Shown here: positions 1 through 64,000 of the stretch, in pieces | Numbering within the stretch: the first letter of the stretch is position 1 | How the letters are laid out: each line of letters begins with the position of its first letter | Source: Eubacteriales bacterium | GTDB taxonomy: Bacteria > Bacillota > Clostridia > Oscillospirales > CAG-272 | NCBI GenBank assembly: GCA_045126855.1 | Contig: JBGVPG010000032.1 | Location: 5,274-69,273 of the forward strand | Direction of reading: 5' to 3' | DNA length: 64,000 nucleotides | Made by a program: the position numbers and the translations under genes | The notes under the pieces: model-generated | Databases searched by the model: none | Seen by the model: the letters and a program-made list of their open reading frames with translations, nothing else | What the model was told of the DNA's origin: nothing

Positions 1-1006
1 GAACAGACATAATGAAGATACAGCTTGCAAGAAGGAAATCAATGACTCCAAGCGAAGCATAGCTTGTAGACGAATCGAACATATTGAACGGAATGACCTT
101 CGTTGCGGAAAGAAGCTCGAGAAGAAGGAGGGCTGCCGCAAATACGAAGCTTGCAACTGATCTGATCCTGACAGCGATAAGCGAGTCGAGGAATCTGTCC
201 TTTATGCTATCTCTCTCGGCAGGGTTGTTGAACTCCTGCTTTTTCTTCTCACGGGGAGCGTTTGCCTCCTCAATGCCTGAGGGCTCGTCCTCAAAGTCAT
301 CGTCAAGGCCGTCTTCCTCCTCGCCAAACTCGTATACGCCGAAGTCACCGTATTCCACGTCGTCGGGATCGGGAAGATCGGGAGTTTCGTCGCTCTCTGT
401 CTCATTGATCTCGGGCTCGTCCACAGGCTCTGCCTCGACCTCGGTCTCAAGCTCAGGCTCGGTCTCGGTAATCTCAGACTCATCGGCAGACTCCTCCCCT
501 ACCACGGGCTCGTCGGGAGTGGTGGTGGGCTGATAGTCGGGGTGAAGAAGCTTTCTTATCTCCTCACGCTCACGCTCGGCGGCAAGGTCGATCGCTTCCC
601 TGTCCTCCTCGGTGAACTTGAAAACGTTGAGGGTCTCGTCGCTTTCGTCGACAGCCACGTTCTCGGGCGCCTTTGCAGGTGCGCTTACGATATCCTCCTC
701 AAACTCGGCAGTAGCATCAAATTTGATCTCATCGGGATTGGGCTCGCTGTCAAAACGGGATGTCTTTATACCGAGTCTCTCACGAATTCTTGCGTCGCCA
801 CGCATTCTGTATCTCTCGCTGGCGTCGGTGAACTTAGGCTGATAGGGCTTTCTGGGCGCCTGGGGTGCAGGCACGTCGAAGAAGCTGAGAGGCTTTGCCT
901 CAACAGTATCAGCCGCAGTCTCGCTCTCTGCCACCTCGGTCTCAGCCACGGTCTCGAGAGCTTTGTTTTCGTTATTTATATTTTCCAGGTTTAATTCCTT
1001 ATCCAT
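1..1006 (-). CDS. Partial CDS (C-terminus beyond window start): hypothetical protein with an acidic low-complexity N-terminal region followed by hydrophobic membrane segments
   Basis: The minus-strand frame is open from the ATG at 1006 to the window edge (checked codon by codon, no stop). It is missing from the ORF track because it has no in-window stop. Translation starts MDKELNLENINNENK, stays D/E/P-rich for about 270 aa, then becomes hydrophobic (SVASFVFAAALLLLELL, GVIDFLLASCIFIMSV). Plus-strand ORFs 84..533 and 542..994 are its mirror images. Confidence 0.6.
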   Translation of the reverse strand, partial: MDKELNLENINNENKALETVAETEVAESETAADTVEAKPLSFFDVPAPQAPRKPYQPKFTDASERYRMRGDARIRERLGIKTSRFDSEPNPDEIKFDATAEFEEDIVSAPAKAPENVAVDESDETLNVFKFTEEDREAIDLAAEREREEIRKLLHPDYQPTTTPDEPVVGEESADESEITETEPELETEVEAEPVDEPEINETESDETPDLPDPDDVEYGDFGVYEFGEEEDGLDDDFEDEPSGIEEANAPREKKKQEFNNPAERDSIKDRFLDSLIAVRIRSVASFVFAAALLLLELLSATKVIPFNMFDSSTSYASLGVIDFLLASCIFIMSV

Positions 1007-1015
1007 TGGTTAACC

Positions 1016-1828
1016 TCACTTTCTGTTCTTCTGTCGTGCGACCTCGGTCATCAGCACCGCAGCTGCACAAGAAACGTTCATTGAATTTACGTTTCCGTAA
1101 AGAGGAATGGAGACTACGAAATCGCACTTCTCCTTCACAAGCCTTGAAATACCAAAGCCCTCGCTACCCATAACAAGACCCACAGCGCCGCTGAGGTCTG
1201 TGTCGTAGTAGGAATCGCCGTCCATATCTGCGGCGTACAGCCAAAGGCCACGATCCTTCAGCTCGTCAATAGTGGTGGCAAGATTGGTAACCTTGCAGAC
1301 ACGCATATGCTCGATAGCACCGGCAGATGCCTTTGCAGCGGTCGACGTAAGTCCAACCGCACGGCGCTTGGGAATAATGACTCCGTGAGCACCCGAGCAC
1401 TCAGCGCTTCTGATTATCGCACCCAGGTTATGGGGATCTTCAACGCCGTCAAGAAGGATAATAAAGGGCTTTTCACCCTTCTCCTCCGCATAGGCGAAGA
1501 TATCGTCGATAGTAGCGTAGTTGCGTTCTGCCGCCAGGGCAACTATTCCCTGATGGTGACCGCCGAGGGTAAGACTGTCAAGCTTCTGACGGTCTACCTC
1601 CATAATGGGTATCTTTCTCTCCGAGGCTATGCCAAGAAGAAGATTGACCGAGCCCTCACGGTCTCCCGACTGAATATACAGCTTCTCAATGTCTCTGCCG
1701 GAGGCAAGAAGCTCCTTAACGGCATTTCTGCCGCAGATGATATTTTCGTTAGGCTCGCCTATATATTTTTCTTCCCTCTTTGGGGGACGGTTGCCGCCTT
1801 TTCGGGGCATTTTCTTCTTATATTCCAT
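1016..1828 (-). CDS. rlmB: 23S rRNA (guanosine-2'-O)-methyltransferase, RlmB / SpoU-TrmH family
   Basis: 270 aa with an N-terminal substrate-binding region (GRNAVKELL) and SpoU motifs LDGVEDPHNLGAIIRSA, VMGSEGFGIS and IPLYGNVNSMNVSCAAAVL. Confidence 0.8.
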   Translation of the reverse strand: MEYKKKMPRKGGNRPPKREEKYIGEPNENIICGRNAVKELLASGRDIEKLYIQSGDREGSVNLLLGIASERKIPIMEVDRQKLDSLTLGGHHQGIVALAAERNYATIDDIFAYAEEKGEKPFIILLDGVEDPHNLGAIIRSAECSGAHGVIIPKRRAVGLTSTAAKASAGAIEHMRVCKVTNLATTIDELKDRGLWLYAADMDGDSYYDTDLSGAVGLVMGSEGFGISRLVKEKCDFVVSIPLYGNVNSMNVSCAAAVLMTEVARQKNRK

Positions 1829-1938
1829 ACAAAATCCTTAAAATTGCATAAAATCGCATTATTACGGCTATATTATATCATAAAATTTTCGGTTTGTACA
1901 GTATTTAAAATAAAATTTTATTATATTTTAAAAAAATA

Positions 1939-1967
1939 TTGACAAAGATGGTAAAAAGGAATAGAAT
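1939..1967 (+). promoter_or_regulatory. Sigma-A type promoter for the MATE gene (TTGACA-17-TAGAAT)
   Basis: TTGACA at 1939..1944, a 17-nt spacer, TAGAAT at 1962..1967, about 35 nt upstream of the GTG start. GGGAGG RBS at 1988..1993. Confidence 0.5.
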
Positions 1968-2000
1968 AGTCATAATGACTTTTCAGAAGGGAGGATTGAC

Positions 2001-3401
2001 GTGGCAACAAAAACCAAGCGTGATCTGACAGAGGGTCCTCTGTTCCTACCAATGATATATTTCGTCATTCCCATCATTCTCACGGGAATGCTGCAGATAC
2101 TTTACAATATGGCCGACAACATCGTAGTCGGCAGATTTTCCGGCGACGACCTTGCGCTGGCGGCGGTTGGCTCCACCTCGTCACTCTCTAACCTCATTAT
2201 CAACCTGCTTATGGGTATTGCAGGTGGCTCGGGAGTTGTTATTGCCCAGAGCTACGGAGCAAAAAATCACGAAAAGCTCTCCAAAGCAGTACATACCTCG
2301 ATGTTCTTCTCGGTTATCGGCGGTATTGCGTTCTGCATCATCGGTCTCCTCATCTCACGCCCTGCCCTGGCCCTTATGGATACCAAGGATGAGCTTATGA
2401 GCCGAGCGGTATTGTATCTTCGCATAATCTGTCTCGGTATTCCCGCATCGTCGGTCTACAACTTCGGTGCGGCCACCCTGAGATCGGTTGGAGACTCCAA
2501 GACGCCACTTATAATTCTCGCCTCTACCGGACTCGTTAACGTTATTCTGAACCTTATTTTCGTTATAGTTTTCGGAATGTCTGTTGACGGTGTTGCCCTT
2601 GCGACCATTGTCTCCCAGTATGTTTCAGCGGTAACGGTCGTTATTATTCTGATGAAGAGAAAAAATCAGCCATACGCCCTTGAAAAGGAAAAGCTTGGAA
2701 TCGACAAGGAGCTTCTCGGTGAAATTCTGAGACTTGGACTTCCTGCAGGCTTCCAGGGTACTCTCTTCTCTATTTCCAACATAATTTTGACCTCGGGCAT
2801 GAATACCCTTGCAACCACGGATATTGCAGGCAAGACCATTGCAATCAATATCGAGGGTCTGGTTTACACCGCAATGAACTCCTACCTCCATGCCTCCACC
2901 ACCTTCACCGGTCAGAACTTCGGTGCAAAAAAGCCGGAGAGAATCAAAAAATCCATTCTCTACGCCGTTCTTCAAGCCTTTATCGTCGGCTTCTTCGGCG
3001 GAATGCTGCTACTGGCCTTTGGTGAACCCCTGGCAAAGCTTTACATTGACGTAAACGATCCCAACCGTGATCTGGTGCTTGCGGCAGCCCTTGAGCTTAT
3101 GACATTTATGCTCTCCTGCTATTTCCTGTGCGGAATTATGGATACCCTTTCGGGTGCACTCCGTGGTCTTGGCTACTCGATGATACCGATGATCGTGTCA
3201 ATTGGTGCGATATGTGTGCTGAGAGCGATATGGGTGTTCTTTGTCTTCCCCTTGGAGCAGTTCCACAGCCTGATCGGCATCTACACGATCTACCCAATCT
3301 CTTGGTCGCTGGGTATTTTGTTCAACTCATTAGCTCTGCTCATTCTCTACCCCAGGGTCAAGCGAAAGCTCATTTCAAAAACAAATATTGTGGCAGAATA
3401 A
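2001..3401 (+). CDS. MATE family efflux transporter
   Basis: 466 aa, about 12 hydrophobic segments, and a typical MATE N-terminus (LTEGPL...ILTGMLQILYNMADNIVVGRF). GTG start preceded by GGGAGG. Confidence 0.85.
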   Translation: MATKTKRDLTEGPLFLPMIYFVIPIILTGMLQILYNMADNIVVGRFSGDDLALAAVGSTSSLSNLIINLLMGIAGGSGVVIAQSYGAKNHEKLSKAVHTSMFFSVIGGIAFCIIGLLISRPALALMDTKDELMSRAVLYLRIICLGIPASSVYNFGAATLRSVGDSKTPLIILASTGLVNVILNLIFVIVFGMSVDGVALATIVSQYVSAVTVVIILMKRKNQPYALEKEKLGIDKELLGEILRLGLPAGFQGTLFSISNIILTSGMNTLATTDIAGKTIAINIEGLVYTAMNSYLHASTTFTGQNFGAKKPERIKKSILYAVLQAFIVGFFGGMLLLAFGEPLAKLYIDVNDPNRDLVLAAALELMTFMLSCYFLCGIMDTLSGALRGLGYSMIPMIVSIGAICVLRAIWVFFVFPLEQFHSLIGIYTIYPISWSLGILFNSLALLILYPRVKRKLISKTNIVAE

Positions 3402-3435
3402 AAAAAGAGGAACGGTGAACCGTTCCTCTTTTTTC
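3400..3435. terminator. Bidirectional intrinsic terminator between the convergent MATE and zinc-ribbon genes
   Basis: Stem GAGGAACGG (3407..3415), loop TGAA, stem CCGTTCCTC (3420..3428). Flanked by an A-run on one side and a T-run on the other. Confidence 0.8.
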
Positions 3436-3465
3436 GTGATTAAGGTAGTCGTTTATGCGATTATC

Positions 3466-3753
3466 TTACTCAGCGTCCTGAGCAGCACGTCTAGCTGCGA
3501 AGCACTCGCTGCAGTAAACGGGCTTACCCTCGGTGGGTTTGAAGGGCACCTGGCACTCCTTGCCGCACTCTACGCAAACTGCCGCAAACATCTCTCTTGC
3601 GGACTTCTGCGCATTCTTCTTTGCAGCACGGCACTCCTTGCATCTGGAGGGCTTGTTCTCAAAGCCTCTCTGCGCGTAGAATTCCTGCTCGCCAGCTGTG
3701 AAAACAAACTCGTTTCCACAATCTCTGCACTTCAATGTCTCGTCCTGGTACAT
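3466..3753 (-). CDS. Zinc-ribbon protein with two CxxC...CxxC units
   Basis: 95 aa with KCRDCG...CKECR and CVECG...CSECF pairs, a basic C-terminus and strong codon bias. Confidence 0.7.
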   Translation of the reverse strand: MYQDETLKCRDCGNEFVFTAGEQEFYAQRGFENKPSRCKECRAAKKNAQKSAREMFAAVCVECGKECQVPFKPTEGKPVYCSECFAARRAAQDAE

Positions 3754-3863
3754 TTTCTGTTTCTCCTAAATGGGTATTTTATTATTTGCCCTGAGACGGA
3801 TTTTAACCGACGCCTTTGTAAACCAACGCTCTCCCTTAAGCTACCTTGGGCATAATGACAAAT

Positions 3864-4430
3864 TTAATTTTCAGAGCCTCCCGAAAGCTCGGCACGAAGG
3901 TGGCGGAAAAGCCTAGCCTTTGCGTTATCGACCGACTTTGGCGTGCGACCGAGTGCCTTTGCAATAGCCGCGGTCTTATAGCCCTGAATATGAAGAAGTA
4001 AAACGCTGTATTCGTAGTCCGAGAGCAGGTCCCTTGCCGATTTGAGCTGGCGGTCAAAGGTCTCTCTTTCCACTATCCGTTTCTCGGGACTCTCACCGTC
4101 TGCAACCATCTCGACGTCGTACTCATCAAGCTTTGGCAGGTTGTCCGTCGCACGGAGAAGGTCGACAATACGATTGCGCACGCATATACGTGCAAACAGA
4201 CCGAAGGTAACCTCCTTTTGATTCAAATCATACTTTTGCGCTGCAAGATGGAGGGCAACGCATGCCTCGGAAAAAAGCTCCGAGGGGTCAAGACCCGAGG
4301 AATCAAAGCCCGAGATGACCTTTCGCATCATAGGAGTATATCTCTGCACAAGCTCGTCAAAAGCCGAGTCGTCACGCTCTCTGCAAAGCAGAATAAGCTC
4401 CCCTATTTCGCAGTTTTCGTACAAAATCAT
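3864..4430 (-). CDS. Sigma-70 family RNA polymerase sigma factor, SigH-like
   Basis: 188 aa with region 2 (SAFDELVQRYTPMMRKV) and a region 4 HTH (GYKTAAIAKALGRTPKSVDNAKARLFRHL). It aligns by eye with Bacillus SigH (FGLFARICVRNRIVDLL vs FKAFAELCITRQIITAI; LLSDYEYSVLLLHIQG vs LLSDLERKVLVLYLDG). Confidence 0.75.
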   Translation of the reverse strand: MILYENCEIGELILLCRERDDSAFDELVQRYTPMMRKVISGFDSSGLDPSELFSEACVALHLAAQKYDLNQKEVTFGLFARICVRNRIVDLLRATDNLPKLDEYDVEMVADGESPEKRIVERETFDRQLKSARDLLSDYEYSVLLLHIQGYKTAAIAKALGRTPKSVDNAKARLFRHLRAELSGGSEN

Positions 4431-4455
4431 CTATTTTACTTCCATTAATAGTATT

Positions 4456-4484
4456 ATTATAACTATATATTAAAAATTTGTCAA
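4456..4484 (-). promoter_or_regulatory. Consensus sigma-A promoter (TTGACA-17-TATAAT) for the sigma factor gene
   Basis: The reverse complement of 4456..4484 reads TTGACAaatttttaatatatagtTATAAT. It lies about 25 nt upstream of the ATG at 4430, with a GGAAG RBS. Confidence 0.6.
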
Positions 4485-4577
4485 TAGTTTTATAACAAAT
4501 TTTCTCAGTATTTCCACAACTATTAACATAATGAACAGTTATATTTTGTAAGAAATACACAATTTACACAAAAACGT

Positions 4578-5132
4578 TTAGGATAAATATTCAATCCTGC
4601 CCGTTGCGGAAAAGAGAACGCCACGGTAAACGCCGTCGGGCTTTGCCTCAAAATTGCGCTTGATCTGCTCTGCCTCTGCAAGGGAATTAACGGCAAGAGA
4701 GGTCTGCATAAGTTCACCGTATCTGTCGTGTGCCTCAAGGGTCACACGGTATCTGCCACCCTCTGTACGCTCGATATAGGACTTTATCGTAGTCTCGCTC
4801 TTGGTAAGAGATACGTGCTTTATTGCCGAGCGCAGGCTTCTTTCACGGAAGCCCTCGTCAAGATTATCGTAAAGCTCTGCAGCAACTGCCCTGCCCTTAT
4901 CCGAGATCATATAGTATTTAACGCCGTCCACCTCGTCAAAGAGAAGATGACCGGAGTCAAAAAGCTCGCCGAGGCACTGCTCGTAGTCAAGGGTAATCTC
5001 GTCGGTATTTTCCGACACGATTGTCATAATAGTATCGGTGTCGATGGGATAGCGAATATTGTCAAGAAGGAAAAGTAAAAACACCTTTAGGTCGGTGATT
5101 GTATTAAGACCGAATTTTTTGTTTCTTTTCAT
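4578..5132 (-). CDS. Conserved hypothetical protein, DUF4364-like
   Basis: 184 aa. The pattern (FLLFLLDNIRYPIDTDTIMTIV...LGELFDSGHLLF) resembles the small clostridial DUF4364 family. This assignment is from memory only. Confidence 0.55.
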   Translation of the reverse strand: MKRNKKFGLNTITDLKVFLLFLLDNIRYPIDTDTIMTIVSENTDEITLDYEQCLGELFDSGHLLFDEVDGVKYYMISDKGRAVAAELYDNLDEGFRERSLRSAIKHVSLTKSETTIKSYIERTEGGRYRVTLEAHDRYGELMQTSLAVNSLAEAEQIKRNFEAKPDGVYRGVLFSATGRIEYLS

Positions 5133-5209
5133 TTCGGTTACCTTTCTGGCTTTCTCTCCTGCATAATTATCCCTGTAGGGGGTAAAAATTTCATAGAAGG
5201 AGGAGAAGA

Positions 5210-6064
5210 ATGTACGGATATTTTGTAGATAGAAATTATAAGGGAAATCTTCCCTACACAGATCTTGCCGTGGAGAGAAGGCGTGCTGATACCAGCCTTC
5301 CGGGCATAGAATATCGAAAGACTAACACCCCACTCGGAAGCTACGAAAGGGTTAAAATCAGCACAAAAAACGGGGCAGATTGTATTGGCAAACCTCTTGG
5401 CATTTACGATACCCTGCAAGCAGACCGTCTCGACAGGCTGGACTCCGACGAGCGAATGCGCCTTAGCGATGCCCTGGCAGACGAGCTTAACAAGATGGTC
5501 GAGGACAGCGATATTTTCCCGGGAAGGCTGCTTGTTGCAGGGCTTGGAAATCGAAGGTTGACGCCCGATTCACTTGGTTGTGACGCAGCCGACAGAGTTA
5601 TCGCCACAATGCATCTGAAGGAGTTTGACCCCATGCTTTTCAGACGGCAAAGCTGTGCCGAGATTGCGGTATGCACCCCGGGTGTTGCCGCCGAAAGCGG
5701 TCTTGACGCCGCAGTAGTTGTAAAGGGCATATGCGACCTTATTCGCCCCGACGCCGTAATTGCAATAGATGCAATAGCGACGAGAGAGGTGGCAAGGCTC
5801 GGCAGCACCATTCAGATTTCCAACAGCGGTATTTCACCCGGCAGCGGTCTTGGAAACTGCCGCCTTGCACTATGCCCCGAAACGGTGGGCGTGCCCGTAA
5901 TTGCAGTCGGTCTGCCAACGGTCATTGACTCAAGGCTCCTCTCGGGTGACGACAGCGACTCCGAGCCCATGTTCGTCTCACCGAAGGAGATAAACGAGAT
6001 CATCTCTGCCTCGGCAGAGGTTATCGGAGGCGCTATAAACCGTGCCTTCGGAATTTATCCTTAA
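5210..6064 (+). CDS. gpr: GPR endopeptidase (spore germination protease)
   Basis: 284 aa. It aligns by eye with Bacillus GPR: TDLAVE near the N-terminus, LVAGLGNRRLTPDSLG, AIDAIATREVARLGSTIQISNSGISPGSGLGN and GVPVIAVGLPTVID. Confidence 0.85.
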   Translation: MYGYFVDRNYKGNLPYTDLAVERRRADTSLPGIEYRKTNTPLGSYERVKISTKNGADCIGKPLGIYDTLQADRLDRLDSDERMRLSDALADELNKMVEDSDIFPGRLLVAGLGNRRLTPDSLGCDAADRVIATMHLKEFDPMLFRRQSCAEIAVCTPGVAAESGLDAAVVVKGICDLIRPDAVIAIDAIATREVARLGSTIQISNSGISPGSGLGNCRLALCPETVGVPVIAVGLPTVIDSRLLSGDDSDSEPMFVSPKEINEIISASAEVIGGAINRAFGIYP

Positions 6065-7344
6065 TATACGAAGTCGAACTCAAAGTCGTAAATGGAGACG
6101 GTGTCGCCCTCCTCTACTCCAGCCTTACGAAGCATTTCGATGACTCCGTTCTTAATAAGAACACGCTGGAAGAAGTTAAGCGACTCGTAGTCGTCAAAGT
6201 TGATCTGACCCATAAAGTTGTAGAGCCATTCGCCCTCAACGATGAACTTATCACCCTCACGGCGGACGGTGGTCTCCTTTTTACCAACGGTATTTGCAAC
6301 CGCCTCATCCTCGGCAGAGTACTCTGCCTCGTAAATGGTGACAGGAGGAAGCTCCTTCAGCTTCTCGGTGGCAACACGAACAAGCTCGGAAAGTCCCTCG
6401 CCCGTTACGGCAGAAACGTATACCACGGGAAGATCGTTCTTTTCGACGTAATTCTTGAAGTTCTGGTAAATCTCCTCTTCCTCAAGTACCGAGTCGATCT
6501 TATTTGCAACGATGATCTGAGGACGGTGGGAAAGCTCCTCGGAATACTGAGAAAGCTCGTAGTTGATCTTCTCGATATCCTCAACGGGATCTCTGCCGTC
6601 GGTACCTGCAATATCAACAACGTGAAGGAGCAGACGGCAGCGGTCAACGTGGCGAAGGAAGTCGTGGCCAAGGCCCTGGCCCTCCGACGCGCCCTCAATA
6701 AGTCCGGGAATATCTGCAGCAAGGAAGCCCCTGCCCTCACCCATACTCACAACGCCGAGATTAGGCGAGAGAGTGGTGAAATGATAGTTTGCGATCTTAG
6801 GCTTTGCAGAGGAGATGCGTGAGAGAATGGAGGATTTACCGACGTTGGGGAATCCTATAAGACCAACCTCCGCAAGCATTTTGAGTTCAAGGAGAACCTC
6901 CCTCTCCTCGCCCTTTGTTCCGCTCTTGGCGAATCTGGGGATCTGTCTTGTGGGAGTGGCGAAATGGCGGTTACCCCAGCCGCCTCGTCCTCCCTTACAG
7001 AGAACGAACTCACGGTCGGAGCCCATATCGAAGATGATCTTGCCACTCTCGGGATCCTTAATCAAGGTACCCTGGGGAACGGTGATAATAACGTCCTGGC
7101 CGCTCTTGCCGTGCATCTTGCCGGACATACCGTTCTGGCCGTTCTCGGCAATAAACTTACGCTTATAGCGGAAGGCGAGGAGGGTGTTTGCGCCCTCGTC
7201 AATTCTGAAAATTATATTTCCGCCACGACCGCCGTCACCGCCGTCGGGACCGCCTGCACTGACGTACTTTTCTCTATGGAAGGAAACGGCACCATTACCG
7301 CCGTCACCTGCCTTAACGTAGATTTTTATATTATCTATAAACAT
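6061..7344 (-). CDS. obg: GTPase Obg
   Basis: 427 aa with the Obg fold N-terminus MFIDNIKIYVKAGDGGNGAVSFHREKY, G motifs GFPNVGKSS, DIPGLIEGA and NKID, and a C-terminal OCT-like domain. Confidence 0.95.
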   Translation of the reverse strand: MFIDNIKIYVKAGDGGNGAVSFHREKYVSAGGPDGGDGGRGGNIIFRIDEGANTLLAFRYKRKFIAENGQNGMSGKMHGKSGQDVIITVPQGTLIKDPESGKIIFDMGSDREFVLCKGGRGGWGNRHFATPTRQIPRFAKSGTKGEEREVLLELKMLAEVGLIGFPNVGKSSILSRISSAKPKIANYHFTTLSPNLGVVSMGEGRGFLAADIPGLIEGASEGQGLGHDFLRHVDRCRLLLHVVDIAGTDGRDPVEDIEKINYELSQYSEELSHRPQIIVANKIDSVLEEEEIYQNFKNYVEKNDLPVVYVSAVTGEGLSELVRVATEKLKELPPVTIYEAEYSAEDEAVANTVGKKETTVRREGDKFIVEGEWLYNFMGQINFDDYESLNFFQRVLIKNGVIEMLRKAGVEEGDTVSIYDFEFDFVY

Positions 7345-7353
7345 ACTTTTACC

Positions 7354-8691
7354 TTACACCTTTGTGGAATCATCACCGCGCTGTCTGATAACAATTCGTA
7401 CGGGAGTACCCTTGAACCCGAAGGTATCACGCAGGCAGTTCTCAATATAGCGCTGATAGGAGAAGTGGAAGAGCTCCTCGCTGTTGCAGAAAATAACGAA
7501 GGTAGGAGGAGCAACAGAGGTCTGTGTCATATAGTAAACCTTCAGTCTCTTGCCCTTATCCGAGGGGGGCTGAACACGGGTAGTAGCATCGTTGAGAAGG
7601 TCGTTAAGAACACCCGTGGTAATTCTCTTTCTCGCCTCTACGTATACCTCGTTTATCATCTCGTAAATATTCTTGACCCTCTGACCCGTAAGCGCAGAAA
7701 CGAATACAATGGGAGCATATGGCATATAGGAGAGCGCAGTACGGATACGCTTGGTATACTCCTTGACGGTGTTGTTCTCCTTCTCAATAGCATCCCACTT
7801 ATTGATAACGATAATACAGGACTTTCCTGCCTCGTGAGCAAGACCTGCGATCTTCTCATCCTGCTCGGTCACGCCGTCCTGGGCATCGATCATAAGCAGA
7901 CAAACGTCGGCACGTTCGATAGCCATATTCGCTCTGATAACCGAGAACTTCTCAATTCTGTCCTCCACCTTGGAGTGGCGGCGGATACCTGCTGTGTCAA
8001 TGAAGTTGTAAACGCCAAACTCATTCTCTACCCTGGTGTCAACCGCATCGCGGGTAGTACCTGCGATATCCGAAACGATAACACGCTCCTCACCGCACAT
8101 ACGGTTGATAATAGAGGACTTACCTGCGTTTGGCTTACCGATAACCGCAACGTTGATGATATTTTCATCATCACCATCGTCCTCGTCAAAGTGGCACTCC
8201 TCGATCACGGCGTCAAGCAGGTCGCCCGAGCCCGTACCGTGGAGAGATGAAAGCGCAATAGGCTCTCTCTCAAATCCAAGCTCGTAGAACTCATAGAACT
8301 CGTAAGGAAGGTCACCAACACGGTCAACCTTATTTACGCAAAGGACGATAGGCTTGCCGCTCTTTTTCAGCATAATGGCAATATCTCTGTCGTCGGCAAC
8401 AAGGCCTGCGTGGATATCACACATAAAAACGATAACGTCGGCGGTGGCGATTGCAATCTCCGCCTGGGTTCTCATCTGTTTCAATATGGTATCGTCGCTC
8501 TTAGGCTCGATACCACCGGTATCAACGAGGAGGAAGTGATGGTCATTCCACTCTGCCTCGGCATAAATTCTGTCACGGGTAACGCCGGGGGTATCCTCAA
8601 CGATAGAACGGCGCTCACCTATGAGCTTATTGAAAAGGGTGCTCTTTCCCACGTTGGGACGACCCACTATTGCAACTATTGGTTTTGACAT
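7354..8691 (-). CDS. der: Ribosome biogenesis GTPase Der (EngA), two GTPase domains
   Basis: 445 aa with GRPNVGKSTLFN and GKPNAGKSSIIN Walker A motifs, DTGG/DTAG, NKVD/NKWD, and a KH-like C-terminus. Confidence 0.95.
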   Translation of the reverse strand: MSKPIVAIVGRPNVGKSTLFNKLIGERRSIVEDTPGVTRDRIYAEAEWNDHHFLLVDTGGIEPKSDDTILKQMRTQAEIAIATADVIVFMCDIHAGLVADDRDIAIMLKKSGKPIVLCVNKVDRVGDLPYEFYEFYELGFEREPIALSSLHGTGSGDLLDAVIEECHFDEDDGDDENIINVAVIGKPNAGKSSIINRMCGEERVIVSDIAGTTRDAVDTRVENEFGVYNFIDTAGIRRHSKVEDRIEKFSVIRANMAIERADVCLLMIDAQDGVTEQDEKIAGLAHEAGKSCIIVINKWDAIEKENNTVKEYTKRIRTALSYMPYAPIVFVSALTGQRVKNIYEMINEVYVEARKRITTGVLNDLLNDATTRVQPPSDKGKRLKVYYMTQTSVAPPTFVIFCNSEELFHFSYQRYIENCLRDTFGFKGTPVRIVIRQRGDDSTKV

Positions 8692-8703
8692 TTTCTTTCC
8701 TCC

Positions 8704-10005
8704 TTAAATTGTCCTGCCGAGGATAGCCTCGCAAAGCTCAAAGCCGTCGCCGCCCGTGGTCTTAACGGAAACGCCAAGGGCAGTCGAAAGCTGACTTACG
8801 GTCATTCCGCAAAGGAATACCTCCTCGCCGTGGCGAAGGCAGTTCTGGGGTATCAGAAGCTCCTCTCCAAGGGGCTTGTCCTTCAGCTGATCATACATAT
8901 CGCGGCCTGTGAGAAGTCCGCTGACGGTAATGCTTGTGCCGAAGAAGTTGTTTGTAATTTCATAGATATTGACGTTTAAACTCGGGCAGAGAGCCTGGAG
9001 CTTGTCTGCAAGCGAAAGCATCATTGGGTAGGATGCGCTGCCTGTGGCGATGGAGACCGAGCGTTCCGCATCGCCCTCAACGTCTAGCAGTGCGCTGTTG
9101 AACTCATCTACAAGCGAGCGGATCATACCTACGCCGTTCTCAATCTGAGGGTAATCCTCATAGTAATCCCCATCGGGAATTTCCCTGCCTGCCTTGAGAT
9201 AAAACTCGTCTGCAGCATAGAAAAGGCGTGTACCGTGCTGTTCAAAATGGGCGTCGCCAAAGGAATTTATCAGGTCGATTATCTCGCCTGCCTCCTCGGG
9301 AGTGAAATCGCTGAGGGGATAAAGCCCTTCCCTATGCTTCGTAAGTCCTGCAGGGACGATAGCAACGCTGCCCATAGCAGGATAAAGCCTTGCAAGGTCG
9401 GTAAGAGAACGGCGAAGCTCATCACCGTCGTTCACACCTCGGCAAAGGACGATCTGACCGCACATTGAAAGTCCTGCATCGGCAAAATCGTCAAGATATT
9501 TCAGCACCTGACCTGCAAAGCGGTTTTTCATCATCTTAACACGCAGGTCGGGATTGGTGGTATGGATCGAGATATTTATGGGAGACATACGCATCTTGAT
9601 AATTCGGTCAACGTCGCACTGTGTCATATTGGTGAGGGTGACGTAGTTGCCGTGAATGAACGAGAGACGTGAGTCGTCGTCCTTGAAATAAAGCGACTCA
9701 CGAAGTCCCTCGGGATTCTGGTCGATGAAGCAGAATATGCACTTGTTCTTGCAGGACTGCTTTTCGTCCATGAGGGGTGTCTCAAAATCAAGACCGATGT
9801 CGTCGTATTCGTCTTTTTTTATCTTTGTGGTATATTCCTTCCCCTCTCTTGACAGGGTGATATTTACCCGACATTCGGTCAGGTAAAATCTGTAGTCAAG
9901 TACGTCACGGATCTCATTGCCGTTGATGGCAATAAGCATATCCTCGGGGCGTATACCCTTTCTGTCGGCAATACTGCCCGGCAGAACGCTAGTTATTTTA
10001 ACCAT
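8704..10005 (-). CDS. DUF512 / PDZ-domain radical-SAM-like protein
   Basis: 433 aa with an N-terminal PDZ-like segment (ITSVLPGSIADRKGIRPEDMLIAING), a Cys cluster CKNKCIFCF, and the usual position next to der. Confidence 0.75.
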   Translation of the reverse strand: MVKITSVLPGSIADRKGIRPEDMLIAINGNEIRDVLDYRFYLTECRVNITLSREGKEYTTKIKKDEYDDIGLDFETPLMDEKQSCKNKCIFCFIDQNPEGLRESLYFKDDDSRLSFIHGNYVTLTNMTQCDVDRIIKMRMSPINISIHTTNPDLRVKMMKNRFAGQVLKYLDDFADAGLSMCGQIVLCRGVNDGDELRRSLTDLARLYPAMGSVAIVPAGLTKHREGLYPLSDFTPEEAGEIIDLINSFGDAHFEQHGTRLFYAADEFYLKAGREIPDGDYYEDYPQIENGVGMIRSLVDEFNSALLDVEGDAERSVSIATGSASYPMMLSLADKLQALCPSLNVNIYEITNNFFGTSITVSGLLTGRDMYDQLKDKPLGEELLIPQNCLRHGEEVFLCGMTVSQLSTALGVSVKTTGGDGFELCEAILGRTI

Positions 10006-10495
10006 TTTCAGTTTCCTTTTTTGAAATAAGATCTCTCAGGAAGAATACAAGGTAAACGGCAAAGGACAGCGTGATAAAGCCTAAGGTGTCTATCCACACG
10101 TCGAGGATTGCCGGGCCACGTCCCGAGAAGACCTGTATAGTCTCGTCAATAAACGCCACGCCGTGACCCACCAAGGGGGTATATGGCATGAGCCTCATAG
10201 GGGCTCTGGCAAAAAGCGAGATGAAAAGTGATATTTCAGCGCCCAGGACACCGTACTCGGCAAAATGGGCGATTTTTCTCAGATTATTCAGTATAAATGC
10301 GCCAAGGGGCTTGTCGTAGGAAAAGAATTCTTCAAGAAATTCTCTCACCGCCCCACTCTCTGCCCCGGAGATCTCTCTCGAAAGCATCGATTGAATGAAA
10401 ATAAAGGCAACGGTAATGCCGATAAGGCTCAAAAGCGATATTGCAATTCTCCGTTTTGCATTAGAAAGGTCGCTGAGTTTATAAAACATAATCAA
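9998..10495 (-). CDS. VanZ family membrane protein
   Basis: 165 aa, 4 hydrophobic segments, and VanZ signatures KIAHFAEYGVLG and DETIQVFSGRGPAILDVWIDTLG. It overlaps the downstream gene by 8 nt. Confidence 0.75.
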   Translation of the reverse strand: MIMFYKLSDLSNAKRRIAISLLSLIGITVAFIFIQSMLSREISGAESGAVREFLEEFFSYDKPLGAFILNNLRKIAHFAEYGVLGAEISLFISLFARAPMRLMPYTPLVGHGVAFIDETIQVFSGRGPAILDVWIDTLGFITLSFAVYLVFFLRDLISKKETENG

Positions 10496-11250
10496 CCTCT
10501 GCGAAGTTTTTTCTGCCCTGTGGGCTTCAGCATCTCGGGTGTGATGCCGTTTTCTATAATATATGCCGTAGCCTCGGGCGAGCCACTCTTCTGTGCCAGG
10601 AGCATAAGGCGAACGGACTTATCACGGTCAAAGTCGGTACCCAGTCCGTCAACGTAGCACCGTGCATAGAGATACTTGCCCTTTGCCACCAGATCCTCCA
10701 CGTAATCGGGAGTGTGCCGTGCGGCAGTCTGGAACCACTCGAACGCCTGCCTTGCATCCTGCCTTATCGCAGAATAACGCAGAGCCTCGTCAAGCTCGAA
10801 ATCCACAACCTCGCCGTCAAGGAGCATAGAATCGTCACGGTATATGGGGGTGTGGCAGGGGATCAGGGATATTCGCACTATATCGGGCTCAAACATACAG
10901 CCCGAGGTATATGCCATACCGAGGTAAAGCTGTGCCTCGATGCATCCCTGACCTGCCGATATTTTCATATACTCGTACGCTTTTACGTAATTCTTCGCAA
11001 CGCCCTCACCGTGGAGATACAGCATTGCGATATTATAGCACGCCTCTCCACCCTCAAGGTCACGGGCAAAGGCAAAAAAGCTCTTTGCCTCCTTCGGGTC
11101 GTAGGGTGCGCCGCTTGCCGTCAGAAGGCAGTAGCCATAGTTGAATGAAGCCACAGCATCACCTTCACGGGCACCCTCAAGGTACATTGCGGCGGCAGAC
11201 TCGTAATCGCCTTCCATATACGCAACGTCAGCTTTGGACTTGTCAAACAT
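10492..11250 (-). CDS. Sel1-like / tetratricopeptide repeat protein
   Basis: 252 aa with repeats of the Sel1 type (ACYNIAMLYLHGEGVAKNYVKAYEYMKISAGQGCIEAQLYLGMAY). Confidence 0.7.
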   Translation of the reverse strand: MFDKSKADVAYMEGDYESAAAMYLEGAREGDAVASFNYGYCLLTASGAPYDPKEAKSFFAFARDLEGGEACYNIAMLYLHGEGVAKNYVKAYEYMKISAGQGCIEAQLYLGMAYTSGCMFEPDIVRISLIPCHTPIYRDDSMLLDGEVVDFELDEALRYSAIRQDARQAFEWFQTAARHTPDYVEDLVAKGKYLYARCYVDGLGTDFDRDKSVRLMLLAQKSGSPEATAYIIENGITPEMLKPTGQKKLRRG

Positions 11251-11273
11251 GGCCTTTTCCTTTCTGCCGAGAA

Positions 11274-12716
11274 TTAAGCCTCGGTTATTGTAAATTTAGT
11301 TCCTTCTCTTGTATCAAGAAGTGTAATTCCCTTAGCAAGAAGCTCATCACGAATTGCGTCTGCCTCGGCAAAATTCTTCGCCTTCTTTGCCGCCTTACGA
11401 GCCTCGATGCGCTCGGTGATATATGCGAGAAGCTCGGGATCAACGCCTGCGTTTTCCTCAGCAGCAGCCTTTGCCTTCTCATCGTTAATTCTCTTTGCGG
11501 CAGCAACAAGACCAAGGTCAAGCACGGTCTCAAAGCTCTCGATGAGAGCCATTTTTGTTCTGTCGTTGGTCCCAAGCTTGAATACGTCGTAAAGTGCTGT
11601 AACCGCAAGAGAGGTGTTAAGGTCGTTGTCAAGGGCATCGGTAAAGCGCTTCTTACCCTCGGCAAATGCGCTCTCGTCGATCTCGCCCTCAGGCTTCAGA
11701 TCTGCTACCCTGCTCACAAGCTTGTCGTAGGCGATCTTGGCGTTATCAAGGTTCTCCCAGGAGAACACAAGATTCTTTCTGTAATGCGACTGCATGCAGA
11801 AGAAGCGGTATACCAGGGGATCGTATCCCTTGCTCTCAAGGAGAGAGACGGTGAGGAACTCGCCCTTGGACTTAGACATCTTGCCCGAGTTGGTGTTCAG
11901 GTGATGAACGTGGAACCAATATTTGCACCACTCGTGGCCGAAGGTAGCCTCCGACTGAGCGATCTCGTTGGTGTGGTGGGGGAAGGCGTTGTCAATACCG
12001 CCACAGTGGATATCGAGGTACTCGCCCACGAATTTAGAGGCGATGCAGGAGCACTCAATGTGCCAGCCGGGATATCCGATTCCCCAAGGGGAAGCCCATT
12101 TCAGCTCCTGGTCGTCAAACTTGGACTTGGTGAACCAGAGAACGAAGTCAGCTTTGTTTCTCTTATTTTCGTCTGCCTCAACGCTGTCACGCACGCCTAC
12201 CTCAAGGTCATCTTCCTTGAAATCGTTGAAAATGTAATACTTCTCAAGCTTCGAGGTGTCGAAATATACGTTTCCGCCTGCCTCGTAGGCGTATCCCTTC
12301 TCGAGAAGGGTCTCTATCATAGCGATAAACTCGGGAATGCAGTTGGTGGCAGGCTCAATGTACTCGGGACGCTTGATGTGAAGCTTGTCGCAGTCAGCAA
12401 AGAATGCGTCTGTATAGTACTTTGCAATCTCAAGGACGGTCTTGTGCTCACGCTTTGCGCCCTTCAGCATCTTGTCCTCGCCCGTGTCGCCGTCGCTGGA
12501 GAGATGTCCGACGTCGGTGATGTTCATTACTCTCGTCACGTCGTTGCCGATGTAACGAAGATATTTCTCAAGCACGTCCTCCATTGTATAGGTACGGAGG
12601 TTGCCTATGTGTGCGAAGTGATAAACCGTGGGGCCACAAGTATACATAGATACCTTGCCTGCCTCTCTGGGAATAAATTCCTCTCTTTTTCTCGTTGCGC
12701 TGTTGTATAAAAGCAT
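11274..12716 (-). CDS. cysS: Cysteine--tRNA ligase
   Basis: 480 aa with MYTCGPTVYHFAHIGNLRTY (HIGH region), KMSKS (GKMSKSKG) and the zinc-site context WHIECS. Confidence 0.95.
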   Translation of the reverse strand: MLLYNSATRKREEFIPREAGKVSMYTCGPTVYHFAHIGNLRTYTMEDVLEKYLRYIGNDVTRVMNITDVGHLSSDGDTGEDKMLKGAKREHKTVLEIAKYYTDAFFADCDKLHIKRPEYIEPATNCIPEFIAMIETLLEKGYAYEAGGNVYFDTSKLEKYYIFNDFKEDDLEVGVRDSVEADENKRNKADFVLWFTKSKFDDQELKWASPWGIGYPGWHIECSCIASKFVGEYLDIHCGGIDNAFPHHTNEIAQSEATFGHEWCKYWFHVHHLNTNSGKMSKSKGEFLTVSLLESKGYDPLVYRFFCMQSHYRKNLVFSWENLDNAKIAYDKLVSRVADLKPEGEIDESAFAEGKKRFTDALDNDLNTSLAVTALYDVFKLGTNDRTKMALIESFETVLDLGLVAAAKRINDEKAKAAAEENAGVDPELLAYITERIEARKAAKKAKNFAEADAIRDELLAKGITLLDTREGTKFTITEA

Positions 12717-12795
12717 ATATTTTCCTTTCTCGCCCTAGGGCAAAAACCATTATTATCTCATTATTTCGCAAAAGGGGCATAAAATGCCAGATATC

Positions 12796-12824
12796 ATTTT
12801 AACAGAAATATAAATATTTGTCAA
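12796..12824 (-). promoter_or_regulatory. Sigma-A promoter for cysS (TTGACA-17-TAAAAT)
   Basis: The reverse complement reads TTGACAaatatttatatttctgtTAAAAT. The leader to the ATG is only about 75 nt, too short for a T-box. Confidence 0.55.
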
Positions 12825-12873
12825 GGTTTTCAAAATAAATAAAAAAATATTTTAATTTTTTTCTATTGAAGTA

Positions 12874-12902
12874 TTGTAATCGAAGGCAAAATTTGCTACA
12901 AT
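12874..12902 (+). promoter_or_regulatory. Candidate promoter for ftsK (TTGTAA-17-TACAAT)
   Basis: TTGTAA at 12874..12879 and TACAAT at 12897..12902, divergent from the cysS promoter. GGAGG RBS at 12930..12934. Confidence 0.45.
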
Positions 12903-12944
12903 ATAAGGGTGAAAATATAACCATTACGCGGAGGTTCTACATAA

Positions 12945-15900
12945 ATGTCTGAGAAAAACGTAAAAGACAACGAAAAGCGAGTCGGCACCAAGGAGAAGGT
13001 TATCTCGGTTGCCCTGCTTGCGTCAGCGGCGCTCATCGCCGTCTGTCTCATCTTCTCTAAGGGAGGCGCTGTCGGCGGCGGAATAAAACAGCTGCTCTGC
13101 GGTCTGTTCTCCTTCGGAGCATACGCCATCCCCGTGGTGCTGTGCCTTCACGCAGCCTGCATCGGTGACGACCTGAAAAACAAAAAGATCGGCAAGCGTG
13201 CGGTGTTCTCCGCCGTTATCGTTCTTGCCGTATCATGTATAGAGTATGCCATCGTCTTCTGGGGCAAGGATCTTGCCTTCACCCCTGCCCTGCTCTTCAC
13301 CGAGATGCGTGGCGGCGGATTTATGGGCGGTGTGCTCGGATTTGTGATCGGTAAGCTCTTTGGCTCGGCAGGTACTATTGTTGTCAGCCTTGGCGTAGCG
13401 GCGATCTTCGGCGTATTCTTCTATGCCGAGCGTGCAGGCGCTATCGGAAAGGCGGCTATTACCGTATCCGAGGGTGCAAAGACCATCGCAAAGAACGTTA
13501 AGGACAAGCAGGCCGAGGTGGCTGAGCAGAAAAAGCAAATCCGCCTTGAGGAGGAGCAGCAGAGGCGCGAGGCAACCAGCCAGGTGCTGATCGACGACGA
13601 TTTCTTCGTTCCCCGTGGACAGAGCTCCGACGTTAAGATCCGTTCACTTGGCATTGACGAGGAGGCAAATCCCAACGGTATTTCTCCTCTTATTCACCCC
13701 TCCAAGCGCAAGTATGATATCCCCGAGGAGCCCGTGGAGGAAAAGGTTGAGATCAAGCACAGAAGAAGTGCGGACAAGCCCCTTGACCTGAGCTACGGCC
13801 TCGAGGAGACCGAGATTCATCATGAGGAAAAGAAGGACGAGCCGAAATTCGACCGTGCATTCTTCGGCCTTGATGATTCGGCAGATAACGTATTCACAAG
13901 AGACTTTGATCCCTTCGACTTCGCTACCAGCGAAAAGACTGCGGCAAAGCACGCCAGCCGTGTTTCTACCGTAAGCCAGAAGGTCGAGGAGGAGCTGGAC
14001 GAGTTTGCTATTTATGAAATGAAGGCAAACCATATCCCAACCGAGCGTGAGAAGAAGATGGCTGAACTTGAAAGACGCCGCCAGGAATGGATGCGCTACA
14101 AGGATCAGAAGGCAGGCATTACGCACACACCCAAGGCGACCGAGCCTACTCCTGCGCCTGCACCCACTCCCACACCTTCAGTTGAGCCCACTCCTGCCCC
14201 CACTCCCGTAGTAGAGGAAAGGCCCACTCCCACGCCTGCGGCATCCACCTCCCGTGCGGCATCCTATATGCCCGTAAGAGAGACTGCGCCCCAGACCGCA
14301 AGCTTCCGTCCCACCTTCTCTAACCAGCCTACTCCCAAGCAGCCTATCAAGACTGTTGAGTTTACCATAACCAAGGAGCCTAAGGCTCCCGTTGAGGAAA
14401 AGCCTGCACCCAAGGTGACAGAGCCCTCCTCCAACCTTGGCGAGGCAACCGAGGATATTGCTATCCTTATCGGTCAGCGTGTTGCCAAGTCTAACCCTAC
14501 TTACCAGCGCAGCGCTAACGACCTAAAGACCTACACCAAGGTTGTTTCGGGCGATGACGACGAGCTTTATCGCCAGCTTTCGGGCATTATGACAGCTCCT
14601 AAGGAGCCTGAGATCGCAGCAGAGCCTATCGTAAACGAGCCTGCTATTGAAGCAGAGCCTCAGCAGGAGCCCATCATTGCTCCCAACATCCAGCCTGCTC
14701 AAGAAAAACTGCCCGATCCCGTAGAGTTCACCTTTGGTGAGACCAAGACAGAGCCTGCACCCAATCCCGGAGCAAGCTACCAGCGTGCCGCAAGCTTTGC
14801 AACCGCAATGGTCAGCGAGACGGTCGAGTTCAAGCCCTACACTCCCCCCACGGTAGCTCCCGAGACTACCCCCGAAATTCCAGCCGAGCCCACCATCAAG
14901 GTGGAGCGTGAGCTTCTTCCTCCCACCCCCGAGGCTCTCGTAAGAGAGACCATTCCCGCTCCAACTCCTGCACCTGCTCCCGTGGCAGAGCCTCTGTTCA
15001 CCGTGGTTGACGAGGAGAACGAGGATACTCCCACCGCCGAGCCTGTTCTCGAATGGAAAACAGACGAGGACGAGAGTGAGGATGAGCTCGAGCTCGACTT
15101 CACCGAGGAAGAGCCCGAGGAGGACGTAGAGGACGAGGAGATCCCCCCCGAAAAGCAGAATCCAGACGTTATCGAAATGAGAAATATGTTCCCCTTCCTT
15201 AAAAACATCGAGGACAAGAGGGCCGAGCCCGATCCCGACCCCATCCCCGAGATCGAGGAGGAAGAGGAAATTCCCGAGGACGAGGAGGACGACGTTCCCT
15301 TTGACGATCCTATCCCTGTAAAGAATGAGGTTGCCCTCGTTCCTGCGACCCCAAAGAAGGAGGAGAAGCCCAAAAAGGCAGACTACTCCGACTACAAGTT
15401 CCCTCCCATTGACTTCCTCAGCAACGACCAGGGAGTAAACGACAGCGACGTTCAGGCTGAGATCCAGGAGAATGCCGATAAGCTTATCGAGGCACTTTCT
15501 TCCTTCAACGTAACCGCATCCATTAAGGGCGTTGACCGTGGTCCCAGAATAACCAGATACGAGGTTGTTCCTGCCAAGGGCGTTAAGGTTAGCTCTATTA
15601 TGAACCTTCAGGACGATATTGCCCTGACCCTTGCGGCAGGTGATATCCGTATGGAGGCTCCCATTCCCGGCAAGAGTGCCGTTGGTATTGAGATCCCCAA
15701 CAAGAAGTCAAATATTGTAAGACTCCGTGAGCTGCTTGAGACCGAGGAATTTGTTTCGGCACGCTCCAAGACCTTCGTTTGTATCGGTAAGGACGTTGCA
15801 GGTCAGCCTGTATTCGGCGATATTGCAAAGATGCCCCACCTTCTTATTGCAGGTGCTACCGGTATGGGTAAGTCGGTTTGTATCAACTCGCTGCTTATCA

Positions 15901-16889
15901 GCGTGCTTTACAAGGCCCGTCCCGACGAGGTTAAGCTTATCATGATCGACCCCAAGCAGGTCGAGTTCACGATGTATAACGGAATTCCCCACCTTCTCAT
16001 CCCCGTTGTCTCCGACCCCAAGCAGGCGGCAGGCGCACTTATGTGGGCGGTTGAGGAGATGGAGAGAAGATACAATCTTCTCAATCCCCTTTGCGTTCGT
16101 AATATCGACGCTTATAACGAGAAGGTTAACGCCGACCGTTCTCTCGGTGAGCCTATGCCCAAGATCGTTATCGTTATCGACGAGTTTGCCGACCTGATGC
16201 TTCAGGTTAAGGACCCTGTCGAGGCACTTGTAATGCGTATCGCAGCCAAGGCGAGAGCCGCAGGTATCTACCTTGTGATCGGTACACAGCGTCCCTCTGT
16301 TAACGTTATCACCGGTGTCATCAAGGCAAACGTTCCCTCTCGTATTTCCTGCAAGGTTATGTCCAACGTTGACTCCAAGACCGTCCTTGATATGGGCGGC
16401 GCTGAAAAGCTCCTTGACAAGGGTGACGCTCTTTACGCTCCCTCGGGCTCGCCTAAGCCCCACAGAGTGCAGTGTGCATTCGTTGCCGACAGCGAGGTTG
16501 AGAACATTATGAGCTATCTCCGTGAGCAGTGTGACGGAACCAACTACGACAACAACGTTATGGAGGAGATCGAGCGTGCTGCCCAGAAGTGTAACAAGAA
16601 GGGCGGCGGCGGAAACGACCGTGACGACGACGGCGGTGACACAAGCGGCGAGGGTTACCTCAACGACAGACAGTTCCTCGACGCAGTTGAGGTTGCTGTC
16701 AACAGCCGTAAGATATCCACCTCTCTTATTCAGCGTAAGCTTTCCATCGGCTACGGCAAGGCGGCGAAGTTTATTGATATAATGGAGGAAATGGGTGTCG
16801 TTGGCGAGGCTAACGGACAGAGACCCAGAGAGGTTCTTCTTACACCCGACGAGTGGCGCGAGAAATTGATGCGCGCACAGCTTGATTAA
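12945..16889 (+). CDS. ftsK: DNA translocase FtsK/SpoIIIE with an unusually long Pro/Glu-rich linker
   Basis: 1314 aa. It has N-terminal TM segments, a linker from about aa 185 to 830, a motor domain with Walker A GATGMGKSV and IVIDEFADL, and a C-terminal gamma winged helix (ISTSLIQRKLSIGYGKAAKFIDIMEEMGVVG). Confidence 0.9.
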   Translation: MSEKNVKDNEKRVGTKEKVISVALLASAALIAVCLIFSKGGAVGGGIKQLLCGLFSFGAYAIPVVLCLHAACIGDDLKNKKIGKRAVFSAVIVLAVSCIEYAIVFWGKDLAFTPALLFTEMRGGGFMGGVLGFVIGKLFGSAGTIVVSLGVAAIFGVFFYAERAGAIGKAAITVSEGAKTIAKNVKDKQAEVAEQKKQIRLEEEQQRREATSQVLIDDDFFVPRGQSSDVKIRSLGIDEEANPNGISPLIHPSKRKYDIPEEPVEEKVEIKHRRSADKPLDLSYGLEETEIHHEEKKDEPKFDRAFFGLDDSADNVFTRDFDPFDFATSEKTAAKHASRVSTVSQKVEEELDEFAIYEMKANHIPTEREKKMAELERRRQEWMRYKDQKAGITHTPKATEPTPAPAPTPTPSVEPTPAPTPVVEERPTPTPAASTSRAASYMPVRETAPQTASFRPTFSNQPTPKQPIKTVEFTITKEPKAPVEEKPAPKVTEPSSNLGEATEDIAILIGQRVAKSNPTYQRSANDLKTYTKVVSGDDDELYRQLSGIMTAPKEPEIAAEPIVNEPAIEAEPQQEPIIAPNIQPAQEKLPDPVEFTFGETKTEPAPNPGASYQRAASFATAMVSETVEFKPYTPPTVAPETTPEIPAEPTIKVERELLPPTPEALVRETIPAPTPAPAPVAEPLFTVVDEENEDTPTAEPVLEWKTDEDESEDELELDFTEEEPEEDVEDEEIPPEKQNPDVIEMRNMFPFLKNIEDKRAEPDPDPIPEIEEEEEIPEDEEDDVPFDDPIPVKNEVALVPATPKKEEKPKKADYSDYKFPPIDFLSNDQGVNDSDVQAEIQENADKLIEALSSFNVTASIKGVDRGPRITRYEVVPAKGVKVSSIMNLQDDIALTLAAGDIRMEAPIPGKSAVGIEIPNKKSNIVRLRELLETEEFVSARSKTFVCIGKDVAGQPVFGDIAKMPHLLIAGATGMGKSVCINSLLISVLYKARPDEVKLIMIDPKQVEFTMYNGIPHLLIPVVSDPKQAAGALMWAVEEMERRYNLLNPLCVRNIDAYNEKVNADRSLGEPMPKIVIVIDEFADLMLQVKDPVEALVMRIAAKARAAGIYLVIGTQRPSVNVITGVIKANVPSRISCKVMSNVDSKTVLDMGGAEKLLDKGDALYAPSGSPKPHRVQCAFVADSEVENIMSYLREQCDGTNYDNNVMEEIERAAQKCNKKGGGGNDRDDDGGDTSGEGYLNDRQFLDAVEVAVNSRKISTSLIQRKLSIGYGKAAKFIDIMEEMGVVGEANGQRPREVLLTPDEWREKLMRAQLD

Positions 16890-16943
16890 TAAAAAGACAA
16901 GGGCTGAGCCGTTATGGCTCAGCCCAAAACAAATGAGGTTAAT

Positions 16944-17441
16944 ATGATTATCGTTCTTTTGGCAGAGGGCTTTGAGGAGATCGAGGCTCTCACCCCCGTA
17001 GATATGATGAGGCGTGCAGGCCTTGAGGTAAAAACAGTCGGAATAGCCGACAAAACCGTCACGGGCGCGCATAATATTAAGGTCGTTGCAGATGCAACTC
17101 CCGATGAGATCGACCTCTCGAAGGTTGAAATGGCGGTGTTCCCCGGTGGAATGCCGGGCTCGCTTAATCTTGACGAATCTCCCTACACCGACAGAGTAAT
17201 TGACGCCGTTCTCGGTAATGGCGGTCGCCTTGCGGCAATATGCGCCGCTCCCCTTGTTCTCGGCAGGCGAGGTCTCCTTGACGGAAAGGAAGCTACCTGC
17301 TTCCCCGGCTTTGAAACCGAGCTTCGCGGCGCAACCGTGATCGATGCCGATTTCGTTACCGACGGCAATATCACCACGGGCAGAGGAATGGAATATTCCC
17401 TTCCCTTCGCCAAGGAGCTGGTAAGGCTTCTTACAAACTGA
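16944..17441 (+). CDS. DJ-1/PfpI family protein
   Basis: MIIVLLAEGFEEIEAL...AAICAAPLVL (nucleophile-elbow Cys). I prefer the start at 16944 (GAGG RBS). The track start at 16914 lies inside the hairpin GGGCTGAGCC-gttat-GGCTCAGCCC that follows ftsK. Confidence 0.8.
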   Translation: MIIVLLAEGFEEIEALTPVDMMRRAGLEVKTVGIADKTVTGAHNIKVVADATPDEIDLSKVEMAVFPGGMPGSLNLDESPYTDRVIDAVLGNGGRLAAICAAPLVLGRRGLLDGKEATCFPGFETELRGATVIDADFVTDGNITTGRGMEYSLPFAKELVRLLTN

Positions 17442-17456
17442 TTTTGGAGAAATACT

Positions 17457-18104
17457 ATGGTAATTCAACCTAAAAAAAGAAATATAGCCTATCGCTGTCC
17501 CGAATGTGGCACAGCAACCGTAGGTCTGGTGGGCAAGTTTGCTCTCCACGCAAATATGCTGAGGCTCAGATGCTCTTGCCCCGACTCGGATTCGCTTGAC
17601 GTGACGCTTACGGGCGACGGCAAGATCCGTCTCTCTGTTCCCTGCCTTTTCTGTAAGCAGAATCATAACTACGTCGTTACCGAGTCGCTTTTCTTCGACA
17701 AGGACAAATTTATGCTTAACTGCCCCTATTCGGGTATGGATATTGCCTTTATCGGCGATGAGGAGACCATTACCGAGGAGCTTTCACGCACCGAAAAGGA
17801 GCTTAATATGCTTATGGCAAGCCTTGAGGCAGAGGAGCTTTCCGACATTCAGCCCCAGGATATGCCCGAGGCAGAGATCCTGCCTGACCCTGCGGTGTAC
17901 GATACACTTCGCTTCGTTCTGAAGGACCTTGAGGCCGACGAGAGAGTCAAGTGCCCCTGCGGCAAGGGTCCCTACGATCTCCGCTTTATTGAGGGCGGTA
18001 TGCAGGCATACTGCGAGAGCTGCGGCGCGAGCCGTGATTTCAATGCTCAGAGCCCCACTATGGCAGAGGAATACTTAGACCTTGACGAGCTTATTTTAAA
18101 GTAA
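17457..18104 (+). CDS. Cys-rich hypothetical protein (putative zinc ribbons separated by an acidic linker)
   Basis: 215 aa with CPECG...CSCP, CLFCK and CPCG...CESCG motifs. Codon usage matches the neighbours. No family recognised. Confidence 0.55.
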   Translation: MVIQPKKRNIAYRCPECGTATVGLVGKFALHANMLRLRCSCPDSDSLDVTLTGDGKIRLSVPCLFCKQNHNYVVTESLFFDKDKFMLNCPYSGMDIAFIGDEETITEELSRTEKELNMLMASLEAEELSDIQPQDMPEAEILPDPAVYDTLRFVLKDLEADERVKCPCGKGPYDLRFIEGGMQAYCESCGASRDFNAQSPTMAEEYLDLDELILK

Positions 18105-18665
18105 GCCGTAATACTTCAGAATGCCGCGGTATATTCCCGTGGCGAAAAGATAGGGAGAATTTGCAAGCAGATCAGCGTCAATGGGATTTGAGATAAAGCC
18201 CATTTCCACGAGAACGGCAGGCATCTCGGTTTCCTTCAGCACGTAAAGTCCGGGGCGGTATACGATACCTCGGTTTCTGAGACCGGTCGTGAGGGTCAGC
18301 TGCTCGAGGATCTGGGTCGCCAGTGCATTTGCAACCGTTGAACCGGGTCCGTATACCAGCGCCTCGTTACCCGTGGCGTTTGAGTTTTCCGCAGCGTTGT
18401 TATGCAGCGAAATGAATATGTCAGCAGGCCAGGAATTTGCCTGCCTTACCCTTTCGGTAAGGCTTGATGAATTAGTCGTTCCAAGTATGGTTTCGGGCGT
18501 TGGACGTGACAGACGGGGGGTGAACTCGGGATTTTGCGAGAGAAGGTTATATAGCCTTCTGCCAATCTCGTAGGTCAAGTCCTGCTCGTAATAACCGTTG
18601 CCCTCTGCCCCCGTGTTAAAGCCGCTGGGGTTGTGGCCCTGATCGATATAAACTTTAATCGGCAT
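18096..18665 (-). CDS. N-acetylmuramoyl-L-alanine amidase (Amidase_3 family)
   Basis: 189 aa with IDQGHN, FISLHNNA and VEMGFISN motifs typical of CwlD/AmiC-type amidases. Confidence 0.8.
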   Translation of the reverse strand: MPIKVYIDQGHNPSGFNTGAEGNGYYEQDLTYEIGRRLYNLLSQNPEFTPRLSRPTPETILGTTNSSSLTERVRQANSWPADIFISLHNNAAENSNATGNEALVYGPGSTVANALATQILEQLTLTTGLRNRGIVYRPGLYVLKETEMPAVLVEMGFISNPIDADLLANSPYLFATGIYRGILKYYGLL

Positions 18666-18721
18666 AATGCCTCCTTATTATTTGATTTCTTCCCTATCTA
18701 TCTTATGCAAAGGATTATTTT

Positions 18722-19489
18722 TTGACTATGAGTGAAATGAGACGACTGCTCAGCTTCGTCAGGCGAGCGGTAGACGATTACGATATGATCGAGGACGGCG
18801 ACAGGATCGCTGTCGGTGTTTCGGGAGGCAAGGATTCGCTCTGCCTGCTGGAGACTCTGGCGGAGATGCGCCGCTTCTATCCCAAGAAATACGACGTAGT
18901 TGCCATAACGGTGGATATGGGCTTCGAGGGTGCGGATTATTCGGAGGTTGAGGAGTTCTGCCGCAGAATAAATGTCAAATACGTGATAGAACGCACCGAT
19001 ATAGCGAAGATCGTTTTTGACATTCGCAAGGAGCCTAACCCATGTTCTCTCTGTGCAAAGCTTCGCCGTGGGTCGCTGCATTCGGCCGCTCAGGAGCAGG
19101 GCTGCAACAAGGTTGCCCTCGGTCACCATTTCGACGATGCTGTTGAGACCTTTATGATGAATATGTTCTTTGAGGGACGTCTCGGCTGCTTCTCGCCTAA
19201 GTCATATCTTTCAAACCGCAAGCTCGGACTTATCCGTCCCCTGCTCTATGCAACCGAAAAGGACGTGCAATACTTTACAAATAAAAGAAAGCTCCCCGTG
19301 GTGACAAGCCTCTGTCCCGAGGACCACGCCACCGAAAGGGAGAATATGAAAAATCTCCTCGCCGAGATTGAAAGAAATAATAAGGGCCTTCGCCACCGCA
19401 TATTCAACGCAATGTGCAAGGGCGAAATTGATGGCTTTAAGATCGTCGAGCGCAAGCCCCGTGAGAAGACAAAAAAAGAGACCGAGTGA
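18722..19489 (+). CDS. PP-loop ATPase, TtcA-like tRNA thiolation family
   Basis: SGGKDS PP-loop, PCSLCAKLRRG motif, GHHFDD. The track start is TTG at 18722; the ATG at 18728 is an alternative. Confidence 0.75.
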   Translation: MTMSEMRRLLSFVRRAVDDYDMIEDGDRIAVGVSGGKDSLCLLETLAEMRRFYPKKYDVVAITVDMGFEGADYSEVEEFCRRINVKYVIERTDIAKIVFDIRKEPNPCSLCAKLRRGSLHSAAQEQGCNKVALGHHFDDAVETFMMNMFFEGRLGCFSPKSYLSNRKLGLIRPLLYATEKDVQYFTNKRKLPVVTSLCPEDHATERENMKNLLAEIERNNKGLRHRIFNAMCKGEIDGFKIVERKPREKTKKETE

Positions 19490-19502
19490 TCGGTCTCTTT
19501 TT
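19471..19502. terminator. Bidirectional intrinsic terminator
   Basis: A-run, stem GAGACCG (19478..19484), loop AGTGAT, stem CGGTCTC (19491..19497), T-run. It lies between convergent genes. Confidence 0.75.
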
Positions 19503-19505
19503 ACT

Positions 19506-20117
19506 TTAGTTCTTAGTGATTGTAATAGTTACCTTGCCGTCTACGAGGTCGTAGTAAGCCTCGATGTCCTCTACGGAGTAGCCGTCGGGAAGCTCGGTGA
19601 TCTTAGCTGCATAGCTACCGTTCATGCTGGGTCTCTTTGCCTCACCGTTAGCATCGGTACTGCCCATGGGAACGCAGGTGCTGTCGTTACATACCTGAAC
19701 TATAACGCCTGCAACGGGGTTGCCGTCCTGGTCAACTACCTTAACTACGAAGGGAGCACGTGCGGTGAGTGTAACGGTGAGCTTGCCCTCGGAATCGAAT
19801 TCAAGAGTCTGACCAAGCTTGTCAAACTCGTATCCGGTGGGAACCTTATCAATTCTTGCGGTCATTTCCTTAGAGCTCTTCTGTGTTGCCTTACCGTCAG
19901 CCTCGGTATTCCAAGGGAACTCGGTGCCGCCCTTGGGGCAGAAGGTTACGTTTACGCCGGGAATAGGGTTGCCCTCGCTGTCAACAACGGTCACAACGTA
20001 GGTGGTCTTTTCATCGGCAGGGGGATTGTTTCCCTTATCGGTGTTATCCTTGTCATTACAAGCAACGAGGCAAAGCATCATTGCAAAAACGAGGATGAGA
20101 GATAATATCTTTTTCAT
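19506..20117 (-). CDS. Lipoprotein with repeated beta-sandwich (carboxypeptidase-regulatory-like) segments
   Basis: Signal peptide with lipobox LVAC (MKKILSLILVFAMMLCLVACN). Repeated V.V.D..GNP..GV.V motifs. Confidence 0.65.
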   Translation of the reverse strand: MKKILSLILVFAMMLCLVACNDKDNTDKGNNPPADEKTTYVVTVVDSEGNPIPGVNVTFCPKGGTEFPWNTEADGKATQKSSKEMTARIDKVPTGYEFDKLGQTLEFDSEGKLTVTLTARAPFVVKVVDQDGNPVAGVIVQVCNDSTCVPMGSTDANGEAKRPSMNGSYAAKITELPDGYSVEDIEAYYDLVDGKVTITITKN

Positions 20118-20347
20118 TTTTGTTCCTCCAAAATTTATTTTCCTTTATTATATCATACCCCATGTGTTTTTTCAAGATAAATCTTAAAAAAGACCAAAAA
20201 AGCTCCTTTGTGTATCTTTTACAAAATTTCGGCAAAAATTTTTATATTTTGCCACTCGAGGAAAACGGAGGTTTTGGGAGCATTCGGGAGAAAAAACGAG
20301 GTCTCGATTTCTAAATTAAATTTCTTCAAAAAAGTTTCAAAAAAGCA

Positions 20348-20376
20348 TTGACAAGTGGAATGTCTTGTGCTATAAT
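20348..20376 (+). promoter_or_regulatory. Consensus promoter for rplM-rpsI (TTGACA-17-TATAAT, extended TGc)
   Basis: TTGACA at 20348..20353, TATAAT at 20371..20376, about 45 nt upstream of the rplM ATG. Confidence 0.65.
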
Positions 20377-20419
20377 AAACAAGCTTGAAAAAAGTATCAA
20401 AATTTTGGAGGAATACAAA

Positions 20420-20845
20420 ATGTCCACATTTATGGCAAACGCACAGAACATCGAGCGTAAGTGGTACGTTATCGATGCAGCAGGCAAGCCCCTTGGCCGT
20501 ACTGCTGTTAAGGCTGCGAACATCCTTCGCGGCAAGCATAGACCCGAATTCACTCCTCACGCTGACTGCGGCGAGTTCGTTATCATCGTAAACGCTGATA
20601 AGGCTATTCTCACCGGTAAGAAGCTTGAGCAGAAGTACTGCCGTCATCACTCCGGTTACATCGGCGGTCTTAAGGAAATCCAGTACAAGACCCTTATGGC
20701 AACCCGTCCCGAGAAGGCTATGGAGCTCGCAGTTAAGGGAATGCTTCCCCACAACTCTATCGGCGCTAAGTCCTTCACCCGCCTTCACGTATATGCAGGC
20801 GCAGAACACAAGCAGCAGGCTCAGCAGCCTATTGCTATCGACTAA
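20420..20845 (+). CDS. rplM: 50S ribosomal protein L13
   Basis: [27 protein letters not shown]... The start at 20420 follows a GGAGG RBS (20407..20411); the track ORF begins further upstream at 20348. Confidence 0.95.
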
Positions 20846-20861
20846 TGGGAGGTAAGTGAGA

Positions 20862-21263
20862 ATGTATACAAGTGCTAAACCCTATTTCTACGGAACCGGT
20901 AGAAGAAAGAAGTCCGTTGCTAGAGTTCGTCTCTATCCCGGCACCGGCGCTATCACCATCAACGGCAGAGATATCGCTGATTACTTCGGTCTTGAGACCA
21001 TGAAGCTTATTGTTAACCAGCCCTTCGGCGTTACCGATACCGTTGGCAAGTTCGACGTTGTTGTTAACGTAAACGGCGGTGGCTTCTCCGGCCAGGCAGG
21101 TGCAATCCGTCACGGTGTTTCTCGTGCACTCCTTTCTGCAGACGAGACCTACAAGCCCCTCCTCAAGAAGGCCGGCTTCCTTACTCGTGATCCTCGTATG
21201 AAGGAGAGAAAGAAGTACGGACTCAAGGGCGCTCGTCGTGCTCCTCAGTTCTCGAAGAGATAA
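20862..21263 (+). CDS. rpsI: 30S ribosomal protein S9
   Basis: [24 protein letters not shown]... ending in RRAPQFSKR. The ATG at 20862 follows a GGGAGG RBS. Confidence 0.95.
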
Positions 21264-21284
21264 TTTCGACCTTTGGTCGAATAC

Positions 21285-21318
21285 AAAAAATGCTCAACTT
21301 CGGTTGGGCATTTTTTAT
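21285..21318 (+). terminator. rplM-rpsI intrinsic terminator
   Basis: Stem TGCTCAAC (21291..21298), loop TTCG, stem GTTGGGCA, then TTTTTT. A smaller hairpin, TTCGACC-ttt-GGTCGAA, precedes it. Confidence 0.8.
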
Positions 21319-21342
21319 TATCTCTTCGACGGACTGAGGAGC

Positions 21343-21525
21343 AGTTATATTCGCCTGCAGCGAGTGATATTGCTACGCAGTGATATTTGGCTTACGCCAA
21401 GTGATATTCGCTTTGCGAGTTTTAGTGGCGAATATAATATCACTGTGAGCATAATTTGCAATTCAAATTTGCGAACAATATCACTACGAGCAAAGCGAGT
21501 AATATCACTGCGAAGCAATATCACT
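21343..21525. repeat. Array 1 of mini-hairpin + ATATCACT units (4 inverted + 4 direct)
   Basis: AGTTATAT at 21343; AGTGATAT at 21363, 21379 and 21400; ATATCACT at 21437, 21478, 21502 and 21518. Each abuts a short GC-clamped palindrome. Confidence 0.85.
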
Positions 21526-21594
21526 ATGCATAATCGATAAAAATTTGCTTTAATCAAAAAGGGCGGTTCAATTTGTAAAAACTCCGCCGTCAAT

Positions 21595-21725
21595 ATAATC
21601 AAACGAAGCGAATCGACGAGTTTGCTCGTCAGCGAGCGAGTGCAGATTGCTCTGCGAACGTTTTGCGAGTAGCAAAACAAGGTGCGTCGTACCGCCTCGC
21701 AAGAGGCAAAGTTCGCAATGAGTAT
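21595..21725 (+). repeat. 131-bp structured repeat, copy A
   Basis: It aligns along its full length with 22631..22761 at roughly four identities in five (by eye). Hairpins are GACGAG-tttg-CTCGTC, GTTTTGC-gagta-GCAAAAC and GCCTC-gcaa-GAGGC. Confidence 0.8.
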
Positions 21726-21798
21726 TTACTTTTTGCCGTTTTTATGGTATAATACAACTAATCGATAAACTTGAATTTGACGAGGGATGTGGTTTTTA

Positions 21799-22119
21799 AT
21801 GATAGATGACAAGATTAAAAATAGCATAGTAGAAAAATTTGAAATAGCTTCTAAGGAATTCAACTTTAATTTCGTTACTCCATATTGTACAGGCAAAAAT
21901 CATAAGTTGTGTTTTTTCGGTTATTTGTTTAAAGATAATCCTGAAAAAGGGGTAATAATTGATATAATTTGTGACTTTAAAGATAGAAATATCGAAAAGC
22001 GAAAGTATTGTGAAGATAACAATCTGTTTTATAGCTGTTTGTATATAGAACCTTTACTTGGAGAATACAAACGTAGCTATTTTAGTAAAATGCTAAAAGA
22101 TTGGAGATATGAGTTTTAA
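21799..22119 (+). CDS. Small hypothetical protein (AT-rich cassette gene 1)
   Basis: ORF 21787..22119. K/N/F/Y-rich with A/T-ending codons, unlike the neighbours. Start uncertain (21787 or 21799). Upstream GAATTTGACGAGG box. Confidence 0.5.
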   Translation: MIDDKIKNSIVEKFEIASKEFNFNFVTPYCTGKNHKLCFFGYLFKDNPEKGVIIDIICDFKDRNIEKRKYCEDNNLFYSCLYIEPLLGEYKRSYFSKMLKDWRYEF

Positions 22120-22157
22120 GGTATTAAACGAATAAGAATTTGACGAGGTGATGACAG

Positions 22158-22544
22158 ATGAAATTTAACGATTATTGGAAAATTCCAACAAATGCAAAGC
22201 AATATTTTTCACCCAAATATGAAAAAAAGTTAAAAGAGAAATATGGTGTGTGGTATACTTTTCACACTTTTTTGTCGATTTTAATACTCTTTATTCCTTT
22301 GGTAATTTTCTTTGTTATTTCTCCATCTAATGCATTTAATCCAAGCACTCAAATGGATAATATTATTGGTGGTATAGGTGGAATTATTGGGGTAATAGGA
22401 TCATTCTCTATCGGTGTTGGTTTGGTAAATGTTTTTATGTGTTTTATCAAACAGTATTTAGGTCATTGGGTTACTATTCTTACAATTGTTGGCGGAATAC
22501 TATTAGATATATTGGCCTTATTTGTGTTTTCGTTTGTTAGTTAA
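22158..22544 (+). CDS. Small hypothetical membrane protein (AT-rich cassette gene 2)
   Basis: 128 aa with three hydrophobic segments. It has the same GAATTTGACGAGG box (with a GAGGTGA RBS) upstream. Confidence 0.55.
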   Translation: MKFNDYWKIPTNAKQYFSPKYEKKLKEKYGVWYTFHTFLSILILFIPLVIFFVISPSNAFNPSTQMDNIIGGIGGIIGVIGSFSIGVGLVNVFMCFIKQYLGHWVTILTIVGGILLDILALFVFSFVS

Positions 22545-22630
22545 ATTCCAATTTATCGAGCCGAATAGGCGTTGAGTGCCCGTGTGATTTTGGTGCAACA
22601 CTTTATGTTAGCGTACTCACGATATTCACG

Positions 22631-22761
22631 ATAATCAAATAAAGCGAGTCGGCAAGCTTGCTTGTCAGCGAGCAAGTGTAGATTGCTCCTCGAGTGTTTT
22701 GCAAACAGCAAAACAGAGTGCGTAGCACCACCTCGCAAGAGGGGTAACTCGCAAGGAGCAT
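22631..22761 (+). repeat. 131-bp structured repeat, copy B
   Basis: Hairpins are GGCAAG-cttg-CTTGTC (with a G.T pair), GTTTTGC-aaaca-GCAAAAC and CCTC-gcaa-GAGG, at positions equivalent to copy A. Confidence 0.8.
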
Positions 22762-22913
22762 ATCAAACAGTATTGCTAAAACTCCAAGAGAAAATTAAAA
22801 GTTCATAACGAAAAGATATACATAATTTCCCTACCCCGTAATTTTGTATTTACAAACAGTTCCTTTTGTGATATAATAGGACAGACAATTTTTCTAACCG
22901 ACAGGAGTGCATC

Positions 22914-23819
22914 ATGGGATTAATTGAAAATGCCATTATATCTATCACAAAACTGAAAATGAAAAACGCCTTTAACCCCGGGAAGGTGGAAGAGGTGCCT
23001 TCCGACGGTTTAAAGGAATACAGAGATATTCCCTATACCAATCGCGCAGGAAAAGAATTACTAATGGATATATTCGAGCCAATCGCACCCGAAGGCACAG
23101 AGCTCCCCGTTATTGTTAACATTCACGGTGGTGGATTGATTGGCGGAAGCAAAAACCTTTCCGTAGGATTTTGCAGGCAGCTGGCGAAAAGAGGATATTT
23201 GGTTTTCTCTTTGGAATACCGTCTTATTCCTGACGTTCGTGTATACGAGCAGTTTGACGACGTGTGCGCAGGAATGGATTGCATCGGCAGAAAGCTTGTA
23301 GATTTTGACGTTGATTTCACGAGAATTTACATGGTTGCCGAAAGCGCAGGCGCATATCTCGCAACATACGTTGCCGCAATGAAGAAGTCAAAGGCATTGC
23401 AGGACGCAATAGGCTATCCGCCCACGAGCATGGTCTTCAAGGCCATGGGGTTAATCAGCGGAATGTTCTACACTAGGAGAAATGACATGCTGGGTCGCTT
23501 TTTGTCCCCATCAATATACGGCAAGGATGAGCGTAGTTTAGCAATGGCAGAATATACAAATCCCGAACACCCCGAGATCATCCACAACATCCCTCCCTGC
23601 TACCTTATAACCAGCAAGGCAGATATGCTTGAAAGATATACACTCGACTTTGCAGGAGAGCTCGGCAACAAGGGTGTTGAGCATCATTTAAGGCATATGG
23701 GAAGCGATCCAAAGCTTTTGCACGCCTTCCCCGTTCTAAACGCAACATTGCCCGAGAGCGTGAGAGTGATCGATGAAATCGTCGACTGGTTCAAGGCACA
23801 CGAACCCACGACACTTTGA
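22914..23819 (+). CDS. Alpha/beta hydrolase (esterase/lipase, HGGG type)
   Basis: 301 aa with oxyanion motif NIHGGGLIGG and nucleophile elbow VAESAGAY. Candidate promoter TTTACA-17-TATAAT at 22849..22877. Confidence 0.8.
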   Translation: MGLIENAIISITKLKMKNAFNPGKVEEVPSDGLKEYRDIPYTNRAGKELLMDIFEPIAPEGTELPVIVNIHGGGLIGGSKNLSVGFCRQLAKRGYLVFSLEYRLIPDVRVYEQFDDVCAGMDCIGRKLVDFDVDFTRIYMVAESAGAYLATYVAAMKKSKALQDAIGYPPTSMVFKAMGLISGMFYTRRNDMLGRFLSPSIYGKDERSLAMAEYTNPEHPEIIHNIPPCYLITSKADMLERYTLDFAGELGNKGVEHHLRHMGSDPKLLHAFPVLNATLPESVRVIDEIVDWFKAHEPTTL

Positions 23820-23821
23820 AA

Positions 23822-23851
23822 AAATGGCGGTTTTTGACCGCCATTTTTTGA
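23822..23851 (+). terminator. Intrinsic terminator after the hydrolase gene
   Basis: AATGGCGGT-ttttg-ACCGCCATT followed by TTTTT. Confidence 0.8.
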
Positions 23852-23912
23852 TCTTTACAAATTGAACATATTGTGATATAATTTAATTAAACTAAAGAAA
23901 GAAGGGATCACG

Positions 23913-24197
23913 ATGAAGAAAACGTTTATATGCAGCATCATTTGCCCCGGCGGTATACTTGGCGGAGGTCTGTACCTCGATGACAAAGCTCTTACCTACA
24001 AGACAAACAAGCTGACCGTTGATGCACAGTACAGAAACCTTGTGTTGCCGCTAGCGGAAATAAAGGAAATCTCCTGGAAACGGATTCTCTTCCCCATCGC
24101 AACGGTCCATATGAAGCACGGCGGTGATTACAAATTTTTGCTGTTTGGCAAAGCTCGTTTTGAAGAATGTTTTAAGGATGCCTTGGCACAAGGTTGA
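23913..24197 (+). CDS. Small hypothetical protein (possible PH/GRAM-like fold)
   Basis: 94 aa; GAAGGG RBS; promoter TTTACA-17-TATAAT just upstream. The fold suggestion rests on sequence pattern only. Confidence 0.5.
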   Translation: MKKTFICSIICPGGILGGGLYLDDKALTYKTNKLTVDAQYRNLVLPLAEIKEISWKRILFPIATVHMKHGGDYKFLLFGKARFEECFKDALAQG

Positions 24198-24227
24198 CAT
24201 ATAAAAAAATTAAGGAGGTCTCGGACA

Positions 24228-24809
24228 ATGAAAAGAATCCTCGCGTTAATTTTATCCATCATACTGCTCTTCAGCCTTAGCGGATGCATCAAAATTTACA
24301 AGCAAGCCTGGGACGGCTTCTGCTACACGGCGGAGGATGCTCCCGTTGAGCTTGACTCGGAGGCAAAGAGTTACATTCTTGACCTGTTGAACGAGGGAAA
24401 GTGGACTAGCGGCGTAATAAAATGCCCCTCTGATTTTTACCTCTCCCTGCAGGTTCAGAGGGTTGGATACGTCTCCTCCGAGGGATACTTCGTTGACTAT
24501 ACCCTGCAGCGTTCGCTGAAGCTGACCGACGAGCAGCGTGAGAAGGTGAACGGATACCTTTTTGAAGATATTCGGGTGAAATTTGAAGGCAGAGTGACCG
24601 AAAAGTATGATAATGGCTGCCTTTTGGAGATAACCTACGGCGGAGAAAGCGGCATGGCTGAGGGTTCGCCGATCATGGTTCACCTCGGTGACGCAGAGTG
24701 CCCCGAGTATGAGGTGGGCGACGTTCTGGTAATTGTTTTCAACGGTATGGTTGCCGAGAGCTATCCGCCACAGATATTCAGCGTATACGAGGTATATAAA
24801 TCCGAATAA
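24228..24809 (+). CDS. Lipoprotein, N-terminal domain paralogous to 25669..26886
   Basis: Lipobox LSGC. The stretch YKQAWDGFCY...LLNEGKWTSGVIKC...LQRSLKLTDEQREKVNGYL matches the other lipoprotein. Confidence 0.65.
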   Translation: MKRILALILSIILLFSLSGCIKIYKQAWDGFCYTAEDAPVELDSEAKSYILDLLNEGKWTSGVIKCPSDFYLSLQVQRVGYVSSEGYFVDYTLQRSLKLTDEQREKVNGYLFEDIRVKFEGRVTEKYDNGCLLEITYGGESGMAEGSPIMVHLGDAECPEYEVGDVLVIVFNGMVAESYPPQIFSVYEVYKSE

Positions 24810-24883
24810 ACGGTAAAACTCTACGCTCCGTGGGTGTTCTACGGGGCGTATTTTATGTATAATGGTAGCGAAAGGAGAAAAAT

Positions 24884-25492
24884 ATGGATCAAATTAAAAC
24901 AGGCAAATTTATTGCCGAAATGAGAAAAGAACAAAACCTGACCCAACGTCAGCTTGCCGACGCCCTGCTAATCAGCGATAAAACGGTGTCGAAATGGGAG
25001 TGCGGCAAGGGTCTGCCCGAGGTTTCTCTTATGCTGCCATTATGCGATATTCTGAAGATCACGGTCAATGATCTGCTCAGCGGCAGAAGGGTCTCCGACG
25101 GCGAATATAAAATGAAAGCCGAGGAAAATATTATGAAGTTGATGAAGGAAAACGAAGAAAACAAACAGCGGATGATCACATCCATTGCCTGCGGAATAGT
25201 CACCATAATTGCCGTGTGCTCGCTTGTAGTAATTGCGGCATACATTGAAATGCACTGGGCGATAAGAATAGCTTTAATTATCTTTGCCATAGCAACTGCG
25301 GTTCTTGGCATAGGCGCGGCGGCGGTCCTCGAAAGAAAGGCAGGCTACTACGAGTGCCCCCATTGTAAGGAGCTGTTCGTTCCCGAGATGAAGGATTACG
25401 TAGCAGGCGTTCATACCTTGACAAAGCGTATGCTTCCCTGCCCGAAATGCGGCAAAAAGAGCATGTGTCGTCATATAGTTACAAAAAAATAA
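24884..25492 (+). CDS. XRE-family HTH regulator fused to two TM segments and a C-terminal zinc ribbon
   Basis: N-terminal HTH (IAEMRKEQNLTQRQLADALLISDKTVSKWECG), TM helices at about aa 100-150, then CPHC...CPKCG. Confidence 0.8.
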   Translation: MDQIKTGKFIAEMRKEQNLTQRQLADALLISDKTVSKWECGKGLPEVSLMLPLCDILKITVNDLLSGRRVSDGEYKMKAEENIMKLMKENEENKQRMITSIACGIVTIIAVCSLVVIAAYIEMHWAIRIALIIFAIATAVLGIGAAAVLERKAGYYECPHCKELFVPEMKDYVAGVHTLTKRMLPCPKCGKKSMCRHIVTKK

Positions 25493-25521
25493 ACCATGGG
25501 CGAGGAGCAATCCTCGCCCTA

Positions 25522-25550
25522 TTGACATTTTTACACCTAAGTGATACAAT
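25522..25550 (+). promoter_or_regulatory. Consensus promoter (TTGACA-17-TACAAT, extended TGa) upstream of the 405-aa lipoprotein gene
   Basis: It follows the hairpin GGGCGAGGA-gcaa-TCCTCGCCC and leaves a leader of about 110 nt. Confidence 0.6.
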
Positions 25551-25668
25551 GTAATCAAGGTTAATGATTTCGAAGAAATATCATATTAATTAATTTTTTG
25601 TTTTGTGAAACCTTTTGGTGTTTTTTGGTGTCATATATATTGAAAAATAATTTTCAGGAGGAAGATAT

Positions 25669-26886
25669 ATGAAGAAGCTTATTGTTTTAGTTATTACCCT
25701 TACGCTTATGCTTTTGCTCAGCAGCTGTGATATTCAACTCTATAAGCTGCCGCACGACGCCTTTTGCTACTCCGACACCGACACGGTGGTAGAGCTCGAA
25801 ATCGAAGAGAAGGAATACATAATCAATCTTCTGAACGAGGGCAAGTGGCACCCTGACGTTGCAAAATGCACCACCGACTATAATTTCTACACCCAAAAGC
25901 AATCCCTTGGCTACAATGCCGAGGAGGGCATCTTCAACGATTTTACTCTGAGCCGATCTCTCAAGCTCTCCGAGGAGGACAGAATTGCGGTCAATCTCTA
26001 TTTAGGCTATAAGGACGCCGATGAGACTCCCTTTACTCCCTCTCCCGATGAGACCTATTCCTTCGAGGAAATATACAACCTCTCATCTTATATAAACCTC
26101 GACGAGATCACCTCGATCAAGATTGATTTCAACCGCGGTTATTTGGGACGTGCAATGATGCACGACGTTAGTATTACGACCGACCAAGGATACATTAATT
26201 CTGTAAAGGAATTTATAAAGAATTCTGTTTTCTCCGTAGGTCTTCTTTCTGACGGAGCAAGTATTTACAGCGTTACTCTGCTTGCAGGTGACAAGCCCTT
26301 CAATTTCCATTTCTCGTCTGGCGACGAGTTTGTTACGAGCGGTTATGATTTCACGTCGTCCATTCCCTTCCCTCTGACGGACAAGTTTGACGAAGGATAT
26401 AATTATCTGCAGCCTATAATGAATAAAATTGAGTATTACTCCTACGGAGAGGTCAAGACAATTACTGACTTTGACATTACGGAAATACACCTTACGCCCA
26501 TTGAATACGAAATGGTCGCATACGATTATACCAAGGATGCATACCTGAGAATTGACGATGAGGTCTTCAACATTATTTCCAAAGATACGATTTACTCATC
26601 CTCAAGAGGTTACTATAAGGTTGTTGGCGAAAAGGATTTCGCAAGCCTAATACCCAAGGGAGAGAAAACTTCAAAAATTACATTTGTTGATGAAAATGGC
26701 AAAGAGCTTGGCGTGATCATTGTCAGCGATGATATTGTATATACCTTAGATGAGATTGAAGCCGTACTAAGAACTATTACAAACGGAACAAGATTTGAAA
26801 TCAAAAACAAGAATGGCGAGAGCTTCACGGACAGAGAATTTACAAAAGATGAAACACTCACCGTAAAAATTACACCACGTTGCTGA
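25669..26886 (+). CDS. Lipoprotein (405 aa), N-terminal domain paralogous to 24228..24809
   Basis: Lipobox LSSC. The stretch YKLPHDAFCY...LLNEGKWHPDVAKC...LSRSLKLSEEDRIAVNLYL matches the shorter lipoprotein. Confidence 0.65.
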   Translation: MKKLIVLVITLTLMLLLSSCDIQLYKLPHDAFCYSDTDTVVELEIEEKEYIINLLNEGKWHPDVAKCTTDYNFYTQKQSLGYNAEEGIFNDFTLSRSLKLSEEDRIAVNLYLGYKDADETPFTPSPDETYSFEEIYNLSSYINLDEITSIKIDFNRGYLGRAMMHDVSITTDQGYINSVKEFIKNSVFSVGLLSDGASIYSVTLLAGDKPFNFHFSSGDEFVTSGYDFTSSIPFPLTDKFDEGYNYLQPIMNKIEYYSYGEVKTITDFDITEIHLTPIEYEMVAYDYTKDAYLRIDDEVFNIISKDTIYSSSRGYYKVVGEKDFASLIPKGEKTSKITFVDENGKELGVIIVSDDIVYTLDEIEAVLRTITNGTRFEIKNKNGESFTDREFTKDETLTVKITPRC

Positions 26887-26979
26887 TAACCTTAGATATT
26901 GATAGGGCGAGATCTTCTCGCCCTATTTACTTTTTCGTCGGGCTGTGATATAATATAGAAAAAGAAAAGGAGCTGTAAT

Positions 26980-27423
26980 ATGAGCTTTAGTATAAGGCAG
27001 ATGGTCGAGAGTGACCGTGCTGCCGTTATGGATATGATGCAGACCTTCTACTCCTCCCCTGCGGTGCTGACCAATGGGTCGGCGGAGATCTTCGAGGCGG
27101 ATATCGATGCCTGCGTCAGCGACAGCCCTTATGCCGAGGGCTACGTTTTCGAGGATGGTGGCGAGATTATCGGCTACGGGATGCTGGCAAAGAGCTTTTC
27201 CACCGAGTTTGGCAAGCCATGCATATGGATCGAGGATCTGTATATCAAAGAGCCTTACCGTGGACGTGGTATTGGCAGCGCATTTTTCAATATGATTAGC
27301 GAGAAATATCCCAATCATCTCTTCCGCCTTGAGGCTGAGGAGGAAAACGAGCGAGCTATCGCAGTCTATAAGAAAAACGGATTTGAGGTACTTCCCTACC
27401 TCGAGATGAAAAAGGAGAACTAA
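26980..27423 (+). CDS. GNAT family N-acetyltransferase
   Basis: 147 aa with the acetyl-CoA motif IKEPYRGRGIGSAFF, then AIAVYKKNGFE. Confidence 0.85.
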   Translation: MSFSIRQMVESDRAAVMDMMQTFYSSPAVLTNGSAEIFEADIDACVSDSPYAEGYVFEDGGEIIGYGMLAKSFSTEFGKPCIWIEDLYIKEPYRGRGIGSAFFNMISEKYPNHLFRLEAEEENERAIAVYKKNGFEVLPYLEMKKEN

Positions 27424-27424
27424 T

Positions 27425-27760
27425 ATGACTATCAACGAATATCAGACGCTGGCAATGAGAACAGTCAACCCCGACCTTGACAAAAAGGACATGCTCATAA
27501 ACAGTGTTATGGGTCTTTGCGGTGAGTCGGGCGAGGCGATCGATATTGTGAAAAAGTGGTATGCCCACGGTCACGAGCTTGACAAGGAGCATTTTGCAAA
27601 GGAGCTTGGGGATATCTGCTGGTATCTTGCCGAGGCGGCAACGGCTATCGGCGTTGACCTTGAGAGTATTATGGCGGCGAATATTGAAAAGCTTAGGAAG
27701 AGATACCCCGAGGGCTTTTCCACCGAAGACTCAATCAACAGAGTTGACGTAGAAAAATGA
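27425..27760 (+). CDS. MazG-like all-alpha nucleoside triphosphate pyrophosphohydrolase
   Basis: 111 aa with LCGESGEAIDIVKK and ELGDICWYL (EXXE...EXXD pattern). It starts 1 nt after the GNAT stop. Confidence 0.8.
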   Translation: MTINEYQTLAMRTVNPDLDKKDMLINSVMGLCGESGEAIDIVKKWYAHGHELDKEHFAKELGDICWYLAEAATAIGVDLESIMAANIEKLRKRYPEGFSTEDSINRVDVEK

Positions 27761-28296
27761 AAAAGCTGCTTTTGATCACAGGCGACCTCGCCTGCGGAAA
27801 GTCCACATTTGCCAATATCCTTTCGAGAAGATATAACGTCCCTGCCTTTTACAAGGACAAAATCAAGGAAATTCTCGGTGATACCATAGGTTTTACCAAC
27901 CGTGAGGAGAACATCAGGCTGTCGGTTGCCACCATGGAGATAATGACACATATCTTTGAGGAAACCGCAAAAACAGCTAACGACCTTATCCTTGAAGCAA
28001 ACTTCAAAGAGCATGAAATGGAACGTCTGCACGCCATTGCAAAGGAGTCGGGATATGAGGTGCTGACCCTGGTACTTCGTGCGGATATGGACGTAATCTA
28101 CAAGCGCTTTGTCAATCGAATTGAGAATGAAAATCGCCATCCCGTCCATATTTCGGGTTTTGACGGATATGAGAGTCTGAAAAGCTACATTGAACGTGGC
28201 AGAGAGCAAAAATGCTTTGGCAAGGTTCTTGAAATTGATGCAAATGATTTCTCCTACCAGGAGAAATTCGATGAAATTGATAGGTTTATGAAATGA
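27757..28296 (+). CDS. P-loop kinase / AAA-type ATP-binding protein
   Basis: 179 aa with Walker A ITGDLACGKST. ATGA overlap with the MazG-like gene. Confidence 0.7.
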   Translation: MKKLLLITGDLACGKSTFANILSRRYNVPAFYKDKIKEILGDTIGFTNREENIRLSVATMEIMTHIFEETAKTANDLILEANFKEHEMERLHAIAKESGYEVLTLVLRADMDVIYKRFVNRIENENRHPVHISGFDGYESLKSYIERGREQKCFGKVLEIDANDFSYQEKFDEIDRFMK

Positions 28297-28781
28297 AAAT
28301 TATAGAAATTTTTGGCGATAACCGATACCCCGAGTACACCAAAATCCGTGAGGGTTGCCGTGGAATATTAATTAAAAACGGTAAAATTCTATTAAGCTAC
28401 GAAAAAAATATCGACCAATATCTAATTCCGGGCGGCGGCATTGAGGAAGGTGAGAGCCTTGCCAAGTGTTGCATCCGTGAGATGGCTGAGGAGACGGGTG
28501 TGGAGGTCGAGCCATACGAGCATTACCTCACCCTTGAGGAATACTATCACGAATATTACTTTAAGAGCCACTATTTTCTCTGCCGCTACGTCGGTGAATG
28601 CGAGAGAAGTCTCACCGAAAATGAGAGGGAAAACGGACTTGAACCAAGATGGGTAGACTTTGACGAAGCCTTAATGATTTTTGGCAACTACGAAAAATAC
28701 AAGGACAAAAGCGAAATGCGCTACGGCGCATATTACAGAGAGTATCTGGCGCTTACAGAGATGAAGAGAACCGCAGAGTAA
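28293..28781 (+). CDS. NUDIX hydrolase
   Basis: Nudix box GGGIEEGESLAKCCIREMAEETGV. ATGA overlap with the kinase gene. Confidence 0.85.
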   Translation: MKIIEIFGDNRYPEYTKIREGCRGILIKNGKILLSYEKNIDQYLIPGGGIEEGESLAKCCIREMAEETGVEVEPYEHYLTLEEYYHEYYFKSHYFLCRYVGECERSLTENERENGLEPRWVDFDEALMIFGNYEKYKDKSEMRYGAYYREYLALTEMKRTAE

Positions 28782-28824
28782 ATCTGCGGTTTTAAATATA
28801 TTTTTCCCTTGCAACAAATTTCTC

Positions 28825-28853
28825 TTGACATAACAAGTAAAAAATGGTACAAT
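28825..28853 (+). promoter_or_regulatory. Perfect consensus sigma-A promoter (TTGACA-17-TACAAT) driving the tRNA-like leader and tRNA-Arg
   Basis: TTGACA at 28825..28830, a 17-nt spacer, TACAAT at 28848..28853. Confidence 0.7.
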
Positions 28854-28864
28854 TTACAAAGTAT

Positions 28865-29003
28865 CTACCCGTGGCACAGCTGGATAGCGCGCAAGACTCC
28901 GCATACCGCTAGCGGTATATTGCCGTGCGAGGAGATTGTACCTGCAATTAGTACAACAAGCGGAATTACCACAAATACTGCCCCGAGCGGCAAACTCTGA
29001 AGG
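28865..29003 (+). pseudogene. Interrupted, degenerate tRNA-Arg(CCG)-like copy in the tRNA leader
   Basis: 28865..28901 matches the first 37 nt of the downstream tRNA at 33 of 37 positions. A 92-nt insert follows the anticodon, then ACTCTGAAGG (28994..29003) resumes the match. There is no T-arm or 3' acceptor strand. Confidence 0.55.
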
Positions 29004-29035
29004 TATCGCGTTAGCGATCCCAAACAACTCAATAT

Positions 29036-29112
29036 CTACCTATGGCACAGCTGGATAGCGCGTCAGACTCCGACTCTGAAGGTCCGCGGTTCGAATCCGC
29101 GTAGGTAGGCCA
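29036..29112 (+). tRNA. tRNA-Arg (anticodon CCG), CCA encoded
   Basis: Manual cloverleaf: acceptor CTACCTA/TAGGTAG; D arm GCAC-AGCTGGATA-GCGC (one A.C mismatch); anticodon arm TCAGA-CTCCGAC-TCTGA; variable loop AGGTC; T arm CGCGG-TTCGAAT-CCGCG; discriminator G; CCA. Total 77 nt. Confidence 0.9.
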
Positions 29113-29113
29113 A

Positions 29114-29145
29114 AGGTCGGCAGGATTTCCTGCCGACCTCTTTAC
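29114..29145 (+). terminator. Hairpin terminator after tRNA-Arg
   Basis: AGGTCGGCAGG-attt-CCTGCCGACCT followed by a weak T-tract (CTTTAC). Confidence 0.6.
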
Positions 29146-29157
29146 AAGGAGACAACT

Positions 29158-29982
29158 ATGCCTAAAATTATTCATATAACCGACTTTTCCGACCCTGCAC
29201 TTGACGTTTACGTCAGGCTGACAGGAGCGCAGCTGCGAAGCAAGCTTGAGGGCGAGGCAGGAATATTTATAGCCGAGAGCCCCACGGTAATTGAGGTGGC
29301 TATGCAGGGTGGCTGTGAGCCAATATCAATACTTACCGACGAGAGACTTATTGCAAGCGGCGGTGTTACCGCCATACTCGACAAGTGCGGTGATATTCCG
29401 ATTTACACCGCAAGCCGTGATTTGCTGACGAAAATGACGGGCTTTGAGCTTACCCGTGGAGCACTTTGTGCCATGAAGCGCCCTGCACTTCCCTCGGTAA
29501 GCGAGGTCCTTCGAGGTGCGAGACGTGTGGCTGTGCTGGAGGAGGTAACCGACTCCACCAATATTGGCGCAATTTTCCGTTCTGCGGCAGCCCTTGGCAT
29601 TGATGCGGTGCTGGTAACACCCACCTGCTGCGATCCACTCTGCCGACGTGCAGTAAGAGTCAGCATGGGCACGGTGTTCCTCGTTCCATGGACGAGAATC
29701 GGCGAGAGTAAAAACGATTGGCCCGAGGCAGGCATTGAAAATCTGCATAGTCTTGGCTTCAAGACGGTGGCGATGGCGCTTACCGACAGATCGGTATCCA
29801 TTGACGATCCTGCCCTGAAGGGCGAGGACAAGCTTGCAATCATTCTCGGCACAGAGGGTACGGGGCTCAAATCCGAGACAATAGAAAACAGCGACTACAC
29901 CGTAAGAATTCCCATGAAGCATGGAGTTGACTCGCTGAACGTGGCGGCAGCCGCCGCAGTTGCCTTTTGGGAATTGAGATAA
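29158..29982 (+). CDS. TrmH/SpoU family RNA 2'-O-methyltransferase
   Basis: 274 aa with LEEVTDSTNIGAIFRSAAALG, ILGTEGTGL and IPMKHGVDSLNVAAAAAVA. Confidence 0.85.
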   Translation: MPKIIHITDFSDPALDVYVRLTGAQLRSKLEGEAGIFIAESPTVIEVAMQGGCEPISILTDERLIASGGVTAILDKCGDIPIYTASRDLLTKMTGFELTRGALCAMKRPALPSVSEVLRGARRVAVLEEVTDSTNIGAIFRSAAALGIDAVLVTPTCCDPLCRRAVRVSMGTVFLVPWTRIGESKNDWPEAGIENLHSLGFKTVAMALTDRSVSIDDPALKGEDKLAIILGTEGTGLKSETIENSDYTVRIPMKHGVDSLNVAAAAAVAFWELR

Positions 29983-29983
29983 G

Positions 29984-30016
29984 AAAAACGCTTCCGTTTT
30001 TTCGGAAGCGTTTTTT
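29984..30016. terminator. Intrinsic terminator
   Basis: AACGCTTCCG-tttttt-CGGAAGCGTT followed by a T-run. Confidence 0.8.
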
Positions 30017-30051
30017 ATGTAAGGATGAAGCAGATTTAGGCAAGAAAGGCT

Positions 30052-30101
30052 GTTTGCGACCGAAGGCGTAGAAATCTACGTCGAGAGTTAAGCAAACGGC
30101 A
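30052..30101. repeat. 50-bp GTTTGCGACCGAAGGCGTAG...GCAAACGGCA element, copy 1
   Basis: Near-identical to 37672..37721. Nested hairpins: outer GTTTGC/GCAAAC and inner CGTAG-aaat-CTACG. It sits between the 9-bp inverted repeats TAAGGATGA (30020) and TCATCCTTA (30119). Confidence 0.8.
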
Positions 30102-30124
30102 TTTATTGACAAATATGGTCATCC

Positions 30125-31558
30125 TTAGGATTTCTTCATCATACGGTAGAAGAACTCCACAGTACGGGAGATAGTGGCAACGGGAATGCGCTCGTTGTTG
30201 CCGTGGATCATACCGCGCTCCTCCTTGGTAAGAGCCATGGCGGAGAAGCGATATACCTTATCGGAGATCTCGCCCCAATGACGGGAATCCGAGCCTGCAA
30301 CCATAAGATAGGGGGAGACGATAGCCTCCTGCCAGGTCTCGGCTACGGTAGAGCGAACACGCTCGTATGCCTCGCAGCGGCTGTCGGAGATAACCGAGGG
30401 ATTGTTGCCGTTAATAAGCTCGACCTCGATCTTATCGTCGCTAACGGCTTTTCTTACGTGCTCAACGACGGTCTCCACCGTTTCACCGGGGATAATTCTA
30501 TGGTTGGAGACCATAGTTGCGTGGGCAGGGATAACGTTTGCTCCCTTTGAGCCTGTCATCTGGGTAAATGCGGTGGTGGTACGTACAACGGCGTTGAACT
30601 CACCGCCTGCCATCTTTGCATAGATACCGAGAACCGGACCGAAGCACCACTGGTTAGCGAAAATAAGTCTATAAAGGAAGGTGGAATGTCTGCCTGCTAT
30701 GTTGAAAAGCTCGGCAGTAGGCTTGGTCAGAGTGTATTTAAAGGCAGACTTCTCAACACGGAGACAAGCCGCAGAAAGACGGGCGATAGGACCGCCTGCT
30801 GTGGGAGAGGAGGAGTGACCTCCGCCGCCCTTAACGGTGTATTTGATATTCATCTGACCCTTCTCACCGAGACCGATGAGAGCAATGGGACTCTTTACGC
30901 CGGGGAATACGCCCGTGCACACTGCACCGCCCTCGTCAAGAACAAGACCGGGGGTAATACCGCGCTCCTTAAAGAGCTGAACTATACCGTAGGAGCCGTC
31001 GCCTGCGATCTCCTCGTTGCCACCGAAGGCGAAGTAAATATCATTTTTGGGAACGAAGCCCTCGCTGATAAGAGCCTCTGCCGCCTGAAGAATGCCGTTA
31101 AGAGTACCCTTGGTATCAAGAGTGCCACGGCCCCAGAGAACACCGTTGTCGATTATGCCCTCAAAGGCAGGCTTTTCCCAATCGTTCTCCTCCACGTTTA
31201 CAACGTCGTAGTGGGACATATAAACGCTGGGAGCCTCGGGAGACTTGCCCTTCCATCTAATGAGAATGCCACGGTTGCCAACCTTTTCAAAGGAACATTT
31301 TGCAAAAACCGCAGGGAAAAGAGTGGGCAGAAGCTCCTCGAACTTCTTGAACTCGGTTTCGTCATCAAGAGAGGCGTCTGCGTGAGAGATAGTCTTGCAT
31401 CTGATCATCTCGGCAAGGTCAGCCGTTGCCTTCTCGCCGTTTACGTATACGGGAGGAACGGGTACAGCCGATGATTTTGCAGGCTTAAATGCAAGTGCGC
31501 GGATAAAAATTACCGCCAGAAAAATTACAAGTAAAATCGGAAATACTATCCACCACAT
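30125..31558 (-). CDS. M20 family metallopeptidase with N-terminal membrane anchor
   Basis: 477 aa with an N-terminal TM (MWWIVFPILLVIFLAVIFI) and metal-ligand contexts MSHYDVV, GRGTLDTKG, GGNEEIAG and GGGHSS. Confidence 0.85.
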   Translation of the reverse strand: MWWIVFPILLVIFLAVIFIRALAFKPAKSSAVPVPPVYVNGEKATADLAEMIRCKTISHADASLDDETEFKKFEELLPTLFPAVFAKCSFEKVGNRGILIRWKGKSPEAPSVYMSHYDVVNVEENDWEKPAFEGIIDNGVLWGRGTLDTKGTLNGILQAAEALISEGFVPKNDIYFAFGGNEEIAGDGSYGIVQLFKERGITPGLVLDEGGAVCTGVFPGVKSPIALIGLGEKGQMNIKYTVKGGGGHSSSPTAGGPIARLSAACLRVEKSAFKYTLTKPTAELFNIAGRHSTFLYRLIFANQWCFGPVLGIYAKMAGGEFNAVVRTTTAFTQMTGSKGANVIPAHATMVSNHRIIPGETVETVVEHVRKAVSDDKIEVELINGNNPSVISDSRCEAYERVRSTVAETWQEAIVSPYLMVAGSDSRHWGEISDKVYRFSAMALTKEERGMIHGNNERIPVATISRTVEFFYRMMKKS

Positions 31559-31559
31559 A

Positions 31560-32231
31560 CTACACTATTCCCTTCTTATAAAGAATTCTGGAGAAGCCGA
31601 TGGTAAAGAGTACGCCAACGGGTACCATAATACCAACCATACCTGCGTTAAGAGCAGGAACGAATACGAAGAGGATAAGCATAAGGGTTACGGGAGCAAT
31701 GGCAAGCTTCCAATTCTTAGAGATAAGAGCCACACCGAGGGCACCGAAGAGTGCGGGAAGCATCTGATCGAAGGCAGGCTTCAATGCAGGATTGGAAAGC
31801 ACGGGCTCAAGGGGTGTGATAAGAAGAACTCCTAGAGCGATAATAAGTGTGGTTACGATAGAGGAAACGGCAATAGCTATGGTGGAAATGATCTCACCCT
31901 CCTCGCTCTTTGCATCGACCTCAGCATTTTCAAGTGCATTGATCGCGCAGGGGAGCTTCAGGTTAGAGATGTTACCGGTAACGAATGAGAGGTAGGATCC
32001 GCCTGCACCAAGCATAGGGATAAAGGTGATAACCTCAACAGCACCAACCGCCCAGTACATAGGTGCGGTGGCAAGAAGTCCGAGACCTACGCCCTGCCAA
32101 TCAGGTGTCGCATTAAAGAGAATACCAATCGTTACGGGGAAAAGAAGGAGAATTACCATCATGGAAAGGTTCCAGATAGTACCGTCACGATGGACGGTGT
32201 CCATATATGTAAGATTCTTATTGTTTTTCAT
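31560..32231 (-). CDS. Polytopic membrane protein (unknown family)
   Basis: The start at 32231 (MKNNKNL) follows GGAGGTG. Multiple TM segments. Gaps of 1 nt and 4 nt separate it from the flanking genes. Confidence 0.6.
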   Translation of the reverse strand: MKNNKNLTYMDTVHRDGTIWNLSMMVILLLFPVTIGILFNATPDWQGVGLGLLATAPMYWAVGAVEVITFIPMLGAGGSYLSFVTGNISNLKLPCAINALENAEVDAKSEEGEIISTIAIAVSSIVTTLIIALGVLLITPLEPVLSNPALKPAFDQMLPALFGALGVALISKNWKLAIAPVTLMLILFVFVPALNAGMVGIMVPVGVLFTIGFSRILYKKGIV

Positions 32232-32235
32232 CTTC

Positions 32236-33069
32236 TTACACCTCCATACCAAGCCATGCGGTGAGAGGAATAGCCACAGCCATACCGATGATCATACAGA
32301 TAGGCAGAGCGTAGTCGTTTACCCACTTCCACTTCAGCTTGTTAATGAGAATACCGCAGATGCACATAGAAAGCGCACTTGCAACCATTACGAAAACGGG
32401 AACGAGACCCGAGGTGGGGGTATATTCGGTAACACCCACGACCTTATCAATAACCTCGCCGTTTTCAAGCACCTTCTCCTTTACGTCAACGAATCTTGCA
32501 GACTCGTTCCAAAGACGGCTTACGTCGCAGAATACGAAGCCAACGAAGGCGGAGATCATACCGATAAAGAGAGAGTTCTGAAGAATATCAGACCACTTCT
32601 TGTCCTTGTTCTCAAAGGACATAAGACCCGACTGATACTTCTTACAGATTACGGGTACGAGCCAAATACCGACCATAATGGAAACGGTCATAACGATAAC
32701 GATAGTGAGGTACTGGCTGGCGTTCATCCTGCCTGCAAGCTGAGCCAGGGTGGTGCCCATACCGCTTGCCGCATTGGCAGCGGCAATAGCCTCGTAGGAG
32801 AGCGAGCCTACAACCGAAAGTCTGAGCCAAGGAAGGGCGATACCCAGAGACTGGGAAAGCGAGATTACGGTAATAACGATTGCAACGGCAGGCGCTATTG
32901 TGAATATTGCCGCCGTAATGATTGTTTTCTTGATTTTCTCCATATTCATGCCGATCTTCTTCGCCTGTCTTACCGACTTCAGCAGGAAGTAAACCGACTG
33001 TCCAAGCACGGCAGCGATAATAATGCCGACCAGGACGAAGAGTATGGGATGATTTACACTGAATTCCAT
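32236..33069 (-). CDS. Polytopic membrane protein (unknown family)
   Basis: 277 aa with about 7 hydrophobic segments. Same operon. Confidence 0.6.
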   Translation of the reverse strand: MEFSVNHPILFVLVGIIIAAVLGQSVYFLLKSVRQAKKIGMNMEKIKKTIITAAIFTIAPAVAIVITVISLSQSLGIALPWLRLSVVGSLSYEAIAAANAASGMGTTLAQLAGRMNASQYLTIVIVMTVSIMVGIWLVPVICKKYQSGLMSFENKDKKWSDILQNSLFIGMISAFVGFVFCDVSRLWNESARFVDVKEKVLENGEVIDKVVGVTEYTPTSGLVPVFVMVASALSMCICGILINKLKWKWVNDYALPICMIIGMAVAIPLTAWLGMEV

Positions 33070-33085
33070 GATAAATTATCCTTTC

Positions 33086-34576
33086 TTAGCTATTGTGGAA
33101 AAGCTTTTTGGTCTGATATTGGGGCTCGCAGGAGAGGTTTGTGCCAAGCTTACGGAAGGTTGCGGCGTCAACCTGCGAGAGAATAACGGTGGAATGCACC
33201 TCGGCGTATTTCAGCCCTGGAATAGCCTCAAAGGCTCGCCTTGCCAGGGGGTTATTGACCGCCGAAACAGAGAGCGCTACTAGCACCTCGTCGGTGTGAA
33301 GCCTTGGGTTGTGGTTGCCGAGATACTCGGTCTTCAGCTTCTGAATAGGCTCGATGACCTCGGGTGAAATGACATCAAGGTCATCGTCGATGCCTGCCAC
33401 AAGCTTAATTGCGTTAAGCAGAGCCGCACTTGACGCTCCGAGAAGCGATGAGGTCTTTCCTGTGACTATTCTACCGTCGTCAAGCTCGATCGCAACGGCG
33501 GGAGCGCCCGTTTCCTCTGCACGCTTTAACGCCGCAGGAACGCACCTGCGATTCAGCTCGGCGGTGATGCCTATTTTACGCATAAGAAGCTCGATCTTGT
33601 CGATCTCCTCCTGGTTGTCACTTCCCTTTCGCATATTGCAGAGAGCGTTATAGTGACGGCGAATGATCTCCTGCCCTGCAGCGTCACAAACAGCCTCGTC
33701 GTCATAGATGCAGAAGCCTGCCATATTTACGCCCATATCGGTGGGCGACTTATAGGGGCACTCACCGAGAATACCCGAAAGCATTGAGCGAAGGACGGGA
33801 AATACCTCAACGTCACGGTTATAGTTTACCGCCATGCTGCCGTATGCCTCAAGGTGATATGGATCGATCATATTAACGTCGGCAAGATCTGCTGTTGCAG
33901 CCTCGTAGGCGAGGTTTACGGGGTGGCTGAGCGGAAGATTCCACACGGGGAATGTTTCAAACTTGGCGTAGCCCGACTTTCTGCCCATCTTGCTCTCGTG
34001 ATAGATCTGAGAGAGGCAGGTCGCCATCTTGCCCGATCCCGGACCGGGTGCGGTAACCACGACGATGGACCTTGTGGTCTCGATATACTCGTTTCTTCCG
34101 AAGCCTGCCTCGGAAAGAATAAGCGGCACGTTGTGGGGATAGCCGGGAATGGCATAGTGCTTATATACCCTGATGCCCAGCTTCTCAAGCTTCAACTTGA
34201 AGGCGTCAGCGGCAGGATTTGATTCATATCTGCTCATAACAACGGCACCAACGTAGAGACCATAGCCTCGGAAGGCGTCAATAAGCCTTAAAACGTCGTT
34301 ATCATAAGTAATTCCAAGGTCACCTCTGACCTTGTTTTTCTCAATATCCTCGGTGTTTATGGAAATGATTATCTCTGCCTCCTCACGAAGCTCGATAAGC
34401 ATTTTGATCTTTGAATCGGGGGCAAAGCCCGGAAGAACACGGGAGGCGTGGAAATCGTCAAACATCTTGCCGCCAAACTCGAGGTAAAGTCTCTCTCCAA
34501 AAAGAGAAATTCTCTCCTTGATCTTCTGAGATTGCAGCTTCAGATATTTGTCGTTATCAAAACCAACTCTGAACAT
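33086..34576 (-). CDS. DUF1846 / UPF0371 family protein
   Basis: 496 aa. The N-terminus MFRVGFDNDKYLKLQSQKIKERI...FGGKMFDDFHASRVLPGF is characteristic of UPF0371. Confidence 0.8.
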   Translation of the reverse strand: MFRVGFDNDKYLKLQSQKIKERISLFGERLYLEFGGKMFDDFHASRVLPGFAPDSKIKMLIELREEAEIIISINTEDIEKNKVRGDLGITYDNDVLRLIDAFRGYGLYVGAVVMSRYESNPAADAFKLKLEKLGIRVYKHYAIPGYPHNVPLILSEAGFGRNEYIETTRSIVVVTAPGPGSGKMATCLSQIYHESKMGRKSGYAKFETFPVWNLPLSHPVNLAYEAATADLADVNMIDPYHLEAYGSMAVNYNRDVEVFPVLRSMLSGILGECPYKSPTDMGVNMAGFCIYDDEAVCDAAGQEIIRRHYNALCNMRKGSDNQEEIDKIELLMRKIGITAELNRRCVPAALKRAEETGAPAVAIELDDGRIVTGKTSSLLGASSAALLNAIKLVAGIDDDLDVISPEVIEPIQKLKTEYLGNHNPRLHTDEVLVALSVSAVNNPLARRAFEAIPGLKYAEVHSTVILSQVDAATFRKLGTNLSCEPQYQTKKLFHNS

Positions 34577-34803
34577 TTTATCACATCCTTTTTGTCTGGA
34601 TTGTTAAATTCAAATAAAACTACATCTTATATTATATCACAAAGACTTCCCCATTTCAATGAATTTCTCCTTTTTTCCTTTTCTTTTAAATAAAAAAAAG
34701 AGTCTATTTTTTAGTAAAAATATATAAATTTTTTAAAAACTGTTGTAAAAGGCGAGGAAAAATGATAAAATTAAGGAAAGACTATCTTTAAAGGAGAACC
34801 AAT

Positions 34804-35802
34804 ATGGAAACCTCTGTAAGAAAGCAAGCGGCGAAAACCTTTTCCCGTGTATTTGGTGCTGCCACAGGCTATATCCTTATCGGTATCGCTCTGGTATATC
34901 TCTGCCAGATCCTGACCGCCCTGATAGTTGGCGGCGAGAGATTGATTGAGCTTTCGGATAACCCATACTACATATGGGGACTGCAGGTATTTGCAATGTA
35001 CCTTGTCTCATTCCCCCTCTTTCTTCTGTTCATAAGGAAGCTTCCCACGGCAAGCCGTGAGAAAACTCCCATATCGCTTACCGAATTCGGCTGTCTTTTC
35101 CTTATTTGCCAAGGAATTTCGATGGTTGGCTCTATGTTCTCAAATTGGCTGATTACAGTCTTTGAAGCTCTGCTTGGCCACGAGATACCCGATACCACAA
35201 GCGAGATCATTGAGATCACGCCTGTTTGGATTATTTTCCTGGTAGTTGTTGTTATTGGTCCGTTTATTGAGGAGATGATCTTCCGCAAGCTGATGATCGA
35301 CAAGCTTTCGATCTACGGTGACAGGCTCGCCATTGTGGTAACCTCGGTTGCCTTCGGCATCTTCCACGGTAATTTCTATCAGCTCTTCTACGCTACCGCT
35401 CTTGGTTTTGTACTCGGTTACTTATACACAAAGACCAGGCGCTCGGAGTACAACTGCGTTCTTCATATGGTAATAAACTTTATGGGCACGATCCCTGCCC
35501 TGCTTACCCAGGATGCTATGGAAAGGATCAACGCACTTCCCGAGGATGCTATGATCCAGGGCAGCCTTCTCAACGACTACTTCCTCATAATGTTCACAAG
35601 CTACGTGCAGATGGGACTTGCCATTGCAGGCATTGTGCTCCTCATCCGTGCTATCGTTAAAAAGCAAATCCACTTCAGAAACGAGTGTGACATTTCCCTC
35701 GAAAAGAGCGACTATCCGAGAGTTATGATTCTCAACGTCGGAGCGATCTCATTTATCATCGTTTGCATCGCCCAGTGTATTCTCAGCCTATTTGCGGCAT
35801 AA
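34804..35802 (+). CDS. CPBP family intramembrane glutamic endopeptidase (CAAX protease-like)
   Basis: 332 aa with motifs GPFIEEMIFRKL, FGIFHGN and HMVINF. Confidence 0.8.
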   Translation: METSVRKQAAKTFSRVFGAATGYILIGIALVYLCQILTALIVGGERLIELSDNPYYIWGLQVFAMYLVSFPLFLLFIRKLPTASREKTPISLTEFGCLFLICQGISMVGSMFSNWLITVFEALLGHEIPDTTSEIIEITPVWIIFLVVVVIGPFIEEMIFRKLMIDKLSIYGDRLAIVVTSVAFGIFHGNFYQLFYATALGFVLGYLYTKTRRSEYNCVLHMVINFMGTIPALLTQDAMERINALPEDAMIQGSLLNDYFLIMFTSYVQMGLAIAGIVLLIRAIVKKQIHFRNECDISLEKSDYPRVMILNVGAISFIIVCIAQCILSLFAA

Positions 35803-35810
35803 GGAGTTAT

Positions 35811-37514
35811 ATGGAAAGCTATAATAAACTGACAACGGTCCACGCAGAGCGTATGGACAAAAATATCCCCTGGAATGAGTATCCGAGGCCCTCTATGGTC
35901 CGTGATTCCTTCCTCTGCCTTAACGGTAAATGGGACTTTGGCGTATCGAGTGACGGCAGTGAGCCCGAGTACAAGGAAACGATCCTCGTGCCTTTTCCTC
36001 CCGAATCTGCCCTCAGCGGTATCGAACGACAGGTTGAGTGGGGGCAGTATATCCATTGCAGAAGAAACTTTGTTCTGCCTGAAAATATGGTTGGAAAACG
36101 CATTATTTTACATTTCGGAGCGGTAGATACACTTGCAACCGTTTATCTTAACGGTGAGCGTGTGGCATACCACGAAGGCGGATATATCCCCTTCAGCATA
36201 GATATTACCGCCTACCTCCTATCGGGCGAGAATACCCTTACGGTCAAGGTGCTTGACACCCTTGATCTTGACTACCCCTATGGCAAGCAGACCAAAAAAC
36301 GTGGCGGAATGTGGTACACGCCTGTCAGCGGAATCTGGCAGACGGTGTGGATCGAGGCAGTGCCCGAGAAATATATTAAAAAGCTTGTAATCACCCCCAC
36401 GATGAATGACGTTACGATCAAGATAGTAGGCGGTGAAGCTAAGAAAAAAATCACTCTTCATGGCGGAGAGTGCTATGAATTTGAAGGAGACAGCATCACT
36501 ATTTCTCCAAAAGAAAAGCACCTCTGGTCTCCCGAGTATCCCTATCTCTACCACTTCACTATTGAGACGGGCGAAGACAGAGTTGACAGCTATTTTGCCC
36601 TTCGTGAAATCGGCATAAGCAAGGTGAAGGGCATTTCCCGTCTTACCCTGAATGGTGAGCCTTATCTCTTCAACGGTCTTCTCGACCAGGGATATTATCC
36701 CGAGGGTATCTTTCTCCCGGCGACAAGAAACGGCTACCTTGACGATATTCTCGCATCAAAGAGCTGTGGCTTCAATATGCTTCGTAAGCATATTAAGGTT
36801 GAGCCGGACATCTTCTACTACCTCTGCGACAGCCTTGGAATGGTCGTATTCCAGGATATGGTTAACAACTCCTCCTACTCCTGGCTTATTGATACTGCCC
36901 TGCCTACAGTAGGCTTCAAGCGTCTGCCTATTCTCTTCAGACACAAGGGAGAGAAATCGAGAAGGATATTCGAGGAAACTATGAATGAGACCATTGATCT
37001 CCTCTATTCCCATCCTTCTGTGCTTTATTACACTATATTCAACGAGGGCTGGGGACAGTTTGCTGCCGACAAGATGTATGACAAGGCAAAGGCTCTCGAT
37101 CCCACAAGAATCTACGACTCCACAAGCGGCTGGTTCTATCGCAGCAGAAGCGACGTTGAGTCACGCCACGTGTATTTCAAGCCCGTACGACTGGGAAGAC
37201 CTGACGGACGCCCTCTTGTTATCAGCGAATTCGGTGGTTATTCTCACCGTGTGAAGGGACATCTTTTCGGCAAGGACGAGTATGGTTATGGCGGCTTTGA
37301 GACCCGTGAGGAGTACGAGGATGCATTCCGTAAGCTCTACACCGAGCAGGTGAAGCCTCTGATCTCCAAGGGCATCTGCGGTCTGGTTTATACGCAGGTA
37401 TCCGACGTTGAGGATGAGACAAACGGAATCCTCACCTACGACAGAAGAGTGATTAAGCTCGACCCCGAACGCACAAGCTCGCTTATGGACGAGCTTTACG
37501 CCGAGATCAAGTAG
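35811..37514 (+). CDS. Glycoside hydrolase family 2 protein
   Basis: The start at 35811 follows an AAGGAG RBS. It has GH2 sugar-binding and TIM-barrel features (NGERVAYHEGGYIPFSIDIT, FNMLRKHIKVE, YTIFNEGWGQ). Confidence 0.8.
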   Translation: MESYNKLTTVHAERMDKNIPWNEYPRPSMVRDSFLCLNGKWDFGVSSDGSEPEYKETILVPFPPESALSGIERQVEWGQYIHCRRNFVLPENMVGKRIILHFGAVDTLATVYLNGERVAYHEGGYIPFSIDITAYLLSGENTLTVKVLDTLDLDYPYGKQTKKRGGMWYTPVSGIWQTVWIEAVPEKYIKKLVITPTMNDVTIKIVGGEAKKKITLHGGECYEFEGDSITISPKEKHLWSPEYPYLYHFTIETGEDRVDSYFALREIGISKVKGISRLTLNGEPYLFNGLLDQGYYPEGIFLPATRNGYLDDILASKSCGFNMLRKHIKVEPDIFYYLCDSLGMVVFQDMVNNSSYSWLIDTALPTVGFKRLPILFRHKGEKSRRIFEETMNETIDLLYSHPSVLYYTIFNEGWGQFAADKMYDKAKALDPTRIYDSTSGWFYRSRSDVESRHVYFKPVRLGRPDGRPLVISEFGGYSHRVKGHLFGKDEYGYGGFETREEYEDAFRKLYTEQVKPLISKGICGLVYTQVSDVEDETNGILTYDRRVIKLDPERTSSLMDELYAEIK

Positions 37515-37538
37515 TCTATTATATAATATATAATGTAG

Positions 37539-37576
37539 AAAAAGGACGAGATATCACTCTCGTCCTTTTGTTTTAT
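37539..37576 (+). terminator. Intrinsic terminator whose 8-nt loop is ATATCACT
   Basis: Stem AAAGGACGAG (37541..37550), loop ATATCACT (37551..37558), stem CTCGTCCTTT, then TGTTTT. Confidence 0.8.
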
Positions 37577-37583
37577 AAAGTTT

Positions 37584-37639
37584 ATGGCAGGAGAACCTTT
37601 CAGAACTCCTGCCATTGTTCTGCCTAAATAAGGCAGACG
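37584..37639. repeat. 56-bp direct repeat R1 (hairpin GGCAGGAG...CTCCTGCC)
   Basis: Identical to 37728..37783 at 53 of 56 positions. Confidence 0.85.
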
Positions 37640-37671
37640 ACCGGCTAGGCTTATTTTGAGCAAAGATTGTC

Positions 37672-37721
37672 GTTTGCGACCGAAGGCGTAGTTACCTACG
37701 CTGAGAGTTCAGCAAACGGCA
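37672..37721. repeat. 50-bp GTTTGCGACCGAAGGCGTAG...GCAAACGGCA element, copy 2
   Basis: Matches 30052..30101. The inner hairpin loop differs (ttac vs aaat) while the stem is kept. Confidence 0.8.
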
Positions 37722-37727
37722 ATAAAT

Positions 37728-37783
37728 ATGGCAGGAGAACCTCTCGGAACTCCTGCCATTGTTCTGCCTAAATAAGTCAGACG
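37728..37783. repeat. 56-bp direct repeat R1'
   Basis: Second copy of 37584..37639. It ends 3 nt before the stop codon of the converging 1069-aa gene. Confidence 0.85.
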
Positions 37784-37786
37784 TGA

Positions 37787-40700
37787 TTATTTGTACTGCT
37801 CTGCGTGGCCACCAGCAAGGGTGATCATCTTAACAGCCTGAAGCGAGAAGCTATCAGACTCGATAGTGAGCTTCTTGTTCATGGTACCGCGGGCAAGAAC
37901 CTTCAGTCTGCCTGCGTTCTGGGGAGCAAGTCTCATCTTCTTCAGAGCATCAAGGGTTACGACGTCACCGTCGTTGAAGTGGTCACAGATGGTGTCAAGG
38001 TTAATTGCGTGAACCTTACCGGATCTGGTCTTACCGGGGGTCTCATCAATCAGCTCAACGCTGAGTGCGGCTTCCTCGTCGGACATAAGCTCGTCTGCGG
38101 TCTCTGCATCAGCGAATACGGGAACCACCTCGGGCTCGGGCTCAACCTCTGGTGCAGGCTCCTCGATGACCTCAGCCACAGGCTCCTCAATCTCGGGCTC
38201 CTCTACGGGCTCTTCGATTTCAGGCTCTGCAACGGGTTCTTCTACAGCAGGTTCTTCTACAACGGGCTCTTCAACCTCAGGCTCCTCAGCAAGCTCAGGC
38301 TCGTTGATAAGCTCAGGAAGGGTCTCGGGAATTGCAGGTGCTTCCTCCTCGTCAGCAAAGGTGATGTTAACCTCTGCGTCAGCCATAACAACGTCAGGTC
38401 TCTCGGCTGCAGGTGCAGGAGCAGGCTGCTCTACGGGACGATCAATGATGGGAGCGATGGGAAGCTCGTTTGCCGCATTAAGCGCATTCTCGAAGCTGGG
38501 CTCGCTCTCCTCCTGCTTGTATGCAGGATTCTTCTGCATCATACCCATACCGGTTGCGGTTGCAGGAAGGACGAAGGGAGATTCGCCATAATCCTTGTTC
38601 TTGGAACGGATGGTGGGAATGGTGGGGATCATAGGCTCTGCGTGCTGTACGCGGCCGTCTCTGGTGGTAGGAATAGTATCGATCTTGGATGCACGCTTGG
38701 GAACAACGTCAACGTGAGGCTCTTCTACAGGTGCCTCGTGGCGCTCCTCAACAACTTCAATTACACCCTCATCGGTATCAATGATAGCGTGGGTCTCAGT
38801 AACAGTCTCTTCCTCGGCAGGCTCCTCAGCAGGCTCCTCGGTGGTTTCCTCAAGCTGCTCGGACTTCTCCTCGGACTTTTCCTCGAAGATCTCGCGAGTC
38901 TCCTCCTTGAGTTCCTCCACGGGCTCTTCCTTGGGCTCTTCCTTGACCTCGGTCTTTTCCTCGACAATCTTCTCTTCCGCAATCTCCTCCTCGATAACCT
39001 CGAATACGGTGCGGTAGGTGGTCTTCTTGGTTGTCTCGGTTACGGTAACCTCTACATCGCTCTCCTCAGCGGCCTTTGCAGGCGCATCATGATGCTCAGC
39101 GGTCTTTGCAGGCGCATCGTGAAGCTCTGTATGCTGGACTTCCTCGGTAACATGACCGTTCTTTCCGGTCTTGCGAACGATCTTTTCTTCTGTAAATACA
39201 GTATTGTTAATAAATGTAGACTTGGGAAGGTTTGCGGGCTCGATATCAACGGACTCTTCGTAAGTCTCAATCGCCTCGGGAATAGGCTCATCAACAAGCT
39301 CGGTAACCTCTACGATATCCTCGTAGATAACAGCACCGGTCTCAGGAAGTTCGATTCTGCTCTCGGGAATCTCGTTGTCGAAGAGGAACTCCTGGGAAGG
39401 AAGAACTGCCTCGTCGATGTGAAGCACGGTAGCAACCGGCTCAACGGGTGCGGGAGTAGGCTCGTCAACAAGCACGGTAGTCTCTACGGTATTCTCATAG
39501 ATAACAGCACCGGTCTCAGGAAGCTCGATTCTGCTCTCGGGAATTTCCTGGTCGAAGAGGAACTCCTCCTTGGGAAGAATAACGTCGGAAATAACAGTTG
39601 CTTCCTCGGCGGTAATCTCCGCAGGCTTAGCTTCATCCTCAAGCACAGTAGAGGCAACGTCCTCGTATACTGCAGCCTGCTCGGTGGGAATAACGATCTC
39701 CTCCTCGGGAATTTCCTGGTCGAAGACGAACTCCTCTCTGGGAAGAATAGCCTCTGCAACAACCACGGGCTCTGCAACGGGTGCAGGAGTAGGCTCGTCA
39801 ACAAGCTTGGACTCTGCAACCTCCTCGGAGATAGCAGCTTCTGCCACGGGAACAACCACGGGGGTCTCCTCTGTAACGAAGGTTGTTGTAATGGGATCTG
39901 CCTTGGGAATAACGGTCTCGGGAATAACAACAGGCTCTTCCTTAACGGGTGTAGGCTCATCCTCAAGCAGAGATGCGGTAATACTCTCGTAAATCGCAGC
40001 CTCGGCGGTAGGAATGAAGACGGGCTCCTCCTTGTTCTGGAAGAGATATGTAGCAGGGTCTGCCTGAGGTGTAACGCTCGCCATAATGGGCTCGGGCTGA
40101 ACGGGTGTCTCGGGCTTCTTCTCGTCCACAAGAACTGTGGGCGCTACGGTATTCTCGTAGATAGATGCGCTGATATGAACTACACCGCCAACGTCCTTGG
40201 ACGTAACGATGGTGATGGGAACATCCTTCGTAACGTATCCCGAAAGGGGATTTGCCTTGGGAAGTATGGGCTCTTCTCTCTTAGGCATCTCAGGTGCGGT
40301 CGCAGGAGCATCAACGAGAGTGCTTCTCTGCACGCCGTCCTCGAAGATATAGTTCTGAGAACCAACGTATCCGTGAGGAACGTCGTTATACTCAGGCTTA
40401 TCAATGATGTTATTAACAGGCGAAGCCTTGGGAATAACAGACGCATTGATAGGCGTCTTGCTTTCGATAACCAGACGGTTGTCCTCGAGAGTGGTGTAAG
40501 GAACATCCTCGTACACCTGGTTCGTAAGAGGCTGATCGATCTTATACGCATAAGGAATCGCGCCGCTGTTGATAGACTGCATAGGATTCGGGTTGGTCTC
40601 GGAAATAATGATTCCGTCAAGGCCGTGAATCTTAGGCACGGGCTGAGGGTCCATAAGAATAGCAGCGGTGGGCTCGAGAGCGTCAAGGAATACGCTGTCG

Positions 40701-40996
40701 GGTGCATCCCACTTGGCATCATCGAGATCCTCGTAAAGCTTAACGGATCCGTCGTCGTCCTCCCACTCCTTAATCTTCTTATGCTTCTTAACCTTAAAGT
40801 AGATTACGATAGCACCGATGAACAGGGTGAAGAATCCTGCAACAAAGCCGAAGAATACGTACAGCATAGGATCATTCCATCCGCTGACCTCGGCCGCTTC
40901 CCCTTCCGCGAAGGTGGGGATCACCATGGCAAAGAGCGCGGAGAGTATCATCAGCGCACAGAGCATGGCCTTCTGGTGTTTCTTAAAGATGTTCAT
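37787..40996 (-). CDS. Membrane-anchored repetitive acidic protein with C-terminal ribosomal uL15-like domain
   Basis: I prefer the start at 40996 (GGAG RBS; the track start is 41011). It has a signal-like segment plus a TM (VFFGFVAGFFTLFIGAIVIYF followed by KVKKHKKIK) and roughly 58-aa tandem repeats. The C-terminus AINLDTICDHFNDGDVVTLDALKKMRLAPQNAGRLKVLARGTMNKKLTIESDSFSLQAVKMITLAGGHAE aligns with the C-terminal half of Bacillus L15. Confidence 0.8.
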   Translation of the reverse strand: MNIFKKHQKAMLCALMILSALFAMVIPTFAEGEAAEVSGWNDPMLYVFFGFVAGFFTLFIGAIVIYFKVKKHKKIKEWEDDDGSVKLYEDLDDAKWDAPDSVFLDALEPTAAILMDPQPVPKIHGLDGIIISETNPNPMQSINSGAIPYAYKIDQPLTNQVYEDVPYTTLEDNRLVIESKTPINASVIPKASPVNNIIDKPEYNDVPHGYVGSQNYIFEDGVQRSTLVDAPATAPEMPKREEPILPKANPLSGYVTKDVPITIVTSKDVGGVVHISASIYENTVAPTVLVDEKKPETPVQPEPIMASVTPQADPATYLFQNKEEPVFIPTAEAAIYESITASLLEDEPTPVKEEPVVIPETVIPKADPITTTFVTEETPVVVPVAEAAISEEVAESKLVDEPTPAPVAEPVVVAEAILPREEFVFDQEIPEEEIVIPTEQAAVYEDVASTVLEDEAKPAEITAEEATVISDVILPKEEFLFDQEIPESRIELPETGAVIYENTVETTVLVDEPTPAPVEPVATVLHIDEAVLPSQEFLFDNEIPESRIELPETGAVIYEDIVEVTELVDEPIPEAIETYEESVDIEPANLPKSTFINNTVFTEEKIVRKTGKNGHVTEEVQHTELHDAPAKTAEHHDAPAKAAEESDVEVTVTETTKKTTYRTVFEVIEEEIAEEKIVEEKTEVKEEPKEEPVEELKEETREIFEEKSEEKSEQLEETTEEPAEEPAEEETVTETHAIIDTDEGVIEVVEERHEAPVEEPHVDVVPKRASKIDTIPTTRDGRVQHAEPMIPTIPTIRSKNKDYGESPFVLPATATGMGMMQKNPAYKQEESEPSFENALNAANELPIAPIIDRPVEQPAPAPAAERPDVVMADAEVNITFADEEEAPAIPETLPELINEPELAEEPEVEEPVVEEPAVEEPVAEPEIEEPVEEPEIEEPVAEVIEEPAPEVEPEPEVVPVFADAETADELMSDEEAALSVELIDETPGKTRSGKVHAINLDTICDHFNDGDVVTLDALKKMRLAPQNAGRLKVLARGTMNKKLTIESDSFSLQAVKMITLAGGHAEQYK

Positions 40997-41157
40997 AAGA
41001 TCTCCATTCATTGTCTTTTTACCGCCTACCCATACGGCGGCAACAAGAAATATGGTGTCAACGCGCCTATTTATATATATGCGCGTAAAATATTTCTATA
41101 CAGATATTATTATAGCACCTCTTTGCAACAAAATCAATAGGTATTTTAAAAATAAAA

Positions 41158-41190
41158 TAAAAAAATGGGAAGCCGAAGCTCCCCATTTTA
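41158..41190 (-). terminator. Intrinsic terminator of the small lipoprotein gene
   Basis: On the minus strand: TGGGGAGC-ttcg-GCTTCCCA followed by TTTTTT. Confidence 0.7.
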
Positions 41191-41202
41191 TTCTGATCGA
41201 AA

Positions 41203-41574
41203 TTAGTCAACCTTGTTAAGGGTAAAACCACCAAGCTTGATGTACTTTGTGCCGTTCTCCTCACCCTGAGAGAAGTCGAGAGTCTCAATGTTATCCTCTT
41301 CGGTTTCCCATGTAAAGGTGATCTGGAACTTGCCTTCCTCAACCTCGTTGATCTCATACTTACCCTCAACGGTTTCGGACTTGCTGTAACCAAGGATACC
41401 GCTGGTCTTGGTCTTGGTTACCTTTTTGCCGGAGAACTCGTATACAACGTGGTTGTCATCGGTAATCTTGAGCTCGTACTTGCCGCTAAGCATGATGCCA
41501 CAGGATACGAGGGAAAGAAGAGTACCTACGAGAAGTACGCATACAAGAAGTGCAGATAAAGTCTTTTTCATCAT
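41203..41574 (-). CDS. Small lipoprotein, hypothetical
   Basis: 123 aa with lipobox LVSC (MMKKTLSALLVCVLLVGTLLSLVSCG). Confidence 0.65.
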   Translation of the reverse strand: MMKKTLSALLVCVLLVGTLLSLVSCGIMLSGKYELKITDDNHVVYEFSGKKVTKTKTSGILGYSKSETVEGKYEINEVEEGKFQITFTWETEEDNIETLDFSQGEENGTKYIKLGGFTLNKVD

Positions 41575-41758
41575 TTTGTCTCCTTTTTGTATTATTAGTC
41601 TTTCAACTACATCTACATTTTACCATTTATTTGGTCAAATGTCAATGATTTTTATCCAAAAAAATCCATTAAAAATTATTAAATATTCTTAATTTTTTGT
41701 TGACTTTCATCGCTTGGTGTATTAAAATAAGAAGAGTTGATTAAGTGAGGAGATCGCT

Positions 41759-42298
41759 ATGCTTATTAAGAATTTCTTTCTCCACCTCTCGCTGGTGCTG
41801 AGGCACAAGCACAGAGTGTTTATAAACTGTGTGAAATGCGGTATTCCCTTCCGCGGAATTATGCACGATCTGTCAAAATTCTCGCCATCGGAGTTTTTCG
41901 AGAGCGTGAAATATTACCAGGGTGACCGCTCGCCTATCGGTGCATGCCGACGTGCGACCGGAAAGAGCGAGGCATGGCTTCATCATAAGGGACGCAACAA
42001 GCACCACATCGAGTATTGGCTTGACCCAGAGTGCAAGGTCACACCTCTTATGCCCTACAAGTACGCTGTTGAGTGCGCCTGCGACAAGCTGGCGGCAACC
42101 TACGTTTATGCAGGCGGCGAATACGAGTGGGGTCTTCCCCTGCTCCACTGGCACAAGCACGGTGACAAGGTCAACGGCAACCCCAAGACTATGGCCTTTC
42201 TCGAAGAGGTCTTTATTGACGTGGAAAATCACGGTGAAAAATACGTGCTCAATAAGAAGTATATGAAAAACAAGTATCGTGAGGTGTGTGGCGAGTGA
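41759..42298 (+). CDS. Conserved hypothetical protein with HD..SK and His-rich motifs (DUF5662-like)
   Basis: 179 aa with GIMHDLSKFSP and WLHHKGRNKHHIEYW. The family name is recalled, not verified. Confidence 0.5.
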   Translation: MLIKNFFLHLSLVLRHKHRVFINCVKCGIPFRGIMHDLSKFSPSEFFESVKYYQGDRSPIGACRRATGKSEAWLHHKGRNKHHIEYWLDPECKVTPLMPYKYAVECACDKLAATYVYAGGEYEWGLPLLHWHKHGDKVNGNPKTMAFLEEVFIDVENHGEKYVLNKKYMKNKYREVCGE

Positions 42299-43434
42299 AT
42301 ACTACCGTAAAGGAATTTCGTTACGAGCCAAGGAAAATTCTCACATTTTTAAAGGACAACGCCGTTTTGATGATAGCGATTCTTGCGGCGACGGTGACAT
42401 CCTTCATCGTGCCGCCGGACGAGAAATATCTTGACTACTTTGATTTCAAGACCCTTGCCTGCCTTTTCTCGGTGCTGGCGGTGGTCTGTGCACTCAGAAA
42501 TATAAGATTTTTCTACACCCTCGCTAAGGCGATAGTCAGAAAATTCCGCAACGCTAGGGCGGCTATTTTGGTGCTGGTGTACGTCACCTTCATCGGATCA
42601 ATGCTAATAGCCAACGATATGGCTCTGCTTACCTTCCTGCCACTGGGATACTTTATACTACATACTACAAAGAAGGAAAAATACCTCGCCTTCGCCTTCA
42701 TAATGCAGAATATCGCTGCAAATCTCGGCGGTATGCTCACCCCCTTCGGCAATCCGCAGAACCTTTATCTGTACTCCAAGTTTAACATTCTCGACGGAGA
42801 ATTCGTACAGATTATGTTTCCGCCCTTTATTCTTGCGATGCTGCTTATCACGATTTGTTGCCTTATATTCGTGAAGAACGAGCCTCTTGAGATTGAGGAA
42901 AAGGCGGCGAGCCTACCGGTTGGCAGAGTGATAATTTACCTTCTGCTCTTTGCCATAGCAATAATGATGGTATTCCGCTTCATGCCCTATCAGATAGGAC
43001 TTATCATCATTCCCCTTGCCCTGCTCTTTCTCGACAGACAGGCTCTCATGCAGGTGGACTACGGACTGCTTTTCACCTTCGTTTTCTTCTTCATCTTCGC
43101 AGGAAATATGGGAAGGATCGAGGTGGTGCGAGAGTTCTTTTCCTACCTTCTGAGCATTAACACCCTGGTCTTCTCAGCGCTGAGCTGTCAGGTTATCTCA
43201 AACGTTCCCTCGGCAATACTACTCTCGCAATTCACCGACAACTACCGTGAGTTGCTCCTTGGTGTAAATATCGGTGGTGCAGGCACTCTCATAGCCTCGC
43301 TTGCCAGCCTAATCACCTTCAAGGAATACACAAAGCAGGATCCGAAGCATACATTGGCGTACGTGCTCAAATTCACTGCCTTCAACTTCGCTTTCCTGAT
43401 TATTCTGACAGTTTTTTGCCTCATTTTGCAATAA
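42286..43434 (+). CDS. Anion permease of the ArsB/NhaD (citrate-transporter-like) superfamily
   Basis: 382 aa, polytopic. GTG start overlapping the previous stop. Pattern NIAANLGGMLTPFGNPQNL. Confidence 0.7.
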   Translation: MWRVNTTVKEFRYEPRKILTFLKDNAVLMIAILAATVTSFIVPPDEKYLDYFDFKTLACLFSVLAVVCALRNIRFFYTLAKAIVRKFRNARAAILVLVYVTFIGSMLIANDMALLTFLPLGYFILHTTKKEKYLAFAFIMQNIAANLGGMLTPFGNPQNLYLYSKFNILDGEFVQIMFPPFILAMLLITICCLIFVKNEPLEIEEKAASLPVGRVIIYLLLFAIAIMMVFRFMPYQIGLIIIPLALLFLDRQALMQVDYGLLFTFVFFFIFAGNMGRIEVVREFFSYLLSINTLVFSALSCQVISNVPSAILLSQFTDNYRELLLGVNIGGAGTLIASLASLITFKEYTKQDPKHTLAYVLKFTAFNFAFLIILTVFCLILQ

Positions 43435-43466
43435 AAAAAACCGCGAGATTTACTCGCGGTTTTTTT
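43433..43466. terminator. Bidirectional intrinsic terminator
   Basis: A-run, CCGCGAG-attta-CTCGCGG, T-run. It lies between convergent genes. Confidence 0.85.
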
Positions 43467-43467
43467 A

Positions 43468-44388
43468 TTAGAATTCAGCGGGATACTTACCCTCTGCAAT
43501 AAGTCTCTTGAAGGCTGCCACAACGTCGGGCTTATCCTCCTTATAGGTAACGCCGTGCCACTGATCGTTGGTCTCAAGCACACGAACGTCAGCCACGCCC
43601 TCGTCGATAAGGGTTGCAACTGCGGTGGGAATAAAGAACTCGCACTTCTCGGGATTCTTCTCAAGGTTCTCGTCAAGGAAGGCTGCAAGACGGCTCTTGC
43701 ACTCGGTGATGAAGCCCTCGTCAAAGCCCCAGAGATTCATGGATACGACGGTGTTAGGCTCAAGGTCATGCTGAACGCCATCGTCGGTATAGAAGATACG
43801 GTTGCCGTCGGTCTCAATACCGGTGGTCTCACGCACGCCTGTAAGATATCCATCCTTGGTAACGCAAACGCCACGGGTAACTGCGCCCTTGTCGGTAACG
43901 GTATTGCAAACACGGTAGCCTACCATACAGTAGTGTGCCTTGCCGTCGTTCTTTGTATTTTTAAGGAAGGAATAGATCTCGGTAAAGGCGTTCTCGCCAT
44001 AATAGTCGTCTGCATTAACAACAGCGAAGGGAGCGTCAACGATTCCCTCGCAGCATGCAATAGCGTGGGCAGTGCCCCAAGGCTTTCTTCTACCATCGGG
44101 AACGCTGTATCCCTCGGGAAGCTTATAAAGTTCCTGGAAAACGTAGGACACGTTGATGTCCTTTCCCTTGGTATGCTGATCCATTATCTGACGGAAATCC
44201 TCCTCGATCTCCTTCTTGATAATGAATACGAAGTCACGGAAGCCTGCCTTCATGGCATCGTAAATAGAATAATCGATAATGATATGGCCTGCATCATCAA
44301 CGGGGTCGATCTGCTTCAGACCGCCGTAACGGCTGCCCATACCTGCGGCAAGAATAACGAGCTTTGGGTTTTTCATAATGTCCTCCAA
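43468..44388 (-). CDS. Sugar-phosphate nucleotidyltransferase
   Basis: 306 aa with N-terminal LAAGMGSRYGGLKQ (G-x-G-x-R NTP-transferase signature). Confidence 0.75.
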   Translation of the reverse strand: MEDIMKNPKLVILAAGMGSRYGGLKQIDPVDDAGHIIIDYSIYDAMKAGFRDFVFIIKKEIEEDFRQIMDQHTKGKDINVSYVFQELYKLPEGYSVPDGRRKPWGTAHAIACCEGIVDAPFAVVNADDYYGENAFTEIYSFLKNTKNDGKAHYCMVGYRVCNTVTDKGAVTRGVCVTKDGYLTGVRETTGIETDGNRIFYTDDGVQHDLEPNTVVSMNLWGFDEGFITECKSRLAAFLDENLEKNPEKCEFFIPTAVATLIDEGVADVRVLETNDQWHGVTYKEDKPDVVAAFKRLIAEGKYPAEF

Positions 44389-44525
44389 AAAAAGTTTTCA
44401 TCTCTATCATTATACACCCAAAAAAATAATTTTGCAAGGGGTTATTTTTTTATTGTGAAAATCTATTGAAAAAACGGGTCGAAAAGTGTATAATATATTC
44501 AAATAAAGGAAAGGAAGTAACTTTT

Positions 44526-45155
44526 ATGAGCAAATTCCAGGTTATTGAGCATCCCTTGATTCAGCACAAGCTGACTATTATGCGTGAGAAGGACACCCCC
44601 ACAAGCGAGTTCAAGCAGCTACTTGACGAGATCTCTATGCTTATGGGCTATGAGATCACAAGAAATCTCCCCACCGAGGAGGTTGAGATCGAAACTCCCA
44701 TCTGCAAAACAAAGCAGAGAAAAATATCCGGCAAGAAGCTTGCAATCGTTCCTATTCTCCGTGCAGGCCTTGGTATGGTTGACGGTCTTCTCCGCCTCGT
44801 ACCCGTAGCAAGAGTCGGTCACATCGGACTTTACCGTGACCCAGAGACTCATCTCCCCGTTGAGTATTACTGCAAGATGCCCGAGGGCCTTGGCGAAAGA
44901 ACGGTTATCATCGTTGACCCTATGCTTGCAACCGGCGGCTCTGCCTCCGACGCTATAACTATGGTTAAAAACAGAGGTGCGAAGCATATCATGCTTATGT
45001 GCCTTGTTGCTGCTCCCGAGGGAGTTAAGAAGGTGCAGGAGACCCACCCCGACGTTGACATTTACGCCGCAGCTCTTGACGAATATCTTAACGACCACGC
45101 CTACATTGTTCCCGGTCTCGGTGACGCAGGTGACAGAATCTTCGGCACCAAGTAA
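44526..45155 (+). CDS. upp: Uracil phosphoribosyltransferase
   Basis: [20 protein letters not shown]... with PRPP motif [14 protein letters not shown] and C-terminus [17 protein letters not shown]. The start at 44526 lies within the longer track ORF. Confidence 0.95.
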
Positions 45156-46114
45156 TGCGTGAGCTTGTTATTGGCAAAAACGATGCAGGTCAGCGTCTGG
45201 ACAAGTTTATTACGAAGACACTTGACCTGCCTACAAGCCTGCTGTATAAGTCGATACGACTAAAGAAAATAAAGGTAAACCGCAAGCGTGCCGAAAATAA
45301 TCAGGTTCTCCTTGAGGGTGACACTATACAGTGCTTCCTTGCCGAGGAGTTCTTTGAGAAGCGTGCAGACGAGCATTCCTTTGCAAGCATAACTCCGCAT
45401 CTGGACGTTATCTATGAGGATGAGAATATTATGCTCCTGAACAAGCGCCCGGGCGTATCGGTTCACGAGGATGAGGACGGGTCTACAAATACCCTGATAA
45501 CGCACATTCAGGCATACCTCTACCAAAAGGGCGAATATGATCCCGACCGTGAGCAGTCCTTTGCCCCTGCCCTGTGCAACCGCATTGACCGTAACACGGG
45601 AGGCATCGTTATTGCGGCAAAAAATGCCGAGGCTTTGCGCGTCATGAACGAGAAGATCAAAAAACGCGAGATCGACAAGTTTTATCTTGCAGCAGTGCAC
45701 GGAATTCCCAAGCCCGAGGCAGCCACCATCCGAGGCTGGCTTATTAAGGACGACAAAAAGAATATCGTCCGTGTTTACGACAAAAATCCCCCTCGCGGAT
45801 CGAAGGAGATCATCACGAAATATAAGGTTATTGCCAAAGCAAAGGACTCCTCGCTTATCGAGGTTGAGCTGCTCACGGGACGCACCCACCAGATACGTGC
45901 CCATATGGCGTATATCGGTCACCCCCTGATCGGTGACGGCAAGTACGGCGTGAACAAAAACGACCGTCAGAAGGGCTATAAGTATCAGGCGCTGTATTCC
46001 TATAAATTGCGTTTTTCCTTTGATAAAACCGAGCAGACTGCGCTTGACTACCTGAACGGCAAGGAATTCAAGATCCCCAAAAAGGATATTTATTTCACCA
46101 AGGAATATTTTTGA
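45155..46114 (+). CDS. RluA family pseudouridine synthase
   Basis: S4-like N-terminus (RLDKFI), catalytic NRIDRNTGG, and GRTHQIRAHM. The start overlaps the upp stop. Confidence 0.85.
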   Translation: MRELVIGKNDAGQRLDKFITKTLDLPTSLLYKSIRLKKIKVNRKRAENNQVLLEGDTIQCFLAEEFFEKRADEHSFASITPHLDVIYEDENIMLLNKRPGVSVHEDEDGSTNTLITHIQAYLYQKGEYDPDREQSFAPALCNRIDRNTGGIVIAAKNAEALRVMNEKIKKREIDKFYLAAVHGIPKPEAATIRGWLIKDDKKNIVRVYDKNPPRGSKEIITKYKVIAKAKDSSLIEVELLTGRTHQIRAHMAYIGHPLIGDGKYGVNKNDRQKGYKYQALYSYKLRFSFDKTEQTALDYLNGKEFKIPKKDIYFTKEYF

Positions 46115-46122
46115 GATCAATG

Positions 46123-46151
46123 AAAAAGGCACTCATTTGAGTGCCTTTTTT
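46123..46151. terminator. Bidirectional intrinsic terminator
   Basis: AAAAAGGCACTC-attt-GAGTGCCTTTTT. Confidence 0.85.
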
Positions 46152-46156
46152 GTCGT

Positions 46157-46594
46157 TTATTTAGTACCGGTAGACCCGAAGCCGCCAGTACCACGAACGG
46201 TGTCGGAAAGCTCGCCCGACTCCTCAAACTCCGCCTTCAGGAAAGGCACAATGGCAAGCTGGGCAATGCGCTCGCCCTGCTCTACCGTGGCAGGCTTTTC
46301 AGAATGATTGTGAAGTGTCACCATGATCTCACCGCGGTAATCGGCGTCAATTACGCCAACCTTATTTGCAGGGGCAAGACCACGCTTTGCACCCATACTG
46401 CTTCTGGCAAAGACAAGACCGCAGTAGCCCTCGGGAATCTCCACAGATATTCCCGTATGGATAAAGACGGTCTCGTGAGGAAGAATCTCAACCGCACCGT
46501 CGATGAGAGCATAGAGATCTGCCCCTGCAGAATACTCCGAGCCATAGGTGGGGGTGACCGCCCTTTCGTCTAATTTCTTAATTCTGATTTTCAT
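46157..46594 (-). CDS. dut: dUTP diphosphatase
   Basis: Motifs AGADLYA, ARSS, GVIDADYRGE, ERIAQL and RGTGGFGSTG. The start at 46594 (MKIRIKKL) follows a GAGGA RBS. Confidence 0.9.
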   Translation of the reverse strand: MKIRIKKLDERAVTPTYGSEYSAGADLYALIDGAVEILPHETVFIHTGISVEIPEGYCGLVFARSSMGAKRGLAPANKVGVIDADYRGEIMVTLHNHSEKPATVEQGERIAQLAIVPFLKAEFEESGELSDTVRGTGGFGSTGTK

Positions 46595-47123
46595 AAATTC
46601 TGTCCTCAATGCCGAGGAGAACGACTCTTCCCTCGGTTCTTGTTCTGTTCATATCAATAACTCGCTGGTTTTTCGAGCCCCTGAACCGAAGACCGAGAGC
46701 TGCCTCACTCTCCTCAAATCTACCGTCAACAAGCACGTCCAAAAGGGCGAGTATGCCATCGGTATTTTCGGTGCGATTTCTATGGTCGCCCGTCAGCTCT
46801 TCAAGGGTATTTCCTGTGTATAGCCATATTGTTTTTTGAGGAAAACGTGATTTAAATTCGAGCAGAAACGGTAAAAGCTCGGCCTGATTCTCGGGCTCCA
46901 TCGGCTCGCCGCCAAGAATGGTTATGCCCCTTACGGAGGGGTTATTCATCCCCGAGAATATCTCGTTTTCGGCATTTTTATCAAACTCTATGCCGTAGTT
47001 AAAATCCCAGGTTTCGGGCTGAAAGCAGCCCTTACATCTGTTGCGACAGCCGCTGACGAAGAGGCTGACCCGAATGCCCTCGCCGTTGGCAATATCGCAC
47101 TTATTTATTTTTCCGTAATGCAT
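46578..47123 (-). CDS. nrdG: Anaerobic ribonucleoside-triphosphate reductase activating protein
   Basis: [39 protein letters not shown], the class III RNR activase radical-SAM signature. Confidence 0.9.
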   Translation of the reverse strand: MHYGKINKCDIANGEGIRVSLFVSGCRNRCKGCFQPETWDFNYGIEFDKNAENEIFSGMNNPSVRGITILGGEPMEPENQAELLPFLLEFKSRFPQKTIWLYTGNTLEELTGDHRNRTENTDGILALLDVLVDGRFEESEAALGLRFRGSKNQRVIDMNRTRTEGRVVLLGIEDRIYENQN

Positions 47124-49942
47124 AGCTTTTCCCTTAGATACTTGCCCGTGTAGGAGCTTTCGCAGGCGGCAACCTCCTCGGGCGTACCGCAGGCAACCAG
47201 CGTTCCTCCACCGTCACCGCCCTCGGGTCCAAGGTCAATGATATGGTCGGCGGTCTTGATAAGGTCAAGATTATGCTCAATAACCACAACGGTGTTGCCG
47301 CCGTCGGTTATACGCTGAAGTATGCTGATAAGCTTTGCCACGTCCTCGGTGTGCAGACCTGTGGTAGGCTCGTCGAGGATATAGATAGTCTTGCCCGTGG
47401 AGCGCTTTGCAAGCTCGGTGGCAAGCTTCACTCTCTGCGCCTCACCGCCCGAAAGAGTGGTGGAGGACTGACCGATCTTGATGTAGCCAAGACCTACGTC
47501 AAAGAGAGTTCTGAGCTTTCTCTGAAGTGCGGGAAGTCCGTCGAAGAAGTAAAGTCCCTCCTCTACCGACATTTCCAGAACGTCATAGATGCTCTTGCCC
47601 TTGTACTTAACGTCAAGGGTATCTCGGTTATATCTTCTTCCCTTACACACGTCACACTTAACGTAGACGTCGGGCAGGAAGTTCATCTCAATACATTTAA
47701 CGCCGTCGCCCTCGCAGGCCTCACAGCGTCCGCCACGGACGTTAAAGGAAAACCTGCCTGCGTCATAGCCCTTTGCCTTGGCGTCTCTCGTTGATGCAAA
47801 GAGGTTTCTGATATCGGTAAAGAGGCCCGTGTAGGTTGCAGGATTGGATCTGGGCGTTCTGCCGATGGGACTCTGGTCGATGGCAATAACCTTGTCAAGC
47901 TGCTCCATCCCCTCGATCCTGTCCACGTCACCCGGATAGGTCACGGCACGGTTAAGGTCTCTTGCGAGAGTTCTGTAAAGGATAGAGTTGATAAGGCTGG
48001 ATTTTCCGCTTCCGGACACGCCCGTTACGGCGGTAAATGCACCAAGGGGGATGTCCACGTTAATGTTTTTCAGGTTATTTTCACGTGCGCCGATGATGTG
48101 AAGATAATTTCCGTTGCCTGCCCTTCTCTCGGTGGGTACGGGAATGACCTTTCTGCCCGAAAGGTAGTCTGCGGTGACGGAATTTTCGCACTCTGCAACC
48201 TCTTCTGGTGTACCAACTGCAACTATCTCACCACCGTGTATTCCTGCGCCCGGTCCGACGTCAACGATAAAGTCAGCCTCACGCATAGTCTCCTCGTCGT
48301 GCTCAACGACGATAACGCTGTTACCGAGGTCACGCAGACTCTTCAGGGTATTTATAAGCTTGCTGTTGTCACGCTGGTGAAGTCCGATGGAGGGCTCGTC
48401 GAGAATATACAGCACGCCTGTCAGCGCAGAGCCGATCTGGGTGGCAAGACGGATTCGCTGAGACTCTCCGCCCGAAAGCGTACCTGCTGTACGGGCAAGA
48501 TTCAGGTAGTCGAGGCCAACACTTACAAGGAAATTAAGGCGTGCCTTGATCTCCTTCAGGACCTCCTTGGCAATCTTGGCACGGCTCTCGTCGAATTCGA
48601 GAGATTCAACGAAGGCGAGCATTTTATCAATGGAAAGACGGCAGATCTCGTCGATATTCAATCCGCCGACGGTAACGCCGAGGACCATATCCGAAAGTCG
48701 TCTGCCCTTGCACTTAGGACAAGCGACCTCCTCAACGAATTCCTGATAATAGTCACCGCCCTGCATCTTCATTCGCTTTTCGATAATATTCACGATGCCG
48801 TCGAAGGTGGTGTACTGCTCCCTGCCCGTACCTCCGAAATAACGGACAACGCTGTAACGTTTACTGCCCGTACCGTACATCAGGGCATCCATAGCCTCGG
48901 GAGAGAATTCCGAAAGGGGCGTGGAAAGTGTGAAGCCGTAGCTCTTACCCACCTCGGCAAGGAGGGGACCCGTCCAGGAATCCTCGGTCATAGACTTAAA
49001 TCCGTTGACCGCAATACCTCCGTCACGGAGGGATAGATGCTTATGGGGAATAAGCTTTTTCACCGAGATGCGCTGCATATTTCCAATGCCCGAGCATTCG
49101 GGACAAGCACCGAAGGGATTGTTGAAGGAAAACATTCTGGGCTCAAGCTCGGGGAATGAAATGCCGTGCTCCTCGCAGGCATATTTCTGCGAGGACTCAA
49201 GCTCCTCGCCCTCACCGCCGTCACGGTCAACGACGAGGATATTAACTCGTCCGTCGGCAACCTTCAGGGCGGACTCAACCGAGTCGGAAAGACGGGCACG
49301 GACGTCACCCCTAATGACCAGACGGTCGAGAATAATGTCTATATCATGTTTGAGATTTTTGTCAAGATTTATTTCCTCGGAAAGGTCATACATATTGCCG
49401 TCAACACGTACTCTTGCAAATCCGCTCTTACGTGCGTCGGCGAAAATTTTCTCGTGCATACCCTTCTGCCCACGAATAACCGGCGAAAGCACCATGAATC
49501 TGGTTCCTTCGGGAAGTGAGAGAATACGGTCTACGATCTGATCGAGTGACTGCTGACTGATCTCCTTGCCACATACGGGACAGTGAGGAATTCCCACTCT
49601 CGCATAGAGCAGACGGAGATAGTCGTAAATCTCGGTGACTGTACCAACGGTGGAACGAGGGTTCTTTGAGGTGGTCTTCTGGTCAATGGAGATGGCAGGC
49701 GAGAGACCCTCAATAAGGTCGACCTCAGGCTTATCCATCTGTCCGATGAACATTCTGGCGTAGGAGGAAAGGCTCTCGACAAAGCGTCTGTGACCCTCGG
49801 CATAGAGGGTATCAAAGGCAAGAGAGGACTTTCCGCTGCCCGACAGACCCGTCAGAACAACCAGCTTGTCACGTGGAATTGTGACCGAAATATCCTTTAG
49901 GTTATTAACTTTTGCACCTTTTATGATGATGTTTCTTTGCAT
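47105..49942 (-). CDS. uvrA: Excinuclease ABC subunit A
   Basis: 945 aa with two ABC modules ([18 protein letters not shown]), LSGGE signatures and zinc-finger Cys pairs. Confidence 0.97.
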
Positions 49943-51897
49943 TATTTTTTCAGTTCCTTAATTCTATCTCTGATATAGGCTGCCTTTTCAAACTCGAGAG
50001 CCTTGGCTGCCTCTCGCATCTCCATAGTCAACTGCTCGATAAGCTTCGCCTTCTGAAGCTTATTCAGCTTCTTCTCGCTCTCGGGCTTCGCCTTTCTGCC
50101 AATCTCAATAACGTCGGCAACAGCCTTTTTAATACTCTCGGGTGTGATGCCGTGCTTCTCGTTATACTCCATCTGTATTCTGCGGCGGCGGTTGGTCTCG
50201 TCGATTGCCGCACGCATGGAGCCGGTAATTCTGTCGGCGTACATTATTACGTGGCCGTTGACGTTTCTTGCAGCACGTCCAATGGTCTGTATCAGCGAGG
50301 TCTCGCTACGGAGGAAGCCCTCCTTATCTGCATCGAGAATAGCCACGAGTGACACCTCGGGAATGTCAAGTCCCTCACGAAGTAGGTTAATGCCCACGAG
50401 GACGTCGAACTCGCCGAGACGGAGGTCACGAATGATCTCCATACGCTCAAGGGTCTCCACCTGGTGGTGGATATATTTTACTTTTATTCCGTGGGTCTGG
50501 AGATACTCGGTAAGGTTCTCCGCCATGGCCTTGGTCATAGTGGTGACGAGCACCTTCTCGCCACGGGCGGTGGTTGCACGTATTTCACCGATAAGATCAT
50601 CCACCTGTCCCTCAATGGGACGGACGAATATCTCGGGGTCAACAAGTCCCGTAGGACGGATAAGCTGCTCGGCTGTCGAGGAGCTTTCCTTTGCCTCATA
50701 AGGGCCTGGGGTTGCGCTGACAAATATAGTCTGCCCGATTTTTTCCTCAAATTCCTCAAAGAACAGAGGTCTGTTATCGAATGCCGAGGGCAAACGGAAG
50801 CCGAAGTCAACGAGGTTTTTCTTACGGGCAAAGTCACCGCCCGACATACCTCTCACCTGAGGGAGGGTCACGTGGCTCTCGTCTATTATCATCAGATAAT
50901 CCCTTGGGAAGTAGTCAAGGAGAGTGTGGGGTGTTGAGCCTGCAGGTCTGCCCGAGAGAACACGCGAATAGTTCTCAACGCCCGAGCAGAAGCCCACCTC
51001 ACGGAGCATTTCAAGGTCGTACTTTGTGCGCTCCTCAATGCGCTGTGCCTCGATGAGCTTATGCTGGGACTTGAAGTACTCTACCCTCTCCACCATCTCA
51101 CGCTCAATCTCCTGAAGAGCTGCCTCACGGCGGTCGTCAGACACGGCGTAGTGTGTTGCAGGGAAAATGGCGGTGTAGGAAAGATGCTCGGTGATCTCGC
51201 CTGTCAGGGGATTGACACGGCTGATGCGGTCGATCTCATCACCGAAAAACTCAATACGAATGGCGCTGTCACGCTTTGAGGCAGGAAAGACCTCAACGGT
51301 GTCGCCACGGACACGGAATTTGTTACGAACGAAATTCACGTCGTTTCTCTCGTAGCTTATAGCCACAAGACGGCGGATAAGCTCCTCACGTGACATCTGC
51401 TGTCCCTCTCGTACAGAGACGAGGAGGCTCTGGTATTCCATAGGGTCACCAAGCGAATAAATACAGGAGACCGAGGAGACTATGATGACGTCTCGCCTCT
51501 CAAAGAGGGCGGAGGTTGCGCTGTGGCGAAGCATATCGATCTCGTCGTTCACCATAGCGTCCTTCTCAATATACACGTCCTTGCCCGGGATATAGGCCTC
51601 GGGCTGGTAGTAGTCATAGTAGGAAACGAAATATTCCACCGCATTCTCGGGGAAAAACGCACGCAGCTCGGTACAAAGCTGGGCAGCCAGAGTCTTGTTG
51701 TGGGCGAGAACTAAGGTGGGTCTGTTAAGGTTGGCAATTACGTTTGCCATAGTGAAGGTCTTACCAGAGCCGGTAACACCGAGAAGTGTCTGTGCCCTCT
51801 CGCCTGCCAGAACGCCCTCTGTCAGCTGTCTTATTGCCTCGGGCTGGTCACCCGTGGGCTTGTAATCGCTTTTCAGCTTAAAGGTTTCGTCAAACAT
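49942..51897 (-). CDS. uvrB: Excinuclease ABC subunit B
   Basis: 651 aa with [13 protein letters not shown], helicase motifs and a C-terminal UVR domain ([16 protein letters not shown]). Confidence 0.97.
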
Positions 51898-51976
51898 AAT
51901 ATGCCTCCCTTCATATACTTTACCTTATATTTTACCACAAAAATTTTTATATGTAAAGGGAAAGTAAAAAATTAGG

Positions 51977-52005
51977 TTGACAAAATCCGACTTTTGATGT
52001 ACAAT
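51977..52005 (+). promoter_or_regulatory. Consensus promoter (TTGACA-17-TACAAT) for the PsiE-like gene
   Basis: TTGACA at 51977..51982 and TACAAT at 52000..52005. AGGAGA RBS before the ATG at 52037. Confidence 0.6.
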
Positions 52006-52036
52006 ACTGTCAGTAATAAAATTCAGGAGATACAAA

Positions 52037-52441
52037 ATGATTCACAAGATAGAAAAAGTTTTACATTACGTAGTCGAGGTGGTTGAAATTATCATCGCCA
52101 TTATCACTCTTATTGCCATGGGCTATCTTCTCGTTACTGAGGTAATCAGCATGTTCACCGTGGAAGGATATTTCTCTGATCCCACGCATATACTCCACCA
52201 CATTCTTACAATCGTAATCGGACTTGAGTTCGTAAGCATGCTTATCGATCTTACCCCTGCGAACACCATCGAGGTTCTTACCCTCGCAATTGCAAGATAC
52301 GTTATCATCGAGCACACCAATGCGGTGAGCAACATCGTCTGCGTTATCTGCATCGCAGGTCTGTTTGCGATCAAGCGCTTCCTCGTTCCCAAGGACGAGC
52401 TGAAAAAGGTTATCTCCCCCAGCGTAAAACACCACGAATAA
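52037..52441 (+). CDS. Small membrane protein, PsiE-like
   Basis: 134 aa with 4 hydrophobic segments. The pattern IVIGLEFVSMLI...IARYVII resembles phosphate-starvation-inducible PsiE. Assignment tentative. Confidence 0.5.
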   Translation: MIHKIEKVLHYVVEVVEIIIAIITLIAMGYLLVTEVISMFTVEGYFSDPTHILHHILTIVIGLEFVSMLIDLTPANTIEVLTLAIARYVIIEHTNAVSNIVCVICIAGLFAIKRFLVPKDELKKVISPSVKHHE

Positions 52442-52455
52442 ACCGAACGTAATGG

Positions 52456-52487
52456 AAAAAGACACGAGAAAATTCTCGTGTCTTTTT
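52456..52487. terminator. Bidirectional palindromic terminator (AGACACGAGAAAATTCTCGTGTCT core)
   Basis: AAAAAGACACGAGAA/TTCTCGTGTCTTTTT. The core is nearly identical to the terminator at 54932..54968. Confidence 0.85.
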
Positions 52488-52490
52488 ATG

Positions 52491-54872
52491 TTATTCTGTG
52501 CATTTTGCCATTACGGTCTCAGAATCCACTCCATCGGGAACGAAAATGACCTCTACGTCTGCCCACAGATACCTGTAAAGGTAAAGATTTATACTCTCCC
52601 ACTGCTCCTCTGTGCCCTCGAAGAAGATGGTGTGAATTTTCTCATTCATATGGAATGCGTCATTCTTGATCTCTTTAATACTGCCCGGCAACCAGAGAAC
52701 CTGAAGATTTGACGCACCGCTGAAATCGCCGGTATCAATTACCTCACGTCCATCAGGAACCCGAATGGAAAGAAGACCGGGGCTGTACGTGGAGTCAATC
52801 CTAAGTCCTGTTAGATCGTAATCCTCATACAGCTCCTCGGGAAGGATCAGATGCTTAATGCCGCTGTTGTTAGTTCTTACCAGACCGCCCTCTAAAAATT
52901 CGATCTCATAATTGCTATGAGGTCCAAAGACAAGCCTTCTCAGGCAACCGCATCTCTTGCATTTTCCAACCGATGCTTCGGAAGTATTTCCGACGTCAGA
53001 GGTATACTCCACAGAGTACCACTCATTGCTATGCCAAAGCGAGCTGGTCTTATCTGTAAGATACTCTACACCACAAATCTTACACTTCCACTTTTTGTAT
53101 CCACCGGTCAGGCAATCAGCTTTCTTCTCCTCTACCATCTCATACTCGTGGACGATAAAGGTTCCGTTAACGATCTTTGCCTCGTGATATTCGTCAAGGA
53201 GCTTGCCCGGGAAGGTATAAAACTTCGTGATAAATCCTGTTCCATTAGAAGTGCAGAGAATATATGTACCGCAAGCCTCGTCATAATAATAAATCTTCTT
53301 TATGTTTTTGCTTTCTGTCAATGTTCGGTATTTTCTGAAAAGGATTTCTATAGCCTCGGCATCATTGAGTGCAACTGTGTAATTGCTTATGGGAAGACCG
53401 TCCTCGGAAAGGTGAATCTTCTTACCAAGAGCTGTCCAGAGGCTCTTGTCTATACCTGCAAAATTGATGCCGGCAATAATAGCGTCCAGTCGCTCCTCTG
53501 TAATATCAAGGAAGTTCTCGCCCTCGGGCATGGTAAGCTGCTTACCTGCCTTGTCAAGCTTCGTGTAGAAGCTTATGAGATCGGTAAGGCTAACGTCCTC
53601 GTCAACGTACTTATCAATGGAGAAGAAGTAACCGCCACGATTCTTGTAGAAGCCTGCCTTACCCTCCATAAGCATGTCGGGATCCTCGGCGTCCTCGGAG
53701 GAATAGTACTCAAGGCGGTAGTCACCGTCCTTTGTGTAATGCTCAAGAGTAAAATAGAACATTTCCTCCTCACCCTCATGAGGCTTCGAGGTAAAGGTCA
53801 GGGTGGTATTTGTCTTTCCCTTCTCCTCTGTCCTGACGTACTCAAGAGAGGCGCTGTCGGTCACGCGGTTATGAGAGGGACCCGTGGTGGTCTCCATAGT
53901 AAGAGTCAGGGTGTCCTTATTCTTTTCGGTGGTGATCTGAAGGTCATACTCAATATTTTCAATATTGTTGACCTTATTGTGCTCTACGCTCAAATGAGCG
54001 CTTCTCAGCATATTCTTTTCCACCGTATATGTAAGCTCAAAGGTGTAGCCCTTAACCGACTCGTTAAACTGCTTTTTAATTTTGTCAAGTGCCTCGTCGT
54101 CAAGAGAAAGCCTTTCCTTGAGCTTCCCGTCACCCTTTAACTCGTCAACTGCGATCTCAACAAGCTTTTTCAGGGTCTCCTCTTCAAGAGTTATTGCAAC
54201 GGTGTTTTTATCTACAATAACGGTTTTCTGCTTAATTTGGTCTTTAATCTTAGGCAGAAGGCGGTTGTAGAACTCTCGAAGCTCCTCTGTGGCGTCATCA
54301 TCGTCGCCCTCAAGCGCCGATTTGATCTGATTATAAGCATCCTCGCTCATAGCGAATTTCGAGTCACTTGTTGGGGCGAAAATCGAGCCTTCCAGCTCCT
54401 CTAGGATATTGTCCAGAGGCATATAGAGACAGAACTGCTTTTGGTCCTTGTCGTAGCCGATAACGTAGAGCTTTCCGTCGGCGTAGGCAATTCCTCCACC
54501 GTGCTCGTTTTCATCAACCTTAATGAGATAATCCATTCTCTCCTTCAGGTCGTCTCCATCGCCGTATCCAAGGGCCTCCATCTGTATGGAAACGTCGGAC
54601 GTGCGGTTAGCCTCCTCGCCATCAAGCTTGAAATCAATTCTCGACCTGTAACCGTTCTCCGCCAGCTTCTCGCCTATGCGCAAAAGCTCATCGGTGTCGA
54701 TGAAAAGCTCATTTACGGTGTTCACGAGGAAGTGGGTACTGCCTGCACCCCAGGGGATCAGCAGACAGCCTGCCACAACCAGGCATACGCCCACAAATGA
54801 GGCAAGGCTGATGATTACGATCTTCTTGTGCAGCTTCACAAAACCGACAATAGTGTTAAATAGATTTTTCAT
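52491..54872 (-). CDS. Large hypothetical membrane-anchored protein with a C4 Cys cluster and one C-terminal BspA-type LRR unit
   Basis: 793 aa with an N-terminal TM (IVIISLASFVGVCLVVAGCLLI), CKICG...CKRCGC, and a C-terminal ASNLQVLWLPGSIKEIKNDAF. Confidence 0.7.
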   Translation of the reverse strand: MKNLFNTIVGFVKLHKKIVIISLASFVGVCLVVAGCLLIPWGAGSTHFLVNTVNELFIDTDELLRIGEKLAENGYRSRIDFKLDGEEANRTSDVSIQMEALGYGDGDDLKERMDYLIKVDENEHGGGIAYADGKLYVIGYDKDQKQFCLYMPLDNILEELEGSIFAPTSDSKFAMSEDAYNQIKSALEGDDDDATEELREFYNRLLPKIKDQIKQKTVIVDKNTVAITLEEETLKKLVEIAVDELKGDGKLKERLSLDDEALDKIKKQFNESVKGYTFELTYTVEKNMLRSAHLSVEHNKVNNIENIEYDLQITTEKNKDTLTLTMETTTGPSHNRVTDSASLEYVRTEEKGKTNTTLTFTSKPHEGEEEMFYFTLEHYTKDGDYRLEYYSSEDAEDPDMLMEGKAGFYKNRGGYFFSIDKYVDEDVSLTDLISFYTKLDKAGKQLTMPEGENFLDITEERLDAIIAGINFAGIDKSLWTALGKKIHLSEDGLPISNYTVALNDAEAIEILFRKYRTLTESKNIKKIYYYDEACGTYILCTSNGTGFITKFYTFPGKLLDEYHEAKIVNGTFIVHEYEMVEEKKADCLTGGYKKWKCKICGVEYLTDKTSSLWHSNEWYSVEYTSDVGNTSEASVGKCKRCGCLRRLVFGPHSNYEIEFLEGGLVRTNNSGIKHLILPEELYEDYDLTGLRIDSTYSPGLLSIRVPDGREVIDTGDFSGASNLQVLWLPGSIKEIKNDAFHMNEKIHTIFFEGTEEQWESINLYLYRYLWADVEVIFVPDGVDSETVMAKCTE

Positions 54873-54931
54873 AATAGTCTTACCTCCTTTTTCTTACTTT
54901 CATTATATCGCATATACAGTCACTTGTCAAG

Positions 54932-54968
54932 AAAAAAAGACACGAGAAAATTTTCTCGTGTCTTTTTT
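54932..54968. terminator. Palindromic terminator downstream of yebC (AGACACGAGAAAATTTTCTCGTGTCT core)
   Basis: Perfect 13-bp arms at 54938..54950 and 54951..54963, flanked by A and T runs. Confidence 0.85.
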
Positions 54969-54971
54969 AAC

Positions 54972-55076
54972 GTTTGCGTAGCAAACATATCACTCGACTG
55001 TTGTCGAATATCACTTTTGCAAAGCAAAAATATCACTATTGCGAAGCAATAATATAACGTTTGCCATAGGCAAACA
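54972..55076. repeat. Array 2 of mini-hairpin + ATATCACT units (5 units, one orientation)
   Basis: GTTTGC-gta-GCAAAC ATATCACT; CGAC-tgtt-GTCG AATATCACT; TTTGC-aaa-GCAAA AATATCACT; ATTGC-gaa-GCAAT AATATAAC; GTTTGCC-ata-GGCAAAC. Confidence 0.85.
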
Positions 55077-55078
55077 TC

Positions 55079-55804
55079 TTAGTTGTCCCAGTTGTGGTAA
55101 ACGGCGTTTACGTCATCATCCTCGTTGAACTTGTCGAGCATCTTTTCCATATTGGCGATGTCGTCCTCGTTGATAAGCTCAACGTAGGTGGAGGGAACCT
55201 TTGCAAGGTCAGCGGTATTGATCTGATATCCGAGACCGATGATGGCGTCACGAACGGTGTCAAGATCAGCAGGATCGGTGTAAATGGTGTACTCACCCTC
55301 GTCGCTTCTGATATCCTCAGCGCCTGCCTCAAGTGCGTCCTCCATAATCTTATCCTCGTCGATCTCCTCGTCCTCGTCAACGATGGTGATAACGCCCTTC
55401 TCCTCAAAGAGGTAGCCTACGCAGCCGTTCTGTCCAAGGTTTCCGCCGTACTTAGAGAATGCGGCACGAACGTTACCTGCGGTACGGTTACGGTTATCCG
55501 TCTGTGTCTCAACGATGATTGCAACACCGCTGGGGCCGTAGCCCTCGTATACGATCTCCTCGAAGTTGATATCCGAGCTGTCGGTAAACTTCTTGATAGT
55601 ACGCTGGATGTTATCGTTAGGCACGTTATTTGCCTTTGCCTTCGCAATAAGGTCACGAAGCTTAGAGTTGTTGTTGGGGTCGGGACCGCCTGCCTTAATG
55701 GCAACAGCCATTTCCTTACCGATCTTGGTAAAGATCTTGGCCTTGGCAGCGTCTGCCTTCTCCTTCTTATGCTTGATATTATTCCACTTAGAATGTCCGG
55801 ACAT
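55079..55804 (-). CDS. yebC: YebC/PmpR family DNA-binding transcriptional regulator
   Basis: MSGHSKWNNIKHKKEKADAAKAKIFTK..., the canonical YebC N-terminus. 241 aa. Confidence 0.9.
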   Translation of the reverse strand: MSGHSKWNNIKHKKEKADAAKAKIFTKIGKEMAVAIKAGGPDPNNNSKLRDLIAKAKANNVPNDNIQRTIKKFTDSSDINFEEIVYEGYGPSGVAIIVETQTDNRNRTAGNVRAAFSKYGGNLGQNGCVGYLFEEKGVITIVDEDEEIDEDKIMEDALEAGAEDIRSDEGEYTIYTDPADLDTVRDAIIGLGYQINTADLAKVPSTYVELINEDDIANMEKMLDKFNEDDDVNAVYHNWDN

Positions 55805-55822
55805 ATATATTTCTCCTATAAA

Positions 55823-57556
55823 TTAAATCTTTTCGGGGGTCTGCATACAGATGAGATGCAGTGCGGTACGAAGCACCTGATTGGTTGCCTCGGTGAGAGC
55901 GATCCTCGACTGCTTCAGAGCCTCGTCGTCACAGTTTGCAATAGAGCAATCGTGGTAGAAGCGATTGAATGCTGCGCAGAGGTCGAGAATGTATCTGGTC
56001 ACGAGAGAGGGCTCGGACTCGGCAAGTGCAGCGTTAACCTTCTCGGGGAATACGGCAAGGGTCTTTGCAAGCTCGATCTCCTGCTCACCAAGGGTGGCGG
56101 TAGTCATAGCCGCTCCCCTTCCCACCTTCTCAAGGATAGAGCAGGTACGGGCGTAGGTATACTGAGCGTAAGGACCTGTGTTACCGTCGAAGGAAAGTGC
56201 GTCCTCCATCATAAAGTTGATGTCACGCATACGGTTGTTGGAGAGGTAGTAGAAGACGATAGCGCCAACGCCAACCTTCTCTGCAATAGCCTGAAGCTCT
56301 GCCTCATCGGGGTGCTTATCACGGGCTATCTCCTTAACACGGGCAATAGCCTCGGCAAAGAGGTCCTTCAGAAGGATTACGTTACCCGTTCTGGTGGCAA
56401 GCTTCGCACCGTTGATGGAAACCGTGCCGTAGGGAACGTGGAGAAGCTGATCGTGCCACTCGTAGCCCATAAGCTCAACGACCTTGAACCACTGTGCAAA
56501 GTGGAGAGACTGCTGTGCGGCGGTGACGTAGATCGCCTTATCGAAATTATACTCGCCCTTACGGTAAACCGCAGCGGCAATATCACGGGTAGGATAGAGA
56601 GTGGAGCCGTCACGCTTCAGAATCAGGCAGACGGGCATATTCCACTTATCAAGGTTGACGATAGACGCACCGTCGTCGATCTCAAGCAGACCCATATCAC
56701 GGAGCTTCTGCACCTGGGCAGGCATCTTGTCGGTATAGAAGGACTCGCCCTTGTAGGAATCGAACTCGATATTCAGGAGCTTATAGGTCCTCTGATACTC
56801 CTCAAGGCTGACGTCAACGAACCAGCGCCAGAGGGCGATGTTCTCCTCGTCAAATTCCTCGAGCTTCTTGAACTCGGCACGGGAGGCGTCTGCAAGAGGC
56901 GAGTGCTTATCCTCGTTTGCCTCCTCCTCGGCCTTGATCTCGTTATTGATACGGACGTAGAGCTTTACAAGCTCGTCAACACCGCCCTGCTCTATGGTAG
57001 CCTTATCGCCCCAGAGCTTATATGCGGTAATGAGCTTACCGAACTGAGTACCCCAGTCGCCAAGGTAGTTGATACCAACGCACTTGTAGCCTGCGAACTC
57101 GTGAAGAAGCTTCAGGCTGTGGCCGATAACGGTTGTACCGAGGTGGCCGATGTGGAAGGGCTTTGCCACGTTGGGAGAGGAGTAGTCGAGAACGACGGTC
57201 TTGCCAACACCGTTCATAGGAGAGCCATAGCTGTCAGCAAGTGTGAAGACGTCCGAAACTACACGGCGCGCAAAGGCAGTGCCGTCGATTTTAAAGTTAA
57301 GATAACCGCTGATAGCGGTGATGGAGGAGAACTCCTCACACTTGATAGCCGCCGCAAGGGTCTCGGCAATCTGCACGGGAGAACGACGCAGACTCTTTGA
57401 CAGACGGAAGCAAGGGAGGGCGAGATCGCCCATAGTTTTATCGGGGGGATATTCCAGCATGGAGAAGATCTCCTCAGCCGAGAGAAGTCCCGTACCAAAG
57501 CCCGCCTCTACTGCATCGGCAATAAGGGCGGCGGTCTTTTTCTTCAAAGTAAGCAT
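55823..57556 (-). CDS. argS: Arginine--tRNA ligase
   Basis: 577 aa with the HIGH region SSPNVAKPFHIGHL and a C-terminal anticodon-binding domain. Confidence 0.95.
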   Translation of the reverse strand: MLTLKKKTAALIADAVEAGFGTGLLSAEEIFSMLEYPPDKTMGDLALPCFRLSKSLRRSPVQIAETLAAAIKCEEFSSITAISGYLNFKIDGTAFARRVVSDVFTLADSYGSPMNGVGKTVVLDYSSPNVAKPFHIGHLGTTVIGHSLKLLHEFAGYKCVGINYLGDWGTQFGKLITAYKLWGDKATIEQGGVDELVKLYVRINNEIKAEEEANEDKHSPLADASRAEFKKLEEFDEENIALWRWFVDVSLEEYQRTYKLLNIEFDSYKGESFYTDKMPAQVQKLRDMGLLEIDDGASIVNLDKWNMPVCLILKRDGSTLYPTRDIAAAVYRKGEYNFDKAIYVTAAQQSLHFAQWFKVVELMGYEWHDQLLHVPYGTVSINGAKLATRTGNVILLKDLFAEAIARVKEIARDKHPDEAELQAIAEKVGVGAIVFYYLSNNRMRDINFMMEDALSFDGNTGPYAQYTYARTCSILEKVGRGAAMTTATLGEQEIELAKTLAVFPEKVNAALAESEPSLVTRYILDLCAAFNRFYHDCSIANCDDEALKQSRIALTEATNQVLRTALHLICMQTPEKI

Positions 57557-57581
57557 TTATATAAACCTTTCAGTATTTTAA

Positions 57582-58397
57582 TCAAAGGGAATTTCTCATT
57601 CTTACGTACTCGCCCGAGGGCTCAGCCTTTACGAGTCTGCAAGGAATGAAGGGTGAGAAGTTGAAGACGTGGGCGATCGCCGCCTCAAAGCCGTCTACGA
57701 GGTAGAACTCTCCGTCCTTCTCACAAACGGTGATGCAGTTAAGCTCCTCGCCACGCTCAATACCCTGGGTAAAGGGGGAGAGGCTGTCGCCGTCAAGCTC
57801 CCTCTCGGGGAAATGAAGTCTCTCGGGAGAGAGGAAAACGCAGCAGTAGGACTTGTCCGCCTGCCATCTCTCAAAGCCCGAGATAATGCACTCGGCAACC
57901 TGGTCGGGTGTGGCAACGCTGGTGTCCACGATAAGCGAGTAGTTGGCAAGGTCCTTGATATCAACGCCGTACTGCTCCATATAACGCTTTTTCTCGCTGG
58001 CGCGACGAGCCTTTGTGCAATCGATCATCTCCTCAAGGGTAGAGGTGCTTTCACCGCTGCGCTTGGCGTTCATAATTCGGAGAGCCGATGTCTCGCTGTC
58101 GCAGGAGAGGTAGACCTTAAAGGTGCCCTTGGTGAAATGCCACGCCATGCGTGAGTCGATAACGAGAAATCTCTCGTCCTCGGATAGGGCGGCAATACCG
58201 TCGTCAATCTCGTGGTCGATCTCGGGATGTGTCTCCATATACTTATTCAGCTCACCAACCGTCATTCCTCGCTCGGCTGCAATAGAGCGCACGATAGCAC
58301 CCGTAGAGTAGTACTCTGCCCCAAGGCGTTTAATGAGAATGTCCGCAACAGTGCTCTTACCGCTGCCAAGGTCGCCTGCAAGTGAAATCTTGTCCAT
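57582..58397 (-). CDS. Cytidylate-kinase-like P-loop protein with a C-terminal ParB/Srx-like extension
   Basis: The start at 58397 (MDKISLAGDLGSGKST) follows GGAGGTG. The kinase-like region spans about 175 aa. The tail contains EFYLVDGFEAAIAHVFNFSPFIPCRLV. Confidence 0.65.
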   Translation of the reverse strand: MDKISLAGDLGSGKSTVADILIKRLGAEYYSTGAIVRSIAAERGMTVGELNKYMETHPEIDHEIDDGIAALSEDERFLVIDSRMAWHFTKGTFKVYLSCDSETSALRIMNAKRSGESTSTLEEMIDCTKARRASEKKRYMEQYGVDIKDLANYSLIVDTSVATPDQVAECIISGFERWQADKSYCCVFLSPERLHFPERELDGDSLSPFTQGIERGEELNCITVCEKDGEFYLVDGFEAAIAHVFNFSPFIPCRLVKAEPSGEYVRMRNSL

Positions 58398-58562
58398 TCG
58401 ACACCTCCCAAAATCCGTAAAAATAATATAATAGGATATTATAATATATTTTGGCGAAAATGTCAAGTGTTTTATCTCACTTTATATGCGTCCTTTATTT
58501 ACACAAAAAGTGTTTACTTTTCACTTGCGATATGGTAAAATAATGTAAAAGGAGGATTACTT

Positions 58563-59165
58563 ATGAAAAGACTCATTTGTTTGATACTATTTTCCTGCAT
58601 CTTAGCCTTCAGTCTCACGTCCTGCATTAACTCCGCAAACTACCTCGGTGTTAACGAGAAGGATGACGGCACGGTGACCGTGTGGGCAGGAGAGGCCATG
58701 TACCTTAGCAAAATTACCGTTCCGTCAAAAATAGACGGCAAACCGGTGGTTGCTATTGATCCAAGCGCATTCCGTATGAATGATTACATACGCGAGATCA
58801 ACATTAAGGCAGGTCCGACCGAAATCGGCAATTACGCATTCGGCTGGTGCAGATATCTTGAAAAGGTCACCCTTCCCGATACGATAACCGATATCGGCTC
58901 ATCCGCATTCTACTCCTGCTACTCACTGGAGGAGATAAAAATACCTAATGGCGTTACCGACATCAAAAGCGGTACATTCTACAACTGTCGCTCGCTTGAG
59001 CTTGTTGATATCCCTGCGAGTGTGACGAGCATAGCAGAAGACGCATTTACCAACTGCACGAGCCTGAAGACCATACGCTTCGGCGGAAGCAAGGAGGAGT
59101 GGATGGCAATGGTTGATCCCAATTCCGCCGATCTCAAGGACGTCGATATTATATGCGGAAAGTAA
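58563..59165 (+). CDS. BspA-type leucine-rich-repeat lipoprotein
   Basis: Lipobox LTSC. Repeats of the form AF..C..L..I.IP..VT.I...AF. Confidence 0.8.
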   Translation: MKRLICLILFSCILAFSLTSCINSANYLGVNEKDDGTVTVWAGEAMYLSKITVPSKIDGKPVVAIDPSAFRMNDYIREINIKAGPTEIGNYAFGWCRYLEKVTLPDTITDIGSSAFYSCYSLEEIKIPNGVTDIKSGTFYNCRSLELVDIPASVTSIAEDAFTNCTSLKTIRFGGSKEEWMAMVDPNSADLKDVDIICGK

Positions 59166-59180
59166 AGGGAGGATGAAATA

Positions 59181-60812
59181 ATGAAAAAATTAGCATTTCT
59201 TATAGCACTGCTTTCTGTAATCTGCCTTCTCTCCTCCTGCAGCAGCGACGTCGAGGTCGAAGGACTAAAGTTCTATCCGCAAGACGACGGTAGCTTCTAC
59301 GTCGGCTGCGACTACGAGGTATTTTCCGCTACCGAGCTTGTTGTTCCGGCGTTCTACAAGGGTCACCCCGTAACCGGAATTGCAAAGAGGGGATTTATCT
59401 CCTGCACAGCACTTACATCCGTTACCCTTCCCAAAACTATCAGGGTCATTGATGAAGAAGCCTTTTATAGCTGCAATAACCTGAAATCTGTCAGCATTCC
59501 CAATGGGGTAAATAAGATCGGAGCATCCGCATTTTACGGTTGCGAGGAGCTTGTCGACATTAACTTCCCCAAGAATCTCAAGTATATTGATACAGGTGCA
59601 TTCAGCGGTTGCGAAAAGCTGGAGAAGGTCATTCTCCCCGACGGACTGCTGGAGCTGAGTTCAAACGCATTCAAGGATTGCAAGGGGATCAAGGAGGTGC
59701 ATCTTCCCGAAAGCCTTTATTACCTCGGCGAATCAGCCTTTGATAAGTGTTCGGAAATTGAAAAGCTGACGATTCTCGGCCCAGAGATCATTGATAAAGA
59801 ATCATTCAATCTCTTTAAGCTGAACGAGCTATACATCGGTGATAACGTCAGGGAGATCCACTACGGCAACTATTTCAGCGGAACCTACGGCAAAGGTAAT
59901 ATCGAAAAGATCAGAATCTCAAGCAATCTTGAATATCTTTCCTCCTCCGTAATCAACGCAGGAGAAAATTATAAATATAATTATTACAACGGTCAGAGAT
60001 ATCTGGGAAATGAGAACAATCCTTACATCCTTCTTCTGGTGTCCGAAAATTACTCAAGCAAAGAAAAGATCGTTGCTCACGAGGATACCCGTGTAGTCAC
60101 CGTACACGGTGGAGATCCCAAGGAAATTGAACTCAGCGACGGTATCCTGAACGTTTCTATTACCATAACAACCAACCAGGATCCGTTGATCTATAACACC
60201 TACAACGGTGGAGAATACCTTGGCACTAAGGACAATCCATATTACATGCTCTACGGAGTGACCGACATCGGTACAAGAGAACTTGATATCCATCCTGACT
60301 GCCGTGTGCTTAACGTTGGGCTCAGCCAATGTAAGAATCTGTACGAGATCAATATTCCAAAGAACGTTTGCCACATGTACCCCTTCACCTTTGAAAGTAG
60401 TGAAAACCTTTGTGCAATCAACGTTGATCCCCAAAATAAGCATTACCGCTCTGTCGACGGTCTGCTTTATTCGCACGACGGAAAGACGCTGATCAGATGT
60501 CCCCAGGGTATCCGCGGTGACGTCAAAATAATGGACGGAGTAACCGATATCGGACGAGGGGCATTTCACGGCTGTTCCTCCATAACGTCCATCACTCTGC
60601 CTGACGGAGTAAAGGTAATTCATTGCTATGCGATCAGCGGAAACAATATCGAAGACATATATCTGCCTTCAAGCATTAAGGAGATCCGTGCCCGTGGCTT
60701 TGAATACGTCAGCTACAGAGCAACCGTTCATTATGACGGAACTCTAAGGCAATGGCGAAGGGTCACACTCAGCCCCTACAACACCAGAGTATACGTGCGC
60801 TGCTCCGACTGA
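59181..60812 (+). CDS. BspA-type leucine-rich-repeat lipoprotein
   Basis: Lipobox LSSC. LRR units at both ends with a divergent middle region. Confidence 0.8.
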   Translation: MKKLAFLIALLSVICLLSSCSSDVEVEGLKFYPQDDGSFYVGCDYEVFSATELVVPAFYKGHPVTGIAKRGFISCTALTSVTLPKTIRVIDEEAFYSCNNLKSVSIPNGVNKIGASAFYGCEELVDINFPKNLKYIDTGAFSGCEKLEKVILPDGLLELSSNAFKDCKGIKEVHLPESLYYLGESAFDKCSEIEKLTILGPEIIDKESFNLFKLNELYIGDNVREIHYGNYFSGTYGKGNIEKIRISSNLEYLSSSVINAGENYKYNYYNGQRYLGNENNPYILLLVSENYSSKEKIVAHEDTRVVTVHGGDPKEIELSDGILNVSITITTNQDPLIYNTYNGGEYLGTKDNPYYMLYGVTDIGTRELDIHPDCRVLNVGLSQCKNLYEINIPKNVCHMYPFTFESSENLCAINVDPQNKHYRSVDGLLYSHDGKTLIRCPQGIRGDVKIMDGVTDIGRGAFHGCSSITSITLPDGVKVIHCYAISGNNIEDIYLPSSIKEIRARGFEYVSYRATVHYDGTLRQWRRVTLSPYNTRVYVRCSD

Positions 60813-60842
60813 TAATTCACTTTGAACAAAGAGAGAATCTCT

Positions 60843-62822
60843 ATGAAAAAAATTTGCATACTGTTTGTTCTTATAATTGTACTATGCGTGCTGACCTCCT
60901 GTGGCGGAGGATCGAACAAACTATCAAACGGTCTACAGTTTAATACCTTCGCAGACGGCACCGCCTTTGTCACGGCAATGGGCGATTGCACAGATACAGA
61001 GATCGTCATTCCCTCCCGAACACCATTGGGCATGAAGATCGTTGGCATCGGAAGTGGCGCATTTAAGGGCAAAGATATTGAAAGTGTTATCATTCCCGAG
61101 GGTGTGGTCTACATCGGCGACGAAGCCTTTTTGGAATGTGAGAATCTCAAATCGGTCAGCTTCCCCGAGAGTCTTGAAAGGATCGGCAAGCGAGCCTTTG
61201 CGAGCTCTGCCATAGAATCAATAACTCTTCCCGACAGCGTTACACAAATAGGTGACGAGGCATTCTACAAATCCAAGCTGATGAATGCAATGCTGGGCAA
61301 CGGCGAAATGACCATCGGACGCGGTGCGTTCTCAAAATGCGAATCGCTTACCGTGCTGCAGCTCTCTCCCAACACGTTTTCCCTTGACATCAACTCCATT
61401 GAAAGTCCCGGCATTGTTGAGCTTCTTATTCCCGGCGCTATTGGCGTTGTACCGAGCAAAATGTTCAGCGAATTTAAGGCACTGCAAAAGGTTGAGATAG
61501 CCGAGGGAATAACCACCATAGAAAAAGAGGCGTTTTACGGCTGCCAGCTTCTGATGGAGGTGCAGCTTCCCTCCACTCTCGAAAGCATTGGAGAAAGTGC
61601 CTTTTCAGGATGTAGATCACTGCACAAAATAACCTTGAACGACAATCTGAAAAGCATAGGCGAAAAGGCTTTTATGGATTGTACGGTTCTGCCCGAAATG
61701 AAAATACCAAACACGGTAGAGACTATCGGCGAGGCAGCCTTTTTAGGATGTACCGCATTAAAGAAATTTTCCTTCCCTAAATATTTCTCGTCAATCCCTA
61801 ACAGGATTTTTTCAGACTGTCGAAATCTTACCGACATTGATTATCCCATTGCCTATTCGGCAATCGGACACCATGCCTTCAAGGGATGTACGAGTATAAC
61901 GTCATTTGATCTCCCCGACTTCCTTGTAGAGATTGGATCGGGTGCGTTCAGCTACACGAATATTACGTCTATTACTCTTCCCGATTCGGTATCCTCTCTT
62001 GGCAGCGGCGTCTTCCAAGGATGCAGTAAACTGGAAAGCGTAACGTTGCCGAATAATCTGAAACACATCCCGGGCAGTTGCTTTAAAGACTGCAAGTCTC
62101 TTGTAAGCTTTAACTTCCCCAAAAAGGCTACAGAGATCTATAGCTCCGCCTTTTCCGGATGTACCTCCCTCACCTCCTTCGTGGTTCCCGAGGGAATTAC
62201 CAAAATATGGTCACATTCCTTTAGCGGATGCACAAACCTCGCAGAGATCATTCTGCCCAAAAGCCTAACGTCTCTTGATGATAAGGCGTTCATCTCCTGC
62301 GGAATAAAAAGCATCAAAATACCCGATAGCATAACCTACATACCTTACAGTTGCTTCGACTCCTGCACTCTTCTTGAAAAGATAGAATTTGGCAAGGGTA
62401 CGTCGGCGATCGGTGATAACGCCTTCGAATATTGCGAGAATCTTAAAGAAATCGATCTTTCGGGCATAGGTTACATTGGAAGATATGCCTTCCGTAATTG
62501 CGTATCGCTTACAAGTGTTACGATTCCCGGAACGGTCAAAAACGTCTATGAAAGGACCTTTTCCGGTTGCACCTCGCTTGAAAGCATCAGCTTCGGTGAG
62601 GGCGTGGTTTCGCTAGCCGAAAGTCTCTTTGCAGGATGCACATCTATTAAAGAGGTGAGCATTCCTTCTACTCTCAAATCCATTGGCGACAACGTCTTCA
62701 GCAATTACTTTACCACCCTGACCGACATATACTATAACGGCAGCGAAAAGACCCTCGATGCTATTCAGATCGGTACAGGTAACGGCAAGCTATATTCAGA
62801 GGCAATGCATTTCAAGTATTAA
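60843..62822 (+). CDS. BspA-type leucine-rich-repeat lipoprotein (about 25 units)
   Basis: The start at 60843 (MKKICILFVLIIVLCVLTSCGG) has lipobox LTSC. A regular ~23-aa LRR_5-type repeat runs throughout. Confidence 0.8.
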   Translation: MKKICILFVLIIVLCVLTSCGGGSNKLSNGLQFNTFADGTAFVTAMGDCTDTEIVIPSRTPLGMKIVGIGSGAFKGKDIESVIIPEGVVYIGDEAFLECENLKSVSFPESLERIGKRAFASSAIESITLPDSVTQIGDEAFYKSKLMNAMLGNGEMTIGRGAFSKCESLTVLQLSPNTFSLDINSIESPGIVELLIPGAIGVVPSKMFSEFKALQKVEIAEGITTIEKEAFYGCQLLMEVQLPSTLESIGESAFSGCRSLHKITLNDNLKSIGEKAFMDCTVLPEMKIPNTVETIGEAAFLGCTALKKFSFPKYFSSIPNRIFSDCRNLTDIDYPIAYSAIGHHAFKGCTSITSFDLPDFLVEIGSGAFSYTNITSITLPDSVSSLGSGVFQGCSKLESVTLPNNLKHIPGSCFKDCKSLVSFNFPKKATEIYSSAFSGCTSLTSFVVPEGITKIWSHSFSGCTNLAEIILPKSLTSLDDKAFISCGIKSIKIPDSITYIPYSCFDSCTLLEKIEFGKGTSAIGDNAFEYCENLKEIDLSGIGYIGRYAFRNCVSLTSVTIPGTVKNVYERTFSGCTSLESISFGEGVVSLAESLFAGCTSIKEVSIPSTLKSIGDNVFSNYFTTLTDIYYNGSEKTLDAIQIGTGNGKLYSEAMHFKY

Positions 62823-62901
62823 TTTTCTAAAAAAACGAATATTTCCCTTCCCCTTCGGCAACAATAGGCTTGTCACAAATGAAGACGGAAAGGAAATATT
62901 A

Positions 62902-63579
62902 ATGGAAAACAAAATTAAATTCAGCGATCAGCCACGCAAGGTAAAGATAGTTTATGCGGCGGTGATTGCGGTGCTATGCATTACGGCGGTTGTTATCGGC
63001 ATTGTTTCCGCCGCGTCGAGAAAGCCCGATGCCCCGAGCGACGAGCCTGTGGTAAATCTCCCGAGCGATAGCGGAAATACCGAAACGCCCGACGACGAGA
63101 AGCCTGACAATCACCAGCCGGAGCCCGAAAAGCCTAAGAAGCTCAGCTTCGTATCCCCCGTGGTGGGTAAGGTGACGAAGGGACACAGCCTGGAGATTCC
63201 CGTATTTTCCGACACACTCCAGGAATGGCGTGTGCATACGGGCATTGACATCTCTGCCGACGAGGGGGCGTCTGTCTACTCGGCTGAGGAAGGAATGGTA
63301 ACCAAGGTGTACTCCGACCCCTTCCTTGGCAAGACGGTGGAGGTGAGTCACGAGGGTGGCATAGTCACGGTCTACTCTAACCTTGACGCAAGCTCTGTTG
63401 CGGTCAAGGAGGGTGACACCGTTGAATGCGGTACCCTGCTCGGCCACGTTGGTGACAGCTCGCTCTCCGAGCTTGCCGACGAGCCACATCTCCATTTCGC
63501 CCTGAAGGTCGAGGGTGTGAGCGTAAATCCCCTTGACTATATCACCGAGGAGTCGCAAAAGGCGTCTCTCGGAATCTAA
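62902..63579 (+). CDS. M23 family metallopeptidase with N-terminal TM and Pro/Glu-rich spacer
   Basis: The start at 62902 (MENKIKF) follows GGAAAGGAAA. TM segment IVYAAVIAVLCITAVVIGIV. Catalytic motifs HTGIDIS and EPHLHFA are intact. Confidence 0.8.
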   Translation: MENKIKFSDQPRKVKIVYAAVIAVLCITAVVIGIVSAASRKPDAPSDEPVVNLPSDSGNTETPDDEKPDNHQPEPEKPKKLSFVSPVVGKVTKGHSLEIPVFSDTLQEWRVHTGIDISADEGASVYSAEEGMVTKVYSDPFLGKTVEVSHEGGIVTVYSNLDASSVAVKEGDTVECGTLLGHVGDSSLSELADEPHLHFALKVEGVSVNPLDYITEESQKASLGI

Positions 63580-63586
63580 AAAATGC

Positions 63587-63615
63587 TTGACAAGAAATGC
63601 CTTTTATGGTATACT
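63587..63615 (+). promoter_or_regulatory. Near-consensus promoter (TTGACA-17-TATACT, extended TGg) upstream of hom
   Basis: TTGACA at 63587..63592 and TATACT at 63610..63615. Confidence 0.55.
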
Positions 63616-63625
63616 TTTCTTGTCT

Positions 63626-63661
63626 GTCGGGGTTTCGCCTGAAGCCCCGACTTTATTTTTT
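63626..63661 (+). terminator. Terminator-like hairpin plus T-run between the promoter and the hom start
   Basis: GTCGGGG (63626..63632) pairs with CCCCGAC (63645..63651), followed by TTTATTTTTT. Confidence 0.6.
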
Positions 63662-63678
63662 CAAAAGGACGTTACAAA

Positions 63679-64000
63679 ATGAGAAATATTGCCATACTCG
63701 GCTTTGGCGTTGTTGGTGGCGGCGTTGCGGAGCTTCTTACGAAAAACTCTGCCGAAACCCTTCGCCTCGGTGGTGACAAAATCAATATCAAATATATTCT
63801 CGACCTGAGAGATTTTCCCGGCTCGCCGTTTGAAGATCTGGTGGTACACGATTACGACCTCATTCTCTCCGATCCCGAGGTGGATACGGTGATCGAGGTT
63901 ATGGGTGGTTCTCACCCTGCATACGAGTACACCATGGCTGCTCTCGGCGCAGGCAAGAACGTCATCACCTCCAACAAGGAGGTCGTGGCAAACTTTGGCG
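63679..64000 (+). CDS. hom: Homoserine dehydrogenase (partial, continues beyond the window)
   Basis: MRNIAILGFGVVGGGVAELL (NAD-binding GxGxxG) ...TVIEVMGG...GKNVITSNKE. Open to the window end, so it is absent from the ORF track. Confidence 0.85.
   Translation, partial: MRNIAILGFGVVGGGVAELLTKNSAETLRLGGDKINIKYILDLRDFPGSPFEDLVVHDYDLILSDPEVDTVIEVMGGSHPAYEYTMAALGAGKNVITSNKEVVANFG

Follow-up and report, generated by a model that had tools for sequence, protein, structure and literature searches.

A mirrored composite form of the Gut-1 repeat family behind strong operons of gut Clostridia

The array of mini-hairpins that follows rpsI in the DNA studied here represents the Gut-1 repeat family by a single, complete copy in mirrored form. 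The window, meaning the whole stretch of 64,000 nucleotides that was analysed, carries two arrays that exceed the gathering score (50 bits) of the Rfam model Gut-1 (RF01706) in an Rfam scan: the left arm of the array behind rpsI and a single-arm array at 54982-55060. The original prediction had described the array as fitting no repeat family that could be named; its genuine membership of this named, uncharacterised family is now confirmed. Gut-1 was described from human-gut metagenomes (Weinberg et al., 2010, Genome Biol 11:R31; PMC2864571) on the basis of 43 sequences, found in the human gut only and in no sequenced organism. It was classed from covariation as a probable non-coding RNA, a candidate sRNA motif with no function or host assigned (PMC2864571). 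The authors' own alignment already holds mirrored members beside a tRNA, and only the left arm was modelled. The published text contains no mirrored right arm, closing helix (P0 below) or 5' stem-loop, and no link to the ends of tRNA or rRNA operons, host taxa or strand asymmetry (PMC2864571). We found no literature on Gut-1 later than the 2010 paper, and the mirrored composite form had not been described before. Since 2010 the family has stood in Rfam as an orphan "sRNA" lacking host, context and function. To this can be added its hosts (rumen and gut Clostridia of Oscillospirales type, and Akkermansia), an architecture that in full is roughly double the published motif in size, a strong positional rule that places it directly behind tRNA, rRNA and ribosomal-protein operons, and sequence statistics that cast doubt on the annotated RNA strand, and even on RNA itself, as the functional form.

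What was observed comprises family membership, architecture, covariation, strand asymmetry, genomic context, a multi-copy state and low RNA coverage of the window copy. The explanation that we favour, with confidence that is about evenly balanced, is that the array is an extragenic repeat of REP/BIME-like kind which folds when single-stranded and resides downstream of strong terminators. The relevant form would be single-stranded DNA, some factor presumably reads the 7-mer between the hairpins, and the element is probably mobile. Like REP/BIME or REPIN, it would persist and spread in the safe gap behind strong terminators, preferably those of tRNA, rRNA and ribosomal-protein operons. Hairpins would arise in the DNA when it is single-stranded and also in any read-through RNA. 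The mirror design would give each strand one arm in the stable C-GNA-G orientation, and the 7-mers between hairpins would be displayed to a putative trans-acting factor.

The two arrays of the window

The letters at 21343-21525 agree with the description in the original prediction. The 8-mer AGTGATAT occurs at 21363, 21379 and 21400 and its counterpart ATATCACT at 21437, 21478, 21502 and 21518, all read on the + strand; these seven exact copies are preceded at 21343-21350 (+) by AGTTATAT, a degenerate first linker (L0) that aligns with GTTATAT, ACGAAAT or ACTCTAT of relatives. Three more exact copies lie at 54987-55037. Throughout the window ATATCACT or its complement is found 12 times where 1.5 are expected, the maximum in 100 shuffles being 4, and 10 of the 12 sit in the two arrays. 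The remaining two, at 10227 and in a terminator loop at 37551, are what chance predicts, so the 8-mer previously pointed out at 37551 exists there but lies within chance expectation. Between the 8-mers are the predicted GNA-type mini-hairpins, namely TCGC-ctgca-GCGA, TGC-tac-GCA, TTGGC-ttac-GCCAA, TCGC-ttt-GCGA and TGC-gaa-GCA, as well as the imperfect hairpin TACGAGC-aaa-GCGAGTA.

The left arm at 21342-21412 (+) is the Rfam match (55.2 bits) and comprises hairpins 1-3, with GTGATAT linkers placed by the model alignment at 21364-21370, 21380-21386 and 21401-21407 (+); the Gut-1 model itself consists of three hairpins with GUGAAAU linkers, the window linker being GUGAUAU. Hairpin 4 is located at 21408-21418 (+). 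The centre of the element at 21419-21437 (+) consists of GTTTTAGT, a degenerate linker, followed at 21427-21437 by GGCGAATATAA, the 3' strand of the long-range helix P0, whose 5' strand TTATATTCGCC at 21345-21355 (+) was recognized by an inverted-repeat search and by covariation in relatives. The last 4-5 bases of this 5' strand can alternatively pair with 21360-21363, forming hairpin 1. In the right arm at 21437-21525 (+) the linkers have the opposite orientation, ATATCAC, and start at 21437, 21478, 21502 and 21518; of its hairpins, the one at 21485-21501 (+) has tandem G·A, and the one at 21509-21517 (+) is the mini-hairpin TGCGAAGCA. Its part at 21444-21477 is irregular, which indicates that the right arm is partly decayed, and when scored alone the right arm reaches 26.5 bits with the Gut-1 model on the - strand, a weak match below the gathering score of 50.

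Two folds proposed earlier fared differently from the units themselves. The innermost pairing had been placed between 21400 and 21428; the long-range pairing conserved in the family is instead that of 21345-21355 with 21427-21437. It had also been suggested that the whole array could fold as one long hairpin. The window copy does so, a 196-nt stretch reaching -75.5 kcal/mol as RNA (z -6.5) and -47 kcal/mol as DNA (z -7.6), because 25 nt of its right arm match the left arm to 96% in inverted orientation. This feature is copy-specific and conflicts with the covarying P0 helix, and the single long hairpin was rejected as a fold of the family. The same applies to a "ladder" in which left linkers would pair with right linkers: the arms of relatives have only the linkers in common, and P0 closes the left arm.

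The genes upstream are rplM and rpsI (Pfam L13 and S9), which have a consensus promoter at 20348-20376 and end at an intrinsic terminator at 21285-21316 (+) with an A-run, a 14-bp stem and a T-run, and hence bidirectional. A 26-nt inverted repeat surrounds this terminator. Its left half is the 3' end of rpsI (21239-21264, +) and its right half, an inverted copy of that end, abuts the element (21317-21343, +), with stretches of 13 and 11 nt that are 100% complementary; the terminator thus extended acts as the stem-loop SL0 that precedes the element in relatives. The inverted copy was considered as a footprint of insertion and this was rejected, since the closest relative (L121) has the same copy, so that it is not the element's footprint; an element-free relative (L123) has a shorter version. 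Downstream of the array, a promoter and two small ORFs are flanked by the two copies of a 136-nt structured repeat, and the second copy is followed by another promoter and an esterase gene. The two ORFs are in DNA of 27-30% GC and have no Pfam match, and a database look-up of them returned a 1-kb contig as its sole hit.

The second copy that had been predicted 33 kb away is present as a single-arm array at 54982-55060 (-), scoring 53 bits, with three exact and two degenerate linkers. It borders the stop codon of a gene of the yebC/TACO1 family (Pfam; 55082-55804, -) and has a bidirectional terminator at 54940-54968 on its other side, and is thus placed in the 3' UTR, between stop codon and terminator. 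A single RNA contig (n = 1) runs out of the yebC/TACO1-family gene into this array. In neither array is any unit followed by a T-run, as an intrinsic terminator would be; the true terminators at 21285-21316 and 54940-54968 are separate from the units.

Architecture, hosts and strand asymmetry of the family

The original prediction had proposed a scan of related genomes for the unit. Genomes of species, one per species, were scanned with a pattern of three GTGAWAT linkers at a spacing of 8-20 nt. This returned at least 120 loci; among those listed about 84 are real hairpin arrays and the rest are chance matches or simple repeats. Nearly all hosts among the matches listed are gut or rumen MAGs, labelled Clostridia, Eubacteriales, Oscillospiraceae, Acutalibacteraceae, Ruminococcus/Ruminococcaceae or Christensenellaceae. 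Three Akkermansia-type MAGs are also among the matches listed, and the one re-scanned (L006) exceeds the Rfam threshold. The window sequence was itself recovered from bovine and other gut metagenomes. The plasmid collection gave no match and the phage collection gave one unannotated metagenomic phage record, while a scan of viral contigs gave mostly chance matches, with real arrays at four loci (L215, L235, L259 and L318). The original prediction had proposed a comparison of presence and absence at orthologous loci. At the rpsI site, the relative closest in RpsI (L121, 90% identity) has an element at the same site with other hairpins and the linker GTGAAGT, and relatives with RpsI identity of 84% or less have no element after rpsI.

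At least 32 arrays in species genomes are mirrored, and in all 32 listed the GTGAWAT arm comes first and the ATWTCAC arm second, the reverse order being found in none. The mirror symmetry claimed for the window copy, with GTGATAT linkers on the left and ATATCAC on the right, thus holds in the same order across the listed relatives. Each unit consists of a GC-clamped short hairpin of free sequence followed by the constant 7-mer GTGAWAT. The element opens with SL0, a long perfect stem-loop which beside tRNAs has an A-run and a T-run and is a bidirectional terminator; next come "CA" with a degenerate linker, hairpin 1 and two to three more units, then a degenerate linker (GTTAAGG-like) and 10-12 nt complementary to the left end, forming P0, and finally three to four units of opposite orientation. 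The element is often followed by a second terminator, or by a TGnTATAAT promoter and a small gene. The left module measures 99-108 nt throughout, and in every mirrored element tested it is here that the Rfam model Gut-1 matches, without exception in the direction of the upstream gene.

The pairing of P0 is well conserved in spite of its variable sequence. An exact complement of at least 7 nt is found in 29 of the 32 listed elements, in about ten different sequences. Across 27 aligned left modules, pairing in P0 amounts to 93.9% of cells, as compared with 34-50% in slid controls, and 8 of its 11 pairs have changed on both sides. Hairpin 1, the alternative to P0, is 98.5% paired and covaries at all five of its pairs.

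The stems of the units are almost exclusively of Watson-Crick type. In 233 non-redundant hairpins from the listed arrays, whose stems covary, we counted 1276 Watson-Crick pairs, 9 G:T and 14 A:C. G:T is therefore about as rare as A:C and wobble is no better tolerated than a mismatch on either strand, so that this comparison, intended for recognition of the transcribed strand, gives no strand signal. A need for RNAs of either strand to fold would predict such stems equally well. C-G closes 194 of the 233 hairpins (83%), and on the ATWTCAC strand the loops are GAA, GCA, AAA, GTA, GTAA and GCAA. Read on the top strand of mirrored elements, the left-arm loops are TNC in 39 of 52 cases and the right-arm loops GNA in 25 and GNNA in 22 of 75. 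All 28 cells with G·A or A·G mismatches are on the ATWTCAC strand in the right arm, with a recurrent cGAg/cGAg tandem. The favourable strand thus differs between the two arms, and for the arm next to the upstream gene it is the complement of the Rfam RNA strand. Hirao and co-workers are said to have described d(GCGNAGC) DNA mini-hairpins. The d(C-GNA-G) motif is characteristic of single-stranded DNA; RNA, too, readily forms GNRA loops and sheared G·A pairs. The strand pattern fits a repeat that needs to fold on both strands.

The linker variant is identical in both arms of each element, with 18 A/A and 14 T/T among the listed mirrored elements, and this extends to rarer pairs such as GTGAAGT/ACTTCAC in L121 and ATGAAAT/ATTTCAT in L326. 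Two variants also occur side by side in one genome. As P0 closes the left arm, pairing between the arms accounts for their match less well than a common reader of the 7-mer or concerted evolution would. The 7-mer may resemble DnaA boxes, Rex/CRP half-sites, the phiX174/pC194 nick site (TG|ATATT), lambda arm-type sites and Rho YC-sites; we claim none of these resemblances.

Genomic context, mobility and possible roles

Among the 32 listed mirrored elements, 14 lie directly behind a tRNA gene and its bidirectional terminator, and 11 tRNA specificities are represented; the 3' end of the tRNA always faces SL0, with the same polarity in all 14. One element (L111) closes an rrn operon in the order 23S, tRNA, tRNA, 5S, tRNA-Asn, element, and the window copy stands behind rplM-rpsI. 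The 123 ORFs that flank arrays in other genomes are ordinary housekeeping genes, and no transposase, integrase, tyrosine recombinase or Y1/HUH family was found among them. The only enriched flanking family is PF05635 (four-helix-bundle or "23S rRNA IVS" proteins), with five members whose genes begin about 53 nt past the right arm. Around single-arm arrays a crude terminator scan found 7 terminators downstream and 4 upstream, showing no clear orientation bias. A statistic on gene orientation was discarded because the longest-ORF calls on which it relied got the known yebC context wrong.

Metagenomes attest to a multi-copy state. Depth over one element (L118) is 570-1360 where the single-copy flanks have 4-10, about 100-fold, and over the window copy it is about 5-fold that of its flanks. 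The original prediction had raised the question of whether the arrays are transcribed. Contig depth in four bovine metatranscriptomes is 100-2000 over rplM-rpsI and 0-25 over the window array, a value that includes contributions from all copies in the community. An L046-like mirrored element is represented by RNA contigs of 792, 1478 and 1498 nt at a depth of 27-37 in three metatranscriptomes; they take in over 1.2 kb of DNA upstream along with SL0 and the entire element, and end at or within about 20 nt of the right boundary. Being unstranded assemblies, these contigs indicate that some copies are transcribed and give neither strand nor purpose. The window copy is probably not a small-RNA gene of its own, and the locus is best described as a largely untranscribed, partly decayed element behind the rpsI terminator and ahead of a low-GC gene cassette.

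Some elements are connected with mobile DNA. The four-helix-bundle gene downstream of one element (L069) has thousands of homologues at about 90% identity. Around one homologue (P0012) lies a 1015-bp module in which SL0 and the mirrored element are followed by a promoter, the four-helix-bundle gene and a MazG-like gene; copies of this module at different loci are 100% identical except for a single mismatch. In most contigs the module begins at the first base past the CCA of tRNA-Pro(cgg), at another locus past the CCA of tRNA-Arg(acg), and in a third context two large serine recombinase genes precede it. Its right end, ..CTCTTTCGCA, is identical at both tRNA loci, and at the tRNA-Arg locus a second, diverged SL0 and element follow immediately. 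This shows that at least one module led by a mirrored element is a discrete transposed or integrated unit; a circular form, if any, would carry the junction of ..CTCTTTCGCA with GAAAAGAAAC.. at its closure. Of the 21 cases surveyed, non-tRNA contexts included, 15 have the triplet CAG (as ..CCAG or ..GCAG) ahead of SL0, and large serine recombinase genes and prophage-like genes are also inserted at the same point. Near-identical elements stand in tandem in L118 and L058, separated by 0.7 and 2.7 kb that contain one to three genes, and there are metagenome contigs in which the promoter part and the cassette end are common and the middle differs.

How the element acts can be explained in several ways. 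Against the REP-like explanation stand the lack of HUH/RAYT-like genes among the 123 neighbouring ORFs, the absence of GTAG, stems that vary freely inside one array where REP stems are sequence-conserved per genome, the transcription of related copies (contigs of 0.8-1.5 kb at the above depth, and the single-arm copy in a 3' UTR), and the fact that GNRA loops and tandem G·A are motifs of RNA too. The main alternative, possible though not probable in our judgement, takes the Gut-1 element as a structured RNA, with the left module as a four-way junction closed by P0 and the right-arm hairpins acting in the transcript. Such an RNA might be a 3'-end cap against exonucleases, a fail-safe or insulator for read-through from very strong operons, or the platform or sponge of an RNA-binding protein recognizing the 7-mer, and the mirror design would serve transcripts arriving from either side. 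It accords with the Rfam matches and the covariation reported by Weinberg et al. (2010; PMC2864571), with the P0/hairpin-1 alternative that resembles a co-transcriptional switch, with the second terminator after many elements, and with the Gut-1-sense arm being always co-directional with the upstream tRNA or rpsI. The rarity of G·U, equal to that of A·C on both strands, argues against it, as does the location of the stable loops and tandem G·A, which in the arm proximal to the upstream gene are on the complement of the Rfam strand. The RNA 3'-end stabiliser suggested in the original prediction stays a candidate role, the window copy being barely covered by RNA and related copies being transcribed. 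The RNA data point both ways: a contig enters the single-arm copy between stop codon and terminator, and contigs from three runs cover a whole mirrored element and stop at its right boundary, but they are unstranded and may include DNA. Most mirrored copies, the window's included, follow a strong terminator that leaves no space for a promoter; despite its multi-copy state in the community, the window copy reaches at most a few percent of the RNA depth seen over rpsI.

The array could also be a cis-acting recombination site, attC-like or an att arm, that leads small cassettes and is served by a recombinase in trans, cassettes being inserted at tRNA CCA ends or ahead of an existing like element. 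We hold this to be unlikely, and a role of the array itself as recombination site is a weak candidate that goes beyond what the module data show. The exact start of the 1015-bp module past the CCA of two tRNAs, its constant right end and adjoining second element, the ..CCAG/..GCAG before SL0, the other mobile elements at the same point, the tandem element-gene-element arrays, the contigs with common cassette ends and differing middles, and downstream genes that are small, diverse and often low in GC would all be expected of such a site; yet precise-end mobility is seen in one module family only, no recombinase is consistently linked, the window copy is behind rpsI and not a tRNA, and single-arm 3' UTR arrays do not fit. 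Serine integrases, moreover, need no such arrays, and arm-type binding leaves the hairpins unexplained. In its widest form, the mirrored element with its 5' perfect palindrome would be the cis site, folding as a single strand, of a previously unrecognised cassette system of gut Clostridia, a proposal that we regard as improbable. It is similarly doubtful that such a system would build variable arrays behind stable-RNA operons in the manner of integrons, with another site and another recombinase. It is very improbable that the array consists of double-stranded sites for a sequence-specific DNA-binding protein with the hairpins being incidental, whether as a roadblock, a partition-like site or a regulator of a promoter 30-60 bp downstream. 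The constant 7-mer in two orientations, with the same variant in both arms, and the TGnTATAAT promoter that usually follows the right arm would suit a protein of this kind; a duplex binder has no need of spacers kept self-complementary by two-sided changes or of strand-biased loops, and neither the variation of unit spacing from 8 to 20 nt nor the different linker variants within one genome agree with it. Should the favoured REP-like explanation be true, gut Firmicutes own a REP/BIME-like system whose enzyme or binding factor can be searched for; should cassettes be involved, there would be a new route of gene shuffling at the tRNA loci of very abundant gut bacteria. Under either, the "Gut-1 sRNA" labels given by annotation pipelines may mislead.

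Comparison with known systems

Readings of the array as a simple tandem repeat, a CRISPR or a terminator were ruled out on anatomy. CRISPR needs identical repeats of 23-47 nt, unique spacers of similar length and nearby cas genes; in the array the constant part is 7-8 nt, the variable part is self-complementary and 8-20 nt long, the halves are mirrored and no cas-like neighbours were found, in agreement with the original prediction. Type III toxin-antitoxin loci (ToxI-like) are defined by near-identical tandem repeats of about 36 nt, followed by a terminator and the gene of an endoRNase toxin, whereas here the units differ within an array and the downstream genes are diverse. Gut-1 itself (RF01706) shares with the window arrays the three short hairpins, the GUGAAAU-type linkers and the gut-metagenome origin; the differences are the window linker and the restriction of the Rfam model to the left arm. 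The d(GCGNAGC) mini-hairpins resemble the units in that C-GNA-G triloops closed by C-G dominate one strand and GCGAAGC recurs many times, but they are a thermodynamic motif and not a genetic element, and their loops and tandem G·A are tolerated in RNA. The MITE-like elements BOX, Correia and ERIC are, like the array, modular with a variable number of subunits, strongly structured by prediction, intergenic and often co-transcribed. Unlike them, the array has no transposase-type terminal inverted repeats or target-site duplication, and its subunits are set by structure and a 7-mer, not by sequence.

Integron attC sites are similar in keeping structure while sequence varies, in short inverted core motifs and in strand-specific folding, and cassette arrays are similar in having small diverse genes in tandem with new units entering at a fixed proximal point. 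The array differs in having neither RYYYAAC/GTTRRRY cores nor IntI, and many hairpins where attC has one bulged hairpin; it stands 5' of a cargo gene with its own promoter, and its anchor is a tRNA 3' end. Tyrosine recombinases were absent from the 123 flanking ORFs, and cassette-like behaviour was seen in one module only.

The REP, BIME and REPIN elements of Proteobacteria are the most similar known kind. Common to both are short extragenic palindromes in high copy number at gene 3' ends and terminators, inverted pairs, passive co-transcription and a short constant motif beside a hairpin. On the other hand, the array has 3-4 mini-hairpins per arm with freely varying stems, where REP stems are sequence-conserved within a genome, its constant part is a 7-mer between hairpins in place of the 5' GTAG of REP, and it is polar with a closed left module and has Clostridia as hosts. 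The original prediction had suggested a REP/BIME-like element handled by a HUH enzyme; the enzyme half of this proposal finds no RAYT/HUH family among the 123 flanking ORFs, and neither GTAG nor a sequence-conserved palindrome is present. The likeness stands in the multi-copy inverted palindromic units, as seen in two arrays within the 64 kb, in a metagenome depth 5- to 100-fold that of the flanks, and in a polarity kept by 32 of the 32 listed mirrored elements.

A module at tRNA 3' ends

A 1015-bp module, comprising the long 5' stem-loop of the mirrored element (SL0), the mirrored Gut-1 (RF01706) element itself, a gene of the four-helix-bundle family PF05635 and a MazG-like gene, is identical across the loci L320, L326, L319, L331 and L336 (about 2232-3250). 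Directly 5' of it lies the CCA of tRNA-Pro or the CCA of tRNA-Arg. At the tRNA-Pro locus the same exact junction is occupied by other insertions, namely a serine-recombinase element with four TGCACCCC repeats in L319 and prophage-like genes in L331. A conserved 24-nt motif, TATCAAAATTA(G/T)AGTCATT(T/A)GCCA, is found directly 5' of SL0 in two unrelated contexts, neither of them a tRNA (L118 4949-4989 and L319 about 2205-2232).

Loop inversion and element junctions

SL0 is a perfect palindrome with a constant stem, but one strain or copy can carry the reverse complement of the loop seen in another: TACCG versus CGGTA at 3249-3291 of L326 and L336, respectively, and TTAC versus GTAA within L118 (4263-4294 and about 4990-5021). 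This reversal is a flip/flop state, as from hairpin-mediated template switching or inter-arm recombination. In DNA contigs from the sequencing runs X49 and X50, the right end of an element is joined to the start of SL0 via TTGACAAAAG (L118 5187 to 4999), and the depth of this junction in X49 is 12x that of the genome (122 versus about 10). Such a junction could come from elements repeated in tandem, head to tail, or from a small circular molecule.

Elements with the GTGATAT linker (T-type) carry GAATATAATATCAC at the centre in every case, with TATAAT within it on the top strand. Inside the window element, a promoter-like site on the - strand (21461-21434; TTGCAA, 16 nt, TATTAT, with TG) is directed leftwards across the left arm to the bidirectional rpsI terminator. 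An Akkermansia MAG carries three Gut-1 arrays spaced 440-500 nt (L006 2314-3400), the first and second of which have no mirrored arm and instead a same-orientation hairpin array with a different constant linker, CGAGATT.

Repeats around the window element

The rpsI terminator is bracketed by the coding 3' end of rpsI and a 26-nt inverted copy of it (21239-21264 and 21317-21343), which is also found in the closest RpsI relative (L121) and, in a shorter version, in the array-less relative L123. Further along the window, a 40-nt copy of the 5' part of the tRNA-Arg(ccg) gene (29036-29112) lies 171 nt upstream (28862-28901 versus 29033-29072, 90% identical). It could be either a piece of a tRNA or another tRNA that escaped detection. 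Near the terminator at 37551 there are two families of intergenic hairpin-rich direct repeats (30035-30101/37655-37721, 79% identity; 37583-37639/37727-37783, 95% identity).

Downstream of the array, a hairpin-rich direct repeat of 136 nt, with no Rfam match, occurs at 21590-21725 and 22626-22761 (78% identical). The two copies enclose a segment of 27-30% GC containing two small ORFs (21787-22119 and 22158-22544) that have no Pfam match, and downstream of each copy there is a TGnTATAAT promoter (21725-21753 and 22849-22877). Metagenome contigs skip the repeat, joining 21579-21591 to 21723, and it looks like a second family of cassette-bounding repeats.

What the first reader, a model, noticed from the sequence alone, without database searches (positions are those of the whole stretch)
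28865..29112. tRNA-Arg(CCG) is preceded in the same transcript by a tRNA-like copy interrupted right after the anticodon by 92 structured nucleotides
A perfect TTGACA-17-TACAAT promoter (28825..28853) fires into 28865..28901. That segment matches the first 37 nt of the bona fide tRNA-Arg(CCG) at 29036 (acceptor 5' strand, D arm, 5' anticodon stem, loop up to CCG) at 33 of 37 positions. The match stops exactly after the third anticodon base. It resumes for 10 nt (ACTCTGAAGG, 28994..29003), corresponding to the tRNA sequence that directly follows the anticodon. The 92-nt insert (28902..28993) is highly structured. It contains the 16-nt perfect palindrome ATACCGCTAGCGGTAT (28903..28918), the hairpin TTGTAC-ctgcaatta-GTACAA (28936..28956), and a closing helix TTGCCG (28920..28925) with CGGCAA (28988..28993). 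An insertion in the anticodon loop next to the anticodon is where bacterial tRNA group I introns sit. However, 92 nt is far below known group I sizes. In addition, the 3' part has only a stunted arm (TCGC-gtta-GCGA), no 3' acceptor strand, and two substitutions that weaken the anticodon stem. Possible readings are a decayed intron-containing tRNA duplicate, a tRNA-mimic leader (a processing or regulatory decoy co-transcribed with the real tRNA), or a new small insertion element that targets the anticodon loop.
Basis: partly seen in the sequence, partly recalled or inferred. Interest (0 to 1): 0.65.

Follow-up and report, generated by a model that had tools for sequence, protein, structure and literature searches.

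The report
Repeat module inside tRNA-Arg pseudo-copy
The 92-base "insert" is one copy of an undescribed, tightly folded ~95-base repeat found hundreds of times in one genus of ruminant-gut Clostridia, usually wedged into a loop of a broken tRNA gene copy beside the intact tRNA gene; it is not an intron.

Summary
A strong promoter is followed by 37 nt matching the tRNA-Arg(CCG) 5' half at 33/37, a 92-nt structured block, 11 nt of tRNA positions 37-47, a mini-hairpin, a spacer and the real tRNA.

The 92 nt are not unique. A covariance model finds about 308 copies in 65 of 121 genomes of the genus, up to 14 per genome and 3 in this genome. All three own copies sit in partial copies of a neighbouring tRNA (Arg-CCG, Gln-CTG, Lys-CTT).

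The fold is supported by covariation: P1 hairpin, closing helix P2, and P2a with a conserved tandem G.A.

Junctions are stereotyped, with G before the module in 78/80 copies and A after it in 58/80. Sites include anticodon loop 36|37 and T-loop GGTTCG|A. The module lies in either orientation relative to the tRNA piece, which points to a DNA-level origin.

None of 80 copies lies in a restorable tRNA, and no intron or other Rfam family matches. No protein recurs beside the copies. RT and TnpB domains are absent from the high-copy genomes, and the IS200-type transposase does not correlate.

Best reading: a lineage-specific mosaic repeat or cassette system at tRNA genes, here co-transcribed as a leader. 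How it moves, and whether the RNA has a role, remain open.

The parts
28825..28853 (+). Sigma-70-type promoter TTGACA-17-TACAAT with TG extension. It is the only promoter upstream of the tRNA.
   Evidence: Homologous promoters sit at the same place in L042 and L007.
28862..28901 (+). Leader TAT plus a pseudo-copy of tRNA-Arg(CCG) positions 1-36/37 (acceptor 5' strand, D arm, 5' anticodon stem, loop up to CCG). It is 37/37 identical to the functional tRNA-Arg(CCG) allele of several congeners. It differs at 4 positions from the tRNA next door.
   Evidence: (D1)
28902..28993 (+). Structured repeat module ('CATACC module'), a member of a genus-wide family. The covariance-model match covers 28902-28995 at 86.9 bits.
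28903..28918 (+). P1 hairpin (ATACCGC/GCGGTAT), here a perfect 16-nt palindrome. It covaries in the family, for example ATTCCGC/GCGGAAT in the orthologous L042.
28920..28932 (+). 5' strand of closing helix P2 (TTGCC), a 2-nt bulge, and P2a (GCGAGG, with tandem G.A).
   Evidence: I3
28936..28956 (+). Variable hairpin P3 (TTGTAC-ctgcaatta-GTACAA). This region differs most between copies. In one DNA run of the same species it appears replaced.
28981..28993 (+). 3' strand of P2a (CCGAGC) and P2 (GGCAA).
28994..29004 (+). 11 nt identical to tRNA positions 37-47 (ACTCTGAAGGT). ACTCTG follows the module in most anticodon-loop copies, even where the local tRNA differs.
   Evidence: (D2)
29005..29018 (+). 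Mini-hairpin ATCGC-GTTA-GCGAT in the place of a T arm. A hairpin of different sequence occupies this place in most copies.
29019..29035 (+). Spacer ending in the TAT leader that precedes the real tRNA.
29036..29112 (+). Intact tRNA-Arg(CCG), the only gene for this isoacceptor in the genome.
29114..29146 (+). Intrinsic terminator (12-bp stem AGGTCGGCAGGA/TCCTGCCGACCT followed by a T-rich tail).
   Evidence: I1

Best explanation
The 92 nt are one copy of a lineage-specific, multicopy, ~95-nt structured repeat module. The family is restricted, as far as searched, to one genus of uncultured ruminant/animal-gut Oscillospirales-type Clostridia. It reached this place at the DNA level and is not an intron.

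At this locus the promoter and the first 36 nt of a tRNA-Arg(CCG) gene are followed by a block of four parts: the module, 11 nt of tRNA positions 37-47, a mini-hairpin with spacer, and a complete tRNA-Arg(CCG). The block therefore behaves like a cassette placed at the G36|A37 step of the anticodon loop. It brings along, or is accompanied by, a replacement copy of the displaced tRNA part, so a working tRNA gene is always preserved next to the broken copy.

This is the logic of tRNA-targeting integrative elements (attB in the anticodon loop or T-loop, attP carrying tRNA sequence). Here it is miniaturised to about 170 bp and has no recombinase gene of its own.

Spread is inferred, not shown. It would occur in trans or by homologous recombination through the tRNA pieces and the flanking repeats.

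Because the only promoter lies upstream, the pseudo-half and the module are transcribed as a ~170-nt leader of the tRNA precursor, and RNase P must release the tRNA. This step is inferred.

The module's fold is kept by compensatory changes, so the fold itself is under selection. It comprises P1, P2/P2a with a tandem G.A, a variable P3 and a short P4. Sequence alone cannot tell whether it acts as RNA or as single-stranded DNA.
For: Family size:
- A second and a third copy exist in the same genome.
- About 308 covariance-model hits occur in 65/121 genomes of the genus, up to 14 per genome. Many lie at contig ends, as assembly-breaking repeats do.
- An exact-pattern scan of one genome per prokaryote species found 59 loci. 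All are in animal-gut MAGs labelled Eubacteriales, Clostridia, Oscillospiraceae, Acutalibacteraceae or Ruminococcus sp.. Viral contigs gave 0.

Fold:
- 11 of 17 modelled pairs show double changes, with 0/500 shuffles reaching this.
- Paired cells fall from 87% to 24-44% when partners are slid.
- The tandem G.A is kept in 39-40 of 43 rows.
- P1 changes compensatorily between the window and the syntenic L042 locus.

tRNA association:
- 27/80 unique copies lie within 150 nt of an intact tRNA, and 38/80 within 500 nt.
- 28/80 have flanks that match a tRNA.
- 3/3 own-genome copies sit in a partial copy of the adjacent tRNA.

Stereotyped junctions:
- G at -1 in 78/80 copies (CG 39, TG 35). A at +1 in 58/80.
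- Sites are 36|37 in Arg-CCG and Gln-CTG copies, and GGTTCG|A in the T-loops of Arg-CCT and Tyr-like copies.
- The module is antisense in Asn, Lys and Met pieces. This argues for DNA-level rather than RNA-level insertion.

Recent spread:
- One genome (G104) holds about 14 near-identical copies at unrelated loci.

Transcription:
- There is a single promoter and no terminator before the tRNA.
- Metatranscriptome contigs contain related [5' half + module] junctions and related cores.

Background in this genome:
- At least 10 partial tRNA copies lie beside their parent genes, separated from them by this or other structured modules.
Against: - No filled/empty pair at one orthologous site was obtained. 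The 'empty' tRNA-Arg(CCG) loci of congeners are not syntenic.
- No excised or circular form was seen.
- No enzyme was found. No protein recurs within 1.5-8 kb of copies. Y1 transposase does not track copy number. RT and the TnpB domain are absent from all 11 high-copy genomes. These genomes are incomplete MAGs, so absence is weak evidence.
- tRNA identity breaks inside the 7-nt loop with no shared overlap sequence. That is not what tyrosine or serine recombinases normally leave.
- Retention of the arrangement across species, with compensatory changes, would fit a functional RNA gene equally well.
Confidence: 0.55

Rival explanations
1. The module is primarily a functional structured RNA. It could be a cis-acting leader (affecting folding, RNase P processing or the amount of the downstream tRNA, for example by competing through its tRNA-like 5' half). 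It could instead be a processed small RNA or protein-binding RNA. Its dispersal would be secondary, through gene duplication and recombination.
For: - Loop nucleotides are strongly conserved (AGAU, GCGGAAY, CAAA) and the stems covary.
- The arrangement promoter / pseudo-half / module / hairpin / tRNA is retained in syntenic loci of several species, with compensatory change in P1.
- Arg and Gln copies are on the tRNA's strand within its transcription unit.
- The G104 copies inspected appeared co-oriented with their flanking genes, on reading the sequences.
- The module is present in RNA libraries.
- In L007 the pseudo 5' half is 37/37 identical to the real one, so it could compete for the tRNA's 3' acceptor strand.
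Against: - Copies next to Asn, Lys, Met, Ser, Leu and Glu tRNAs lie on the opposite strand with no evident promoter.
- 56 of 121 congeners have none, so it is dispensable.
- The anticodon stem around the module is broken in the window. The 5' strand is of allele type CAAGA and the 3' strand of type TCTGA.
- There is no Rfam match.
- RNA evidence is only unitigs from metatranscriptomes, in which DNA carry-over cannot be excluded.
Confidence: 0.28
2. Passive scars. The module and the partial tRNA copies are what is left of larger integrative elements (prophage, ICE, IME or CIME) that once integrated into the tRNA's anticodon loop or T-loop and were then deleted. The module is just att-proximal element DNA and is not itself mobile.
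For: - Partial tRNA direct repeats next to tRNA genes are the classic signature of integrase action. In this genome they occur at 10 or more tRNA genes.
- The sublocations (anticodon loop, T-loop) are those preferred by integrase subfamilies (own knowledge: Williams 2002, Nucleic Acids Res).
- An earlier follow-up on this genome's tRNA-Leu locus proposed CIME or tandem accretion (unchecked).
- A large serine recombinase lies near copies in L109-L111.
Against: - About 14 near-identical copies in G104 lie at non-tRNA intergenic sites, always in the same short repeat frame.
- Stems covary and the G.A motif is conserved, which is not expected of dsDNA att arms.
- Tandem arrays of 182-342-bp units occur.
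- There is no integrase near 80 or more copies.
- The pattern is absent from viral contigs.
Confidence: 0.1
3. A decayed or still active tRNA intron: a miniature group I-like intron, an archaeal-type intron, or a ribozyme-flanked intron.
For: The position next to the anticodon and the structured insert. One copy (L087) has a complete tRNA-Gln 3' half, from A37 through CCA and the terminator, right behind the module.
Against: - No Intron_gpI or other ribozyme hit at E<=10.
- At 92 nt it is far below the roughly 200 nt of the smallest known group I introns (own knowledge).
- The upstream exon ends in G, not U.
- 0 of 80 copies restore a tRNA after removal.
- The L087 5' side is an inverted, degenerate copy of the 3' end, not a 5' half.
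- Antisense and non-tRNA copies exist.
- No spliced joint was seen in RNA contigs.
Confidence: 0.03
4. A stand-alone guide-RNA scaffold (omega/reRNA-like) or the end of an IS200/IS605-type element (PATE), with the adjacent tRNA sequence acting as guide or target.
For: The geometry is target motif | structured element | sequence identical to the uninterrupted target. There is no target-site duplication and no terminal inverted repeat.
Against: - The TnpB domain is absent from all 11 high-copy genomes and from the own genome.
- Y1 transposase is absent from 7 of 11 high-copy genomes but present in 4 of 11 zero-copy genomes.
- The left flank shares only G (YG), not a 4-5-nt target motif.
- There is no second subterminal hairpin like P1 at the right end.
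- No Rfam IS605-orfB or HEARO hit.
Confidence: 0.03

Closest known systems
Mosaic repetitive extragenic elements (REP/BIME of enterobacteria; BOX elements of Streptococcus pneumoniae) - own knowledge
   Same: Multicopy, non-coding and intergenic. Built of modules that combine in different orders (here the core, X, R, Z and heptamer arrays). Strong stem-loop potential, no gene of their own, and confined to one lineage.
   Different: A much larger and more elaborate conserved fold (about 95 nt, four helices, tandem G.A). Placement at a fixed step in tRNA loops. Association with partial tRNA duplication. No RAYT-type (Y1) transposase correlation.
tRNA-targeting integrative elements and their remnants (anticodon-loop and T-loop integration sublocations; CIMEs, tandem accretion) - own knowledge, Williams 2002 NAR
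   Same: Breakpoints lie in the anticodon loop and the T-loop. A partial tRNA copy is left beside an intact, regenerated tRNA gene. Tandem arrays of units occur.
   Different: Units are only about 170-340 bp and have no integrase. Identity breaks inside the loop without a shared overlap. The inserted DNA has an RNA-like covarying fold and also spreads to non-tRNA sites.
Bacterial tRNA group I introns (e.g. tRNA-Leu(UAA) of cyanobacteria, the 205-nt Azoarcus tRNA-Ile intron) - own knowledge
   Same: Located in the anticodon loop beside the anticodon of a tRNA-like sequence.
   Different: No catalytic core and less than half the minimal size. Host tRNA copies are never intact. The module occurs in either orientation. 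There is no Rfam hit.
Transposing archaeal tRNA introns at non-canonical positions (Thermoproteales; Fujishima et al. 2010, own knowledge)
   Same: Related short inserts are found at several loop positions (D, anticodon and T regions) of different tRNAs.
   Different: Those sit in functional tRNAs and are removed by the BHB-specific splicing endonuclease. Here the hosts are bacterial pseudo-copies, the position is 36|37 rather than 37|38, and antisense copies exist.
E. coli tyrT-rtT repeats (tRNA 3'-end fragments in tandem repeats behind tRNA-Tyr genes) - own knowledge
   Same: Tandem units containing a piece of the neighbouring tRNA, co-transcribed with it.
   Different: No dispersed structured module family and no loop-specific junction.

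Membership tests
Group I intron in a bacterial tRNA | Catalytic core (P3-P7-P8) recognisable by the Rfam Intron_gpI model; size of about 200 nt or more | tested here: not met
   cmscan of 28780-29160 at E<=10 gives no intron or ribozyme hit. The insert is 92 nt.
Group I intron in a bacterial tRNA | Flanking exons form an intact tRNA after removal | tested here: not met
   In-silico removal in 80 unique copies gives 0 ARAGORN tRNAs. The window copy lacks a T arm and a 3' acceptor strand.
Group I intron in a bacterial tRNA | Spliced product in RNA | tested here: inconclusive
   No spliced joint in metatranscriptome contigs; only unspliced junctions of relatives were seen. Contigs cannot show absence.
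Archaeal/eukaryal-type (BHB) tRNA intron | Canonical 37|38 position or a BHB motif in a functional tRNA | tested here: not met
   The junction is 36|37 or in the T-loop. Hosts are pseudo-copies, and antisense copies exist. The splicing endonuclease was not searched for.
MITE (miniature inverted-repeat transposable element) | Terminal inverted repeats and a short target-site duplication | tested here: not met
   The ends CATACCGC... and ...GAGCGGCAA are not inverted repeats. No short duplication flanks the module.
IS200/IS605-derived element (PATE) or TnpB omega-RNA | Conserved 4-5-nt target 5' of the left end; subterminal hairpins at both ends; Y1 transposase and/or TnpB in genomes where it is active | tested here: not met
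   Only G (YG) is shared at -1. Y1_Tnp does not track copy number. The TnpB domain is absent from high-copy genomes. MAG incompleteness limits this test.
Retroelement-mobilised repeat (SINE-like or retrohoming) | Reverse transcriptase in genomes with recent copies | tested here: not met
   RVT_1 is absent from all 11 high-copy genomes and present only in 3 zero-copy genomes.
Mosaic repetitive extragenic elements (REP/BIME/BOX-like) | Multicopy, intergenic, non-coding, modular, stem-loop forming, lineage-restricted | tested here: met
   About 308 copies in 65/121 genomes. No associated ORF. Modules combine in different orders. Covarying helices. Hits only in one group of gut MAGs.
att remnants of tRNA-integrating elements | Direct repeat of part of the tRNA flanking inserted DNA next to an intact tRNA | tested here: met
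   40-nt repeat with 171-nt spacing in the window. The same holds at Gln, Lys, Arg-CCT and other tRNAs.
att remnants of tRNA-integrating elements | Integrase or recombinase gene, or a larger element, at or near the site | tested here: not met
   No recurrent recombinase lies within 1.5-8 kb. A serine recombinase appears in only 3 loci of 2 genomes.
Any described RNA family (Rfam 15) | Covariance-model match | tested here: not met
   Nothing but tRNA in 28780-29160 at E<=10. Only tRNAs in 20 other loci at gathering scores.

The most novel reading that the evidence does not exclude
The module is a new kind of small, enzyme-less (trans-mobilised) mobile cassette, or a new class of mobile structured RNA. 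It is placed at the YG|A step of 7-nt hairpin loops (tRNA anticodon loop 36|37, T-loop 57|58). It keeps the tRNA alive by carrying a replacement copy of the displaced tRNA part. Its conserved fold would be the substrate of an as yet unidentified recombination or nicking activity, or it would have been adopted as a tRNA-precursor leader.
Probability: 0.25. Interest if true: 0.8.

Novelty: new variant of a known kind. Interest (0 to 1): 0.55.

Why it matters
tRNA genes are the classic landing pads for mobile DNA, but the known users are kilobase-sized elements with integrases. Here a roughly 95-nt non-coding module with an RNA-like, covariation-supported fold occupies the same loop positions in broken tRNA copies. 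It multiplies to more than 10 copies per genome and has no recognisable transposase, integrase, RT or TnpB partner.

If it is mobile, it points to an unknown mechanism: trans-acting, recombination-driven or hairpin-directed. If it is a functional RNA, it is an undescribed family that rides in tRNA precursors.

Either way it explains why tRNA loci in this lineage are littered with tRNA fragments. It also warns annotators that such 'interrupted tRNAs' are neither introns nor simple pseudogenes.

Tried and rejected
- **Rfam.** Gathering thresholds over the whole window, E<=10 over the locus, and gathering thresholds over 20 related loci gave only tRNA and two unrelated Gut-1 hits.
- **Intron reading.** Rejected after in-silico removal in 80 copies and after antisense and non-tRNA copies were found.
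- **Associated protein.** ORFs around 30 loci (+-1.5 kb) and 59 loci (up to 8 kb) were clustered. Nothing recurred except orthologous neighbours and one serine recombinase in 3 loci.
- **Candidate enzymes in 11 high-copy against 11 zero-copy genomes.** Y1_Tnp showed no correlation. RVT_1 and the TnpB domain were absent from all high-copy genomes. Y2_Tnp gave no hit, but the control genomes were silent too, so that test is uninformative.
- **Viral contigs.** None.
- **Orthologous empty site for tRNA-Arg.** Congeners with a plain promoter-to-tRNA arrangement exist, but they are not syntenic.
- **'Empty' R frames in G104.** R is always preceded by the core or by module X.
- **Population and RNA data.** Only Logan unitigs are available, and they break at the repeated tRNA half. 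Two DNA runs (X2, X5) show perfect flanks but no module at 80% likeness or more. That might be a module-less allele but could not be resolved.
- **Pseudoknot idea.** A pairing between the anticodon-loop CUCCG and the internal GCGGA or GGAG was considered and dropped, because it is not general across copies.
- **Literature.** One full-text search found no description of such an element.

Full report
**1.

- ARAGORN and Rfam find one tRNA in the window, tRNA-Arg(CCG) at 29036-29112.
- Upstream, 28862-28901 repeats 29033-29072 at 36/40. That is 33/37 inside the tRNA plus the TAT leader, 171 nt away.
- The match ends exactly after the anticodon.
- After 92 nt it resumes for 11 nt: ACTCTGAAGGT is identical to tRNA positions 37-47.
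- A mini-hairpin follows (ATCGC-GTTA-GCGAT, 29005-29018), then a 17-nt spacer.
- The promoter TTGACA-17-TACAAT (11/12, TG-extended) at 28825-28853 is the only one before the tRNA. No terminator intervenes.
- The 92 nt fold better than shuffles (z = -2.7).
- No Rfam family other than tRNA matches the locus, even at E<=10.

**2. The insert is a family member, not a one-off**

- BLAST of the leader against the own genome found a 74% identical copy on contig C19.
- There it lies 124 nt downstream of tRNA-Gln(CTG). It is flanked by ...GTTAGCAGACTATG on the left and by ACTCTGTATGTCTGGGTTCG on the right. The right flank is 20 nt identical to tRNA-Gln after its anticodon.
- Relatives showed more copies.
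- A covariance model (R1) built from five long copies found about 308 hits at E<=0.1 in 65 of 121 genomes of the genus. There are up to 14 per genome, scores reach 100 bits, and all matches are full length. Many lie at contig ends.
- The own genome has three copies: the window (86.9 bits), C19, and C15:51469-51561.
- The window holds only one copy.
- An exact-pattern scan of one genome per prokaryotic species found 59 loci. All are in animal-gut MAGs labelled Eubacteriales, Clostridia, Oscillospiraceae, Acutalibacteraceae or uncultured Ruminococcus. Viral contigs gave none.
- Sixteen other families of the order had no copy in a BLAST search.

**3. Anatomy and fold**

The consensus is 5'-CATACCGC-loop-GCGGTAT-A-TTGCC-nn-GCGAGG-AGAU-[variable hairpin]-A-AAAGCGGAAY..-CAAA..-CCGAGC-GGCAA-3'. 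Lengths are mostly 91-97 nt.

On 44 aligned copies:
- 87% of cells pair, against 24-44% when partners are slid.
- 11 of 17 pairs show changes on both sides (0/500 shuffles reach this).
- The two central positions of P2a are non-Watson-Crick in 39-40 of 43 rows. This is a conserved tandem G.A/A.G.

Shorter (~54-nt) variants keep P1 and P2 but replace the interior with a plain hairpin.

**4. Context**

- Of 80 unique copies, 27 lie within 150 nt of an intact tRNA and 38 within 500 nt.
- 28 have flanks that BLAST to a tRNA.
- In this genome a random position would lie within 150 nt of one of the 41 tRNA genes about 1% of the time (my estimate).

Junctions are stereotyped. G precedes the module in 78/80 copies (CG 39, TG 35) and A follows it in 58/80.

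Three kinds of site recur:
- **Anticodon loop between 36 and 37, sense orientation.** Seen in Arg-CCG and Gln-CTG copies.
- **T-loop GGTTCG|A.., sense orientation.** Seen in Arg-CCT (L096, L135) and Tyr-like copies (L085, L125, L139).
- **Antisense orientation in the anticodon-arm or T region.** Seen in Asn, Lys and Met copies (L048, L111, L028, L041). The own-genome C15 copy beside tRNA-Lys(CTT) belongs here.

Occurrence in both orientations relative to the tRNA piece argues against insertion into tRNA transcripts and for a DNA-level origin.

Removing the module in silico never yields a tRNA, in 0 of 80 copies. The most complete case is L087. It has an intact tRNA-Gln 3' half with CCA and terminator behind the module, but only an inverted, degenerate copy of that 3' end in front of it.

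**5. The locus in the window compared with relatives**

- Syntenic loci with the same TrmH-like gene downstream, at 76-82% amino-acid identity, occur in L042, L047 and L050.
- L042 has the same order: promoter, pseudo-half, module, ACTCTGAAGGTA, hairpin, spacer, tRNA. Its P1 has changed compensatorily, from ATACCGC/GCGGTAT to ATTCCGC/GCGGAAT.
- At least 13 congeners have a plain promoter-to-tRNA-Arg(CCG) arrangement, but in other neighbourhoods.
- The window's pseudo 5' half is 37/37 identical to the functional tRNA-Arg(CCG) allele of several congeners, the ..GCGCAAGACTCCG type. The 11-nt 3' piece is of the neighbour's type (TCTGA).
- So the 'two substitutions that weaken the stem' are an allele difference, not decay. 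The pseudo-copy is a chimera.
- ACTCTG follows the module even where the local tRNA has ACTCCTG (L020/L035).

**6. Signs of recent spread and of a wider mosaic system**

- G104 (JAZSMV01) has about 14 near-identical copies at unrelated intergenic sites.
- Each is framed by (GCAGAAT)n-GCG | module | ACTATGTTTCAAGAGTTGGAGC-(GCAGAAT)n.
- A second cargo, X (GAGC..AAAAACnGTT..AACnGTTTTT..GCGAAGCGA..), occupies the same frame. The 22-nt R motif is always preceded by the core or by X.
- X and further modules also separate partial tRNA copies from their parent genes in the own genome. There, at least 10 tRNA genes have a fragment 10-240 nt away.
- Fragment ranges are Pro-CGG 1-19, Met 1-25 and Arg-CCG 1-37 upstream. 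Downstream they are Asp 57-77, Val 56-76, Gln-TTG 60-75, Leu-CAA 68-87 and Ser-GCT 72-90.
- Earlier, unchecked notes of this scan describe the same kind of thing at this genome's tRNA-Leu and at Arg and Gln loci of other genomes.

**7. What moves it?**

- No protein recurs near copies.
- Eleven high-copy genomes were compared with eleven zero-copy genomes.
  - The IS200-type Y1 transposase does not correlate.
  - Reverse transcriptase is absent from all high-copy genomes.
  - So is the TnpB zinc-ribbon domain.
  - The IS91-type search was uninformative because its controls were silent.
- These are incomplete MAGs, so absence is weak evidence. Still, no known autonomous partner is visible.
- Homology through tRNA pieces and flanking repeats could allow spread by general recombination. 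A trans-acting hairpin- or loop-directed activity is the more novel alternative.

**8. Transcription**

- The tRNA depends on the upstream promoter, so the pseudo-half and the module should be a ~170-nt leader that RNase P removes. This is inference.
- Metatranscriptome unitigs contain relatives' [tRNA 5' half + module] junctions and module cores at depths of a few to about 20.
- No spliced joint was seen. Contigs cannot show processing, and DNA carry-over cannot be excluded.
- DNA runs of the same species suggest strain variation. In X4 the flanks and both module ends match the window but the interior differs. In X2 and X5 the flanks are perfect but no module is found. This stays unresolved because unitigs break at the repeated tRNA half.

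**9. Verdict**

- The intron reading is out.
- The 'new small insertion element' reading is closest but needs widening. This is a genus-wide, structured, modular repeat or cassette system tied to tRNA loops and partial tRNA duplication.
- A leader or RNA function remains a live rival, or an added role.
- I file it as a new variant of known kinds (mosaic extragenic repeats; tRNA-att remnants). Its mechanism is unknown.

Noticed in passing
window 21342-21412 (+) and 54982-55060 (-): Two Gut-1 RNA (RF01706) matches above the gathering score. An earlier follow-up on the first one read it as a mirrored REP/BIME-like repeat.
   Followed up: no
own genome G000: C13:34283-34303, C14:5211-5229, C24:96911-96930, C27:10935-10959, C29:23605-23625, C30:38288-38303, C30:45554-45572: Partial tRNA copies (Asp 57-77, Pro-CGG 1-19, Leu-CAA 68-87, Met 1-25, Val 56-76, Gln-TTG 60-75, Ser-GCT 72-90) lie 10-240 nt from their parent genes. 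Other structured modules (X, Z) separate them from those genes. The 5'-type duplications begin about at the transcription start.
   Followed up: partly
L064-L074, L147-L163 (G104 = JAZSMV01 contigs): Mosaic repeats made of heptamer arrays (GCAGAAT)n, then the core or module X, then the 22-nt R motif, then more heptamer arrays. About 17 R motifs were found, none without cargo in front.
   Followed up: partly
L007 minus strand 1800-1895 (G020) and L002 minus strand 1609-1720 (own C19): 3' tRNA fragments whose T-loop is interrupted right after GGTTCG. The interrupting blocks begin CATACC(GC..GCGGTAT), so the P1 hairpin is shared by other, shorter or different modules.
   Followed up: partly
window 28936-28981, DNA run X4: Contigs with flanks and module ends matching the window carry a different interior (..ATTCGCTAACCATAGATAATTAGCGGAACGTTATTTGCAAACTCTT..). 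This suggests strain-level replacement of the variable part.
   Followed up: partly
L109-L111 (JAZRFQ01/JAZORT01): A ~540-aa large serine recombinase ORF lies within a few kb of the module copies in L109-L111. L111 carries three tandem copies with antisense tRNA-Asn-like flanks. Seen only in these two genomes.
   Followed up: no
window 29158-29982: A SpoU/TrmH-family RNA 2'-O-methyltransferase-like gene directly follows the tRNA-Arg locus. It is syntenic in L042, L047 and L050. The family call is from reading the sequence and no domain search was run. No link to the module is shown.
   Followed up: no
window 28809-29000 (+): A 63-aa TTG-start ORF overlaps the promoter, the pseudo-half and the module. 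It is very unlikely to be coding, because the module interior varies with indels among copies.
   Followed up: no

Follow-up and report, generated by a model that had tools for sequence, protein, structure and literature searches.

Why should a membrane protein of 1069 aa end in a domain of the ribosomal protein uL15? The question is raised by a minus-strand gene of the window (the whole stretch of 64,000 nucleotides analysed here, from an uncultured Clostridia bacterium of gut or rumen), whose 3' end, 37787..38045, encodes aa 990-1074 and the stop codon and had been read by eye in an earlier note as a uL15-like module closing a membrane-anchored acidic protein. Residue numbers (aa) follow the 1074-aa frame that opens at the ATG at 41011. 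The parts of the gene product are the following:

37787..40996, minus strand: coding sequence of the membrane-anchored uL15-tail protein, 1069 aa plus stop (ORF list and translation)
40910..40966, minus strand: signal-peptide-like first hydrophobic helix, aa 16-34, ending TFA before EGE (sequence; hydropathy 2.34 over 19 aa)
40802..40858, minus strand: membrane helix, aa 52-70 (hydropathy 2.55)
40769..40795, minus strand: basic juxtamembrane stretch KVKKHKKIK, aa 73-81, a positive-inside signal (sequence)
38120..40768, minus strand: acidic, Pro-rich, low-complexity tail, aa 82-964, predicted to be cytoplasmic (composition)
39242..40534, minus strand: about eight degenerate repeats of about 56 aa with the motif [YF]-E-[DN]-x(5-7)-L-[VE]-D-[EA] (motif counts against shuffles; units listed)
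38024..38119, minus strand: acidic helical hairpin and short strand, aa 965-996 (near-invariant alignment columns, pLDDT 82-96, net charge -8)
37790..38023, minus strand: uL15-derived globular core, aa 997-1074 (Pfam, family profile and structure comparison)
37799..38005, minus strand: Pfam PF00828 match, aa 1003-1071, profile positions 2-72 of 72

The C-terminal module and its family

The profile search proposed in the earlier note as a check on the C-terminus returned a significant uL15-domain match: PF00828 (Ribosomal_L27A, the uL15/eL18 globular domain) scores 43.7 bits on the whole protein (E 3.7e-11) and 48.8 bits on the last 95 aa (E 9.8e-13), above the gathering cut-off of 21.5 bits and over essentially the whole profile. 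A profile built from 64 family members likewise matches residues 71-144 of Firmicutes uL15 chains, Bacillus subtilis 3j3v_L among them, with E values from 2e-14 to 3e-12 (the best being 2.4e-14). The AlphaFold2 model of the last 110 aa (pLDDT 93.5) superposes on residues 71-146 of uL15 from solved ribosomes with an rmsd of 1.4-2.1 Å over 74-77 residues (VIA-align, Z 11-12), and the top Foldseek matches of the model are all uL15. The module is 31% identical to the uL15 of the same genome and about 30-37% identical to Firmicutes uL15 chains of solved ribosomes, and it retains the uL15 signature K-V-L-x-x-G ... T-K-x-L-T ... F-S-x-x-A ... I-x-x-A-G-G.

Directly before this core lies the acidic hairpin, which falls outside every uL15 superposition and is without uL15 counterpart. 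Its signature, D-A-x-x-A-D-E-L-x-S-D-E-E-A, is present here, the alignment columns D9, D14, A17 and I21 are near-invariant, and its two helices are modelled at high pLDDT. The net charge of the hairpin is -8 in this protein (family median -7), while the core is slightly more basic in the modules than in canonical uL15 (median +3 vs. +1). There is strong support for a conserved unit of about 110 aa, in which the hairpin is packed onto the uL15 globular core. A two-copy complex prediction of the module, run without controls, gave a score of 0.00 and speaks neither for nor against self-association.

The module is distinct from the ribosomal protein. The rplO model TIGR01071 matches it only at positions 71-143 of 144, scoring 35.1 bits on the full-length protein and 40.5 bits when its last 95 aa alone are searched, below the equivalog cut-off of 77.95 bits; in the alignment with the genome's own uL15 a gap spans the Gly/Arg/Lys-rich N-terminal extension of about 70 aa, where the acidic hairpin stands instead. 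The canonical rplO of this genome encodes 147 aa and lies between rpsE and secY on contig C18, whereas the gene under study is found outside the spc operon and encodes 1069 aa as compared to about 145 aa for an rplO product. In an unrooted tree of 78 columns, fused modules (25 rows) and canonical uL15 (21 rows) were split with 100/100 support, and a long branch separates the former from all canonical uL15 sampled. Positions conserved in uL15 are consistently changed in the family: D-G before K-V-L becomes G-R, L-G-x-G-E becomes L-A-R-G, and E-K-I-E-A-A-G-G becomes V-K-M-I-T-L-A-G-G, which points to a remodelled module surface. Taken together, these comparisons strongly support the view that the module is a diverged paralogue of uL15 and not the ribosomal protein. 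The latter point had been made in the earlier note from the missing Gly-rich basic N-terminal half.

As for its distribution, which that note had suggested to determine, the module forms the end of the proteins in at least 654 clusters (75-3676 aa), almost all of them from metagenome-assembled genomes (MAGs) of gut and rumen Clostridia; among the best 150 matches it is almost always located at the very C-terminus. Since canonical uL15 dominated the output when the family profile was run across the class at E 1e-12, only matches covering the hairpin in long frames were taken as carriers. Carriers typically start with a variable outer part, followed by a single membrane helix, a basic stretch and an acidic linker that leads to the module; minimal carriers of about 170-180 aa consist of membrane helix, short linker and module, and some others have extra domains in the tail. 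The protein described here, with 71 full-length relatives, carries the family signature (F-S-L-Q-A-V-K-M-I-T-L-A-G-G and L-A-R-G at the extreme C-terminus), and its membership in this large uncharacterised gut and rumen Clostridia family is strongly supported. This genome also encodes another carrier, to which the protein is distantly related. Within the genus, modules share 63-78% identity vs. 75-84% for canonical uL15 in the same genome pairs, a near-ribosomal constraint that fits a slowly evolving ligand, e.g., rRNA. The points of the earlier note that sequence could test have thus stood, while the upstream hairpin of about 32 aa, the very large size of the family and the second carrier had escaped it.

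Possible ribosome docking or other ligands

Escherichia coli is viable without L15, according to Franceschi and Nierhaus (1990, pmid 2204629) as listed among the references of PMC2577338, and its proteins YqjD, ElaB and YgaM are membrane-anchored and bind the 50S subunit (bioRxiv 10.1101/2024.08.16.608256). The module of the uL15-tail protein may likewise dock on the large ribosomal subunit or its rRNA, a possibility that we put forward tentatively. It would then be the working head of a long polyanionic leash, retaining the recognition of the large subunit by uL15 at or near the uL15 site of 23S rRNA. Late precursors or subunits without uL15 could be its targets, and such particles would be retained reversibly on the inner side of the membrane; the acidic tail would keep the head off the anionic membrane and set its reach, and the short motifs repeated in the tail might recruit further partners. 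In favor of docking, the module is the constant and constrained part of the family, with a core slightly more basic than that of canonical uL15. The basic N-terminal extension of uL15 threads into 23S rRNA and contributes much of the binding. Against docking, this extension is absent from the module and the acidic hairpin in its place could repel rRNA or cover the RNA-facing surface, several uL15-conserved positions are consistently altered, and the gene neighborhood is silent on translation. In its full form, in which the leashed paralogue of some gut Clostridia would dock at, or compete for, the uL15 site on large subunits or late precursors and so create a membrane-tied ribosome pool, a ribosome receptor being built from a ribosomal protein, the proposal is a long shot.

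The gene is flanked by a GH2-like gene on one side and a small ORF on the other, and the neighboring genes (GH2-like hydrolase, DUF1846, transporters) give no hint of a role in translation. Its position is syntenic in dozens of species; relatives at the same locus carry an ectodomain of more than 1000 aa vs. about 15 aa here. The commonest neighbor of the module gene encodes a two-helix membrane protein of about 191 aa that belongs to no Pfam family. Of 80 related loci, 58 have it next to the module gene; the locus studied here lacks it, and a search of this genome with a single query did not turn it up. Two synteny groups differ in its orientation, a difference for which a single inversion can account. 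No functional link to this protein is therefore claimed.

Nearly as likely as ribosome docking is that the fold has been reused without ribosome binding, the module recognising another cytoplasmic ligand (a protein or some other nucleic acid) and serving as a common adaptor or output domain at the inner end of numerous membrane and surface proteins unrelated to one another. This would account for the loss of the RNA-threading extension, the gain of a conserved acidic hairpin foreign to uL15, the family's own conserved signature where canonical uL15 is conserved differently, the long branch in the tree and the extra tail domains of other carriers. However, none of the neighbors is kept at all 80 related loci and no candidate ligand has emerged, and a constraint close to that of a ribosomal protein across genera would be unusual for a lineage-specific protein-protein interface.

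Tail, topology and gene

A different view would place the function in the acidic tail (e.g., a polyanionic brush or a spacer beneath the membrane, or else a scaffold with partner-recruiting motifs) and leave to the module the role of a stable cap that protects the C-terminus or sets turnover. The dimensions of the tail invite this view: over aa 81-964 (884 aa) it contains 24% D+E and 12% P, with a net charge of about -157, and Pfam searches of aa 75-620 and aa 590-990 found no family in it. The repeats, whose motif is specific to the protein's own orthologue group, vary from 4 to 11 copies among orthologues, and AlphaFold gave one unit a pTM of 0.16 and no secondary structure, so that repeats and tail are predicted to be disordered. 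Yet the tail diverges fast, with 33-52% identity and many indels between orthologues within the genus, and family-wide it is poorly conserved and ranges from about 40 to 1700 aa, in contrast to the invariant module; moreover, a mere cap would need no 60-80% identity across genera. We consider this view unlikely.

Whether tail and module face the cytoplasm depends on the N-terminal anchor. The signal-like helix, short loop, membrane helix and basic stretch listed in the earlier note were all found, the external loop between the two hydrophobic helices spans only about 15 aa, and the first 100 aa are kept in distant family members. These sequence features strongly support a single-pass, type-I-like membrane protein of which almost nothing is external. 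Basic residues follow the helix across the family: K+R averages 0.73 before the last membrane helix vs. 4.58 after it, and is higher after the helix in 137 of 142 proteins. Acidic tail and module are therefore predicted to lie on the cytoplasmic side, in agreement with the earlier prediction. Acidic Pro-rich linkers are also known from the wall-spanning regions of Gram-positive surface proteins, and the family includes many giant surface proteins that bear Ig-like or MBG domains, which might suggest the reversed topology, with tail and module outside the cell as part of a surface structure. Besides the distribution of basic residues, however, the Ig-like domains of the giant members follow the signal peptide and lie across the last membrane helix from the module, and Pfam searches of the tail revealed neither a sortase motif nor a wall-binding domain. 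The reversed topology thus appears very improbable.

The gene itself appears sound. The minus-strand ORF extends over 37787..41011 and has no internal stops; the ATG at 41011 would add 5 aa to the likeliest start at 40996, which is preceded by a Shine-Dalgarno GGAG 5 nt upstream and whose equivalent, the second ATG, is where orthologues start. This start yields the 1069 aa given in the earlier note. Two elements lie upstream:

41109..41137, minus strand: sigma-70-like promoter, TTGATT, 17 nt, TATAAT with TG extension (consensus scan, 10/12 matches; a consensus match only)
41162..41189, minus strand: terminator-like hairpin of the upstream gene (12-bp stem, then a T run)

The putative promoter is about 95 nt from the start, and the terminator-like hairpin suggests that the gene forms its own transcription unit; overall, sequence features strongly support an intact gene and suggest that it is monocistronic and independently transcribed. 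An Rfam search of 37400..41700 at E up to 0.1 found no RNA family. The opposite strand is likewise open (37805..41140, 1111 codons), indicating that long open frames arise easily in this composition; the plus-strand ORF has no Pfam match and an L/G/N/R-rich mirror composition, and was treated as the shadow of the minus-strand gene. That second open frame might suggest an artefact (an open frame arisen by chance, a chimeric assembly or a decaying rplO pseudogene), but this reading is effectively refuted by the significant Pfam domain and 71 full-length relatives of the minus frame (the plus frame matching no family), its syntenic position in dozens of species, and its Shine-Dalgarno sequence, promoter-like site and lack of internal stops.

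Novelty and comparison with known systems

Well over 600 protein clusters of gut and rumen Clostridia have as their predicted cytoplasmic end-piece a genuine uL15 globular domain that was copied, altered and fixed in this position. Our literature searches brought up neither this family nor any extraribosomal function or other domain architecture of uL15; in a 2023 review on extraribosomal functions, uL15 figures only as a gene of the spc operon, and no paper retrieved by full-text search for PF00828 deals with such fusions in its title or abstract. Should the module have kept its recognition of the large subunit, it would represent a new way to couple ribosomes to the membrane in bacteria; if not, it would be a clear case of a ribosome-only fold recruited to another job. 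With almost no ectodomain, the present copy is a convenient minimal member for binding work on the 110-residue domain. The name given automatically to the family in the NCBI database, 'uL15 family ribosomal protein', is misleading and can inflate ribosomal-protein gene counts in MAG quality checks.

Compared with uL15 itself (RplO; TIGR01071; PF00828), the module shows sequence and fold homology to residues 71-146 and keeps the core motifs; it differs in lacking the Gly/Arg/Lys-rich extension, in carrying the acidic hairpin, in ending a 1069-aa membrane protein outside the spc operon and in forming a separate clade. With the other proteins named 'uL15 family ribosomal protein' it shares the 110-aa module, the order of helix, basic stretch, acidic linker and module and, for many members, the syntenic locus, and it stands apart by its external part of about 15 aa and the eight repeats of about 56 aa in its tail.

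To YqjD, ElaB and YgaM only a functional analogy is possible, that of a membrane anchor joined to a cytoplasmic part, which in their case binds 50S subunits and keeps them membrane-associated. No sequence kinship was found, the Pfam matches being PF00828 and a sub-threshold DUF3671 (18.4 bits vs. a cut-off of 34), the latter being unrelated to them. Those proteins are short and C-tail anchored, with an N-terminus that enters the exit tunnel, whereas the uL15-tail protein is anchored N-terminally, is about 10 times longer and has a ribosomal-protein domain as its candidate head. In the tails of YidC2/Oxa1-type insertases and in eukaryotic p180/RRBP1, the cytoplasmic extension of a membrane protein contacts the large subunit; p180 combines a short lumenal part and one membrane helix with a very long, repetitive cytoplasmic region, and the tails of all these proteins are basic and bind by charge. 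The uL15-tail protein, which shares no homology with them, carries instead a strongly acidic tail with a folded ribosomal-protein domain at its end.

uL15 homology of the C-terminal domain

A minus-strand open reading frame (37787..41011, 1074 codons), of which 37787..38045 is the 3' end, encodes a membrane-anchored protein whose C-terminus an earlier note had likened by eye to ribosomal protein L15. The likeness was confirmed by Pfam PF00828, the globular domain common to uL15, eL18 and eL27a, which spans aa 1003-1071 over the whole profile (positions 2-72 of 72; E 3.7e-11, 43.7 bits vs. a cut-off of 21.5). A profile built from 64 family members, i.e., proteins ending in the same conserved module, matched uL15 and eL18 chains in the PDB and nothing else, apart from a single chain whose entry calls it an uncharacterised protein; the best matches were to Firmicutes uL15 residues 71-144 (E 2.4e-14), with Bacillus subtilis 3j3v_L at E 3.3e-12. 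For the last 110 aa, AlphaFold2 gave a confident model (pLDDT 93.5, pTM 0.85), whose top Foldseek matches were all uL15 in ribosome structures. The earlier note had suggested comparing such a model with uL15; a second structural alignment returned Z 11-12, with rmsd 1.4-2.1 A over 74-77 residues, and paired model residues 33-110 with uL15 residues ~71-146. Together, the Pfam, profile, model and structure matches establish the resemblance as real homology.

In agreement with the earlier note, the protein is nonetheless not the ribosomal protein: the rplO model TIGR01071 is matched over its C-terminal half only (positions 71-143 of 144), far under its cut-off, and a separate, normal rplO is present, as the PF00828 search of the genome (1.62 Mb, 35 contigs, 93% complete; three matches) revealed. 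This canonical gene encodes 147 aa with a Gly/Arg/Lys-rich N-terminal half, and lies after rplR and rpsE, immediately before secY. The genome also holds a second carrier of 1066 aa on contig C8 (L004:3914-7114, +), with Big_3 and MBG_3 (Ig-like, MBG) ectodomain matches, one membrane helix, a ~170-aa tail and the same kind of C-terminal module, more diverged (PF00828 E 2.6e-8). An RluA-type pseudouridine synthase gene follows it. An unrooted tree over 78 columns, in which 25 fused modules were set against 21 C-domains of canonical Clostridia uL15, separated fused from canonical sequences by a long branch with 100/100 support. A single origin of the fused module would fit this split, which falls short of proving it. 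The window copy and the C8 carrier fell into different module subclades, indicating that they are old paralogues.

The gene, its start and the anatomy of the protein

The first ATG of the frame has no good ribosome-binding site. Because GGAG stands 5 nt before the second ATG (40996), to which the starts of orthologues correspond, the protein most likely has 1069 aa, in agreement with the length first proposed; residue numbering follows the 1074-aa frame. The adjoining genes are unrelated, and this gene appears to be its own transcription unit, preceded by:

41162..41189: hairpin terminator of the upstream gene
41109..41137: TG-extended promoter-like site

The upstream frame (41203-41574, -, 123 aa) gave sub-threshold Pfam hints only (MoaF N-terminal, CelD_N Ig-like) and has a clear terminator at its end. 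The 5' leader of ~95 nt (40997-41105, -) is predicted to form two hairpins (MFE -29.6 kcal/mol, z -2.0), a fold that is only mildly unusual, 12 of 200 shuffles folding as well; it has no Rfam match. An antisense frame (37805-41140, +, 1111 codons), L/G/N/R-rich and without a Pfam match, was rejected as a gene and read as the shadow of a GAA/GAG/CCN-rich coding strand.

The protein comprises the following elements ahead of the module:

aa 16-34: signal-like helix, ending T-F-A before E-G-E
~15 aa: loop between the N-terminal helices
aa 52-70: strong membrane helix
aa 73-81: basic stretch KVKKHKKIK, after the membrane helix
~aa 900-960: E-P-V/E-E-P repeat stretch, just before the module

From the basic stretch to the module (aa 81-964) the chain is acidic and Pro-rich (24% D+E, 6% K+R, 12% P; net charge about -157), without any Pfam family. 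Between ~aa 160 and 590 it carries eight degenerate ~56-aa repeats with the common motif [YF]-E-[DN]-x(5-7)-L-[VE]-D-[EA]; the strict pattern occurs six times in the window protein vs. zero in shuffled sequence, and orthologues have 4 to 11 copies. AlphaFold predicted no secondary structure for one repeat unit (pTM 0.16, 44 aligned units), and the repeats are best read as putative short linear motifs in a disordered chain. The conserved module exceeds the Pfam match: the core is preceded by ~32 residues that fold as a pair of short acidic helices plus a strand, and in which some positions are near-invariant (consensus D-A-x-x-A-D-E-L-x-S-D-E-E-A ... I-E). Structural alignment found no uL15 counterpart for them. 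The net charge of this hairpin is -8 (family median -7), and that of the core is +3, as in the family median, vs. a canonical C-domain median of +1. The evidence supports an anchor in the membrane, a conserved head derived from uL15 and, between them, a long disordered leash that is polyanionic and predicted to be cytoplasmic.

A patchy family with a conserved module

A word-indexed search restricted to proteins of 590-1880 aa returned 71 proteins, all with PF00828 at the C-terminus, the few named being 'uL15 family ribosomal protein' or 'hypothetical protein' of Clostridia or Ruminococcaceae MAGs. Searched exhaustively with HMMER against 1.84 billion cluster representatives, the last 90 aa matched 1642 clusters at E <=1e-3 and 654 at E <=1e-10; among the best 150, of 75 to 3676 aa, the domain ends few residues from the C-terminus in all but ~5. 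A relative is encoded by 487 stretches of contigs from genomes sampled at one per species, and by title the 80 listed come from MAGs of Clostridia, Eubacteriales, Oscillospiraceae and 'uncultured Ruminococcus', and from one 'Bacilli bacterium'; the sample names shown were faecal, or guts of ruminants, deer and yak. The distribution of the fusion, which the earlier note wished to see determined, is patchy: extra uL15-domain copies occur in ~12 of 19 genomes of the window's genus (its own counted), carriers make up 19/151 genomes and 14/97 genera of its family, none was found in 12 genomes that represent 12 further families of its order, and a class-wide even draw of 400 genomes yielded carriers only in the window's genome and one other family.

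In the usual layout, a signal peptide and an external part of variable length (~15 to 1400 aa or more) lead to one membrane helix, after which come a basic stretch, an acidic tail (~40 to 1700 aa) and the module; the smallest members (~170-180 aa) have just a membrane helix and a short linker ahead of the module. Certain short forms lack the helix and may be soluble variants or fragments. Some helix-less members open with a small conserved domain (L-K-Y-x-x-E-L-I ... P-Y-E-x-T ... L-V-E-x-G-L-I-K), and one carrier outside the window's family contains an additional basic domain of ~100 aa in its tail; neither has a Pfam match (P0087, P0123, P0151; L106:1746-3227, -).

In pairs of congeneric genomes that have both proteins, identity is 75-84% between canonical uL15 C-domains and 63-71% between the window-type modules of the same pairs; the second paralogue type averages 77.7% vs. 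76.9% for canonical uL15 (five genomes). Tail identity between orthologues is just 33-52%, with large length changes, and in distant members only the N-terminal 100 aa and the module are recognisable. By these identities, the module evolves almost as slowly as its parent ribosomal protein.

The module gene holds a syntenic position across 80 related loci. Relatives of >2000 aa stand at the same position as the window's gene, so its near-absent ectodomain is a lineage-specific state of an orthologous locus. In 58 of the 80 loci a gene for a ~191-aa two-helix membrane protein follows or adjoins the module gene, with either a GH2-like gene and DUF1846 or another two conserved genes beyond it. This ~191-aa gene is missing from the window and its nearest relatives, where the GH2-like gene comes directly after the module gene. 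The ~191-aa protein (L014:5757-6332, -; L011:4224-4793, -; L035:6395-6982, +; 55 further loci) has two N-terminal membrane helices and no Pfam family. Its gene is convergent with the module gene in one synteny group, and in a second group the two genes share a strand. One query did not find it elsewhere in the window's genome. Where relatives have it, the window has a 200-bp non-coding repeat module (37584-37783, between the uL15-tail stop and the GH2 terminator), which may mark its loss. Downstream, from 33086-34576 (-) to 30125-31558 (-), lie the DUF1846, membrane-protein and M20-peptidase genes. Their synteny with the module gene extends to ~14 to 24 related species, varying by gene (M20: ~10), and is a matter of preserved gene order, not of a common operon. 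No neighbour of the uL15-tail gene points to translation or ribosome assembly.

Possible roles of the uL15-derived head

To our knowledge, the ligands of the uL15 fold are 23S rRNA and neighbouring ribosomal proteins. A 2023 review gives no extraribosomal role of uL15 and, judged by titles and abstracts, such fusions are the topic of none of nine papers mentioning PF00828. On these grounds we rank first, tentatively, the possibility that recognition of the large subunit or its rRNA survives in the head, which would then keep such particles near the membrane. Retained core motifs, constraint near ribosomal-protein level and a core slightly more basic than the canonical one count for such docking, but the RNA-threading extension is lost, the acidic hairpin is gained and several canonical surface positions are consistently remodelled. 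Beside these departures stands a reading we hold to be about as likely, that the fold is reused for another ligand. It is less likely that the acidic tail does the work and the module only caps it, since the near-uL15 identity levels of the module and the divergence of the tail mark the module as the selected element. A reversed topology seems very improbable: the 15 residues after the last membrane helix hold on average 4.58 K+R vs. 0.73 before it, and K+R are more abundant after it in 137 of 142 family proteins, a family-wide positive-inside signal that agrees with the cytoplasmic, tethered tail predicted at the outset. Wherever the interpretation in the earlier note could be checked, it was supported. 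The chance of an artefact is negligible; what has been found is a known domain in a new architecture, which is real, widespread and, as far as found, undescribed.

The architecture is simple to test. For docking of the large subunit at the membrane, observations from E. coli were also counted. Franceschi and Nierhaus reportedly obtained, in 1990, viable E. coli without L15, so the uL15 site can be vacant. Moreover, E. coli has membrane-anchored 50S binders of its own, YqjD/ElaB/YgaM (bioRxiv 10.1101/2024.08.16.608256), which likewise speak for ribosome docking.
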